Made by a program: the position numbers and the translations under genes. DNA of 64,000 nt from Leucoraja erinacea (Eukaryota), in assembly GCF_028641065.1 (NCBI RefSeq), contig NC_073405.1, positions 19,902,001-19,966,000 of the forward strand, read 5' to 3'. The stretch's first letter is position 1. Each line of letters opens with the position of its first letter. The notes under the pieces are model-generated. The model saw only the letters and a list, made by a program, of their open reading frames with translations. It was not told the DNA's origin and searched no databases. Below, in pieces: positions 1 to 64,000 of the stretch.

Positions 1-135
1 TGAAATGGGGGGACTATGTATAAACACTGCTGTAATTTCTACATGGTGAAACCAATATGTATAAAAATGGTCTTTATTAAAATCTGACAATGTGCACTTT
101 AACCACATGTGTCCCAAACATTATGGAGGGCACTG
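1..135 (+). mobile_element. Right terminal inverted repeat of a Tc1/mariner element (same family as 30147-31425), cut by the window edge
   Basis: Ends ...gtcccaaacattatggagggcactg followed by TA (136-137); closely matches 31222-31425 apart from an internal deletion. Confidence 0.85.
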
Positions 136-137
136 TA

Positions 138-330
138 CCTCGTCTGGCAGCGTGTTCCATACACTCACCACCCTTTGTGTGAAAATGTTACCCTTCAGAT
201 TCCGATTAAATCTTTTCCCCTTCACCTTGAACCTATGTCCTCTGGTCCTCGATTCCCCTACTCGAGGCAAGAGATTCTATGCATCTACCCGATCTATTCC
301 TCTCATGGACTTGGTTTACACATCTCATCA
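138..330 (-). mobile_element. CR1 LINE 3' fragment
   Basis: Reverse complement gives the CR1 RT C-terminal pattern (...TQRVVSVWN...), seen repeatedly in this window. Confidence 0.7.
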
Positions 331-603
331 GAGGTAGGGCCCTGAAGGTTCGTTTTTGCTGTGGTTAATTTAGCCTCTGTAAATTTGCTACCTGCAGGAA
401 AGAGAGAGGAACAGTTAGAAAAGATTTATTGATCAGAATTGTCAACCCGACAAACCTCTCTGATTAAAATCTATCTAAATTTGGGTAGATTATTGAAGAA
501 TCTAACTGCTGCGGATTGCACAGATCTGCAGTTTGCGACCATGGATTTTTGGCTCCGGGATTCCTTGATGTCAGTTTCTTGGTCCCATTATGTTGTCACC
601 TGC

Positions 604-797
604 AGTAACTCAGTGGGACAGACAGCATCTCTGGAGAGAAGGAATGGGAGATGTTTCGGATTGAGACCCTTCTTCAGACGGGCTCGACCAGAAACGTCGC
701 CCATTCCTTCTCTCCAGAGATGCGGGCTGTCCCACTTAGTTAGTGCAGCTTTTTGTGTCTAAGGTTTAAACCAGCATTTGCAGTTCCTTCCTGCACA
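604..797. mobile_element. Penelope-derived inverted (fold-back) terminal repeat fragment
   Basis: gtaactcag...gcatctctggaga...cccttcttcag followed by its reverse complement and the ...ccagcatttgcagttccttcc tail. Confidence 0.7.
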
Positions 798-1622
798 TTA
801 TGTGACCTGCACCGGCTGAGAAAGAATGAATGGATTAGAACATGAGACATAAAGCAGGAGTAAATATCAGCTATGATTTATATGATATGAATCTATTTTG
901 TGTTGTTGGAGCCGTTCTTCATTCCAGAAAGAGAAAGTCATTCCACGAGAGCTTAATTCCAAGCCTCATTTGTTGCTGAGTTGATATAATAGTTCTGGAG
1001 GAACAAGGGGTAAAAATTGCATAACACCCAGGTAAACCCAGATAGAGGTGCAGCGTGGAAACAGGCCCATCGGCCCACCGCCCCGGCCAACAATCCCTTT
1101 TCTCTTGCATTATCCTGCACATGTGGATGAATTTTCGAGTTTGCGTTTAGTTTATTATTTTCACAAGTACCGAGGTACAATGAAAAGCTTTTGTTGCCTG
1201 CCAACCAATTAGCTGAAAGGCAATACATGATTAAAATCGAGCCATTCACAGTGTACAAATACGTGATGGTGGGAATAATGTTTAGTGCAAGATAAAGCCA
1301 CTAAAGTCCAATTAAAGATAGAAAATACAGAAAATAGGTGCAGGAGGAGGCCATTCGGCCCTTCGAGCCAGCATCGCCAAATCCTAGTGTCTCCAATGAG
1401 GAAGTTGGTAGTTCAAGACTGCTCTCTGGTTGTTGGTAGGATGGTTCAGTTGCCCGATAACAGCTGGTAAGAAACTGTATCTAAAGCTGGAGGTGTGCGT
1501 TTTCACACTTCTATACCTTTTGCCCGATGGGAGTGGGGAGAAGTGGGAGTGACCAGGGTGCGACTCTGCCTTTATGCTGGTGGCCTTGCCGAGGCAGCAT
1601 GAGGTGTAAATGGAGTCGATCT

Positions 1623-1815
1623 TTACCAAAGTCAACTAACCTACAAACCTGTACATCTTTGGAGAGTGGGAGGAAACCGGAGCACCTGGGGAAAACCCAC
1701 ACGGTCTCGGGGAGAACGTACAAACTCCGTACAGACAGCATCTGTAGTCAGAATAGAACCCGTGTCTCTGGGGCTGTAAGGGCAGCAACTCCACTGCTGC
1801 TCTACCATGCCGCCC
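1623..1815 (-). mobile_element. HE1-type V-SINE (5' part)
   Basis: Reverse complement of tRNA-like head and V-domain (ggagtttgtacgttctcccc...ctccggtttcctccc). Confidence 0.8.
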
Positions 1816-2294
1816 CAGTTATAAGCACAGTATTTTCATGGTTAGTATTGTTAACTTTCTGAGTCATTGGCAACCTCCAGGATGATGGGGATTTCCGTTC
1901 TCCACTGGACAGTGATTGGGAAGAATTGTGCAAATGTATATAATGGGCATTCGCTATGGATCCTGTCATACTTCACAGTACCTTATAAAAACAAACAGCT
2001 TTTTTGGTGCTGTTAGCTTTTAAGCAAGAAAACAGGACAGGAGGCCTGGGGTTAGAGCAGTGATTACAGAAGTAATTCTTCACATATAGGGGTGATCAAT
2101 ACCTGTAATTGATTTCTGGCTGCAAGAGTGGAATCATTTGAATCCAGTAACAACTGATGTTGTGGTTAGCAGGCTGTGCACTCTTTCAAGACAGATGAGC
2201 TAGCGTTGGACAAACGACCTTGAATATTGTGGTAAAAGAGCAATAAAAAGTTTATTTCAGTACGTTGGCACAAGTCTGATGTCCTAATTTCCTA

Positions 2295-2803
2295 GGCTCA
2301 CGTGATTTCCCGGTTGCCAAGCACTTTAACTCCCCTTCTCATTACCACACTGACCTTCCTGTCCTGCCCTCCTCCACTGTCTGAGTGAGACCACAGGCAA
2401 ATTGGAGGAACAGCACCTCATATTTCTCCTCGGTACCTTACAACCCAGTGGTATGAGTATTGATTTCTCTAATTCCAATTAACCCTTGCATTCCCCTCTC
2501 TCTCCATCCTTCACCCACCCTAGTCGTCCTGCTAGTTACGCTGTTCGTATCCCCCTCATTATCACCTCCTCCACAGCCAACAATGGACCATTGTGGGCTC
2601 TTTAGCCTTCGGTGCCGACTCTGATTTGTTCCGTAATGTGTCATACCTCTAGTTTCCCTCTCCCCCGACTCTCAGTCTGAAGAAGGGTCCGACCCGAAAT
2701 GTCACCTATTCCTTTTCTCCAGAGATGCTGCCTGACCCACTGAGTTACTCCAGCATTTTATGGCAATCTTCGGTGTAAACTAGCATCTGCAGTACCGTCC
2801 TAA
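2295..2803 (+). mobile_element. Penelope-like element 3' fragment: GIY-YIG C-terminus plus terminal repeat
   Basis: Reads PVAKHFNSPSH...KLEEQHLIF.LGTLQPSGM.IDFSN across a frameshift, then ctgaagaagggtc..cccgaaa and the shared tail. Confidence 0.8.
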
Positions 2804-3282
2804 AATTCTAAGCATAGTCCCAGCCCCTGAGCAGGAGCAGGTGAAGGCATGCATCATCTAGTCCCTTGCTTCAGCGGTTTGTTCCATCTTACCTGTAGCA
2901 GAGTACCAAGACAACTACTCAAACCAGTTGGCTTTCACTGGTATTTAAGCTCGAGTGAGTCCCCAACTTTGTTCCTTCCTCATAACCTAGCTGCATCTCC
3001 TTTTATTTTATCACTGCCTATTTTTTCTGGCTTCCCCTTAAACCTGTTTGCCTCACTTGCTCCATATGTCAGCGAGTTTCTGCCAATCTCCAGATCCCAG
3101 TGACTGTCACTAGTTCCAGGGCATGGTCCAATTTGGCAAAAATAAACTTTTAAGTTGACAGCCATATTAACCGCTAAAGCAGTGTGTTGATTTCTGCTAC
3201 TTATTGGAGCAGGTTGAATGCACTTGTTCTCTCTAATGCGCACAAGCTGGGGTACAGGTCCTTCCTCCTCACTTCCAACCCC

Positions 3283-3506
3283 CTCATTCACACAAAGGGT
3301 GGTGAGTGTCTGGAACAAGCTGCCAGAGGAGGTAGTTGAGGCTGGGACTATCCCAACGTTTAAGAAGCAGTTAGACAGGTATGTGGGTAGGACTTGGAGG
3401 GATATGGACCAAGCGCAGGCAGGTGGGTCTACTGCGGCTGGTACATGTTGGGCGGTGTGGGCAAGTTGGTCTGAAGGGATCTGTTTCCACACTGTATCAC
3501 TATGAC
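3283..3506 (+). mobile_element. CR1 LINE 3' end
   Basis: FTQRVVSVWNKLPEEVVEAGTIPTFKKQLDRY in ORF 3218..3505, then the 3' UTR shared with the HE1 tail. Confidence 0.85.
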
Positions 3507-4868
3507 TCTTCCCTTGACTCTGCCAATTCACTTAAGAATGCTCCACCTCAACTTCCTTCGACCTTTTTGCAGACCGCTTCCCTCTGTGGGTCAGTATCCA
3601 GTCTCCAGCTCCTGGTCCAAAGCATGCACCAGTTTTGACTCCCGGCCACTTCCCCACGTCACTCCCCCACCACACTTGGCTATGTCCCCCTCGCATTTCC
3701 ATGGGATGACCGGCCCTACAGCATCGGTACACAGCTTGTCTGCCCATGTCCCAGGCCGCACATCATCTGCGTGTCTGTCTGTCCACATTCCCAGCCATCA
3801 TCTGTCCGCACACCCAAGCGCTTCCAGCCAATCTCTATCCACTGCCCACATTCCCGTCCCTGACCTTCCTGCACCCTGGACCATGTCCATGGCTACATCG
3901 GTCGGCACCCCTGCTAACATTCCCAGCCTCACTTCATCCACCAATCTTCCCCCAAGACCAGTCACACTCCATCCTCCTGCCTGCCCCCATCCCTGACCGT
4001 GATCCATCTGCAGCCCGGTTCACATTCTCATCCCCAAACTTCGTTGGGAGACATCCTTTGGGGTTGACATGAGGAGCAGTGCTCTCAGTAAAGCAATTCC
4101 TGTTGCATTCCTATTTGGGTTTATTAATGGTCCTGGTATCCGTGGCCATAGCTGTAGATCCTGTTAATGTGCGTCTGTCTCTCTACTTTATGTTCAGAGA
4201 CAGGATCCAGAATTCTGCAAAGCACATTTCAAAAGTACGTGCTAAAACAGTGTGCCGGTTCACGCGCCGTGGCTAGAATCAGATGTCAGCATTTTGTGGT
4301 ACGGATACCCGTGTTCGCAATGGCTGTGGAGATAAGAAAGACATGCTTGTTCACACTGTGAGACTCTCAACTAACAGAGGGAGACACATGCAGCATACCT
4401 TGTACCGGATTTTATTAACTAGACGTGGAGCTCCTCTTGATGGGAATGTGTGTCAGAGGTCAGGCCACAGCACAGCAAAGCCTGTTCTGTAAACCTGCAG
4501 AGTTTCAGCAAAGCTTCACGTTGGAAGCAAAATGGTTCCTGGAGTCTGACATGCACTGAGATATTTTGATGTAACAATGTGCTTCACGAATGTTAGCCTG
4601 ACGCCAGTAACAATTTATTAGTTCAACTAAGCTCCACATTAGAATTAGCATTTCTGGTAAACACACAGTAATTCAAGAACGCAGTGCTGATTTGCTGAAG
4701 GTTTCATTTTATTTTACTTACCAACGTATGAAATCACGATTTTCACCGTCCCTATCACTCCTCTTACTTCTTTTCTGTGTTATGCTTTTTCAAGCAGTGA
4801 CCAGTCTTTGTGACCTTGTTCAAAAAGGCTTTATTGATCTGGAAGCCAATAAACAATGAGCAATACAT

Positions 4869-5107
4869 GCAGAGACCTGCGTTCGATCCTGGCTACGGGA
4901 TTTAGTACGTTCTCCCCATGACCACGTGGGGTTTTTCCGGATGCTCCGGTTTCCTCCCGCACTCCAAAGGTGTACAGGTTTGAAGGTTAAATTACTTTGG
5001 TAAATTGAAAAATTGTCCCTGGTGCAGGTGAGGGTTATTGTACGGGGTGATCGCTGGTCTTCGCGGACTGGGTGGGACGAAGGGCCTGTGTCCGCACTGT
5101 ATCTCTG
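4869..5107 (+). mobile_element. HE1-type V-SINE (5'-truncated)
   Basis: B-box-like gttcgatcc, V-domain and gaagggcctgt..cgcactgtatctct tail. Confidence 0.75.
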
Positions 5108-5441
5108 AGGTCAGTGAACCCAGTTCTGACCATTCAAAGCTGCATAACAATCTGGCAGAGGCAATGACTTATTCCTTCAACGTAGGAACATTGAAGCTCG
5201 TTCCAACATCGTCCGAGAGGTTCACCTGCTTTCAGCTTTATCACTTCTTTCTGTTAATTTAATTTCTGTGTATCCAACGTTAAAGGCTAAGACTTGTCTG
5301 TGTCAACAACTAGAGAATTATGCAGATTAATTGCAATTTTGATTACAAGTTGCATTCCAGCCCCCTTGCCTTTGGCCTGCACCAAGTGCCCTACAAATGT
5401 TCTCACTGAGGTATCTTCACCACATTCATCCCTCAACCTTA

Positions 5442-5666
5442 TGCCCCTGTCCCACTTAGGAAACCTGAATGGAAACCTCAGGAGACTTTGTGCGCCACCC
5501 AAGGTTTCCGTGCGGTTCCCAGAGGTTTTTGTCCGTCTCCCTACCTGCTTCCACTACCTGCAACCACCGGCAACCACCTGGAACCTCCGGGAACCGCACA
5601 GAAACCTTGGGTGGGGAGCAAAGTCTCCAGAGGTTTCTGTTCAGGTTTCCTAAGTGGAACAGGGGA
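5442..5666. mobile_element. Fold-back MITE, probably PIF/Harbinger
   Basis: About 90-bp imperfect inverted arms (gcccctgtcccacttaggaaacctgaa... / ...ttcaggtttcctaagtggaacagggg); preceded by TTA; terminus resembles 9816-10360. Confidence 0.7.
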
Positions 5667-6377
5667 GAGCAGATTAAGAAGAGAAAAAAAAACGTCTCTC
5701 CAATGCAGATAGACAGACGTTTATGAATAAGAATTGTAATTGATAATAGGGAGAGCTACAAAACAACGGGTTAACCTGTTTGAACAGCTGATCCTTTGTG
5801 ATGCCTGACATGTGTGGATCAAACCCACTTTTGTGCCAATAGATTTATAAGCCCATGGCTCTCTTTGTATCTTATAAAAAGCTCTATGCTCGGGTCTGTC
5901 CTGAGTAATTAAAAAGCAGGATGGTTATCTTAAGTTCTCTATAATTACTATTAGCTGAAAGCATAATAACCTTTCATTTCAATTTCAATGAAGTGGGGCT
6001 ATGTTTCCATGGTGAAACTATTCGGGAGAACCAGGCAGCGCTGCTGTCCATTCTGTGGGGTGGGGGGGGGGTTTAACACGTATCTTTTCCATGTTAAAAG
6101 CATCCGATGTGCAGCAGAGTGAGCAGTAATGACGGGTGTGTCACGTGGTTAAATTAAATTAGGAACAAGACCATCTGGAGTGGCTGAAACTCCAAGGTCA
6201 GGCAGTCATTCATTGTTCCTGTCCACCCCTGCTTGATTCACAACCTGAACTCAGCTTACAGGCTGTCCATTCATAGCATTGCCTGGCTATGTCAGTGTTT
6301 CACTCCCGCCCTCAACGATAGTGTAGTTTTAACCTTTCCAACGGTTTCTTTATTTTCCCCATCCATCCTTGGCCCTT

Positions 6378-6647
6378 GAGACACAGCGTGGAAAGAAGCA
6401 GGCCCTTCGGCCCACCAAGTCCACGCGGACCAGCGATCACCCATGTACCCTGGCACTATCCTACACGCACTGGGGACAATTTACAATTTTACAGAAGCCA
6501 ATTAACCGACAAACCTGTGCAGCTTTTGGAGTGGGGGAGAGAAAACCGGAGCACCCGGAGAAAAAACACGCAGTCGCAGGGAGAACGTACAAACTCTGTA
6601 CAGACAGAATTGAACCCGGGCCTCTGCCGCTGTAAGGTAGCAACTCC
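6378..6647 (-). mobile_element. HE1-type V-SINE
   Basis: Reverse complement of head, V-domain and tail. Confidence 0.85.
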
Positions 6648-6799
6648 AATTCATATATGCCCACACTTATATTTGGGCATATACCAGATTTTCACAAATT
6701 TCCATGGAAATCTTTCATGTTTGATTTGTAAATTTTGACATAAACCGGATGAGGAACAGTTTAGACTAATATTCAGTACAAGGAAATTTCTCCCCAAGG

Positions 6800-7722
6800 T
6801 TTTTTTTTTAAATTGAATTAAATCCTTTATTTGTCATTCAGACCTTACCTGCAACGTTACCTGCAGCCATACATGTAATAATAAACAACACACAATAAAC
6901 ACAAATTAACATCCACCACAGTGAGTTCACCAAGCACCTCCTCACTGTGATGGAGGCAAAAGTCTTAGGGTTGCTGTCTCTTCCCTCCTCTTCTCCCTCT
7001 GCGTTGAGGCAATACCCCACCGGGCGATGGTAAGTCAGTCCCGCGGTTCAAGCTCCGCGGCCCGGGGGTGGTCGAAGCTGCTGCCCTCCAGTCCAGCGGA
7101 CGCAGTTGTTGCCACGGGAGCTCCGGAAAAAGGGCATCAACCTGTGACCTGCGAGCTCCCGACGATGTCATCCACTGGCCCACGGCCGAGCCCCAGATTC
7201 AGGTCGCCGCCGCCTCAGCCACCAGAGCACCGTCTCCGCCCCGCACCGGGCCATCCACACGGCAGCGTCTCAGCCCTGCACCGGGCTGTCCACACGGGAG
7301 CGCCTTCCAGCCGGGAGCCGAGCCGCCCTGACAGGAGTGTCTCAGCCCCGCACCGTCCACCCTCACCGGAGCGCCGAGTTGTGCCGCTGCCCGAATGCCA
7401 CCGCAGCTCGGAGACGGCCAGCCTCGCGTTGGTAGGTCCTGGCTGGCTCTACCTCCGGATCCTCGAGGTCGGTCGCAGGTTGGAGGCCGCCAGCTCCGCC
7501 ATTAGGCCTCAGCTCAGACGGGGGAAGAGAAGGGGGATACGACAAGAAAGTCGCATTCCCCCGAAGGGAGAGACAGAAAGCCCTGTTTCACCCCCTCCCC
7601 CCACACATAACACCACCCAATAACCAAAAGTTTAACTGAACAAGACAAAAAAAACCAACACAAAAAAGTAAAAACAGACAGACTGCTGGCGAGCCGCAGC
7701 CGTTTCACAGCGCCGCCACTCC
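6800..7722 (-). mobile_element. GC/CpG-rich putative non-autonomous retroposon with a LINE-like 3' tail
   Basis: On - strand starts agtggcggcgctg and ends ...tgaatgacaaataaagg plus an A-run; CpG-rich interior unlike its flanks; no recognisable protein. Confidence 0.5.
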
Positions 7723-7934
7723 CAGATTGTAAGGTGCTTGTAAGGAAAAAATAAGTTTCCATCGCATGACTGAAAGCTTGGCCGAAGAAATGGGATTTAG
7801 TAGACAAAACAAGGGTGAAAATGGATCAGTAAAGGAACTGGGGAGAGTGAGACCAAGGTTTAGTTTAGTTTAGTATACCAGTAGTTAAGTTTACTTTAGA
7901 GATACAGCATGGAGACAGGCCCCCTTTACACCAC

Positions 7935-8350
7935 TGGGCCTGTACTCGCTGGAGTTTAGAAGGTTGAGGGAGAACCTCATGGAAACTTACAGAATAATGA
8001 AAGGCATAGATATAGTGGATTTGGAAAGGATGTTTGTACTGGTGGGAGAGTCGAGGACCAGAGATCATAGCCTCAGAATTAAAGGGCGGTGAGGAGGAAC
8101 TAGAAAGGAGGTGAAGAGGAACTTCTTTAGTCAGAGAGTAGTTCAATCTGTGGAATTCATTGCCACAGAGGACTCTGGAGACCAAGTCAGTGCATATTTT
8201 TAAGGCAAAGATAGAGAAGTTCTTGATTAGAATGTGTGTCAAGGATAATGGGGAGAAGGCAGGAAAATGGGATTAGGAGGCAGAGATCAACCATGATTGA
8301 ATGGTAGAGTAGACTCGATGGGCCAAATGGCCTAATTCTACTCCTATAAC
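7935..8350 (+). mobile_element. CR1 LINE 3' fragment
   Basis: gggcctgtactcgctggagtttagaagg...ctgtggaattcattgccacag...gggccaaatggcctaattctactcct. Confidence 0.8.
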
Positions 8351-8879
8351 TTGCGAATTTGTAATATCCTTTTCTTCATTGGGGATCCTTTGGAATTGAA
8401 GATGACGCTTCCAATTTGGTGGTGGTTTCTGAGGTGGCTAATGTGGAACCCTCCAACTCATCCACAGATATTGGGCAGGGTGGGGGGGGGGAGGGATCCT
8501 ATTGGGGAGGTCCAGTAGGGAGCCTGTGAAGAAACAAGGGATTGCAGATGCTGGTTTACAAAAAAAGGTCTCAAAGTGGTCAGTGGGTCAGTCAGGCAGC
8601 ATCTCCAGAGAATGTGGACAGGTGACATTTCAGGTCGGGACCAAATTTCAACAAAGCTTGTGAAGTTGCGCACTGCTCCTGCTGTTTCTGTGTGTGCATG
8701 GTGCTTGTAAAGTATTATCCATACCATCCTAAACGCTCCTTGTCCATTTTGGCCAAGGGGCAGGGTCTTCCATTCAGATCATCAAAGAGAGAAGTGATGG
8801 TCAGCCGTATCGTCTCTCATCACAATCAGTTGGAAACTGGAGATTTGCCCACAACTTAAACTAACAAACAAAAGCTCCA

Positions 8880-9222
8880 GTGTGAGGGAAGGAACTGCAG
8901 ATGGCTGGTTTAAACCGAAGATAGACACAAACAACTCCAGTAACTCAGCGGGTCTGACAGCATCTCCGAAGAAAAGGAATATGTGACGTTTCGGGTCGAG
9001 ACCCTTCTTCAGACTGAGAGTCAGGGGAAAGGAAAATGAGAGATATAGTTGGTGATGGGGAGAGATATAGAGCAAATGAATGAAAGATATGCAACAAAGT
9101 AACAAAGATAAAGGAAACAGGCCATTGTTAGCTGTTTGCTCGGTGAGAACGAGTACAGACAATGAGATTCAACAAGACGACTTCGAAGTTGGTAAGATTT
9201 GGGCGGGGGAGGGATGGAGGGA
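8880..9222 (-). mobile_element. Penelope-like terminal repeat
   Basis: Reverse complement of the repeat at 2480-2803; contains an intact CTGAAGA-hairpin-GAAACGTC core at 8985-9012. Confidence 0.8.
8983..9016 (-). ncRNA. Minimal hammerhead-ribozyme-like core (Penelope type)
   Basis: - strand reads cagt CUGAAGA A GGGU-CUCG-ACCC GAAAC GUC ac: conserved core, helix II, palindromic ACGU helix III, GUC triplet. Helix I is only about 2 bp, so activity is unproven. Confidence 0.5.
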
Positions 9223-9499
9223 TGGATTTTTCTGGTAACATAATCATTTGGCCCCTCTAGTGTTCTTGCTGGCTCTCAGCAAGACTTCTTCTCCTCTAGA
9301 CCTGCTGGTTCATTTCCTCTCAAGCATCCTTTTCGAGCACTTATTGATTTGTCAACTCCTTCAGGCTGCCAATTCCAGATATCTATTCTATATTTTTCTT
9401 CACATTCTCCTTATGTTTTCTGGTATAGATTATGACTAATGTACACCAGGGGTTATGTGCAACTTGACTTAAACAGCAGCTCTACTTTCTTCAAGGCTT

Positions 9500-10500
9500 A
9501 ACGAGATTCAGCATGTCACCAAACACTAACAAACTTCTCGAAAATATCCTGACTCGATGCATCATGGCCTGGTACAGCAATTCCAAAGGACAGGAACAAA
9601 GCAAGAGGCTGCAGGGAGAGGTGGACTCAGCCTGGTCAAATCATTAACACAGCCCTCCCCACCATCAAAAGTATCTAGATGAGACATTACCTCAAGAAGG
9701 TGGTGGTATAGTAACATCAAGGATCCCCACTCATCAGCTAGAGTGTGGTCCTGACCTCACATCTACCTCGGTGGTACTTTTGAACTATCTTTAATCGGAC
9801 TTTATCACGCACTAAAGGGCCTGTCCCACTTGGGTGACCTAATCTGCGGGTTCTGGCGAGTTTGCCCTCGGGTTTGGCAGCATGGTCGACACGAGGTCGT
9901 AGGAGGTCTTTGTAACTCTCCTTCATGCTTGAGAGTGGTCTCCGCGTACTCGAGGCCTCAGCTAGGTCGCTGCGTTTTTTTCAATATGTTTAAAAATCCC
10001 CGCGAGTAAAAAAAGGTCGCCAAGGAAAAAATCGATACTTTTTTTACCTGTATGTTTAGTCATAGTAGGTCGCAGTAGGTCAGCATGTTAGTCGTAGGTA
10101 ATCGAAGGCAGTCGGAGGTAGTCCTAGATAGTCTTCATTATAGTCGAAGGAGGTCGTCTCTTCACTCTCCACTATTTTTTTCGGTGTCCAATTTTCCCCG
10201 AAGTTAGTCGTAGCTAATTGTAGCTAGTCGAAGCTGGTCTTCAACATAGTCAAAGGAGGTCGCAGGAGGTCTTCTACATAGTTGAAGGAGGTCTTCAACA
10301 TGTCATTTTCTCAAACTCTTCTAAACTCGCCAATTAGGTCGCCCAATTGGGACAGCCCCTTAAATGTTGTTCCCCTTATCCTTTATCTGGACGCTGTCAG
10401 TGGCTTGATTGTAACCAATGTATAGTCTTTCTTTGACTGGGTAGCACATGAAACAAAAGCATTTAACTGTACCTCGGTACACGTGACAATAATAAATTAA
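9500..10500 (+). mobile_element. Degraded Rex1/Babar-like LINE 3' region, interrupted by a MITE
   Basis: CIMAWYSN...LPTIKSI-like remnants and the 3' UTR ...actgtacctcggtacacgtgacaataa tail; sequence resumes after the MITE. Confidence 0.55.
9816..10360. mobile_element. PIF/Harbinger-type MITE
   Basis: About 28-bp TIRs (agggcctgtcccacttgggtgacctaat / attaggtcgcccaattgggacagcccct); TAA duplicated at 9813-9815 and 10361-10363. Confidence 0.85.
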
Positions 10501-10918
10501 ACAAAACCATGCCCATTTCCTACCATCAAGTAGACGCATGAAGTCCAACACCACCAGGATAGGAACAGCTACTGTCCTCCTTGACCAGGTTCTTGATCCA
10601 ACCAACACAACCTTAATCCTACTCTGAGAACCAAACAGTATGGACCACCTCCTGCACTACAAAGGACTTGTTGCTTTTCTTAAATTGTGCTTTGCACTAA
10701 TGTCTTGCAGTTTTGTTTTTGTTCTTTTTACTGTCTAACATAATTTGTTACTGTGTGTTTCTCCAAGTCTATCTGCCCATGAAGCTCAGGCAAGCAAGAT
10801 GTTTATTGTACCTGTTCCTCACCCTATTGTGCATATTACAATGAGCTCAACTTGACTTGAAGTCAGTGGGTTTCCTGTTACTTTAAAAAGTTGTGTCATA
10901 TTATTAATTTAATAACAC

Positions 10919-11450
10919 TCGTCGTGGCTATCCCTCGAGGTGGAGGATGATGGTCTACGTTCAGCTGTTTTTTTATGGACTCTCAGGTGGCTTATGAGTC
11001 CAATCTTGGCTTTGAAAGTTCTTCGACATTCAGGACAGGTAATTCCAGATGGCAGATCGGGCTTTGGTTGTTGCTGCCTTTCTTTCCTTTTTCATCTCTT
11101 CTAATTCTGCGCATCTTGGCTTTGAAGGTTGCTGTACCTTCTAGGATGATGGTTCGCCAGAGTATCCTGTCCTTGGCATTGGTTTCCCAAATGTCGATGT
11201 CGATCGCACATTTCTTCACGCTGGGTTTTAAGGCGTCTTTGAATCTCTTCTTTTGTCTGCCTCTTTTCCATTGGCCTTCTTTGAGCTGGGAGTAGAAGGT
11301 TTGCTTTGGAAGACGCTCGTCTTCCATCCGAACAACATGACCATCCCATCTTAGTTGGTTCTGATGATGAAGGCTTCGATGCTAGATGTCTTTGTTTCAT
11401 TCAGCACGCTGACGTCGGTTCTTCTGTCTTCCCAACTGATATTTAAGCTG
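10919..11450 (-). mobile_element. RTE-clade LINE 3' fragment (ORF C-terminus, degenerate)
   Basis: NISWEDRRT..., QLRWDGHVVRMEDERLPKQTFYSQLKEGQWKRGRQKKRFKDALK...IDIWETNAKDRILWR is the typical RTE post-RT region. Confidence 0.85.
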
Positions 11451-11941
11451 CTTCAAAGACATCGTTGATGGAACTTTTCAAGTGTTTTCAGATAGCCTCG
11501 GAACACTATACATTGTGCAATGCTTTACAAAAAGCTGCAGTAACACAGTGGGACAGGCAGCATCTCAGCATCTACAATAGGACCAGTATAATCAAAGACC
11601 AGTCTCACCCTGTTCACTCCCTCTTCTTCCTTCTTCCATCAGGCAAGATGTACAAAAGTGTGCAAACTAAAAACCTCCAGTTTCAGAGACACTCCAGTTT
11701 CTTCCCAGCTGTTATCAGGCAACTTCTTCTTGTGTATGACGTGCACAACCTAAAATTGTAGGACAACTTGTTTTATTTGATTTATTTGTTTGTGCACGTA
11801 GGGTTGATTGCATTGGTCGAAACCGGGTGGACCACGTGAAGGTTTCAGTCTCCCACCACATCGGGCAACTGAACCATCCTTGAGAGTGGCCCTGTCCTCC
11901 ATCTACCTTATTGGAGCCATTTGAACTATCTTAAATCGAAC

Positions 11942-12276
11942 TTTAGTTTAGAGATACAGCATTGAGACACGCCCTTCTGCCCACCGCGTCCGCACCAACC
12001 AACGATCACTCATACACTAGATCTAAGTTCTCCCACTTTTGCAATTTACAGAAGCCAATTAACCTGCGCGTCTTTGGAATGTGGGAATAAAGTGGAGTAC
12101 CCGGAGAAAGCCCATGCGGTCACAGGGAGAATGTACAAATCCCATACAATTTTAATTTAAATTTCCATACAAATTCCATACAATCCTGACCACAGTTGAC
12201 AGCACCCGTAGTCAGGATCGAATCTGGGTCTCTGGTGCTGTAAGGCAGCATCCCCACTGCTGCACCACTGTGCCGA
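11942..12276 (-). mobile_element. HE1-type V-SINE nested in a Rex1-like 3' UTR
   Basis: Reverse complement of full head-to-tail SINE; flanks carry LLPSGK.Y and the ...cactgtgcctcgatacacgagacaata tail. Confidence 0.75.
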
Positions 12277-13575
12277 TCCTATTGGGACTTTACCGGACTT
12301 TAGCTCGCACTAAACGCTATACCCTTTACCCTGTATCTGAACACTGTGGACAGGTTGATTGTAATCATGTAATCTTTTTGCTGACTGGATAGCACGCAGC
12401 AAAAAAGCTTTACACTGTGCCTCGATACACGAGACAATAATAAAATTAAACGGACCTAGTGTGTTTTAGTTTAAAAAAGAGCTCTGAGCCACAGGCAGCA
12501 TCTTTCCACTGTGTGAACTGTGTACAGAAAACAGTTTTCCAATTCACTTTGCAACATTTTGTTCTGGTACACGAGTCAATCTTTCCCCCCCCCCCATGCA
12601 GCCATCCACAGTATTTGTAATACCTAAGGAACCGTGCCAGTATTTTCTCTGTTCTGCCTTTGTCTTGGATTTCACCACATGTCCTTCCTGCTGTTAGCCA
12701 TTCAACATTTCCAGCCAGACCGTGGGCAGCTTTGCAGGTGTGCATGCACTTTCCTGAGGTTAACCCTGTATCTCTCAGTCACCGTTTTCTCAGGCTGGAG
12801 TCCGAGACCACCTAAATAACAGATCCCTAACGAGCGAGTCCTTCAAATCTATGTTAAAGTCCTTTTCCGTGACAGACTTGGCTGCATTAAGTAATGTTTT
12901 TCCTTCTCTTGGTTGCATGTAAAGATCCAGTAACAGCCAACGATTTTATTTCTAGTGCTTGCACTGCATCTAGTGAATTCTCGAGGGTCTCACTCGATAA
13001 CTTCATGACATGATACCATTCTCTCACCCGTGACCATTAACTACTTTAGTCTGCTCCAGTTTATGTGCCACAACATACAGTGTAAATCTGCGAGTGGCTT
13101 GGTCGTGCAGCAGATAGTCCCACTGCTCCGCAGGGACCCACCCTCAGATGCTTCCTATGTGGAGTTTGCACATTCTCCCTGTGACCGCATGGGTTTCCCC
13201 CTGTTGCTCTGGTATCCTCCTCCCACATCGCAGAGACCTGCGCATTCTGAGGCAAACTGTCCACCCTCAGTGGAGGTAATTGGCAATAAAAGAATCAAAG
13301 AGAAGTTGACAGATTTGTGGGAGTATACAGTATGTCACAGGGCTACAGGGACATTGGAACAGATGGCATTGCTTTGCTTGGAGCCAACGTGGACCAGAAG
13401 GGCCAGATAACCTCCAATTCTGATCCACAGGTAGCATCTCTCTATGTGAACTGTGTACAGAAATTAGTCAGTGCTAGTTACCTCATTACAGGAAGGTTGT
13501 GGAGGCTTTGGAAAGAGTGCTGGTAAGGTTTACCAAAACGATACCTGATTTAGTGGAGATTGACTACAGGGAGAG

Positions 13576-13796
13576 TTACACAAAAAAGCTGGAGAAACTC
13601 AGCGGGTGCAGCAGCATCTATGGAGCGAAGGAAATAGGCAACGTTTCGGGCCGAAACCCTTCTTCAGTCTGAAGAAGGGTTTCGGCCCGAAACGTTGCCT
13701 ATTTCCTTCGCTCCATAGATGCTGCTGCACCCGCTGAGTTTCTCCAGCTTTTTTGTGTAACCTTCGATTCTCCAGCATCTGCAGTTCCCTCTTAAA
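13576..13796 (+). mobile_element. Young Penelope-derived insertion: perfect palindrome plus 35-bp tail, 14-bp TSD
   Basis: TSD gactacagggagag at 13562-13575 and 13797-13810; 93-bp arms 13575-13667 and 13669-13761 are exact reverse complements. Confidence 0.9.
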
Positions 13797-13876
13797 GACT
13801 ACAGGGAGAGGTTGGACAGACTTGGATTGTTTTCTCATGAACGCCGGAGGTTGCAAGGTAACCTGAAGGCAGTATA

Positions 13877-14076
13877 CAGCTGCTCCTCGACCTACGATGG
13901 GGTTATGTTCCGATAAACACATCGTAAATCGAAAATATCTTAAGTCGAAAATGCACTTAATACAATTTGATCACGTGGCCGGAAGTGACGTGCGGCTCGC
14001 TGCTGTTGTCGAGCGTTTGCACCTTCATAAAGTCGGAATATCGTAGTACAAAGCATCGTAAATTGGGGAGCATCTG
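13877..14076. mobile_element. Tigger/pogo-type MITE (200 bp)
   Basis: TIRs cagctgctcctcgacctacgatg / catcgtaaattggggagcatctg; TA at 13875-76 and 14077-78. Confidence 0.85.
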
Positions 14077-14449
14077 TATAACAGAGCAAGAGGCATAGAT
14101 AGCACATCCGGTCTGAACTTTTTTCCCCGGATGGAAAAATCTATTACTAGAAAGCATCGCTATAAGGGAATGTGTGGGGCCACCCAGAGGGTGGTCAATG
14201 ATTGGAATGTGCTGCCGGGGGTGGTGGTTGAGGCAGATATGTTAGTGGCGTTTAATAGATCTTTGGATAGGCATATAAATATGCAGGGAATGGAGGGACA
14301 TGGATTATGTGCAGGCAGATAAGAATTGGTCTAGGCATCATTGCTCAGCACAGACATTGTGGACTGAAGGGCCTTGCCTTGTGCTTTACTGTTCTATGTT
14401 CTGTGCATCTATGTGGTTTAGTACTTGTTGGGCAGTCTGAAGAGCATGT

Positions 14450-14745
14450 TGGCACACACTCAGCAGTAGCAGCCCATTGCCAATCATCTTTCCAACACCA
14501 TGGGGCCCCAAAACCTGGGTCTAATACTGGCCTTCGCTGCCAACTCTGGTGTTGAAATCCCCCAGCAGAATAAACTTGTCACTAAGCAGTCAAGGCCCTC
14601 GTGGGACATTTCCTTGTCTTTGGCCCTGCTGGTCAGAGTGGGAGCGTAGGCACTGATGACAGTCAGGTGGCGTGAGGAGGTGAGGGGGAGACGAAGCTTC
14701 ACCAGGCGTTCGTTGACTCCTGTAGGAAGGTCAGGTAACTGACAG
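14450..14745 (-). mobile_element. RTE-clade APE endonuclease fragment
   Basis: GVNERLVKLRLPL...LTVISAYAPTL, then LLGDFNTRVG...LGPHGVGK in a shifted frame. Confidence 0.8.
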
Positions 14746-14749
14746 AGGA

Positions 14750-15046
14750 GGGCCGAACAGCACCTTATATTTCGCTTGGGCAGCTTACACCCCAGCGGTA
14801 TGAACATTGACTTCTCTAACTTCAAGTAACCCTTGCATTCCCTCTCTCTCCATCCCTTCCCCTTCCCAGTTCTCTGACCTGTCTTACTGTCTCCGATTCC
14901 ATTTTATCTCTGCTTTGAACTGAGATTTTTAAAAAGTAGCAAACTCCCAGCCAACAATGATCTATTCTTAATTTTCCTTGATCTCATTCCCCTTGTCCTT
15001 TTTTTCCTTTTTTCACACCTTACACTTTCTTATGTATGTATCTCCC

Positions 15047-15100
<54 letters not shown>

Positions 15101-15240
15101 TACATCAGTCTGAAGAAAGGTCTCGACACAAAACTTCCACCATTCCTTCTCTCCAGAGATGCTGCCTGTTCCGCTGAGTTACTCCAGCATTTGAGTGTCA
15201 ATCTTTGGTTTAAACCAGAATCTGCAGTTCCTTCCCACAC
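14750..15240 (+). mobile_element. Penelope-like 3' fragment and terminal repeat
   Basis: EQHLIFRLGSLHPSGMNIDFSNFK* then the repeat tail; contains a poly-C run at about 15046-15100. Confidence 0.8.
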
Positions 15241-16066
15241 AGGGCTGTTCTAATTGCCAGTCCTACTCCCTGAATCCTGTCTTCGTTCTCTATGGTGTGC
15301 ACCCACAATAAGCAAGTAATCCCTTCCACTGTCTACATTCCTGGGAAATGTTACTCTCAAAATTTAAGTGGCTTGAGCATTTTACTTCCTCCTTTGTGCA
15401 TTGTCCCAATTGAATCACACAGCGCACAGACTTTCGTCACCTGTCCACATGTTACTGTAATCGGGAGAGATCATGCATCAGTCTTCTGATTCAGGCACGG
15501 CATTTAAACTCCATAGTTCTATCAAACAGCATTTTTGTTGGCACACCCCAGTACTTCCCCTCTTTCAGTCTATAAAATACTACAAGGTAGCCGGTCATTT
15601 TAACAAGCAGCCAGGATTATTATTTCTATATTTTCTTGTAACATCAAAAGACGCCATTTGGCCAATTGAGTATTCTGGCTCACAAAGCAATCTAATTACC
15701 TCACACAATTTTCCCTGCAGTTTCTTCTCCCCACATTCACATCAATTCCACTGCGCACTGCACACCAGGGATAATTAACGGTGGCTAAAAAGAGCAAAAA
15801 CCAATGTTTGTTCACCATACAAAAGTGCTGGAGTATCTCAGCAGGTGCAGGAGTGGGCCATATGGCCCTTCGAGTCAGCCCCTCCATTCAATGTGATCAT
15901 GGTTGATCATCCACAATCAGTACCCCGTTCCTGCCTTCTCCCCACATCCCCTGACTCCGCTATCATTCAGAGCTCTATCTAACTCTCTCTTGAAAGCATC
16001 CAGAGAACCGGCCTCAGAGAGAGCTGGCACAGGGTCCCCGAGCCGTTGATTCAGTGGAGATTTCAA

Positions 16067-16362
16067 TGGCAGCACAGTGGCACAGCGGTAACGTTGCTGC
16101 CTTATAGTGCCAGAGACCCAGGTTCAATCCTGCCTAAGGGCACAATCTGTACGGAGTTTATACATATTCCCTGTTTTCCCCGGGTGCTCTGGTTTCCTCC
16201 CACATTCCAAAGACCTACCGGTTTGTAGGTTAATTGGCTTCTGTAAAATGTATACATTGTCTCTAGTGTGTAGGATAGGGCTAGTGTACAGGGATCACTG
16301 ATCGGCATGGATTTGGTGAGCCGAAATGGCCTGTTTCTGCCATGTATCCCTAAACTAAATTA
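16067..16362 (+). mobile_element. HE1-type V-SINE
   Basis: ggcagcacagtggcacagcgg head, ggttcaatcc B-box, V-domain, ctaaactaaa tail. Confidence 0.85.
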
Positions 16363-17327
16363 AAAAAACAAAAATTTGGGAAGAAACAAAAAAATTGTAG
16401 AGTGCTATAATTTTAAAATATTTATTTAAGGTTGTGTGAAGTTCATATAATTGAAAGTATAGTGTACAGGTGTACAAGTGTATAGTCCTTTTTAATTGTT
16501 TGTATCATTTTCATACTTTTTAAATCTTTCGACGGCCATAATTCAGGTAAAAATTGGAAAATCCTGACAGATTTGACAGTCAGCTAAGCATGGCATGGAG
16601 CTTTGCTGACTGTCACAGGTTTCAGGGGCTTTTTGAGGCAGGGTCTGGTCATGAGCTGCTCATCACACTCACTTCATCGCTTCATGGTTCACAGCCGCCC
16701 AGCCTCATTGTTTAACTTCAGGAGCACCAGTTTAAATGAGGCCACTCCTTGGATTTGGCTGAGGTATTTCTCGGCGAGCGATGATCAGGAGCAGTGTCCA
16801 GAAGTGACGGGTCTTCGGCAGGGAAATGCAGGCCCACTGCAATTAACCTTTTATCTCCAGGAATCATATCCCCTCCCTGGGGGTGTTCTGAGCCATCAAA
16901 CTGGTGACTTCTGTCTTTTCCCCCAATTTCATTTCTTCACCTATTGATCAGAAATCTCATGACAGGCAAATTGTCTCTCCGCCTCCTCCCGGACCCATTT
17001 CTCCTGCATAACTGTGAAATATGACGAGAGAGATTGCTTCCTGAAAGACATGTTCGTAGATCTTGCATTGCAGCTGAACTGTTCAGGACAAAGGCTCTGA
17101 TTGAGGTCACGGTGGGAGACAGTGGTGATGTGCAGCTCGTTGCCATTGCTCTGCCTAACCAAATGGGATGGAAATCAATCTGAAGGCTCGAGTCTGCACT
17201 GAAATCCAGCAAGCTTTAATGAAACAAGAAATTCCAGTCCAAAGTCCCCCTGATAACTCTCATCATCTGCTCTTTGGATAAATTAATCACCTGCTGAGGT
17301 TGAGGCTTACAGTCTGATGCATCGAGG

Positions 17328-17737
17328 ATGGACACAAAAAAGCTGATGTAACTCAGCGGGTCAGACAGCATCTCTGGAGAAAAGGAATAGGTGATGTTTT
17401 GGGTAGAGACCCTTCTTCAGACTGAGAGTCAGGGGAAAGGGAAACGAGAGAGATATATATAGACGGTGATGGAGAGAGGTATGGGACAAATGAATGAAAG
17501 ATATAAACAATGCAACGATGATAAAGTTACGGACAATGAGACTCAACAGGACGACTTTGAAACTAGTACGACGACTTGGGTGGAGGATGGACGGAGAGGG
17601 AGGGGATGCAAGGGACTCGACCCAAAACGTCACTTGTTCCATTTCTCCAGAGATGCTGTCTGACCTGCTGAGTTACTCCAGATTTTTGTGTCTATCTTCG
17701 GTTTAAACCAGCTTCTACAGTTCCTTCTTCCTACACA
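17328..17737. mobile_element. Penelope-derived inverted terminal repeat pair
   Basis: - strand repeat 17328-17610 followed by + strand repeat tail 17615-17737. Confidence 0.7.
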
Positions 17738-17764
17738 GTATAATATATCCTCAGCTCTAAAGGT

Positions 17765-17935
17765 TGTGAGCTCTGCTTTAAGTCCACGTGCTGCCCCATA
17801 TACCAGTCCAGTGCTGAGGGAGTGCCACAGTTACACAGTTTCCGTCTTTCAGGTCTGATCACTCAGATGCACAGACAAGATTACATATCGCTGCTTGAAG
17901 ACGGGCAGCGGAGTTAGCACAGCTTTAATATTTCT
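17765..17935 (+). mobile_element. Possible ancient Deu-domain SINE fragment
   Basis: cagtgctgagggagtgcc...ccgtctttcag...gaagacgggcagcggagtt resembles the recalled DeuSINE core; highly diverged. Confidence 0.35.
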
Positions 17936-18374
17936 CCCTATTTAGTGTGGCTGTATGCTAACTCACGTTTCACTGTACCTTAGTTGGTTAAGTGACAATA
18001 AACTTGAACTTGAACTTGAACTATTTCTTATCAGACGAGTTGCTCTAATGCTATTTGTGAGATTTTTGCTGTATGCAGGTTGAGTATAGTGACAGCACGT
18101 GAGTGAGCTTCATTCATTGTGAAGTGCCTTACGCTAGGCTTCTGTTGTGAATTGCAACCTTAAATTTAATCGGACCTAGTTTCCATTTCTCCGTTTGCAA
18201 ATAACTATCAATAGTTCGACCCCAATCTCCTCAAGTTACCAGCATCTGCAGTTCCTTCCTACACATTTTGCATGCTCCACTGCGTTAAGCCTACTTCTCC
18301 TAGTTCTCCTCCTCTCTCCAACACCCTCTCTCGCTGCTCCCCCTCTGTGATTCCTCCTTCTCTCCAGCTCCACC

Positions 18375-18566
18375 ACCACATTTTAACCCACTCTACCTTT
18401 TCATGCCTCTAGTTTCCCTCTCCCCTGACTATCAGTCTGAAGAAGGGTCTCGACCCGAATCGTCACCTTTTCCTTTTCTCCAGAGATGCTGCCTGACTAG
18501 CTGACTTACTCCAGCATTTTGTGTCTATGTTCGGTGTAGACCAGCATCTGCTGTTCCTTCTTACAC
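18375..18566 (+). mobile_element. Penelope-like terminal repeat
   Basis: cagtctgaagaagggtctcgacccgaa...ccagcatctgctgttccttc. Confidence 0.75.
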
Positions 18567-19154
18567 TATCCAGTCTCTTCTTATTGTGGGGGAGATCCTT
18601 GTATGAACAAACTTGCATTCACTGGCAAAGTGCACTGCAGCCGCGCAGTATTGATCGTGCATTAATGCCCACTTGTCTAGGCATGTGTCTCATTTGGCCA
18701 GGGTGGCAGAGGAGAGCTGGTAAGGTCATCAACTCCATGTCCCTGCCTGGGAAGAGGTAGGGGCCAGGGTGACAAAACAGCGGACTGAGCAGGAAATAAA
18801 GCGAAAGTGGAGAGGAAATGCACATCAGTTCATGGGCACACGGGACTGCAGATGCTGGAATCTGAAGCAAAAAAGCAAAAATGCTGGAGGAACTCGGCAG
18901 GTCAGGCAGCATTAGATCATTGATGTCACCTGACCTCCATCACTTTGTTTCATCATTGCATGCTTAGTGCAAGTTGTGAATCTCTCCAGCATTGTTCTAG
19001 TTTGCTTAAAATGAGTCCATTCCTGTTTCCCCAGACACAGAATCTAAAGTCTTATTGTTTTATATCCATTGTCGAAGTTTTATGCTGCTTCTTGAGGGAG
19101 TATTATGTTGAGGATCTATACTCTGTTATCGTAAGTACCAGCATGCCCGATCAG

Positions 19155-19545
19155 AGAGGGGATGCAGGGATTACTTGAAGTTAGAGAAATCAATATTCAT
19201 AACGCTGGGTTGTAAGTTGCCCAAGCGAAATATGAGGTGTATGAATGAATGAATACTTTTATTGCCACATGTGACAAGTCACGGTGAAATTCTTTGCTTG
19301 TATACCCAAGATATGCAAACCGTCGCCACAGACCGGTGCTGACAAAGTTTCAAAGTACCCCCGTGCCAGGTCCCCCTTTGGTCTTCCCCTCCCCACCCCA
19401 CCCCCTCACAGTGGTCCTCCCAACGCCGGGTCCTCCATTGTTCTTCCCTGTCCCTCATGCTGATCCTCCAATTTTGGTTTGGCCTCACTCTGACAGTGGA
19501 GGAGGCCCAGGACGGAAAGGTCAGCGTGGGAATGGGAAGGGGAGT
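19155..19545 (-). mobile_element. Penelope GIY-YIG C-terminal fragment split by a (TGAA)n-tailed insertion at about 19241-19465
   Basis: Penelope sequence on both sides; the insert begins with the reverse-complemented LINE-type tail tgaatgaatgaatacttttattgccacatgtgac. Confidence 0.6.
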
Positions 19546-19809
19546 TCGATAGTTCATCCAGTGTCATTTAAATTGAATGCGTGTGCTGGAACTTATACAG
19601 TCAGCAGTGTGAGAGCTTTCCCACTGTGTTATACATCGTGTAGCACAGCTGTGATGATTGGGAGTTTGGGATTTCATGGCAGTCAGGGATCAAAGTAATA
19701 CATATGTATATTCAGAATTTAAGATGTGTTTGATGTTCTATTACTTCTTCCAAAGCAATTTATCAGATGTAAAACATTCAGTGACATACAGCATCAGGTC
19801 TCTAGCCCA

Positions 19810-20118
19810 GAGTAGGTGGATTGAGTACCCGAGGACATAGGTTTAGGGTGAAGGGGAAAAGACTTAATAGGAAATTGAGGGGTAACTTTTTTCACACACA
19901 GGGGGTGGTGGGTGTATGGAACAAGCTGCCAGAGGAGGTAATTGAGGCAGGGACTATCCAAACATTGAGGAAACGGTTAGACAGGTACATGGATAGGACA
20001 GGTTTGGAGGGATATGGACCAAATGCAGGCAGGTGGGAATAATGTAGCTGGGACAAGTTGGTCGGTGTGGGCAAGTTGGGCCGAAGGGCCTGTTTCCACG
20101 CTGTATCACTCTATGACA
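19810..20118 (+). mobile_element. CR1 LINE 3' end
   Basis: STRGHRFRVKGKR...VWNKLPEEVIEAGTIQTLRKRLDRYM (ORF 19821..20042). Confidence 0.85.
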
Positions 20119-20452
20119 CTAGCAGGTTTGATTAGGTGGAGAACTATTCCAAGTTATTTTATCTTTTCCTTTTGCTTGTCTTCTGCCTGCTCTTTATTTT
20201 AAAATAGACTAAAAATGCTGGAGTAACAGCATCTCTGGAGAGAATGAATGGGTGTTTTTTTGGGTTGAGACCCTTATTCACACTGAGTCAGAGGAGAGCG
20301 AAACTAGAGATATGGAAAGGAAAGGTGTGAAAATGACAGATCAAAGCAGACGATGTGATCATTATCTCAACTCAACTGCCACTTGTTTCTTGTCTCAAAT
20401 CTACTGTCATGAATATCCCTCTGCTTTCTCTGCAGTGGTGATCTATGAGAGA

Positions 20453-20775
20453 GCCCCGCCTCTCTCTCCCCCCCAGCGGCCCCCCCGCCTCTCCCCCTCC
20501 TGCACCTCTCTCGCCCTTCGCACCGCTACATCTCTCTCCTCCTGCACCCCGCCACTCTCTTTCCCCCCCCATCTGCACTTTCCGCCTCTCTCTTCACCAT
20601 ATCCCTTGCCCTTTTCTCTGCAGTTCCCCCGACCTCTTTTTCCCTCGCGACCGCTCCTCTCTCCCCCTGCACCCCACCTCTCTCTACCCTGCGTGCATTG
20701 CCCCACTTCCCCTCCGTGCCACCATCTGCCTGTCTCTCACTCTCTCCCTCTCCCTCCTCTTTCTCATGCTGCCCT
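20453..20775. repeat. C/T-rich low-complexity tract
   Basis: About 320 bp dominated by cct/ctc/ccc. Confidence 0.8.
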
Positions 20776-20989
20776 TTTTTTTAAATCAAAAATAATTTAT
20801 TAAATTACGATACAAAATAATATTTACAAACCACACCCGGGGTAACACACCCTCCACCATAATACGAAATCGCCAAATTATCTAAGACATTAAATTTTCA
20901 AATAACTATTTTACTCTTGTGACGAAGAGCAAAGCACAGCGGAAGAACGTTAATGATGAAAAGCGGGCTTGGGGTTTCATCTGCTGTAG

Positions 20990-21775
20990 ATAGACACAAA
21001 ATGCTGGAGTAACTCAGCGGGACAGACAGCAGCGTCTCTGGAGAAAAGGAATAGTAGACGTTTGGGGTCGAGACCCTTCTTCAGACTCGACCCGAAACAT
21101 CGCCCATTCTTTCTCTTCAGAGATGCTGCCTATCCCGCTGAGTTACTCCAGCATTTTGTGTCTATCTTCAGATTTAGACCTGCATCTGCAATTCCTTCCC
21201 ACACATTTTGTTTACTCTGTTGTGTTAGGAACGTGTGTGAGGAGATGGGGATCGTCCGGTTTGCAATGACGATTGGCTTGACGCTGCAAACTGGCACCAC
21301 ATATTGGGCATTTAATCGAAGATGCTGGAGTAACTCAGCAGGACAGGCAGCATCTCTGGAGAGAAGGAATGGGTGACGTTTCGGCCGAGTCCCATCATCA
21401 GACTGGTTAGGGATAAGGGAGACGAGAGATATAGACGGTGATGTGGAGAGATAAAGAACAATGAATGAAAGATACGCAAAACAATAACAATGATAAAGGA
21501 AACAGGCCATTGTAAGCTGCTTGGAGGGTGAAAATGAGAAGCTAGTGTGACTTGGGTGGGGGAGGGATGGAGAGAGAGGGAATACTGGGGCTACCTGAAG
21601 TGAGAGAAATCAATATTCATACCACTGGGCTGTAAGCTGCCCAAGTGAAATACGAGATGCTGTTCCTCCAATTCACGTTTAGCCTCACTCTGACAATGGA
21701 AGAGACCGAGGACAGAAAGGTCTGTGTGGGAATGGGAGAGAGAATTAAAGTGTCCAGCAACCGGGAGATCGTGTT
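20990..21775. mobile_element. Cluster of Penelope-derived pieces (fold-back copy 20990-21205; - strand 3' fragment 21318-21775)
   Basis: Terminal repeat plus GIY-YIG C-terminal remnant; CTGATGA...GAAACGTC core on - strand at about 21375-21401. Confidence 0.75.
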
Positions 21776-22225
21776 GGTGGAGGCAGGCAGGCTAAGCGAA
21801 GGTGTATTAAATCATGGTTTGTAATCGTAGTGACAGAAGAGTGGCACAACCTCAGCCTCGTGATGTTGACAGCTCATTCGATGTGACGGCTCTGCCTGCC
21901 GAATCATCATATCATCGTGCTGCTTATGGCTGCACTGTCATCCCTCAGTGCTTCAGTTTGATGCCGCTGATCAGGAAAATATGAGTGAGCACAATATTTA
22001 TTAGGTGCAAGTTGACAGATCTCGACTCCCTTTCCTGCATATGTCTGCGCCTCCCGCCATTGTGCTGTCCATACCACGGGCCTTGTGTGGTGACCCAGCT
22101 GAGAAGAAATGTTCAACCTTTGACTTCGAATATTTGACCCTTTCATAAAGATTAATAATTTTCTCGCATGAGTTTTGTCATTTCCTGCCACACTCCATTA
22201 GATCAACGATTTCCTATCCATGGAA

Positions 22226-22403
22226 GATAGACACAAAATGCTGGAGTAACTCAGCGGGCCAAAGCAGTATCTCTGGATAGAAGGAATGGGTGACATTTCG
22301 GGTCGAAACCCTTCTTCAGACATGCTGCCTGTCCGCACTGAGTTACTCCAGCATTTTGTGTCTATCTTCGGTGTAAACCGGCATCTGCCGTTCCTTCCTA
22401 CAC
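22226..22403. mobile_element. Penelope-derived fold-back repeat
   Basis: gaagatagacacaaaatgctggagtaactcag ... ctgagttactccagcattttgtgtctatcttc inverted pair. Confidence 0.75.
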
Positions 22404-23043
22404 ATTTATTTTCCACTCCAAGCAGGCTAACATCTGTTGACCTCTGGGGTAACAGTATGACCTTTGCACTGTTGATTTGAAGCCGTAAGTTCACATCCCA
22501 TCATGGCAGTCGGAGAATTTCCAATTCAAGTAAATCTCTACTGTTTTAGAAGCAGTGATCAGAATCTCAAAATTGTGGCATGACCTTGGAAGGGAGGCAT
22601 GAGAAGAAATATGTATAGGAAGGAACTGCAGATGCTGGTTTAGACAGAAGATAGGCACAACATGCTGGAGTAACTCAGCAGGCCGGGCAGCATCTCTGGA
22701 GAAAAGGAATAGGTGATGCATCGGGTCGAGATCCTTCTTCAAACAAAGACATTTCTTTGACCGAGTAGGCTTCAGAGAGGTGACATCAATTAAACAGTAT
22801 GCTTAGAAGGTTCGTATGGTTAGACACTGAGAAAATAGTTTTCCTGGCTAGGGAATCGAGAATCAGCGATCACAGCAGTCTCAAGGAGACTGATCATTTT
22901 GGAGTGAAATGAGGAGAAATTTCTTCACAGAGTGGTGAACCATTGGAATAGCTTTTCACAATGATGAGAGGACACAGGTTTAAGGTGAGAATGGAAGGAT
23001 TTACCAGGAACTTGAGGAACAACTTTTTTTCCTCACACATGGT

Positions 23044-23113
<70 letters not shown>

Positions 23114-23128
23114 AAAACAGACAGACAG
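23044..23128. repeat. (GACA)n microsatellite
   Basis: Direct reading. Confidence 0.95.
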
Positions 23129-23268
23129 CAGATGTTGGAAAATCAAAGGTTAACAAAAATGCTGGAGAAACGCAGCGGGTGAGGCAGCATCTATGGAGCG
23201 AAGGAAATAGGTGACGTTTCGGGTCAAGTCCCTTCTTCAGACTGATGTGGGGGTGGGGGGGCGGGAAG

Positions 23269-23344
<76 letters not shown>
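23269..23344. repeat. (GATA)n microsatellite
   Basis: Direct reading. Confidence 0.95.
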
Positions 23345-24174
23345 CTTTTTTTTCTTGTTTATTATATTATTTACGTGTACGATGTTTACATATTCTGTTG
23401 TGCTGCTATGTGAGAATTTTATTGTTCTATCTGGGACACATGACAATAAAACACTCTTGATCTCTTCACATAAATTGACAGTGAGCCGAAGAAAGGGATT
23501 ATCAACGAGTCTTAAACTAAGAGGTAGATGCAAGAAGACAAAGGGTAAAAGGGGAGTGAGTTCTGGAGGTTTTGAGCACAGGTGACTAAAGCCAAAGGTG
23601 GGAATGGAAGAGGGGGGTGTGGAGGTTACTGGAGCTTGATCGAAGGACTGCAACCTTTTCAGGGGGATGTCTGCTTATTTTCGGTGGAGTTAATCAGCTT
23701 TGTTGCGGGCGCTGTGCATCCATCGCTTCAGATTTGACTTTTCTATTGATAGCCTTTGGCAATGTGTCTGTCTATGTTGAGCAAATGAACTTTGAAAGCT
23801 GTCATTGCCGGTTGGAGTACAGTCCAGGTCGGTCACCCCTCAGAACAATATTCAAGTGGCAACTCCATTCAACCTTGGAATGGCTAACTTCAAACTAGAA
23901 GTGAATCTTTGAAATGTTCTTTCCCTTGAAGGTCAGCACATGTTCATGCTGGGGAGGCCACTTCCACAATGGGCTTTCATCATTGTCCAGTGTTGGGGAA
24001 ACCGAATAACACAGAAAATATGTACCTTGTCTGATGTACAGGATTTCTTTGGAACATTAACCCAGATCATACTTAACATTAGAAAGCATCCTGACCAGAT
24101 GCTTCATTCCCCAGTACAGCAATTCCAATACCCAGGAACAAAACAGGCGGCAGAGAGTGTTTATTTGTTTGTTT

Positions 24175-24333
24175 GGACATACAGCGTGGAAACAGGCTCT
24201 TCTGCCCACCGAGTCCGCACCGACCAATGATCCCCACACATTAACACTAGGGACAATTTTACATTTTTTATACCAAGCCAATTAACCTACAAAGCTGTAC
24301 ATCTTTGGAGTGTGGGAGGAAACCAAAGATCTC
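24175..24333 (-). mobile_element. HE1-type V-SINE 3' half
   Basis: Reverse complement of the tail and the end of the V-domain. Confidence 0.75.
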
Positions 24334-26058
24334 GCATCAATTCCTGGCCATTCCCTTTTCTCACTTCTACCTTCTGGGAGTGGATACAGGAACTAAAGCT
24401 CAGTCATCTAGGCTTAAGAACAGCTTCTTACCGAGTGCTGTCTGACTCCTGAACCATTCATCTCTTCACCTCCCCTTCCTATCAGTGCTGCTCCATACTC
24501 TTATTCGTAGCTCTCCCTCATCAGTTAATCTGTTGTACTTCACTCTTAACTCATAACTCCACCTCATCAGTTAATGTTAACAGCAGAATGGTGCAAGATC
24601 AGAATGCAAAAAACTGAGCAGTACAGGATATTATTCTGCATTGTTCAGTTTTTGCATTGCAATCTTGTACCATTCTACTGTTTTGCCCTTGTTGTATTTA
24701 TCATTGCTGTATCTATACTGTTCACTCTGTGAGCTTCATGTGAACAAGGAATTTCATTGTGCCCTGGTGGAAATGGCAAACTAATCTGTAATCTGCAGAC
24801 GTGAATTGTGAATAAACAGTGCTGAGCTATTACAGTTCTGTTCCCATACTTAATCATTTTTATGTTTGCAAAATGTCAACCAATTAGGCTTTTAAGTGGC
24901 TGCAAAACATTTGAAAAATCAGAATCAGACATCTAAATTTGTTTCTCTTTTACAATCATTCATTTTTTTTCCCCCCTTTCTTTGCCTAAAGGTTTTGGGT
25001 TTTGACAGAAGTAGTTCCAAGTCTACCCATTCCAGCCCTCGGGGGTGCTGACTCACTGTGTATTATGCTCTCAATTTTGACAAGAGAAAACAGAGCACAC
25101 ATAGCTTCATGAAAGGAAGGACTCGGAGGTGGTTACACCACGGAGGGAAGGCATGTGAATAACCAAGTCTGCGTGGGCTCTCTGCGGGAGCATTCCTTTC
25201 TGTCCCACTCCCATGTTCTCTCTCTGTAACTGATTTTTTTTCCTCTCCTTTACAATTCTATCCTATCTGCTCAGGAAATGATAGCTGATAGCTCATTAGC
25301 ATGCAACCAAAGATTTTTCACTGAACCTCGGTACACGTGACAATAAACTAAACTAAATTAAACTGAATCTGTTTCCGCATCTTTTGAGTTGAGGATTCCA
25401 GATAGTTCTTCTATATGTTATCCCCGGTTCTTATGCCAATTCGTTACAATTATTGTCATAAATTTCTCTGGCTCTGAATTATCATCGTTCTTCACAATTG
25501 AGTCATAATTTATGGAAACAAGTCCTTAAGGGGCCAAGAGTCAACATTAATCTCACGTTAATTCAATTAGATTTGTCTCATATCCTTTCCATTTTATTCT
25601 TCCCTTCCAGTCTCTTATCACTCACTTGCAGGCGAGGGATAATTAACAGCGGCCAAATAACCTACCAACCTGCATGGCTTTGGGATGTGGGAGGAAACCA
25701 GAGCAACAGGGAGAACGTGTAATCTCCACACATGTAGTGCCAGAGGTCAGGATTCAACCTGGGCCACTGGAGCTATGAGGTTTAGATCTACAGGCTGTAC
25801 CATGGTGCCACCCTGCCAGGTCCTAATTAAATCCATGGGAGAGATGAATGGAATGAAGTCAGCACAATGGTCTAACGCGCTGATCGAGGAGAAAAAAAGA
25901 AACTTGACATTTTGTTAGCCCAGTTGTACTTGCGGGAATTTCCTCTCAATCCAGTTCATTTTAGTCAAAGAAACAACTGGGTTTTTTATGATTCTTCGAA
26001 ACCTCACGACATTCCAAAGATCTTAACAGCGAAGTAGCAAATGTTGGAAGCACATGTA

Positions 26059-26765
26059 CAGTGCATTCAGAAAGTATTCAGACCCCTTCGTTTTTTCCAC
26101 ATTTTGGTACATTGCAGCTTTATTCTAAAATGGATTAAATTATTTTCTTTTTATCATCAATCTACACACAATAAATACCCCATAATAAAGAAGTGAAAAC
26201 AGGTGTTTAGAAATTGTTGCATGCACTATGAAGAGTCCTGGTGGTTTCAAACTGCTTCCATTTAAGAATGACAGAGGCCACCGTGCTCTTCGGGACCTGC
26301 AATGCCGCGGAAATTGTTTTATACCCTTCCCCAGATTTGTGTCTCGACACAATCCTGCCTCAGAGGTCTACGGGCATTTCCTTTGTCTTCATGGCCTGGT
26401 TTTTGCTCTAACATGTCAACTGTGGGACCTTGTATAGACAGCAGTGTGCCTTTCCAAATCATGTCCAGTCAATTTAATTTACCACTGGTGGACTCCAATC
26501 AGGATGTAGAAACATCTCAAGGATAATCAATGGAAACAGGATGAACCTTAACTCAATTTTGAGTGTCATGGCAAAGGATCTGAATACTTATGTAAATGTG
26601 ATATTTTAGTTATTTTGTTTTAATTATTTTGCAAAAATTTCTAAACATCTGTTTTCGCTTCTTCATTCTGGGGTATTGTGTGTGAATTTAATCAATTTTA
26701 AAATAAGGCTGTAACGTAACAGAATGTGCAAAAAGTGACGTGGTCAATACTTTCTGAATGCACTG
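26059..26765 (-). mobile_element. Internally deleted Tc1-like transposon (707 bp)
   Basis: TIRs cagtgcattcagaaagtatt... / ...aatactttctgaatgcactg, long imperfect IRs, TA at 26057-58 and 26766-67; N-terminal transposase remnant on - strand. Confidence 0.9.
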
Positions 26766-26971
26766 TACTATTACAGGAAATGCCACAGCCAATTTGTATG
26801 GTTTTGTAATCGGCAATGAGGAGGTTTTAGGGATACTGGGGCAAACTTTCCCACTCGCCTTCAAAATGGTCTCATAGAATTATTTACGTGCACCTGGGAG
26901 ACCAATCAACAATATTAGCTGATCATTTTCCCATGAGGGTAACTCCCTCTGAAGGACTAATGGGAAGCAAT

Positions 26972-27302
26972 GGGCGGCATGGTGGTGCAGTGGTAGAGAT
27001 GCTGCCTGACAGCACCAGAGACCTTGGTATGATCCAGACTGTAGGTGCCCTCTGTACGGAGTTTGTACGTTCTCCATGTGACCGCGTGGGATTTCTCCCG
27101 GTGTTTCGGTTTCCTCCACATTATAAAGATGTACAGGTTTGTAGGTTAATTGGCTTCAGTAAAAAATTGTAAAATTGTCCCTAGTGTAGTGTAGGGATAG
27201 TGTAGTGCTAGTGTGCTAGTGGGGATCGCTGGTCACCATGGACTAGGTGGGCTGAAGGGCCTGTTTCCGCGATGTTTCTCTAAAAATCAGAACTAAAACT
27301 AA
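26972..27302 (+). mobile_element. HE1-type V-SINE, full length
   Basis: gggcggcatggtggtgcagtgg head through ctaaaactaa tail. Confidence 0.85.
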
Positions 27303-27591
27303 TGGAAAGCAACATGAGCCTACATTGCGTGTTTGTGTACTGGATTGTAGTCTGAAAACCTCTACCTTGCATGGGATGTCAGTGGATGGACATTGCCTCC
27401 CTATCTCTTACATTTCCCAAGACCAATTGATGTATTGCACAGTTTATCAAGGTACAGCCACAGCAAGCACAGGCCACCACCTATCCTGCATTGCTGCAAC
27501 ATTACGATGCCAGCACTCACCTCTTGGCCTGTCTCTGTAAATCTGAGTGATCGGTGCAGATTTGGTTCCTGTCTGTGATGGAGTTCTTGGT

Positions 27592-27866
27592 GTCACAGTG
27601 GTAGAGTTGCTGCTTTACAGCACTGGAGACCTTGGTTCAATCTTGAATGTGGGTGCCATCTTTATGGAGTTAGCACATTCTCCCGTGTGACCGTGTGGGT
27701 TTTCTCTGAAGTTCCGGTTTCCTCCCACATTCCAAAGACTTGTAGGTTAATTGGCTTCTCTCAATTGTCACTGGAGTGCAGGATAGAACATGCGTGTGTG
27801 TGATCGTTGATTGGCGCGGATCCCGTGGGCTGAAGGGCCTGTTTCCCCTCTATCTTAAAACTAAAA
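27592..27866 (+). mobile_element. HE1-type V-SINE (diverged)
   Basis: Head, V-domain and tail present. Confidence 0.75.
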
Positions 27867-28457
27867 TACCTAGGCTCCCTAGTTATGAACTCCTCCATCC
27901 CAAGGCCTGGTCTGGTCTCCAAACACTAGCCCTCTTTCCACTGGATGGAGCTCCATCACACACAAATAGTGTCATCTCAGCTGCTTGCTTTGGTGGGTTC
28001 ACAGGTGAAGTGGTTCTAGTTGAAGCATGCAATGACCAAGACTCAGTACCATTTCCAGGTATGGTATTATTGTCATGTGTGTCAAGATACAGTGAAAATT
28101 TTTACTTTGTGTGCTAACAGGCAAATCATAGCATACGTGAGTACAGTCAAACTACAGACAAGTACAACAGGCAGTGCAAATACAGAAAGGAACCAGCGTG
28201 CAAAATACAGAGAAACTACAGAGAAAGTCTTCTGCCTTCAATAATAGTAAGATTAAACGAGAACTTACCAGTTCGAAGTTTGATCATTATTTTATGAGGA
28301 GTACGTTGAGGGAATACGTGAAGAACCCCGCCAGGACACATGCGTGTCATTCTTCAAAGCAGCGGTGTGAAATCACAGATAACTGTAATGACTTAAACAT
28401 AGTAAGATTAGAGAAGAAATACCAGTTGAGTATATGATCATGGGTGGGAGTGGAGGG

Positions 28458-28569
28458 CACGTATTCCCTCAACGTAGTCCTCATAAAATAACGATCAAAC
28501 TTCGAACTGGTAAGTTCTCGTTTAATCTTACTATTTTACTTCGGAGTCACGTGAGTGACTACGTGAAGA
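28458..28569 (-). repeat. DIRS internal complementary region (ICR)
   Basis: + strand reads the element 3' end joined to its 5' end (...aatcttacta-tttt-acttcggagtcacg...). Confidence 0.9.
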
Positions 28570-28732
28570 TTTCAAAGCTCTGTGATTTCATGCCGTGGAA
28601 ACGAGTCCATGCATCACATCTGCCTTAATGACTGTGGGAGGAATTGTGTCAACATAATTTAGACATGAATCCGACATTGAAATCCATGAAAATTTATTAA
28701 CACAAAATTATAGCCCCTATTTATGGGGTAAA

Positions 28733-29593
28733 TTAAATTACAGAACTTAAAATTGTTTCTGCAAACGTTCCAGGTTTAATGACTGGTTTATGATAAAATA
28801 GTTGGAATGTTTTTTCCCATGACCATCCTGCTGTCTTGAGGATTTGGTCCATTGGTACATCCAACTGCATAGCTGCCGATGTAGCTGCAGCCCTGGTGGA
28901 ATGAGATTTAAAAATATTAGTATCCACCCCAGCCTGTATTAGAACCTGCTTCAGCCATCTTGAGATGGTCTGGACCATCACTTTTTTGTGTGGTTGCTTG
29001 TGGCTGACTAAAAGTGCCTTCTCATTGCCTCTGATGATTTTCGTGTTCTCCATGTATAACAACAAATGTCTTACTATACAGAGACGATCATCTGTTGGGT
29101 AAGACCTAAATTCTATATTGAGGCCTGCTGATCCCTGTCTGTTCTGCTTAACTAATTCATAAATATGAAACGTAATATTTCCAGATGAAGAAGTCATGTT
29201 GTCCAGTCTTAATTTATGTAACGACTGTACCCTTTGTGCCATGACCAAAGCCATTAGCATGACTGTTTTTAATGTCAGTCTATGTAGGGACAGAGCTGTT
29301 GCTGGAGACCAATTCCTGAGCATCGTCAGGACAATACTCACATCCCATATTTGAGAGTACCTGGTTCTTGGGGGATTGGTATTAAAAATTCCCCTCATAA
29401 GTTTTGTTACCAGTGGGTGAGTCCCAACAGAGTGACGCTCTGTTCCTTGCCATAGATAAGTTGATAGGGCACTTCTGGCGCAGTTGATGGCACTATAACT
29501 GAGCCCCTCATCATAATGGAGGCCTGCCAGGAATTCCAGAACAGATGGGATGTTCATTTCTCTGTAGGTGATGCTGTTTTTGTGACAATACAT
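28733..29593 (-). CDS. Tyrosine recombinase of DIRS element (286-aa ORF; frame extends to ATG 29659 through one TAG at 29597-29599)
   Basis: VLEFL...GLSYSAIN.ARSALS core-binding region; catalytic motifs AQRVQSL (R), VKQNR (K), SHSTRAA (HxxR), AGWS (W), FQLFYHK (Y). Confidence 0.9.
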   Translation of the reverse strand: MYCHKNSITYREMNIPSVLEFLAGLHYDEGLSYSAINCARSALSTYLWQGTERHSVGTHPLVTKLMRGIFNTNPPRTRYSQIWDVSIVLTMLRNWSPATALSLHRLTLKTVMLMALVMAQRVQSLHKLRLDNMTSSSGNITFHIYELVKQNRQGSAGLNIEFRSYPTDDRLCIVRHLLLYMENTKIIRGNEKALLVSHKQPHKKVMVQTISRWLKQVLIQAGVDTNIFKSHSTRAAATSAAMQLDVPMDQILKTAGWSWEKTFQLFYHKPVIKPGTFAETILSSVI

Positions 29594-29661
29594 CTCCTAT
29601 TTCCTGATATAGACCAGATACTGTTTTTTGGTGGACTGTCTGTGGGCCGCCAAAATCATGT

Positions 29662-29913
29662 TCACTGTTCGGTCCGTCCCGCCCGCGGCTGCTCAAAGTC
29701 GGACTCATCTGAGTCAACGACTTTGTTGGTTTTTTGTTTTGCCTTACCGCCTGGCCGCGGAGTGGATCTGGCCGGTGCGGAGGCGACATCGGACACAGCT
29801 GATCCCATTATAGGTGATTCATGTGCCGCTGGCCGCTGCTGGCTGCCCGCTACTCCGCGGTCCTCCCCCACTAGCTTTGTCGCAGCCCTCGTTGCTTTCT
29901 TCGATTTGTCCAT
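29662..29913 (-). pseudogene. Truncated ORF1 (gag-position) N-terminus of the DIRS element
   Basis: ATG in good context (gggagcATGG), low-complexity MDKSKKATRAATKLVGED...; runs directly into YR sequence at about 29675. Identity inferred from position only. Confidence 0.55.
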
Positions 29914-30146
29914 GCTCCCCACCTGTAATCAGTATGGGAAACACAAAAAGACCGCAGAGTAACTCTTACCTGCAGGTTCCGGCTTTTAAAACTGCCGCTG
30001 CGGGGGAACGTCGTTCCACCCCGCCTGACTGTTTTGTAGCGATATGACACGCATGCGTCCTGGCGGGGTTCTTCACGTAGTCACTCACGTGACTCCGAAG
30101 TAAAATCATGCTTCATAGTGGATACAAATAAATGTTTTTGTTAATA

Positions 30147-31425
30147 CAGTGCCCTCTCTAATGTTTGGGACAAAGACACATCATTTATTTAATTTCCTCT
30201 GTACTCCACTATTTGAGATTTGTAATAGAAAAAATCATGTGGTTAAAGTGCACACTGTTAGATTTTATTAAAGGCCATTTTTATACATTTTGGTTTCACC
30301 ATGTAGAAATTACAGCTGTGTTTATACATAGTCCCCTCCATTTCAGGGCACCATAATGTTTGGGACACGGCTTTGCAGACGTTTGTAATTGCTCAGGTGT
30401 GTTTAACTATCTCCTCACTGCAGGTAGAAGAGAGCTCTCAGCATCTAGTCTTTCCTCCAGTCTTTCCATCACCTTTGGAAACGTTTGTTGCTGTTTATCA
30501 ACATGAGGATCAAAGTCGTGCCAATGAAAGTCAAAGAAGCAATTATGAGTGAGAATCAACAATAAAACTGTTAGAGACATCAGCCAAACCTTAGGCTTAC
30601 CATAATGAACTGTTTGGGACATCATTAAGAAGAAAGAGAGCACTGGTGAGCTTACTAATCGCAAAGGGATGCAGGCCAAGGAAGACCTCCACAGCTGATG
30701 ATAGAAGAATTCACTATAATAAAGAAAAATCCCCAAACACCTGTCTGACAGATCAGAAACACTCTTCAAGAGTCAGGTGTGGATTTGTCAATAACCACTG
30801 TCTGCAGAAGACTTCATGAACAGAAATATAGAGGCTACACTGCAAGATGCAAACCACTGGTTAGCCGCAAAAATAGGATGGCCAGGTTACAGTTTGCCAA
30901 ACATACTGCTAAAGCGACAAAGCTAAAAAACGGTCAATTCTTGAGTGGCCAAGTCAATCACCCGATCTGAACCCAATTGAACATGCTTTTTATGTGCTGA
31001 GGAGAAAACTGAATGGGACTAGGCCCCTAAACAGGCATAAGCTAAAGATGGCTGCAATACAGGCCGGGCAGAGCATCACCAGAGAAGACACCCAGCAACT
31101 GGTGATGTCCATGAATCGCAGACTTCAAGCAGTCATTGCATGCAAAGGATATGCATCAAAATACTAAACATGACTACTTTCATTTACATGACATTGCTGT
31201 GTCTCAAACATTATGGTGCCCTGAAATGGGGGGGACTATGTATGAACACAGCTGTAATTACTACATGGTAAAACCAAAATGTACAAAAATGACCATGATT
31301 AAAATCTGACAATGTGCACTTTATCCACATGTGATGTTTTTTCTATTGCAAATCATAAAATTGTGTAGTATAGAAGCAAATAAATAAATGATGGGTCTTT
31401 GTCCCAAACATTATGGAGGGCACTG
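30147..31425 (+). mobile_element. Tc1-like IR/DR transposon with defective transposase
   Basis: About 220-bp TIRs with inner direct repeats (ccataatgtttgggaca); TA at 30145-46; remnants TVRDISQTLGL, GRPRKT, TVCRRLHEQ..GYTARCKPLVS..NRMARLQFAK, WPSQSPDLNPIEH; middle of DDE domain deleted, frameshifts. Confidence 0.92.
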
Positions 31426-31766
31426 CATGTCTCATCAACTAGGTAATGGTGCAGTTCACAAATAATTAAAAATCATGAGTAATTGTGTTGATATCTATGC
31501 AAATTATCTCCATTCTAACGATGATTCTGGTTCCACCCTGTTCCATTTGTTCGGGCAAACGCTGGAGGTTGTGATTAAAATCATTTGTATCACATCTTCC
31601 CATATTTCACAAATGTGTCAAGGTGAATCATGCTTGAATCACTCTTATAGTGCAGGGATTGTTCAACACAGGCAATGCATCAACAAACCCCCCTGAAACA
31701 CAGTGCTCTGAGCTCTGCCATGGGAAGAGATTAGAACGCGGACAGAGGATAAGATTCAACGGAAGT

Positions 31767-31968
31767 TAGACACAAAAAGCTGGAGTAACTCAGCAGGACA
31801 GGCAGCAAAGCGTGACATTTCGGGTCGAGACAGCCTGAAGAAGGGTCTCAACCCTAAATGTCACCCATTCCTTCTCTCCAGAGATGCTGCCTGTCCTGCT
31901 GAGTTACTCCGGCTTTTTGTGTCCATCTTCGGTGTAAACCAGTGTAAATCTGCAGTTCCTTTCTTCAT
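31767..31968. mobile_element. Penelope-derived fold-back repeat with probable TSD
   Basis: Inverted arms; taagattcaac repeated at 31750-31760 and 31970-31980. Confidence 0.75.
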
Positions 31969-32494
31969 GTAAGATTCAACAGATGGCACAAAGCCTGCAA
32001 TGCTCCCACTGGCTCCTGGGAACCTCTGGCCCGTCACCACTCAGTGTGGTTGTGACCACAAAACCAGAGATCAGCGCTGAACCACTGTCGACCTCATTAC
32101 CTGAACTACTGTCTACTATCCTTGGTTGGATTTGACTGGCTTTATCTTGCATTAAACATTATTCCCTTGATGTGTATCTATACAAGGGTAAATGGCTTGA
32201 TCGTAACCATGTATTGTCTTTCTGTTGAATGGATAGCACGCAATACAAGATTTTCACTGTACCTTGCTACATGTGACAATAAACTGAACTGAACTGAAAA
32301 TGGAGAAGGAACATTGGGATGGTACTGACAATCCTGAGGTCAGGCATCACAGAAGAGTCTCATAAGAGGCAGAAGGAGGGCCTCTCCTCTCAAACTACTG
32401 AACTAACCGCCCTGCCAGGCATCTCCTGCCTAAGCTGTGGAGGAGTCAGTGCTTCCCACAGTGCTCTCGTCAACTATCTCACAACCCACAAAAC

Positions 32495-32794
32495 ACACGG
32501 TAGCGCAGCGGTAGAGTTGCTGCCTTTCAGCGCCAGAGACCCGGCTTCCATCCTGACTACTGGTGCTGTCTGTACAGAGTTTGTACGTTCTCCCCGTGAC
32601 CGCGTGGGTTTTGACCGGGTACTCTAGTTTCCTCTCACACTCCAAAGGTTTTTAGGTTAATTTGGTTTCTGTACATGGTAAGTAGTTCCTAGTCTGTAGG
32701 ATAGTGCTACTGTAGAGTGATCGCTGGTCGATGCGGGCTCGGTAGGCTGAAGGGCCTGTTTCCGCGCTGTATCTCTAAACTAAACTAAACTAAA
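32495..32794 (+). mobile_element. HE1-type V-SINE
   Basis: cacggtagcgcagcggtagag head, V-domain, (ctaaa)3 tail. Confidence 0.88.
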
Positions 32795-32902
32795 GTGGAA
32801 GTAAGTCATCCTCAATCCTGAGAGACAACCAAAGATGCATGCATTAGCAATGATATTTCTTTCTCTGAGAAACAGTACTCTGCTAATTATAATTCTTCCC
32901 TT

Positions 32903-33707
32903 TTTTTTGTTTTTTTTAACAAAACATTTATTCAATTATTAAAAATAATATTTACACTACAATAAAACAAGCCAGAACCCACCACCATAATACAATACAA
33001 ACATGTATCTATAATAAATTACTATACAACTATGTTACAATCCTTATTAAGGATACATTCAACACCCTGCGGAGCCCAGCGGTCCTGGAACTCCCTCAGA
33101 GTGCCCGTAGACAGGGCGTATTCCTTTTCTAACCCCACCCAGGCACGGACGTAACCCCGGAAAAGGGGCAGGCAGCTGGCTCGGGTAGAGCCCTCCACCG
33201 CCTGGCGCCGTGACTCGCGGATGGCCAGCTTGGCCAGGCCCAGGAGCAACCCAACCAGGACATCTTCAGCCCTACCCTCTCCCCTACACACAGGGTGTCC
33301 AAAGATGAGGATGGTGGGTGAAAACTGCAGCCAGAAGGCAAGGAGCAGCCCCTTTAGATATTCAAACAGTGGCTGCAGCCTCACGCACTCCATGTACACG
33401 TGGTACACAGACTCTTCCAGCCCGCAAAAGTGGCAGGCGGCTGGCGAGTCTGTGAACTGCGAGAGAAACAGGTTGCAGGGAACACCTCGGTGCAATACCC
33501 TCCACCCCAGGTCCCCAATGTAAAGGGGGAGAATCCCTGCGTAGAGGGACTGGAAGGCAACACCGACCGCCACTTGGTGTCCGGACGGTGGACCAGGGCG
33601 AGGAAGTGCAGGGTGTGGAGGAGGAGCCTGTACAGGACACGCCTCCCTGCGTCTCGGAGGGAGATGAAGGGTGTCGAGGAAAGGCGGCTCAAATTGTGTG
33701 GGACCGG
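32903..33707 (-). mobile_element. 5'-truncated Tx1-clade LINE (ORF2 C-terminus with CCHC zinc finger, one frameshift)
   Basis: GDLGWRVLH...FTDSPAACHFCGLEESVYHVYMECVRLQPL...LAKLAI closely resembles recalled Tx1 ORF2; AATAAA and A-tail at the left end; TSD ataattcttccctt at 32889-32902 and 33713-33726. Confidence 0.9.
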
Positions 33708-33811
33708 CTATAATAATTCTTCCCTTGGTAGTGGACTGCCTCAGATGTGTGCAATAGCAATGAGATTTCTTCCTCAAGAAACAGAACTCTGCCATATATA
33801 ATTCTTCCCTT

Positions 33812-34345
33812 TATTAGGAATACTTTATTGTCACATGTGACTAAGCACAGAGAGATGCTTTGCTTGCATTATTGCATACCTAATGTATACAAATAGCAGC
33901 CACTACTGCGCTGACAACGTTACAAAGCCCGCCGGCTTTTCCTTTTGGCCCCCTGCCCCCTCAACAGTTCCCCCACACCGGCTCGCCATTGTCCTTTGTC
34001 CTGCCCACCTCCCACACGATGGTCCTCCATGCCGGGTCCTGCATTGTTCTTCCCCTCCCCCCCTCACAGTGATCCTCCATGCTCCCATCGACAGTCGACC
34101 CGCGTGGTATCGCTGCCGCCGCGAATCTTCACCAACACTGAGGCCTCACCGCTGTCGATACCCCACTTCACGCCTCCGTGGTGCAGATCCGGGCCCCAGC
34201 TGCGGGCTCCGTTGGCCGCTCCGCCGACTCGCGAGGCCCTGAGCCGGGATTCCACGCAGCGATCTGGGGGTCATCGAGACTGCGATGCCTCGATAAAGAC
34301 CTCCGGGCGCGTTCCCAGTCCACAGCTGTAGTCGTGGCCCAAAGC
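33812..34345 (-). mobile_element. GC-rich putative non-autonomous retroposon fragment (tail shared with 19241-19465)
   Basis: aatactttattgtcacatgtgac tail (reverse complement) followed by a CpG-rich body. Confidence 0.45.
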
Positions 34346-34974
34346 TAATGGGCAGCGCGGACATGGTGGGCCGAGTGGCCTGTTTCTGGGCTGTATAATT
34401 CTGTCAGCATCACCTAATGGATAATTCATTTTATTGCGGAGTGATGCAGCCAGTGCGGAGCGGTTGCCACGTTCTTCAGTGTAATTTCCACCGCACTTCA
34501 AAAGAATAATGATAAATTGCAGCTAAAAGAGGAGCTTGAACTCCCATTGAGGAGCACCTTTTGATGTCCTGAAAGTACCAGAGTCTGCAGTGTATTAGCG
34601 GCTTTTGAAGTGCAGCCAGTATTGTTATGCAGGCACATTCAGCAATCAGTAAGCATCCAGCGAGTCACTCCACCGGCAGATGACAGAATTACCAATTACC
34701 TTTTTGTCGGGCAGTTTGTTTAAGAGAGAACTATTGGCTTGAGAAAGACTCTGCTTCTTATACTCACCCAGGCGACTTTTTTCAAATTTCACCCAGACTA
34801 GCAGGCTGGACAGAGCTTTGATATGCCATCTTATTTTTCAATGGATATTTATTGTCACATATGCAATTAAACATTATGTAGTGACATTCATTTTGTATAC
34901 AATTCCGGCGCTGCCATGTTTGCCGCCAATTTATCAAGTTCACAGTCCCGGCCTGGACAAGCGTGGCCCTGGTT

Positions 34975-35185
34975 ATAGTCGTAGAGTGATACAGAGTGGA
35001 AGCAGGCCCTTTGGCCCAATTTGCCCACACCATCCAACATCTACAGCTACACTAGTCCCACCTGCCAGGATTTGGTCCATATCCCTCCAAACATTGTCTT
35101 ATCCATATACCTGTCTAACGGCTTTTTAAACGTTGGGATAGTCCCAGCCTCAACTACCTCCTCTGGCTACTTGTTCCATACACCT
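34975..35185 (-). mobile_element. CR1 LINE 3' end
   Basis: Reverse complement of the CR1 tail seen at 19810-20118. Confidence 0.75.
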
Positions 35186-36429
35186 GTGGTGTCCTCCGCC
35201 ACTGTAGACTGAACTAAAGCAGACACTCCGCTTTTAGTATGGGGTTTAGACCAAAAACCATCAGGTTTCAAAAGGGGCAAAACTGAAACAGGTCACATTT
35301 TGCCACAAATATTAGAAAAATTTGCAACGTTTCCTTTGCCTTTGCAGCATTCCTTGGTCCACGAAAAAAAATAGCTTTCAAAGCAAAGATTCTGAAGTTT
35401 AATTGATTGATTGAAAGTAATGGTCTCTGCGCTGCAAGAGAAGTTGAGAACGAGGGAATCAAGATTAATGCATTAACTCAATGGAAACTATTCAAATGCT
35501 AATGTTTGCATGGGGCCTTTTGTCATGTTAATTGCTCGGCTACATTCGAAAACGTTAGTTCAATTCGGTCTCTTTGTATCGTAATGGGATTCTTGTGATG
35601 AAGAAAGAATTGTAGCTCTCAAACAATGGGTATTAAAGTGGATTTTGAAATGACTTCAATTAATAAATTGTTGAGTGAGGGGAAAGATTTTAATTTTCTG
35701 CCTAGTTTGATTTAAGTTGTTATTGGCATTGTGTAGGAAGGAACTGCAAATAGTTACACAACCCCTGAGCGAAGGCAGGCATGGGTTATTGATAGAGGAC
35801 GACCAGCCATGATCACAATGAATGGGGGTGCTGGCTCGAAGGGCCGAATGGCCTCCTCCTGCACCTATTTTCTATGTTTCTGTGTTTCTAACTGCTGGTT
35901 TACACCGGAGATAGACACAAAATGCTGGAGTAACTCAGCGGGACAGGCAGCATGGAGAGAAGGAATGGGTGACGTTTCAGGCCAAAGAAGGATCTCGATC
36001 CGAAACATCATCCATTCCGTTTCTCCAGAGATGCTGCCCGTCCCACTGAGTTACTCCAGCATTTTGTGTATCTGTTGTTGACAATGGTTGACTTCTATTT
36101 ATCTTTGCTTCGGAAGAAAGGATTCATCCCATCTTCTATAAATTACATTATTAAAAGAGCAAACAAGAGCTGCTGCCCTCCATTCTATTGTGATCATCCT
36201 AACTGTGGGCAAAAACAAGGTGCCCTGATCCTATTTTGCATTACAGAAACATAGTAAATAGGTGCAGGAGTAGGCCATTTGGCCCTTTGAGTCAGCACCG
36301 CCATTCAATATGATCATGGCTGATCGTCAGTACCCCATTCCTGCTTTTTCTCCATATCCCTTGATTCTGTCTTGAAAAGTCTTGGATGAACTCAGCACAT
36401 CAGGCAGCGGGTCGAGCATGTTGGGTCCT

Positions 36430-37040
36430 CTGGTGTTGATGGTGATGTGTTGATGATAGTTCAGCAGATATACTTCTTTGGGCTTGCATGATTGAAGTCC
36501 CCAGTCATGTTTTGGAAGTCAATGGGACTCACCATTCCTGCCTGTTGATCGCGGTAACTAATTTCTCTAGTGCTAGATTGATGTCTGCCCGAGAAGAGAT
36601 GTAGACAGCGGTCAGCATGATGGTGTAGAACTCCCTCACATGGTAGAATGGTGAACACTTGATCATCAGATGTTCCAGGTCAGGGGTGCAGGAATGGGCC
36701 ACGTCCAAGCATCACAATGCGTTTATCCATGAAGCATGTCCCACCATCTCTTCCTGTTGACACTGGCGTCTGGTCCACACAATGGATTAAAAAATCACTT
36801 GGCCTGGAGTACCATGTCTGGTGAGTCATGTCTCTGTGAAAGAGTACATAGCAGTGTAGGAGGGTGAAACGAGGTAATGCCTCCAGTGCCTTCAAGGTGG
36901 GCTGCAGGAGGCACACCCGGGAAACAAAGATAGCCGCACAATAAGAGGGACGTTGGTTTGCAGGAACTGTTACAGTAGACCGAGCGGGCAGGACAACCGG
37001 ACTTTGGAAATGGCGCCAAAACATGGCGGCGCCTGCATGT
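36430..37040 (-). mobile_element. Degraded Rex1/L2-like 5' region with APE endonuclease remnant
   Basis: C.VLF..TW...F.IH..D.T..TGRDGGTCFM and GDFNHA remnants on - strand. Confidence 0.5.
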
Positions 37041-37439
37041 GTAATATATACAAAAATAATTTCACTGTGCAGTTGCATATGTGACGAATAAAAAACCAGT
37101 GAACCTAAGATAAACACAAAAAGGTGGAGTAACTTAGCGGGTCAGACAGCATCTCTGGAGGAAAGGAATCAGTGATGTTTCTCGTCAAGACCCTTCTTCA
37201 AATCTCCAGATTTTTGTGTCTATCTGAGGTTTAAACCATCATCTGCAGTTTCTTCCTGCATCATTGGACCTCATGTCCCCTTGACACAGGAGTGTTGCTC
37301 TTTGGGGGTTTTCTAACTTGTTCAGCAACTGTACATAGGCCTGAAGGATGCTAAGGAGTGAGAGGGAGGGGGTCAAATGTTGTGGACCCCCACCAAGCAT
37401 TCCCATCCAGGCTGGAAGCATGCAGCTGGTAGAAGCAAT

Positions 37440-37753
37440 GTTTAGTTTAGTGATACAGCACGGAAACAGGCTCTTCGGCCCACCGGGTCCGAGCCAACCA
37501 GCGATCCCCACATATTAACACTACCCTACACACACTAGGGACCCATTTTACATTTATCAAGCCAATTCACCTACATTCCTGTATGTCCTTGGAGTGTGGA
37601 ACGAAACCGAATATCTCGGAGAAAACTCACGCGGTCACGGAGAGAACGTGCAAACTCCACTCAGACAGCACCCGTGGTCAGGATCGAACCCGGGTCTTCG
37701 GCGCTGCAAGCGCTGTAAGGCAGCAACTCTACCGCTGTGCCACCGTGCCACCC
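37440..37753 (-). mobile_element. HE1-type V-SINE (variant with short insertion in head)
   Basis: Full length; head reads ttacagcgcttgcagcgcc. Confidence 0.88.
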
Positions 37754-38704
37754 TGGAGTTTCAAGAGCTCCAATAAAGGTCAATGCTAATCAAGATCAAT
37801 GCTAACCAATAGATGATGTCACACCTGGATCAAACTAAAATGGTTCCCGTTGTTGACAGTGCACCAGCTCACATTGCTGACAAACTGAAACCATAGTGAG
37901 TTAATATCTCCAGGGATAAAGAAATGTAAGAAGAGGTGTACCAATTTCACCCCTTCACCCTCTGTGTGCAGAGTAAAACGCATGGTTGGGACTGCAACAA
38001 ATCTTTCGTGTAGCCTGTGTCCATTACTCAGCTACATCACCTTGGGGATCTTTCCTCTGCCTTTCCGTTGCTTGTGGATTCATTCCTAGAGGCAGCTGTA
38101 ACACTGAGCCAATTTTAGATCTCTCTGTCTGCCTTGTCTCCCGAGGATCATGTTCCATGCCAGTGTCTTCAGTGATTTAGCAGAACATGTGAGGATGCCC
38201 AAGGGATTACACTTCAAGGAACTGATGAGACTGCATGGTTCTGTGAAAAGCCTATTAACATATGAAATATTGAGTGAACAAAAGTCTACTTTTAAAATAG
38301 TTTCCCCTCTCTTTTCCTGAAGCTTAAAGTGCCTTTGCCCAAGTGCCAGCTATACTTGGTATGGTATGATATGGTATGGTATTTCATTTGTCATATGTAC
38401 CGGGGTACAGAGACATTCATTTTTGTGTACAGCTCAGTACAAGTATCACAATACATAAGCACTTAGATACATCCGACATAAGCATCTCAGATACAGTATG
38501 TGTATAGCAGTAGTACACTGACAGTAGACAGAGTCACCATTTTCAAGTCCTAGTGGGTGTCAGTGCACGGTTCATGGCCTGACCATGAAGGCCCGTTGTC
38601 CTGGCAACGTTATGCTTTCTACGGGGTCCCATGCTTCAATGCTGGAACCAAGACTGCATTTGACCATGAGGAGCACACAGGTGAACATTATTCTAGTCTT
38701 TTAT

Positions 38705-38920
38705 TTTAGTTTGATTTGGAGACATAACGTGGAAACAAGCTCTTTGGCCCATTGAGTCCGCTCTGACCTGCGATCCCCGTACTCTAGCACTATCCTCCAC
38801 AATAGGGACAATTTACATTTTTTTAATTGAAGCCAATTAACCTATAAACCTATAGGTCTTTGGAGTGTGGAAGGAAACCGGAGCACCCGGAGAAAACCCA
38901 CGCAGTCACGGGGAGAACAT
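38705..38920 (-). mobile_element. HE1-type V-SINE (5'-truncated)
   Basis: Tail and V-domain. Confidence 0.8.
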
Positions 38921-39879
38921 CTCCCTGTGACAAATTTGGGTTTACCACAGCAACTCTAGTTACCTCAAACATCACGAAGAAGTGCTGGTAGGTTCATCGG
39001 CCACTGTAAATTACATCAGTATGATTCGGAGGTAGGAGAATTGGGGAGGGTTGATGGGATCTGAAAGAGAAAAGGGTACAGGACAATAAGTTGGACTTAA
39101 TGGGATTGCTTTGAGAGCTAGCTTTGAGGTGTCGGACCAAATGCATTTCTATATCATGAGCGAGTGTGAAGAAATGGAAAGGAAGCTGATGGGAAGAGTG
39201 TGAGGAAATTCAAGAGATAGCCTTCTGTGTCATGGTTCGGTGTTTGTGTTACAGGACCATTAAAATTCAATCGAGCATAAACAACATTATTTCAAATGTT
39301 TATCATGCACAGAAAACAATTCATTTTACTTGTTAATTAAGGACAGTTGTTATTAGATTCAGTCTGTGCCAGAGCTGCAGTGTACATTTTGTCCTGACAC
39401 TGATTTATTTCTAGAACCTTCAGCAGACACCTATCCTTTTGCACAGCAGTTTTGTGATTTCCCTTCCCCATTCTCCACGCTTTGCCTCACCCCACCATCC
39501 TTGTGCTCCAGTTTAATTCTTCCGCTGATGCTCTGAAAAGAGGTCTTGCATTGAATGGGGGTGTTCTTTACCAAACATGGCAACCATTAAGAAGCGTAGT
39601 AAGATCCCATGTAAATAGCATTTGCGGTGACTTGGCTATTGGCTCCAATTCTGCGCGTGTGTTCATTGTGGGGAGGGTTTTGGCAGGATTTTGTGGGATC
39701 CTCTAAGCATACTGCGTGGAGTCTTTGACCTCTCCCTGCACAACCAAGATGGTTGGACAGGACTTTTGTTTAACATCCCATCACTGCAAATCTAAGGTAT
39801 TTTTGTGCTTTTCAATAACGGGTCATCACCCCTACAGGTTTGGGTGTATCAACATGATCCTCTCCTCATCCAACGCAAT

Positions 39880-40405
39880 TAGAGTCATAGAGTCATAGTC
39901 ATACAGCATGAAAAGAGGCCCTTCGGCCCAACTTGCCCACGCTGACCAACATGTCCCATCTACACTAGTCTCACCTGCCTGCGTTTGGCCCATATCCCTC
40001 TAAACCTATCCTATCCATGTACATGTCCAAATGTTTCTTAAACATTGGGATAATAGCAGCTTCAACTACCTCTTCAGTCAGCTTGTCCCATATGCCCACC
40101 TTTGTGTAAAAACCTCTCAGGCTCATATTCAATTGTTTCCCCCTCACCTTAAAACTATGTCCTCTGTGTCCTCTCAGTTCAGTTCAGTTCCGTGTAGCCA
40201 TTGTACTGAGGTGCAATGAAAAACTCTGGGAAAGAGTCTGTGTATTTATCCAATCTATTCCTCTCATGATTTTACGCACTTCCACAAGATCTTCCCTCAT
40301 TCTCCTGCACTCCAAGGAGTCCTAGCCTGCTCAACCTCTCCCTATATCTCACACCTTTAAGTCCAGGCAAGATCCTTGCAAATATTCTCTGCACCCTTTC
40401 CAGCT
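39880..40405 (-). mobile_element. CR1 LINE 3' fragment
   Basis: Reverse complement of ERL.RLGL..LE.RRMR.DL..V.KIMRG pattern and (gactcta)n-like tail. Confidence 0.75.
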
Positions 40406-40431
40406 TATTGATAGGAGTGAGATTTCAAAGT

Positions 40432-41045
40432 TTTAGTTTCATAGATACAGCGTGGTAACAGGCCCTTCGGCCCATGAATCCGCGCCGACCAGCGGTCACC
40501 CGTACAATACTTCCATTCTACACACTTGGGACACTTTACAGAACACAATTAACCAACAAACTTGCACGTGGGAAGAAACTGGAGTACCCGGAGAAAGCCC
40601 ACATGGTCACAAGGAGAAAGTACAAATTCTGTACAGACAGCAGCATAGTCAGGGTTGAACACTGTGGTCTTTGGCACTGTAAAATCCATAAAAATTCATT
40701 CGGCCCATCAAGTCTACTCCGCAATTCAATCATGGCTGATTTATCTCTCCCTCCTAACCCCATTCTCCTGCTTTCTTCCTGATGCCCGTACTAATCAAGA
40801 ATCTATCTCTGCCTTAAAAATGCTCATTGTCTTCTCCTCCACAACCATAGGTGGCAATGAATTCCACAGATTCACCACCCTCTGACTGAAGAAATTCCAC
40901 CTCATCTCATTCCTAAAGGAACATCCTTCAATTATGAGGGTCTGACCTCCTTTCCTAAGACTCCCACTCGTGGAAACATCCTCTCCACATTCACTCTATC
41001 CAGACCTTTCACTATTCGGTAAAGCAGCAACTCTACCACTGCGCT
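40432..41045 (-). mobile_element. HE1 SINE interrupted by a CR1 3' fragment (about 40685-41020)
   Basis: SINE breaks at ggcactgtaaa (40682) and resumes gtaaagcagcaactctaccactgcgc (41019). Confidence 0.7.
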
Positions 41046-41739
41046 TGCCCCTTTCTCTTATTTTTGTGTTTCCGTTCTCACTCTATCGCTCCCATCCCTG
41101 GAACCATTTACACAGCTGTTGCCCCAAGGCACCCATGCAGCCTCGGCAGTTGGCTCTACAAGCATTGGACTCACCACATAACTGCATCAGCCCCATGGTC
41201 TTGCAATAATTTTCCGTCCAACTCTTCAGGAAGATATGAAGATACTGAGTCCGTCCGCTATTGGAGACGAGTCAGGTTTATAATTGTAGTACTCGTGGTC
41301 TGGAGTCAACAAGTAATAAAGAGAGACTTTTATTTATTCTTGCACTGAGGTCACAAAGTACTTTATATTCAATTAAACAGTTTATTCATGTATAATCAAT
41401 AATGGGATGAAGGCAAACTGGCAACTAATGCGCCTCTATCAAGATTCCACAACCAGCACTGTAGTAATGACCAGATAATTTGTTTTTAATTGGAGTTTGC
41501 GGAATAAATTGTTGGCCAGAAAGAAAGACGGATGTATCAGTTCCTTGCAACAGCCGGATTGAATCATTGCATTCCATCTGAGACACCACCCAGTCTCGGC
41601 TGTAGGAGGTAACATCAACAGCGGGGCACTCTCTCGGTTACACTCTGATGGCAATTTGGGTTATGTATTTCTAGATTTATAGAATAACGCAATACAGAAG
41701 AAGGACATTAGTTCTATTGAGTTTACTTTCTTCAAAGAG

Positions 41740-41867
41740 CTATTCCACTCTTCCCAATGGCCATGTATCTGCAAATAGTTTTCTAATTCCCCATTACATG
41801 AGTCTATTCCACTCTTCCCAATGGCCATGTATCTGCAAATAGTTTTCTAATTCCCCATTACATGAGT
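41740..41867. repeat. Perfect 64-bp tandem duplication
   Basis: 41740-41803 equals 41804-41867. Confidence 0.95.
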
Positions 41868-41877
41868 AAGTAGTGTG

Positions 41878-42178
41878 TTTAGTTTAGTTTAGAGATACAG
41901 TGCAGAAACAGGCTCTTCAGCCCACCGAGTCCGCGCTGACCAGTGATCCCTACACACTAACGCTATCCTACACACACTAGGGACAATTTACAATTATACC
42001 AAGCCAATTAACCTACAAACCTGTTTGGCTTTGGAGTGTGAAAGGAATCCGGATATACCGGAGAAAACCCACACAGGTCATGGGGAGAACATACAAACGC
42101 TGTACAGACAAGCACCCATAGTTAGGATCGAACCCGGTCCCTGGCGCTGGATGGCAGCAACTCTACCGCTGCACCACT
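41878..42178 (-). mobile_element. HE1-type V-SINE
   Basis: (tttag)n tail through tRNA-like head. Confidence 0.88.
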
Positions 42179-42436
42179 AATTACAATCAGGAGTTTCTGA
42201 CTTGGAGCATGAACCCACAGCCTATTAACTTGGAGAAAGGAATACTTCTAATTGAATCACGATTAATGCCAGGCAGAGAAAGATTTGCCGCCTTAAGCTA
42301 TTTACTCATCTCTATTTTAAAGTACTCTGGCTTTGAGCACAGGATTCCTCAAGGATCAGAATTAGCTGCTCGGGCTATAAGAGTTATCAGAAGTGTTTTC
42401 TGCTTATAGAGGTTTGTCCCGAAAAGCTGCGCAATT

Positions 42437-42748
42437 AGAGATACGTGGAAACAGGCCTTTCGGCCCACCAGGTCCGCGCCGACCAGCGATCCCCACACAT
42501 TAACACTATCCTCCCACATTCCAAAGATGTACAGGTTTGTAGGACAATTTTTTTTTACATTTACCAAGCCAATTAATCTACAAACCTGTACATCTTTGGA
42601 ATGGGGGAGGAAACTGAAGATCTTGGAGATCATGGGGAGAACGTACAAACTCCGTACAGACAGCACCAGTAGTCGGGATCGAACCCAGGTCTCCGGCGCT
42701 GCATTCGCTGTAAGGCAACAACTCTACTGCTGTGCCACCGTGACCGCC
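42437..42748 (-). mobile_element. HE1-type V-SINE (head-insertion variant) with a small internal inverted piece
   Basis: Head ggcgctgcattcgctgtaaggc; 42510-42542 is an inverted copy of 42578-42610. Confidence 0.8.
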
Positions 42749-43277
42749 TGTATCAGAGGACTCTTTGATGCAGGGAATGCTCCCTGGACCACAGACAAGG
42801 CAAACATCTAGTCCTTTGGAAGGTCATCGGCTGGGTGAAAGATACACTTTGGTCTTCCTGTAAAGTGAGATGTCCGTGTGAATGTGCCTCCTGGCACATT
42901 CTAGTCTGTCAGAGTACACAGCGAATGAAGCACCAAACCTGTACCGTGTGGCGTCTGACTGCCATCTAAAGTCCAGCCATCACTGGACAATGAGGGACTG
43001 GGCCTCATTTAACAGTTCCTCAAACACACAAAGGGTGTGGTGCTCAAAGAGTGATGTTGGTGCTTTGTACATTGAATGGATTAACTTGGTTTGCTTTGAA
43101 TGTATTGACTTCACTGCGCTATAAGTATATAAACTTGTCCTCGACATGCATGTAAAGGCAGCCGTACACTGGTTCACATTTCCTCGGTACATTTTTATGA
43201 ATCAAATTAATTTTTGAAATAAAAAATAATTTCCCTTGGATCCGTATCCAGAAAAATAGGAGAAAGTTAGCAAGAAG

Positions 43278-43580
43278 GGTGACACAGTGGTGCTGCGGTA
43301 TAATTGGTGCCTTACAGCACCAGAGACCCGGGTTCGATCCTGACTACGGGTGCTATCTATACGTAGTTTATACATTCTCACAGTGTGGGTTTTCTCCTGG
43401 TGTTCGGGTTTCCTCTCACGCTCCAAAGGCTTACAGGTTTGCAGGTTAATTGGCTTTGGTAAATTAGTAAATTGTCCCTAGTGTGCGTAGGATAGTGTTA
43501 AGTGTGTGCATGGATCGCTGGTCGGCACGGACCGGGCCAAAGGATCTGTTTCCACGCTGTAAACTAAATGGAACTAAAAT
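43278..43580 (+). mobile_element. HE1-type V-SINE
   Basis: Head with gggttcgatcc, V-domain, tail. Confidence 0.85.
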
Positions 43581-43922
43581 GGAGTGGGTGAAGCCAATTC
43601 ATTTGAATTAAGTTCCGCTAACTTGCCTAGTTTGTTCACTGACGTGGTATTGGACTGTATTACTCAATAGCGTATGTGGTTTTCCTGCTGGAAGCAGAAT
43701 GAAGGTGAGAGTTTCCTCTTGGAAAGATGCTTCTGAACTATTGACAGAAGGTGAGGGGTGGCCAGTTGCTACAGGGCTTTGTTGAAGCACACATTAGTTA
43801 CAATATGTTCATGCTCATTGAATGTGAGGATACTTGACAGGCTGACACTGCAAATAGATAATCCTTCACTTTGTGTTTGTTTGGAGGGCTGGATTGTTCA
43901 TGTTGAGCAAGCGTGGGAACAT

Positions 43923-44230
43923 GGGGCGGCACGGTGGCGCAATGGTAGAGTTTCTGCCTTACAGCGCTTGCTGCACCAGAGACCTGGGTTCGATCCCGAC
44001 CATGAGTGCTGCCTGTGCAGAGTTTGTACGTTCTCCCTGTGACCTGGGTGCGTTTTCTCGGGGAAACGCCTTTTCTCCACACTCCAAAGGCATACAGCTT
44101 TGTAGGTTAATTGGCTTGGTATAAGTGTAAATTGTCCCTAGTGTGTGTAGGATAGTGTTAATGTGTTGGACAGTGCCGATTGAGTGGGCCGAAGGGCCTG
44201 TTTCCATGCTGTATCTCTAAACTAAACTAA
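43923..44230 (+). mobile_element. HE1-type V-SINE (head-insertion variant)
   Basis: ggggcggcacggtggcgca head; ttacagcgcttgctgcacc; (ctaaa)n tail. Confidence 0.88.
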
Positions 44231-45195
44231 TACTGTCCCAATATGACAAGGACCTGTCAACCATAAAAAAACATGCTCCTCTTCTAATGAATGAATCAAT
44301 CAATAAGTTTATTAGCCAAGTATTCACATACAAGGAATTTGCCTTGGTGCTCCACCTGCAAATGACAACATGACATACAGTGACAGTTCGGAATGACACA
44401 TAAAAATTAATAATAAAACATTATTTATTGAACATGTGAATTAAATAAAATACCCAGAGCAAAAGGAGGCTACAGATTTGTTGTTATTGAGTAGCTACTA
44501 CTCGTGGAAAAAAGCTGTTTTCTAGCAGCTGTAGCAGAACTACAGAGCAAGGATTGCATTAAACTGGCCCGCTAACCCGCAGATCTCGCTGATAGTTTTA
44601 GCCAATCCAGCGAGATTGCAGTGCGGCTGACAGGATGCCAGAGCCCATACATCTCTTTCACAAAAATGGGGATGAGAAATTAGTGTCAGGAATGTAATCA
44701 TTTGAGTCGTCAGGTATAATTGTTTAATTAGGCAATGTATTGAAACCTCTGTCTTTACTGTGGATACATTTACCCTCTGAGGATTTATATTCGATCACTT
44801 TTGGAAGAATTAACTCTTTGTTGCCCCATTCGTAAAAGTACCGGTCAGTGTATCACTGATACAGCAATTTAATCATCATTGTGGAGAATTAACACAGTGG
44901 AGATGCGAGTGAACTGATACAACTGGTCACTTAGTACTTAAGCTAAAAGGAAGGCAATAATATTAATTATGCGGGTTTGAAATACTTCCCTCGTTGGATG
45001 TACAAAATCAATGAAAATGAATTCCAAAGTGCAATGCTCTGTTTTTTCTCTAGTAACAGCGGATGGCTTTCAACCCAAGGAATATTTCCCTCCCCTTCAA
45101 TGCAAGGAACATTGTCAAACTAATGTTTGCTTCCTGTCAGCAGATAAGATTAACATTGCATCCTAAGTATTGAAAAATGGTTGGTCAGGAGTCTT

Positions 45196-45550
45196 TGGTT
45201 TGGTTTAGTTTAGAGATACAGTGTGGAATCAGGCCCTTCGGCCCACCGAGACCGCACCGACCAATGACCACCAGTGCACTATTTCTACCCGACACACGAG
45301 GGACAATTTACAGAAGCCAATTAACCTACAAACCTGCACATCTTTGGAACGTGGGAGGAAACCGGAGCACCCGGAGAAAACCCAAGCGGTTACTGGGAGA
45401 ACGTGCAAACTCCATACAGACAGCACCCGTAGTCAGGAGCCCCCAGAGTCAAACCACGGGGTCACAGGGAAAACATACAAACTCAGATAGTCAGGATCGA
45501 ACCCAGGTCTCTGGTGCTGTCAGGCAGCAACTCTACCACTGCACCACTGT
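45196..45550 (-). mobile_element. HE1-type V-SINE with internal duplication
   Basis: Segment ...cacagggaaaacatacaaactc...gtcagga repeated. Confidence 0.8.
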
Positions 45551-45932
45551 CTCGTCCCTCAGAGGGCAAAAATGACCAACTAAACAAAATAACAGTACAA
45601 GTACAGATGCAACTCAAACAAACTTCAGCTGCTGGAAATCTGAAATAAAACAAAAGCGCTGGAAATACTAAGCAGGAAAGGCAGCATCCGTGGTGGAAAG
45701 AGTAACATGGTTAATGTTTCGGGTTGAGGTTGATGATATCAACCTGCTAGCCCTCTGCTGTGTGACGCTAATGATGGGTCTTTGAGCTGAAACGTTAATT
45801 CTGCTTCTCTTTCCACTGATGCTGTCTGATCTGCTGTTTTGATTCCTGCATAGATTACAATCTTCAGTAGGGGAAGAACAATTGGGTAGACTTGCAGAAA
45901 CAATCCTTCACAATTCTTCAGGAATACCGACC

Positions 45933-46238
45933 GGGCAGCACAGTGGCACAGTGAGAGAGTTGCTGCCTCATAGCACCAGAGCCCTGGGTTTTATCCTGAC
46001 TATGGGTGTTGTCTGTCTGGAGTTTGTACGTTCTCCCCATGACCTGTGTGGGTTTTCTTTGGGTGCTCCGGTTTCCTCCCACACTCCAAAGACCTACAGG
46101 TTTGTAGGCTAATTGGTTTGGTATAATTGTAAATTGTCCCTAGTGTGTGTCGGATAGTGTTAGAGTGTGGGGATTGCTCGTCAGCTCGGTGTGCCGAAGG
46201 GTCTGTTTCTGCGCTGTATCTCTAAAACTAAAACTAAA
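45933..46238 (+). mobile_element. HE1-type V-SINE
   Basis: Full head to ctaaaactaaaa tail. Confidence 0.85.
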
Positions 46239-46569
46239 AGCCGATAATTCACATGGTGGCCAGCAATTATATATAAAAAAATGAATTATGGAATCTGTAG
46301 TGTAACAAATTCCATACATTTTCAAATTATGTTGGATATCAATCCTTCTTTTAATCAATCTCTCATTAAAGCCCCGCTGGAGATTTTATTTGCTTATATA
46401 AAATCCCAAAGCATTAGTCTGGCAGCCTCTTAGCAGAATGTGACTCATTCATAATCCCATCACCAGTTGTATTACATAACAAATCAAATACGAGAAAAAG
46501 GGGTGATTAAATTGAAATGGGCACAGAGTCAAGCAAGAAAACATCAGGAGGTTTGACTGATAGCCTGGT

Positions 46570-46930
46570 CAAGTAAGTTGCTTTTAAGGAGGATCACAAA
46601 AGCAAAATGGAAGAGGATTTTGAAGCGAGATTTCCAGAGGGCAAAGATTCCAATGTTGAAGGCAAGGCTGATTTGATGTAGGGAGAGAGAGATGCATAAT
46701 AACATGAGTTTAGAGCCACAGTGATTTGAAGTGGAAGCTGTGACATTGCAGAGGTAGGCATGAGACAGCTTTTAACAACTCTTTTAACTTGGATGCATTT
46801 AAGGATTGGGGACTCATACATGTCCCCAGGAACAATGGTGGGTGAGTAGGATTTTATGAAGAGTAGGATGTGAGCAGAATAGCTTTGGATGATCTGAAGC
46901 TTGTGGGACAGCAATCAGTGGAGGTGAAGT
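46570..46930 (-). mobile_element. Ancient L2 LINE 3' fragment
   Basis: HKLQIIQSYSAHILL...SP resembles L2 KLQ.IQN.AARILT. Confidence 0.5.
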
Positions 46931-47548
46931 GTAAAAGGATTGTGTGTGGAGAAGGGTTTTGAAGTAGAATAGAGGCTGGTGGAATAGACGGTGGATTGGG
47001 CATTCTTTGTGAGGATGTAGGCTGAAAGCATACATTGAGGGAGAACAAAAAGTGGAGATTGTGAATAATATGCTTCATTTATCAGCTCATATGTACACTG
47101 GCACCATAAAATTGCGCTAGATTGCAATTCCTTATTTAAGTAATGTAACGTTCTTGCATTCACTAAATATAAAGAATGCTGGGTGAGTTTCTGGAAGTGG
47201 TTTGAGCTTATGGATCTATCAGCGTTGAAAAACATCTCTATTTTTGCACCGGCCCAACAAAAGGCCTGCATGTACAAACAGTTGATAAATCCATATCTCA
47301 TTTTCCAGACATACAAATTCAACGCACAAAGTTACTGTGGATCATTAAGTTATTTAGTCAGGACCGATCGCCCATAAAATCCTAATCAAAGTATAACTGA
47401 CTCTCTCAGAGTTCCCTCCCACTCCACACATTGAATGCAATGTACTCCAGCAGTGCTTACCCATACCAGGCACTCTTTATACTCCAATTAAAGAATGAAG
47501 AAAGTCAGAGGAGACCAATTTTGCTTTTGGGACTCCTCCATTGGATGT

Positions 47549-48197
47549 AGTTTAGTTTAGATATACAGCATGGGAGCAGGCCCTTGGGCATGGCCCTGGG
47601 TCCTTGCCAACCAACCATCCCTGCACATTAGCACTATCCTACACACTAGAGTCAATTTACAATTTTTACCACAGCCAATTAACCTACAGACGTGTACATC
47701 TTTGGAGTGTGGGAGGAAACCAGAAATCCCGAGGAAAACCCACGCAGTTCTATGTTATCCCAGTTTTGCATCTTATACACTGTGGACAATTTACAGAAGC
47801 CAATTAACCTACAAACCTGCAGCACTTTGGAATGTGGGAGGAAACCGGAGCATCCGGAGAAAGTCCACGCAGTCACAGGAAGAATGTACAAACTCTGTAC
47901 AGTCAGCACCCATAGGCAGGATCGAACCCGGGTCTCTGATGCTGCCAGGCAGCATCTCTACAGCTGTGCCACTATGCTGGCCCTCAAAAGGCATTAACAT
48001 TAACATTAACATTGACATTACCCCTCAACATCACCAATGAAACAAAATAACTGTACAAGTTTAGATGCCAATCAAAAGAACTTCAGGTGCCGGAAATCCA
48101 TGAGGTCACAGGGAGAATGTACAAACTCTGTACAGACAGCGCCTGTAGTCAGGATCGCGCCCTGGTCTCTGACGCTGTAAGGCAGCAACTCTACCAC
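47549..48197 (-). mobile_element. Composite of three partial HE1-type V-SINEs
   Basis: 47549-47748, 47775-47983 and 48088-48197 each match the SINE. Confidence 0.8.
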
Positions 48198-48976
48198 TTA
48201 GTCATAATTTACTTGCTACAGTTATCAACTTCTGCCAAGATGATAATAACTGTGGCAAGTTGTCAAATTCTTGATAACAGGTGATTCCACCCAGTGAATC
48301 TGCACTGAATATCAATCACCCTTTACACCAATCTCATTGTCCTCTGCATCCCTACCACATTCGGGGCAATTGACCTTGGCCAGGTAACCTACATTTGCAC
48401 CTGTGGAAACCAGACTGAGGTTGAATCCACAGTGATATTCTGGACTGAACATCATGAGACATAGTGCAGACATGTCCCATTCTGAGATAGCTTCTCTGGT
48501 ACCGACAGGTACGTTCCATGGTCAAGAGTGTTTAATTGTCACGTGCACTGGGAACAGAATAATGAAATCCTTACTTGCAGCTGCTTTTACTGGCTATTTT
48601 CACCTTGGAGAAACCCAGCAAAGTCAATTATTCTCCAAAGGTCTCAATTTCAAATGCCCTAAAGAATCACCAACAAAAATGTTGGTGACATCAGCGTGAG
48701 ACTTTTGCTCGGCTGAGATTGTTGAGCAATCGCCAACAGGCCTCCTTCACATTTCGTGAGCACAAAATACACAATCCTGCCCTGATTTCTGTGTGGAGTG
48801 GGATTAGAAGCAATGTGTCAGCACAAGTCAATAGTCAGTCAATACTCAATGTCCGAACCGGCCCACATGCACAAGACGTCATATATCAGAGCCTCCAGGA
48901 CGAGCAGGGGGATATTTGACACACAATATCCATGTTTAACATCTTGACTAACCAACAAATCTGTTTCTTTATCTAG

Positions 48977-49106
48977 ACTCTGCCTGACGACGATTATTCC
49001 GACCCTTTCGATATCAGGCATGATTCCAGAGGTGAGGCCATTGACAAAGAGCTCATTGAGAACAACGGCTACATGGAACCATATGAAGCACAGAGAGTTA
49101 TAGCAG
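48977..49106 (+). CDS. Internal coding exon of an SHB/SHD/SHE/SHF-family SH2 adapter gene (best fit SHD or SHB)
   Basis: Acceptor ctgtttctttatctAG, donor CAG|GTAGGT; 130 nt, phase 0 to phase 1; translates TLPDDDYSDPFDIRHDSRGEAIDKELIENNGYMEPYEAQRVIA with the family YSDPFD and GYMEPYEAQ motifs. Paralogue not resolvable from one exon. Confidence 0.92.
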
Positions 49107-50774
49107 GTAGGTCAGTTTATGCTAATTGCAAAAGAACCAGACAAGAGGGACCATTGTTTATTTTTTAAGTGCATTGAGTTACAATCTATTGGCAGAGCTA
49201 AGGCTGATAGAGGTTTGACATTTTACTTGGTGTGTGCTCTTTGGAGAGAGAAGGCTGACATGTTCTCTGTGTTTCGAACAAGGTTACTTTTAAATTTAGC
49301 AGATACTCTTCTGGGACCATCACGCAAACAGTCACCTGGCTTCAGCACCATCTTGCCTTAAAGAAAAGGTGGTGGTTCACCAAAATACGTGGTGGTTCAC
49401 TGGAAGATTTTTAAAGGATAAAAGAAAACAATCAGGGAAATTCAACCTCAAAATGCAAGTTTTAATTTTGTGTTACACAATTGAAAATCTATTTCTCTGT
49501 AACCATATCTGGACCATTTTGCAACAGTCTGGGAATATTGTATTTGGCAGAGTCAGTGCTGAGAGAAGGTTCTGCAAAAGATACTTCAAACTTATATTTC
49601 TTAATAGACTGTTAAGGTTGAGATTTCTTGTGCAATGTTATTGTATGCATGGTATTGGGAAGCGCCTCATGGGTTGTGAGAGGGAAATGAGTGACTTAAG
49701 CCAAGTGCCTGATCATATTTCCAGTTATATCACTGGTCATTCCTGGAACAAGTGAATCTTTTCAAAACAATACAGGACTGGTATCCCATCCAGGTGAGTC
49801 ATTTCACCTTCCATCCGGGTCATCCTGACCTAGTCCACATCAATACTTCCTCCAACCCCAATCCCCACCAAGAACCAGTTCAGATCCACTGAGGCATGGA
49901 CCACCTGGCCTGTAAACCCCCATAGCCTTAAGGGAGATTTTGAATTGTGATAACCTGAAATGCCCTGAATGAAAGTGAAACAGAAATAGACACAAAGTGT
50001 TGGCATAATGTGGCAGATCAGCACTTTGTTTCTTTGTAGATAAACCGGCATCTGCAGCCCCTTCTTTCTACATGTACCCGAAGCAGTTTCAATAATAGTT
50101 TTAAAAGATAAATTGGATATTTATTTGAAAAGGAAAAACCTATGAAGAGCTCTGAGGACTGACAGAGGATGCACGAGTTGGGCAGATTTTGTAATGATAT
50201 TGCACGGGCACATGGGGTTTGGGCTACATTGTTCTCTCCATCTGTAGATATGCAGAGACTTTGTTTTCTGTGATTTTCATCGTATTTGGCAGGTTCAGTG
50301 CCGCGAGAAGGTTCTGCAGAACATATTGACACTTAGAACTTATATTGACTTCTTTCTCAATAGTCTGTTAAGGTTGAGGTTTCTTATTCAATGTTGTAAT
50401 TAATTGGTTATAAGGCATTTTGTGGCAGTGCACGCTAAGAGATGGGCAGTATCGCTGTGCCTTGTATTCTGATGCCTTTCCTTTTCATAACGATAGAAAT
50501 CCATACCACCCAGCTAATCTTTGAAAAAGCAAGGCGAGATTATTAATATAATAATTATCAAATATAATACATTCATTCGCAAGCTTTTCCCAGCTATTTT
50601 TTCACATGATAAGACTGAGAAAATGGAAGGCATTTCATTTCTGAAGTCCAAAGCTGAAGTATTACAAACACTACAAATTCAAAAATAAGACCAAGATTGT
50701 CTAAAATACTCAGTGAGGCCAGGCAGCATCTATGGAGAGAACAAATCTGGCAGTAGAAAACTGGGGATCAATAA

Positions 50775-51265
50775 TGCATTTTGGGAAGTTAGATCAGGCC
50801 AGGGCATACACAGTAAATGGCAGAGTTCTTGGGAGTGTTATTGAAGTGGGAGATCTTGGGGTTTAAGTCTATAGTTTCCTGAAAATTGGCAACACAGGTA
50901 GAGAGAATGGTGAAGAGGACATATAGTAGGCCTGCATTCATGGGCTGAGGCATTGATTATAGGAGTTAAGATATCATGTGCTTACAAATAGCTGGGTAGG
51001 ACGTACTTGGAGGACTGTGTGCAGTTCTGCTTGTCATGCTATAGGAAAGACGTGCTTAAGCTAGAAGTACTGAAAAGACTCACAGGAATATTGCTTGAGC
51101 TGCTGGACGAGTTATAAGGAATAATTGATACACTTGCACTTTTTTCCCCTGGAATAAAGGTTGTTGGAGATGGCATGATAAAGGTTTATAAAGTTATGCT
51201 GGGTATAGATGGGGTAGATAATGTTGTCCTGTACCCATGGTAGGTGAATCTAAAACTAGAGGGTG
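50775..51265 (+). mobile_element. Old CR1 RT C-terminal fragment
   Basis: Y.VNGRVLGSV.E..DLGV.V...LK, LGR.YLE.CVQF..S.YRKD remnants. Confidence 0.7.
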
Positions 51266-53034
51266 TTTGTTTGGATTGGTTTCTCTGCTGCCTAGTCTGG
51301 GTTTTACCAGGACCTTTCATTGTGGGCCCCATCACAGCCTTAGCACAGATATGAACCGAAGAGTCAAATTCAAAATGTACGCTGGGTTAATCTTAATAGC
51401 ACCTCCCAAATCCGCAACCTTTTACTACCAGAAAGGACACGAGCAGCAGGTGCATGGGAGCGGGAGCGCCATGCCTTTCTTGCTCCCCTTCAAGTCCTGT
51501 ACAATCCTGACTTGGCAAAGCTATGCATTTATTCATTCATGGTACTATCTATGCCATAGTCTCTTTCTTCTTGAAACTCTCTATGGCATAGCCTTGCAGG
51601 GGCACCTTCGCCACAAGGACCACATCTAATCAAACAAGTGGTTCACCACCACTACCACAAGGACAATGAGGGATGGATCATAAATGCTGCTATTTCCAGC
51701 AACATCCACTTCTGCAGAAATATGAAGAGGGAGTTGGCATTAACGTTTCATGTCAATGCTGCTGGATCACAATGCTCAATGATCTGCTGAATACATACAG
51801 TATGTTCTGTTTTTAAATTTTAAATCATCTCCATTCAGAATACTCTGGACGATCTCAGGTGTGAAATATTCTGTTCATTTTCAAACGAGAAGGCTGGCAC
51901 ATGGGCCATGCTTGATTTTCTTCCTATTGAATGTAGATTTTAATAGATGGATTGGTGCCAAGTTAATTGAAAGAAGCCAGGAGAGGATCCGGCTCTTCTA
52001 TGAATTAATCGGAAGGACCTCAAAGCTGCTTCCCACTCTTCCCTTCCTAGCAAACCCTTTAATTTGAAACGTTCCCCTCGACTGCCTCTCGGTTTCCATC
52101 ATCCTATCTCCTGCCTCTTTCAATTAACTTGCGCACTGCTCATTGACCTTGCAGCCTTTGTTTCGATCGTTGCTGTAAGGGGACTCAGTGAAAGATGCTG
52201 AATAAATTCTGTCTTCATTAAAAAGAAACAGCAAAATATTTTCAATTGCAAACAGGGGCGTGTTTCGTACAGAGGCTGTGTGTTACGGTGCAAGTCTACC
52301 CTGGGTCGAGAATACACCAAGGCAAGGTTGAAATCATTGCGGACTATAATCCTACAGGTTAAAACATCTATGATCACATGTCGTGCAGAAGGGAATCTGA
52401 CTGTTGTTCACCATGAACTCATGGCTTTGTCCATCGATGCTGTTGCGCAGTAATGGATTGGTGTAATGTAGAGATTTCTGAGCATCAACTCATTTTGAGT
52501 GGATTATACTGAATTGATTTGTATTATTGTATCAGTATATTAAACTCAAGTTAAGTTTGCATTAAGCCCTGATGGTGTTGAGCAGTGGGATCCGACATAT
52601 GACATTGCTCGCTGTCAGCCTACCCTTTAACTAGGGCCTTAATTGTTTTTTAATGACTCCAGAAAATACTTACCACCAATCATCACCAAGCCGCCTCCAA
52701 ATTACTGGGAAACCTGCTACTTGTTATCTTCCTCATTCAAAATAGGTCAATTACTGTCACTAAATTAAGAGTTAAATCCAGGACGTTACTGTAAAATGTC
52801 CTCAACAAGCAGGAGTTTGAGACGGAGAAATAAATTAAAAAACACCGTGTTAAATGAAATCCAACACTCAATTACAAGTTCACATTATAGGAGTAGAATT
52901 AGGCCATTTGGCCCATCGAGTCTACTCCGCCATTCAATCATGGCTGATCGCTGCCTCCTAATCCAATTTTCCTGCCTTCTCCACATCAGGGCAGCCAACA
53001 TTGGGTGAGAAATTGCGAGGGTGCGCAGCGTCCA

Positions 53035-53088
<54 letters not shown>
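53035..53088. repeat. Poly-G homopolymer
   Basis: Direct reading; length may be an assembly artefact. Confidence 0.85.
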
Positions 53089-53531
53089 AGCGTAGAGAGG
53101 TGATTTTGCATTTTGAAGCTTAAAATTATGCAATCTGGTGCATACTGTAGCGAGTCGTTTAAATCACACTTGAATGCAACATTTATGCTTTAAATTGGAT
53201 TCGGTATAAATAAGGTTAGGCTAAGTTACATTCCACAGTAGATCCAGGCTGTGATCAACAGGTGCAGCACATGAATGACTTTAGTATATTCATGTATGGA
53301 AATCAGATTATAATTCATGCTGTTATGCATATATATAGAGGAAAAAAAACAGAAACAAGGCAAGAGGAGTCAGACTTCCATCACTGTTCTGCACAAATAA
53401 ATTAATCAACCTTAACCTTTGACTAGAGAAATAAGACAAAAATAATGCCATATATTCGAACAAGTATATGGTTCAATGAAATTAAGATATTTATGTAAAA
53501 CATATATTTTATTATTATTATTTTCTGAGGA

Positions 53532-54383
53532 CAATCAATCAATCAATCAACCTTTATTGTCATCTTGCAAGCAACAGTTGTACAGTGCAAAATGAAAAGA
53601 CGTTTCCCAGGGAATACCGGAGCATCGCACATGAAATTTAAAACATTTCACACATAATAACACTAAAAACAATCCAGTCCCTGATGGAACAGTATAAATA
53701 GTTAAAAGCAGGTAAAACAACAACGTTAAAATACAATAAACCAATCATAAAAATGTCCGGGGCAGCTGATTTGAGTGGCCAGTGCCAGTTATTAAAGTGT
53801 CCGTGCCAAGCCGCAGAATCAAGTGACTGTGAGTACTGAGTGACTGTTTAGCAGCCTCACAGCCTGTGGTAGGAAGCTGTTTAGCAGTCTTGTAGTCCGG
53901 GCTTTGATGCTTCGATATCTCTTGCCTGATGGCAGGAGATCCAGGTGTATGTGGAGGGGGTGCAGCTTGTCCTTAGCAATTCTCTGAGCTTTTTTCAGAC
54001 AGCGGCTCTGGAACAGTTCTTGTACCGAGGGTAGGGAGACGCCAATGATCCTCTCTGCTCCCCTCACTACCCTCTGCAGAGCCTTCCTGTCCGAGCAGTT
54101 GCAGGTGGAGTACCACGTATTTATGCAGTACGTGAGTACAGACTCCACCGTACCCCTGTAGAAAGTCCTGAGGATGTTGGTGGGGAGTGAGGCCTGTTTT
54201 AGTTTCCTCAGGAAGTGCAGTCGCTGATGGGCCCGTTTGACGGTCCCAGTGGTGTTCCTGGACCAGGTGAGGCTGTCTGTAATTTGCACACCGAGGAACT
54301 TTATGCTCTCCACTCTCTCCACTGTAGTGCCACTGATGTTGAGGGGTGTATGCTTTGGCTGCGCCCTCCTGAAGTCGACAATA
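53532..54383 (-). mobile_element. 5'-truncated, young Rex1/Babar-like LINE (open RT C-terminal, DUF1891-type region)
   Basis: IVDFRR...VERVESIKFLGVQITDSLTWS...AHQRLHFLRKLK...FYRGTVESVLTYCI..WY...LLPSGKRYRSI uninterrupted in ORF 53819..54439; 3' UTR ends aataaagg(ttga)n. Confidence 0.9.
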
Positions 54384-54384
54384 T

Positions 54385-54662
54385 AGATAGAAACAGGCCC
54401 TTCAGCCCAACAAGTCCACACTGACCAGCAATCTACCATACACCAGTTCTATCCTAAACGCCAGGGACAATTTGCAGAAGCCAATTAACCTACAAACCTA
54501 CACTTCTTTCGGATGTGGGTGAAACCGGATAACCGGCGAAAACCCATATGGTCATAGGGAGAATGTACAAATTCTGTACAGACAGCACCCGTAGTCAGGA
54601 TCAAATCTGGATCTGTGGTGCTGTAAGGCAGCAACTCTACTGCTGCGCCACCGTGCCACCCC
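54385..54662 (-). mobile_element. HE1-type V-SINE
   Basis: Reverse complement, head ends at ...cgtgccaccc. Confidence 0.85.
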
Positions 54663-54804
54663 ATTAAATTCTTTTTTCTGTAATATATTTATTATGGTGT
54701 CACATCAATGAAGATAAACACATGATTCTGATTTCTGCCCTTAGTTGGATAACAAACATCTCCAGTCATTGTGTTTTACATCTATATGGCAGGTATTCAA
54801 CCTC

Positions 54805-54937
54805 TTCAGTCTGAAGGGTCTCGACCCGAAACATCACCATTCTTTCTCTCCAGAGATGCTGCCTGTCCCGCTGAGTTATCCCAGCTTTTTGTGTCTATCT
54901 TCAGTTTAAACCAGCACCTGCAGTTCTCTCCTACACT
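54805..54937 (+). mobile_element. Penelope-like terminal repeat
   Basis: ctgaagggtctcgacccgaaacatcacc...ccagcacctgcagttc. Confidence 0.7.
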
Positions 54938-55139
54938 CTTTGTTAAGCGAAACAGGTCCTATTCGCATAATATTATTCACCTCAACTAAATTATTTTCTT
55001 CACCTCCGTTGCTGCAGAGAATACAATCCCAGTTATCAAATCTTTCTTCAAAGTTAAAAAAAAAATTCTAACCATGCCAACATCTTCATAAATCGCCCCT
55101 GGATCCTCTCCAGAGCAATTGCACCCTTTCTACAATGTG

Positions 55140-55408
55140 TCATAGTCTTACAGCATGGAAACAGGCCCTTCATCCCAATGTTTCCTGCAGGTCAAGATGC
55201 CCCATCTAAACTAGTCCCACTTATCCGCATTGGGCCAATATGGCCCTTTAAACCTTTCCTGTCCACATACCTGTCCAAATGTATTTTAATCGCTGCCATT
55301 TTACCTGCCTACTTCACCTGGCAGCTCGTTCCACAAACCCACCATCCTCTGCGTGAAAATGTTGTCCCTGAGGTTCCTATTAAATCGTTCCTCTCTCACT
55401 TTAAACCA
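55140..55408 (-). mobile_element. CR1 LINE 3' end
   Basis: Reverse complement of the CR1 tail. Confidence 0.7.
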
Positions 55409-56033
55409 GGGGTGTCAAACTCATTAGTGAGAGTGAGGGGGTGTGCGAGGGTGTGTGTGTGAGAGTGTGTGTGAATGTCAGTATGTCGGCACAACTTGTC
55501 CTGATATATGGGAGTGAAGGGATTCCCAAATTTGGTCAGTTGGGATTTATTGGTCGTCTGAACTAACTTCAGGCAGCCCCGACATTCCCTCTCCTTCTAT
55601 CCCTCAGTTTAAACCAGCCTCTGCAGTTACTTCTTGTATATATATATATATATATTTTATATACACACACACACTGAACATTTTTTTCTTGTTTATTATA
55701 TTATGGACAGTGCTGTGTTTACTACTACTGCCAGTAGGAATTTCAGGATAGTGTTAGTGTGCGGGGATTGCTCACTTCAGGTAGCCCCGGCATTCCCCCT
55801 CTCTCTCTCTCTCACCAGCTCGTTCTCATCCAACAATGGCCTGTTTCCTTTATCATTGTTACTTTTTTGCATATCTTTTATTCATTGTTCTTTACATCAT
55901 CACCCATATCTCCCGTGACCTTCAGTGTGAAGAAGGCTCGGCCCGAATCTACGAATCAGAGATTATTATGAGAACAATAAAATAATATTATCTAATTTTA
56001 TATTGTGATCATTTTTAAATGGTGAATTAGGGA

Positions 56034-56265
56034 AGGGCACCTGTAAATGGGATTTAGAGGAGGGCACCTGTAAATGGGATTTAGAGGAGGGCACCTGTAA
56101 ATGGGGATTTAGAGGAGGGCACCTGTAAATGGGATTTAGAGGAGGGCACCTGTAAATGGGATTTAGAGGAGGGCACCTGTAAATGGGATTTAGAGGAGGG
56201 CACCTGTAAATGGGATTTAGAGGAGGGCACCTGTAAATGGGATTTAGAGGAGGGCATCTGTAAAT
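56034..56265. repeat. 27-bp minisatellite, about 8.5 copies (two more degenerate copies at 56898-56957)
   Basis: Unit agggcacctgtaaatgggatttagagg at 56034, 56061, 56088, 56116, 56143, 56170, 56197, 56224, 56251. Confidence 0.95.
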
Positions 56266-56890
56266 AGACAATAGACAATAGACAGACAATAGGTGGAGTA
56301 GGCCATTCAGCCCTTCGAGCCAGCACCACCATTCAATGTGATCATCGCTGATCATCCCCAATCAGCACCCCGTTCCTGCCTTCTCCACATATCTCCTGAC
56401 TGCTATTTTTTAAGAGCCCTATCTAGCTCTCTTGAAAGCATCCAGAGAACCTGCCCCCACTGCCATCTGAGGCAGAGAATTTCACACTCACCATTCTCTA
56501 TGAGAAAAAGTGTTTCCTCGTAACCGTTCTAAATGGCTTACTCCTTATTCTTAAACTGTGGCCCCTGGTTCTGGACTCCCCCAACATCGGGAACATGTTT
56601 CCTGCCTCTAGCGAGTCCAAACCCTTAAAATCGTATATGTTTCAATGAGATTCCCTTTCATCCTTCTAAACTCCAGTGTACAAGCCCAGCTGCTCCATTC
56701 TCTCAGCATGAAAAGTCCCGCCATCCCGGGAATTAACCTTGTAAACCTATGCTGCACTCACTCAATAGCAAGAATGTCCTTCCTCAAATTAGGGGACCAA
56801 AACTGCACACATTACTCCAGGTGTGGTCTCACTAGGGCTCTGTACAACTGCAGAATGACCTCTTTGCTCGTATATTCCTCTTGTTATAAA
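56266..56890 (-). mobile_element. CR1 LINE 3' fragment inserted in the minisatellite
   Basis: (tagacaa)n tail; reverse complement reads LQLYRALVRPHLE.CVQFWSPNLRKDILAIE. Confidence 0.85.
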
Positions 56891-57249
56891 TGTGGTGGTT
56901 TAGGGGAGGGCACCTATAAATGGAGGAATTAAAGGGAGGGCACCTGTAAATGGGAATCCAACCACAGGCCCCCTTATACGTATCAGTTGTACGCTACATT
57001 TTGCCCTTCTGTAACCCCTTCCCCCCTCCCGTCCAGTTCCTCTCAATGTCCCCTCATGGTGCCTCATGGTGCCTATGCTTTCAATACCATTCAGAATCAT
57101 TCATGAGACCATCTTCTAAAGTCATAGTCAGGTAGTACCAATAATTGCCTTTCCATCCATTGTGTCTGCACCAACCATCAATCTTGTATATCACTTTATT
57201 CTCTCCACATCGCCCTCAGATCACTCCTCCATCCCAAATTCTAACACTC

Positions 57250-57790
57250 ACTTATATGCTGAGAGTAATTTACAGTGGCCAATTAAACTATTAACCCGCA
57301 CCTCTTTGGGAGGTGGGAGGACACCAGAGCACCCAAGGAAATGCACAGGGTCAGAGGGACAACGTGCAAACTCCGCCCAGACAACTCCTGAGGTCAGGAT
57401 TGAACCAGCATCACTGGAGCTGTGATGCAGAACCTGTATTAGCTGTGCCACCCAAACTCCAATTGTATTCAATCTTTCCATAGGATAATCATCTCATTCT
57501 AGTAATCAGCCAAGCCAATACATATACCACTGATGCCAAATTAAGCTTACTCTGGGCATACAGAGATCAAAGCAGCTTAAAGTATTCCCAATGTGCGTTT
57601 TCCCTGTGACCTGCATGGGTATTCCCCGGGAGCTTCAGTTTCCCCTCAACACTCCAAAGATGCATATTTTTGTAGGTTGATTGGCTTGGTAAAGTTGTTA
57701 ATGGGCCCTAGTGTGTATAAAATAGTTTAATGTGCGGGGTCCGCTGGTCGGCATGGACTAGGTGGGCCTGTTTCAGCGCTGTATTCTAAA
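57250..57790. mobile_element. Two diverged V-SINE copies (- at 57250-57452, + at 57595-57790)
   Basis: V-domain matches in opposite orientations. Confidence 0.6.
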
Positions 57791-58470
57791 AAAACTTGTT
57801 TTTAAATAAGAAGTTTGTTGGGGGTTCACTACCTCTCTAGGGTTTCACACTTCAGTCTACATTGGCTCACCCAGGAAACTAAACTGAAATGTCGCATTTT
57901 GAACCGAATATTGAATTCTGGTCCCATCTCTTTGATTTCAAGAAATCATTTCAAGAAATACATTGCACTTTCACACCTTGGCAATTAATGAAGGAACGGG
58001 ATCATCAGTTGTCATCTTGTCACCAGAGCTGAGCTTAAGCTGTCAGGTGTTTTGCCCAATGATACTGTTGATGTCTTTGGCAGTTCAGTAAAGGTTAATT
58101 GTAAAATTGCTACACTCATAATGAGTTCGATTAACCTATTAAAAGGAGTCAGCCACCTGTGTACTGTTCGGCTTCTATTGATGAACCTTCCTGCATCAAA
58201 GATAGAGGCTTAACGACTAAGTGTACTGAGGAAATATGTGTACTTTCTGGAGAGAAACAGAGAACCAGAAGCAGCTTGCAACCCCTGAGAGTCTGTGATA
58301 TTACCTCTCGATATCAATATCACCAGTGCATATTGTTTCTTAGTCCTTTTGCTTTATCTCTTGTTACATAAATGTGTGCGTTCTGATTTTGCTATACTGT
58401 ACAGGTGTATGTTGTCGCTTGATAACACTCCAAATAAGTTCTGAACTACATAGATGGGGCCATTGGTTCT

Positions 58471-58640
58471 NNNNNNNNNNNNNNNNNNNNNNNNNNNNNN
58501 NNNNNNNNNNNNNNNNNNNNNNNNNNNNNNNNNNNNNNNNNNNNNNNNNNNNNNNNNNNNNNNNNNNNNNNNNNNNNNNNNNNNNNNNNNNNNNNNNNNN
58601 NNNNNNNNNNNNNNNNNNNNNNNNNNNNNNNNNNNNNNNN
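58471..58640. other. Assembly gap (170 N)
   Basis: Run of n, abutting a Penelope-type repeat. Confidence 1.
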
Positions 58641-60091
58641 NATGCTGAAGTAACTCAGCGGGACAGGCAGTATCTCTGGAGAGAAGGAACGAGAGACGTT
58701 TGGGGTCAAATCCCTTATTCAGTTTGATCTGATATATAAAATCGAAGATAGACAGAAAACGCTGGAGTAACAGTCTGAAGTTATCCTACAATCGTGTGTA
58801 TGTTTCGGTCTCCTCTTCAAAGTAAAATGTACCTGCCACATAGGGATGCAACAGACATTAGCCAGAATGGTTCCTTAGAACACGGATTTGCCATATGAGG
58901 AGTGATTGAGTAGACCGACCGGCCTGTCACCTCGATAGTTGAGAACAATGAGATTAGAACCAGACATGACGTTCTTAAAATAAGGCACTAGTCTATTTTG
59001 GCCTGGGATGACACAGAATTTATTTCCTCAAATCTATCGAAGTCTCTTCCCCCGAGCACCATAAAGGCTTCATTATTGAGCTTGTATAGATTTTTGGATA
59101 TTAAGGAAATCGAGGGATACGGGGGAAGTACAGGAATGATCAACCATGAACTTGCATGCTGGAGCCAGCACAAAAGGGTATACTATACCTCTGTTTCTAA
59201 TTTGTATGCTGTACAAGCATGATATTGCCTTATGTAATATTATTTTACAGTAATGCGCACTGTCTCATTATTTTACAAAGCTTTGTTCAGGCACTTGCCA
59301 TGTTACAGAATGTCTACTGCCTCCATTATAATAAGGAGTTTATACAACATCATCTTTTCCTGAAGGCATATAAACTGCCCCTTCTTACAACATGGGGCCG
59401 CACACTGCCTTTTGTTACACTGCAGAGGTACATGTGGCCTCCATTATGGGGTGTGTACCACCTCTGTTCTTTAATAGGAGTATAAATTGTAGATGTTAAT
59501 ATATTTCTCATTATGTTTTATAATTTATGTTACCGACTTTATTAACCAGTATGGACATTGTATCCACCATTTTACAGCTAATGTTTGTTGCCTCTTGTGT
59601 CTTATATGGTATACATTCTCTCTTTCTATCTAATGTTATCTGCTCTGCTTCTCTCTGTAATGAAAGTCTTAAAGAAACCATGGAAAGAAATAGAATTGCT
59701 GTCAATTTATTTTTAAATTATAAGCATGCACCGTCCACATTTATAATGGATAGTACCCTTGTAAACACTGCAGGGTTAAGTTGATTTCAGTGTGACCAGT
59801 TAATGTAGGCAGTTTTCATTATTAATGTGGGCACAAGAATTAATAATAAATAATATGAAGACAAAGACAAATGTGTGACTTGTTGTGGAAGCTGAATTAT
59901 ATCGGCATTTACAAGTTCCCAGCCCTTGCACAAAAACAAAGGAAATAACAAAGAGGTAGATCTCCGGACCCCTCAAGCCTGCCACGAGGTTCAAAATGAT
60001 CTGCCCCAGGCCTCGTCTCCTCTTTTGTGCCAATTTATCCCTATTGCTCCAAATCTGATCTTTCAAAAATTCTTCTTTCCTCTCTCTAGGT

Positions 60092-60123
<32 letters not shown>

Positions 60124-61149
60124 ATGATCAAGCCTCCATAACACTTTGAGATAGAAAGTACCTGATACATTGACCTGTGGGAAGAAATTCCTATGCGCCT
60201 TCGATTTAATTGACCGCCCTTGTGTTCTGTAACTATGCCACCTCTTTCTCCATAGAATGCAGATAAAACTTTATTCAATAGATACTATAGGAATGAGCTT
60301 AGTGAATTTGTCCTGGCTTGCTTCCTGAGATTCTAGTTCAATAACACTTGGATCCATTCCTCATGCTCATTTATAAATCTCTCTCCATTTGGATAATAGC
60401 CAGCCTTTACTGAAGTGCATGACCTTACACTTTTCTACATTAAACTCTGTTTGCTGAAAATGTCTTAACTCTTTTTCTAGATTAACTGAAACTTAGGTTA
60501 ATATGCCATGAAACTGAACTGAAATTGTCATAATCAAACCACTGTACACACTGTAGCTTTAAACTACTCCTTGCAGTTTTAAAATTACAGGTAGAGCTTT
60601 TAATCATCATTCTCAGTAGCTATTAGTTCTATCTTCTTCACCAGATGGAAGGGAGCAGGCAATGTACAACTTTAAAGAGAAATGAGTTGAGATCAGGATG
60701 ATGTCATTAGAATAGTAATAAAGCACAGAGTCATTTTCTGTGCAGTTAAAAGGTAATGCAACCAGTATGTTTAGTACAAGCTGATCTATATCCTTGTATG
60801 CTTTACCAGAATTAAACCAGGAATAGGTCAAGACCCTTCTTTAGACTGAAGAAGTCCCGACCCAAAACGTCACCTATCCTTATTCTCCAGAGAAGCTGCC
60901 TCATCCGCTGAGTTACTCCAACACTTTGTGTCTACCTTCAGCTCCTGAGACAAACTAACTCTTCCTACACTGCTTAATATTGAACTCTTCTGAATCCTGA
61001 CGCCTGAAAATGTTATGTCTACATGAATGTCGGAACCTGCTGTTGCTATTTGAACATGAACTTAAAAACTCAACAAAGGCATATTTCTGGATTTGGAATG
61101 CACTTCCTGATCTGCATAAATGGAAGGTTGCACACCTGCTACTGTAATG

Positions 61150-61400
61150 TACCATAATTCTGAAATGTTCACCCTTATTTTAAAGCCTTCCATGATCTCA
61201 CTCCTCCCTATCAGTGAAATCTCCCCAGCCCTATAATTGTACGGTTACATTGCTCCACTAATTCTGGTCACTTGATCTACATCGAAATTAATCAATCCAC
61301 CGCTGTTGGCAGGGATTTCAGCTGTCATTGCCCTAAGCCTAAGCCGTGAAATTTCCCACCTAAAGATCTTTGCTTCTAGAGCTCTCTTCCACTTGCAAAT
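61150..61400 (+). mobile_element. Ancient L2 LINE 3' fragment
   Basis: L.LKAFHDLTPPY...QPYN...STNSG.L...STAVGRDFSC remnants. Confidence 0.5.
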
Positions 61401-61439
61401 ATGTTTCGCTGATCACCTTCGCTGTCCACCGGTTGGTAA

Positions 61440-62145
61440 ACCCCAGCGGTATGGACATTGACTTCTCTAACTTCAAGTAACCCTTGCTCTTCCTCTCTCT
61501 CCATCCCTCACCCTTCCCAGTTCTCTGACAAGTCTTACTGTCTCCCACTCCATTTTATCTCTGTTTGCTTTGTTGCTGTTAGCTTATCCCAGCTAACAAT
61601 GATCTATTATACATTTCCCTTCATCTCCATTCCCGTTGTCCTATTTTCACACCTTACACTTCCTTATCTCCCTCTCCCCTGACATCAGTCCGAAGAAGGG
61701 TCGCGACCCAAAACTTTACCCATTCCTTCTCTGCAGAGATGCTGGCTGTCCCGCTGAGTTACTCCAGCATTTTGTGTCTATCTTCGGTTTAAACCAGCAT
61801 CTGCAGTTCCTTCCTACACTTTAACTCCCCCTTCCATTCCCACACTGACTTTTCTGCCCTGGGCCTCCTCCATTGTCAGAGTGAGGCACAAAGCAAATTG
61901 GGAGGAACAGCGCCTCATATTTTGCTTGGGCAGCCGACACCCCAGCAGTTTGAATATTGATTTCTCTAACTTCATGGAACCCTTTCTCTTTATCCCTCCC
62001 CACCCTAGTTCTCTGACTAGTTTCTCTCTCCCCTGACTCAGTCTGAAGAAGGGTCTCGACCCGAAACATCACCCATTCCTTCTCCGCAGACATGCTGCCT
62101 GTCCTGCTGAGTTACTCCAGCATTTTGTGTCCATCTTCGGTGATT
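61440..62145 (+). mobile_element. Two head-to-tail Penelope 3' fragments (partial tandem)
   Basis: PSGMDIDFSNFK* plus repeat (61440-61820), then FNSP.HSHTD...LGSRHPSSLNIDFSNF plus repeat (61820-62145). Confidence 0.8.
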
Positions 62146-63226
62146 TACATGATATTGTGTGCCAACCTCTAAAGATTATAGCACAAGATCAAATTTTCTC
62201 TGTATTTACTTCAAGTTTTCAAAGAAACACCATCAAAAAGTCTGTCCTTCTATCAAGAGTAAGTGTTTTTTTGTCTGTAGCAGGGAAATTATTAATGTTT
62301 CCCTAAGTTCTCTTGTTTAATAAAGCACTATGTTAAAAAAAAAAATTCCAGTTGTCATCTGGCATCTTGGAGGGAGACACAAATATGGCTTCTTTAACTA
62401 TGGTCCTTAAAGCCTTCCTCTGGCCAATGTTAAGGCCATTTCATATTGCTTTCTGACAATCCAGTTCATATTTTATTATTGTGCTCTGTGAATCATCTTG
62501 TTTTGCTATATTAAAATTATTATATAATTACAAGCTGTTGTTGGATTATGGGACATGGCGGATAGTGGTTTGGAAATGGAAATGGAAAGAGGGTCTGTTG
62601 AATGTCTGTATTATGTTTGTCTTTGCTGGTTTTAAACTGGGGCAGACTTTTCTCTGTTAACCTAAACCGCTGTCTGCAAGCCTGCTAAATATTTCACAAA
62701 ATACAGGCAGACGCCTGCCCTTTTGTAATTATAAATACACATTTATCTTATCCTGGAAAACGATAACTGTCACCTAATCCCATCGTGACTATGAATGGCA
62801 CATGATTGTGCCATCGTACCAGTGTCATTAAATTCTGAGCATAGAGTCACCTCTTTGTGTATAACGAGATACAGATTGTCATGTCGCTCTCTCTCTCTCT
62901 CTCTCCCCCCCCCACCAGCTTCCCAAAAATTGTCTGTCCACATGCGTGTATAAATCTGTTCTTGCTTTTTTTTAAAACATGGATTTACAGAATCGATAAG
63001 GGCAAATATCTAGGTCTGGAAACCACTATTCCAATAATTTTTTTTAAAGAAAATTAGCTAAATTGCATAGTCATATGGCACAGATCCAGCCCCTTCAGCC
63101 CGACTTTTCAATGCAGAACAAAATGCCACATCTAAGCTGCTGGCAATTGGTCCATATCCCTCTAAACATTCCCTATTCTTAATTGTTTGTTTTTACGTGT
63201 ATATGTGTGTGGATATATATAGAATA

Positions 63227-63228
<2 letters not shown>

Positions 63229-63258
<30 letters not shown>
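63229..63258. repeat. (TA)n microsatellite
   Basis: Direct reading. Confidence 0.9.
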
Positions 63259-63264
<6 letters not shown>

Positions 63265-63747
63265 TAAACATTTTTTTCTCATTTATCTTATTGGTTTCAG
63301 AGTATTATGTTTACATATTCTGTTGTGCTACTGCATCTTAGAATTTCATTGTTCTGTCTGGGACACTCTTGATTCTAGACCTGTCCAAGTGTGTTTTAAA
63401 TGTTGTTTTTGTACCTGCCTCAACTACCCCCTCTGGCAACTCATTCCATATTCCCACTACTCACTGCTTGAAATGGAAATAAAAACCTGTAGCGTCAAGC
63501 CAAAAGAGCAGTGTGACTAATTGGCCGCTCTTTCCAAGAAATAGCACTAAAATGTGCTCCAGTATAATTCTTCGATTCGTACCTGTACAGGAATAAATCA
63601 TCCTAATTTGATTCTCAGAGGATGCCACAAATACCCCGTACAATCTGTTAAACAAGGTTAGCCCAGGACCTGTCAGGAAAAGCAGAGGTTGTCCCGTGGA
63701 TGTGGCAGGAGATGGACGTTACATTCTGTGACCGCGTTCTCGTCCTA

Positions 63748-64000
63748 GACACATAGACCAGGACGTCCCTGGCTACAAATACCTTGGAGTTTACCTGGAC
63801 AGTAAACTGGACTGGTCGAGGAATGCTGAGGCCCAGTTCAAGAAGGGACGGAACCAGCTGCAGGTGTTTTACCAATCGGTGGTAGCCAGTGCCATCTTCT
63901 TTGCTGCCGTGTGCTGGGGCAGCAGGGTGAAGGCCGCAAACACCAACAGGATTAACAGACTCATCAGGAAGGCTGGCTCTGTCCTGAGGGCGGAGTTGGT
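63748..64000 (+). mobile_element. Rex1-like LINE RT C-terminal fragment (runs off window)
   Basis: YKYLGVYLDSKLDWSRN...KKG...QVFYQSVVASAIFFAAVCWGS...NRINRLIRKAGSVL. Confidence 0.85.

Follow-up and report, generated by a model that had tools for sequence, protein, structure and literature searches.

The window, by which we mean the whole 64,000-nt stretch of Leucoraja erinacea DNA that was analysed, contains a single copy of a short DIRS1-like element. Its features are as follows.

28243..30106, minus strand: whole element, 1864 bp, with ATT at both ends (repeat map and jump in depth from flank to interior).
30044..30106, minus strand: left terminus, composed of a divergent ITR part (30080-30106) and a conserved ITR part (30044-30079) (repeat map).
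29914..30043, minus strand: 5' leader, rich in CpG and containing a splice-donor-like motif (29969) (sequence).
29662..29913, minus strand: ORF1 (gag) stub of 83 codons, ATG at 29913, stop at 29664-29662.
29678..29679, no strand: deletion junction (end of the gag likeness, start of the recombinase-side likeness, contig ends at 29678 in two runs, length of the complete relative L001).
28733..29659, minus strand: tyrosine recombinase frame with SAM-like and catalytic domains, 308 codons from the first ATG (Pfam PF00589 and alignment).
29597..29599, minus strand: stop interrupting the recombinase frame at codon 21, particular to this copy.
28793..29233, minus strand: catalytic residues R (29233-31), K (29149-47), H (28903-01), R (28894-92), W (28825-23) and Y (28795-93).
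28533..28569, minus strand: left ICR, complementary to the element's first 37 bases (repeat map).
28458..28535, minus strand: right ICR, complementary to the element's last 78 bases (repeat map).
28243..28350, minus strand: right terminus, composed of the ITR (28350 to about 28289) and a right extension, 83% like the 3' end of L001.

Ends and coding sequences

The first-pass annotation had placed a 1863-bp element at 28243..30105; the element is real, though one base longer, ending at 30106. The ITRs and ICR that it reported were both mapped, and the two ICR halves match both ends. The conserved ITR part pairs with 28315-28350 with one mismatch in 36 bases, the left ICR matches 30070-30106 with none in 37 and the right ICR matches 28243-28320 with two in 78. 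Together this is 3 mismatches over 151 bases, in agreement with the earlier figure of 3 in about 150. The description of the element as young holds in moderation: the repeats are 2% apart, yet several of its substitutions are found in almost no other copy.

The ICR halves overlap in the 3-base circular junction (28533-28535), and the ICR mimics the junction of a circle. This is the arrangement given for DIRS1-like elements, in which the ICR is complementary to both ends and its halves overlap in the circular junction (PMC3266345; here and below, published systems are described from parts of the papers cited). After reverse transcription the ends are restored from the ICR, which is indispensable, and DIRS integration is believed to proceed by exchange of the trinucleotide at the junction with one in the genome (PMC7192593; PMC3266345). 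ATT stands at 30106-30104 and again at 28245-28243, and no longer target duplication was found, judging from the element sequence rather than from an empty site. The repeat search gave only inverted repeats and short fragments, with none of the split direct repeats that are the hallmark of Ngaro and PAT elements. The 3' 358 bases fold with a z-score of -21, a value equalled by none of 100 shuffles. The observed/expected CpG ratio is 1.0-1.15 in 28243-28600 and 29660-30106 and 0.25 in the recombinase frame.

The closest published termini are of the mollusc type. LgDIRS3 and AcaDIRS2 (Piednoel et al. 2011, PMC3266345, Table 3) share with the present element an ATT start, an ATT end and an AAT circular junction, and the mollusc entries there have the same conserved ITR of 36 bases and the same HSTR motif. 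The ICR halves differ in length, being 37 and 78 bases here and 42-86 and 44-88 in those two elements. The elements in that table are 3793-6283 bp long, as against 1864 bp here, where pol is absent and the recombinase broken.

The recombinase frame gives a match to Pfam PF00589 above the cut-off. All six of the R-K-HxxR-W-Y residues, which had been reported as present, were confirmed in an alignment of 17 sequences, where they are invariant or nearly so; they are positions 122, 150, 232, 235, 258 and 268 of the 287-aa recombinase frame and HxxR reads HSTR. The best named match is a little-skate protein (67%). The earlier statement that the element keeps its recombinase is right for the sequence and wrong for an intact gene, as it overlooked the in-frame stop at 29599-29597. 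This is codon 21 of 308 and lies within the N-terminal SAM-like domain. The stop is absent from other copies, leaving a residual of 1 and 0 single-copy units in two DNA runs.

The gag stub, previously given as about 80 codons, has 83. Over 80 residues it shares 74% identity with the N-terminus of a 244-aa protein, whose C-terminal part in turn matches gag from a complete DIRS1-like element (E 4e-12). Codons 1-79 are gag-like and the likeness to the 244-aa relative ends at codon 79; the last five codons and the stop likely derive from the old pol frame. No short homologue of the stub was found, the exact stub was absent from the collection searched and 1.84 billion representatives gave just two matches, a weak hint against other stubs, since these collections contain little DNA of this host. 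Just before the gag ATG, 29972-29923 (minus) holds a strong putative splice-donor motif (29969) and, behind it, 47 bases from GT to AG that include a pyrimidine run. A related, diverging family retains the donor-like motif, which is absent from the eight invertebrate-type leaders checked.

Other transposon remnants were also noted in the window. A decayed Tc1-type DNA transposon with long inverted repeats and transposase fragments occupies 30144-31428, 40 bases from the 5' end of the element; X24 and X21 each or together contain hundreds of RNA reads that match it. LINE-like 3' fragments lie at 33022-33810 and 53819-54448 (minus), with a weak zf-RVT match and a strong PF09004 match.

The missing pol region

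The four pol proteins of complete relatives gave no tblastn match anywhere in the window at E 1e-3, in line with the earlier description of the element as RT-less. As RT, RNase H and MT are absent and gag is an 83-codon stub, the element does not have the full gag and pol of an autonomous one. The ITR, ICR, ATT ends and DIRS-type recombinase are all present, as the earlier DIRS1-type assignment had it, and structurally the element is a non-autonomous DIRS1 derivative.

A metagenome scan gave 52 loci. One of them, L001, is a complete DIRS1-like element, 5389 bp long, with ATT ends and open frames for gag (482 aa), pol (717 aa, RVT_1) and recombinase (335 aa). Its recombinase is 45% identical to that of the present element, its right ICR and 3' end are 83% alike and its pol frame is one base off the recombinase frame. 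As the ends of L001 are homologous to those found here, its length implies that about 3.5 kb is missing from the present element.

The first-pass annotation had seen an abrupt join at about 29675. The join is real and is best placed 3-4 bases away, at 29679|29678, because the gag likeness ends at codon 79 and the recombinase-side likeness starts at about 29678. The two sides share at most 1-2 bases. The break lies 19 bases upstream of the recombinase ATG, and the gag stub runs in frame into the old pol stop, which leaves 2 bases between this stop and the first ATG of the recombinase. Where relatives have a long pol frame (five cases), it is offset by one base from that of the recombinase, and it is in this pol frame that the stub terminates here.

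Fourteen of the loci had both ends recognisable (four of the 14 being one element in four assemblies), and an RT core was present in 11 and absent from three. Two loci, L052 (1902-4249) and L044 (275-4629), have a common insertion site, with about 270 bases of flank alike, and carry different internal deletions. L052 lacks 2.0 kb that L044 keeps, RT included, so that gag codon 86 is joined to late pol; about 80 gag codons are kept and the recombinase is broken. The comparison indicates that one deletion in place can yield the layout of a gag stub without RT. Another locus, L035, has a 760-base inverted duplication (90-852 and 3078-3864) in a DIRS-ended, RT-less stretch with only the second half of a recombinase. 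Viral contigs gave no relative by protein, alignment or terminal motif, and metagenome contigs gave no exact match to the 24-base terminal motif.

Copies in sequencing runs

The sequence of the element is present in 20 of the 24 public runs listed, from four organisms that are probably skates, and in run X1 8384 of 35326 records are at 99% identity or more. The flank depth is 39.6 and 18.5 in two DNA runs and the summed depth inside the element 1e4 to 6e6. Summed contig depth is not a copy number (the bounds from the junction bin, about 80-6500, are rough), and its high value on both sides of the junction implies a large family for both halves of the element. The termini (28243-28350, 28458-28569 and 30044-30106) have a depth several-fold to about twentyfold that of the interior, in DNA and RNA runs alike. 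This is more than double presence would give, and the ends are likely shared with other families or with shorter elements. At the boundary at 28242 a single-copy flank contig of X1 leaves the match and runs on for 52 other letters, and a contig of X2 enters the element; the two are compatible with an empty and a filled site, although the joint itself does not appear among those listed.

Four runs (two DNA, two RNA) were compared at the junction. The statistic used was the distance from a site to the end of the matched piece, checked on four flank sites. At site 29652, where the statistic covers only contigs with the common letter, the largest distance was 27 letters in both DNA runs (41 and 31 common-letter contigs), and hence no such contig passes 29678. 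At the other 15 recombinase sites listed the distances were 16-69 with a median of 39, falling at or below 27 in 5 of 30 values and at exactly 27 in two.

In simulations on random DNA a value of 27 was obtained in 24/24 runs without junction copies, and 27 or less in 0/24 when all copies carried the junction. With short contigs, a setting with heavy loss of rare contigs, 27 was obtained in 20/28 runs without junction copies as against 2/28 when all carried it, and still in 25 of 56 runs at junction shares of 20-50%. The two settings bracket the observed interior median and neither matches it exactly.

RNA run X21 (organism D) has 11 reads at 29652 and a mean depth of 1.4 on the gag side. In organism B the RNA depth stays level from one side of the junction to the other and favours neither reading; nor does mean depth in the junction bin tell them apart. 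No piece spanning the junction is among the 16 of 60508 pieces listed. The lack of loose ends at the junction was considered as support for a shared junction and dropped, as it concerns 24 of 1437 such ends and short contigs rarely yield them. Given that contigs end at 29678 in both DNA runs, together with the simulations and the X21 RNA, most relatives likely continue differently at the junction, presumably as full-length elements.

Origin of the short element

We consider it probable that the element is a copy of an abundant DIRS1-like retrotransposon from which about 3.5 kb was lost, that the deletion is confined to this locus or to a small minority of copies and that the recombinase is a passenger. 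Its arrival would have followed the normal DIRS route, RNA being copied into cDNA and the ends rebuilt on the ICR. Known DIRS biology suggests that a recombinase would then have exchanged the trinucleotide at the junction with an ATT of the genome, the proteins for this route coming from full-length relatives. The deletion may well have taken place at the locus after insertion; that it came earlier and was followed by limited copying in trans is somewhat less likely. Of the origins proposed in the first-pass annotation, the evidence leans towards a one-off deletion, on account of the broken recombinase, the barrier at the junction and the layout of L052, with a small copied lineage also possible. 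The tidiness of the breakpoint, 19 bases before the recombinase ATG, looks unlike a random deletion and counts against this reading.

The same breakpoint speaks for a semi-autonomous family, in which the RT-less form would have amplified by borrowing the gag and RT of full-length elements, its own recombinase being under selection and translated by re-initiation after the gag stub. A gag stop and an ATG 2 bases apart would suit such re-initiation, every cis end is retained together with 435 bases of the 5' end, and there is the possible empty site in X1 and filled site in X2. Published work on DIRS-1 bears on this reading from both sides. The DIRS-1 RT is able to act in trans and was so supplied to the engineered trDIRS-1, which like the present element consists of RT-less terminal parts; trDIRS-1, however, which lacks ORF1 and half of ORF2 and ORF3, did not complete transposition (PMC7192593). 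Against such a family stand also the stop codon in this copy's recombinase and the barrier at the junction in two DNA runs.

The recombinase differences do not establish selection after the deletion. Among those listed (40 of 470 rows) 7/16 were synonymous as against an expected 0.22-0.28 (p 0.04-0.13), and the excess, if any, may stem from full-length copies. Of the listed indels inside the element (12 of 40 rows) 0/11 fell in coding sequence, an absence that speaks against the reading as a deleted copy, although it is also explained by selection on full-length copies. The semi-autonomous family proposed earlier is unsupported, with a broken recombinase, most copies differing at the junction and selection on the recombinase not demonstrated, and we judge it unlikely.

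A narrower version, also improbable, is that RT-less elements have spread in skates as a minority subfamily, amounting at most to some 5-15% of copies, with selection preserving their own recombinase. At six recombinase sites a near-constant residual of 243-435 single-copy units remains in X2 (11-15%), and one of 187-1030 in X1 (3-9%). The residual may mark a subfamily with the window's letters at these sites, which would favour amplification of the short form if its copies carry the junction. The changes themselves speak against it: five of the six are non-synonymous, two of these falling where T, S or A is conserved among homologues, and four are CpG decay, which is able to recur.

An assembly artefact joining the two halves of a collapsed repeat is very improbable. 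The repeat is of high copy number and the pieces listed include none across the junction; there is, however, no N near the element, the junction sides have no mis-joining repeat in their 1-2 shared bases and a single-copy contig of X2 runs from the flank into the element end. An equally slight chance is given to a reverse-transcribed, spliced sub-genomic RNA of a full-length element. The donor-like motif at 29969 is kept in a loose end of the related family (X1 29989), but the element retains 290 bases beyond this donor, homologous recombinase sequence at the junction would imply that there is no AG acceptor there and no RNA joint was found among the 15 of 48 joints listed. Least likely of all is the earlier suggestion of a recombinase-only element moving as DNA, like the Cryptons, in which the recombinase is likewise the only enzyme encoded and for which the 3-base repeat at both ends could be the exchange site: Cryptons have no TIRs, ICR or long repeats, carry 4-6 bp direct repeats and use a DNA route (PMC3212892), whereas here the ITR and ICR belong to the retro cycle, the ICR being needed after reverse transcription (PMC7192593), remnants of gag and pol persist, and both the recombinase and the ends are homologous to those of a complete DIRS1-like element.

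Other shortened elements offer partial parallels to the preferred reading of a deleted copy. ORF1-less Ngaro variants in Cafeteria burkhardae (Hackl et al. 2021, PMC8547959) are internally deleted recombinase retrotransposons present at several loci; it is gag that these variants have lost (about 2 kb), and their direct repeats are split, whereas here RT is lost and the ITR and ICR are kept. SIRE, a non-autonomous derivative of VIPER (PMC6681497), consists like the present element of terminal parts without RT, and differs in having no coding capacity. An RT-less DIRS1 family that keeps its recombinase was not found described in the literature searched (a scope that excludes Repbase, Dfam, subscription reviews and supplements), nor was a DIRS-focused study of cartilaginous fish.

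As a deleted copy the element is unremarkable, although its DIRS ends are a clean example from a cartilaginous fish. Should the short form have amplified under selection, it would show what minimal cis sequence suffices for a vertebrate DIRS element, and as an amplified family it would bear on whether DIRS proteins beyond RT act in trans, a question that the Dictyostelium assay leaves unanswered (PMC7192593). The minority subfamily, if true, would represent a natural split in which the recombinase is preferred in cis and reverse transcription works in trans.
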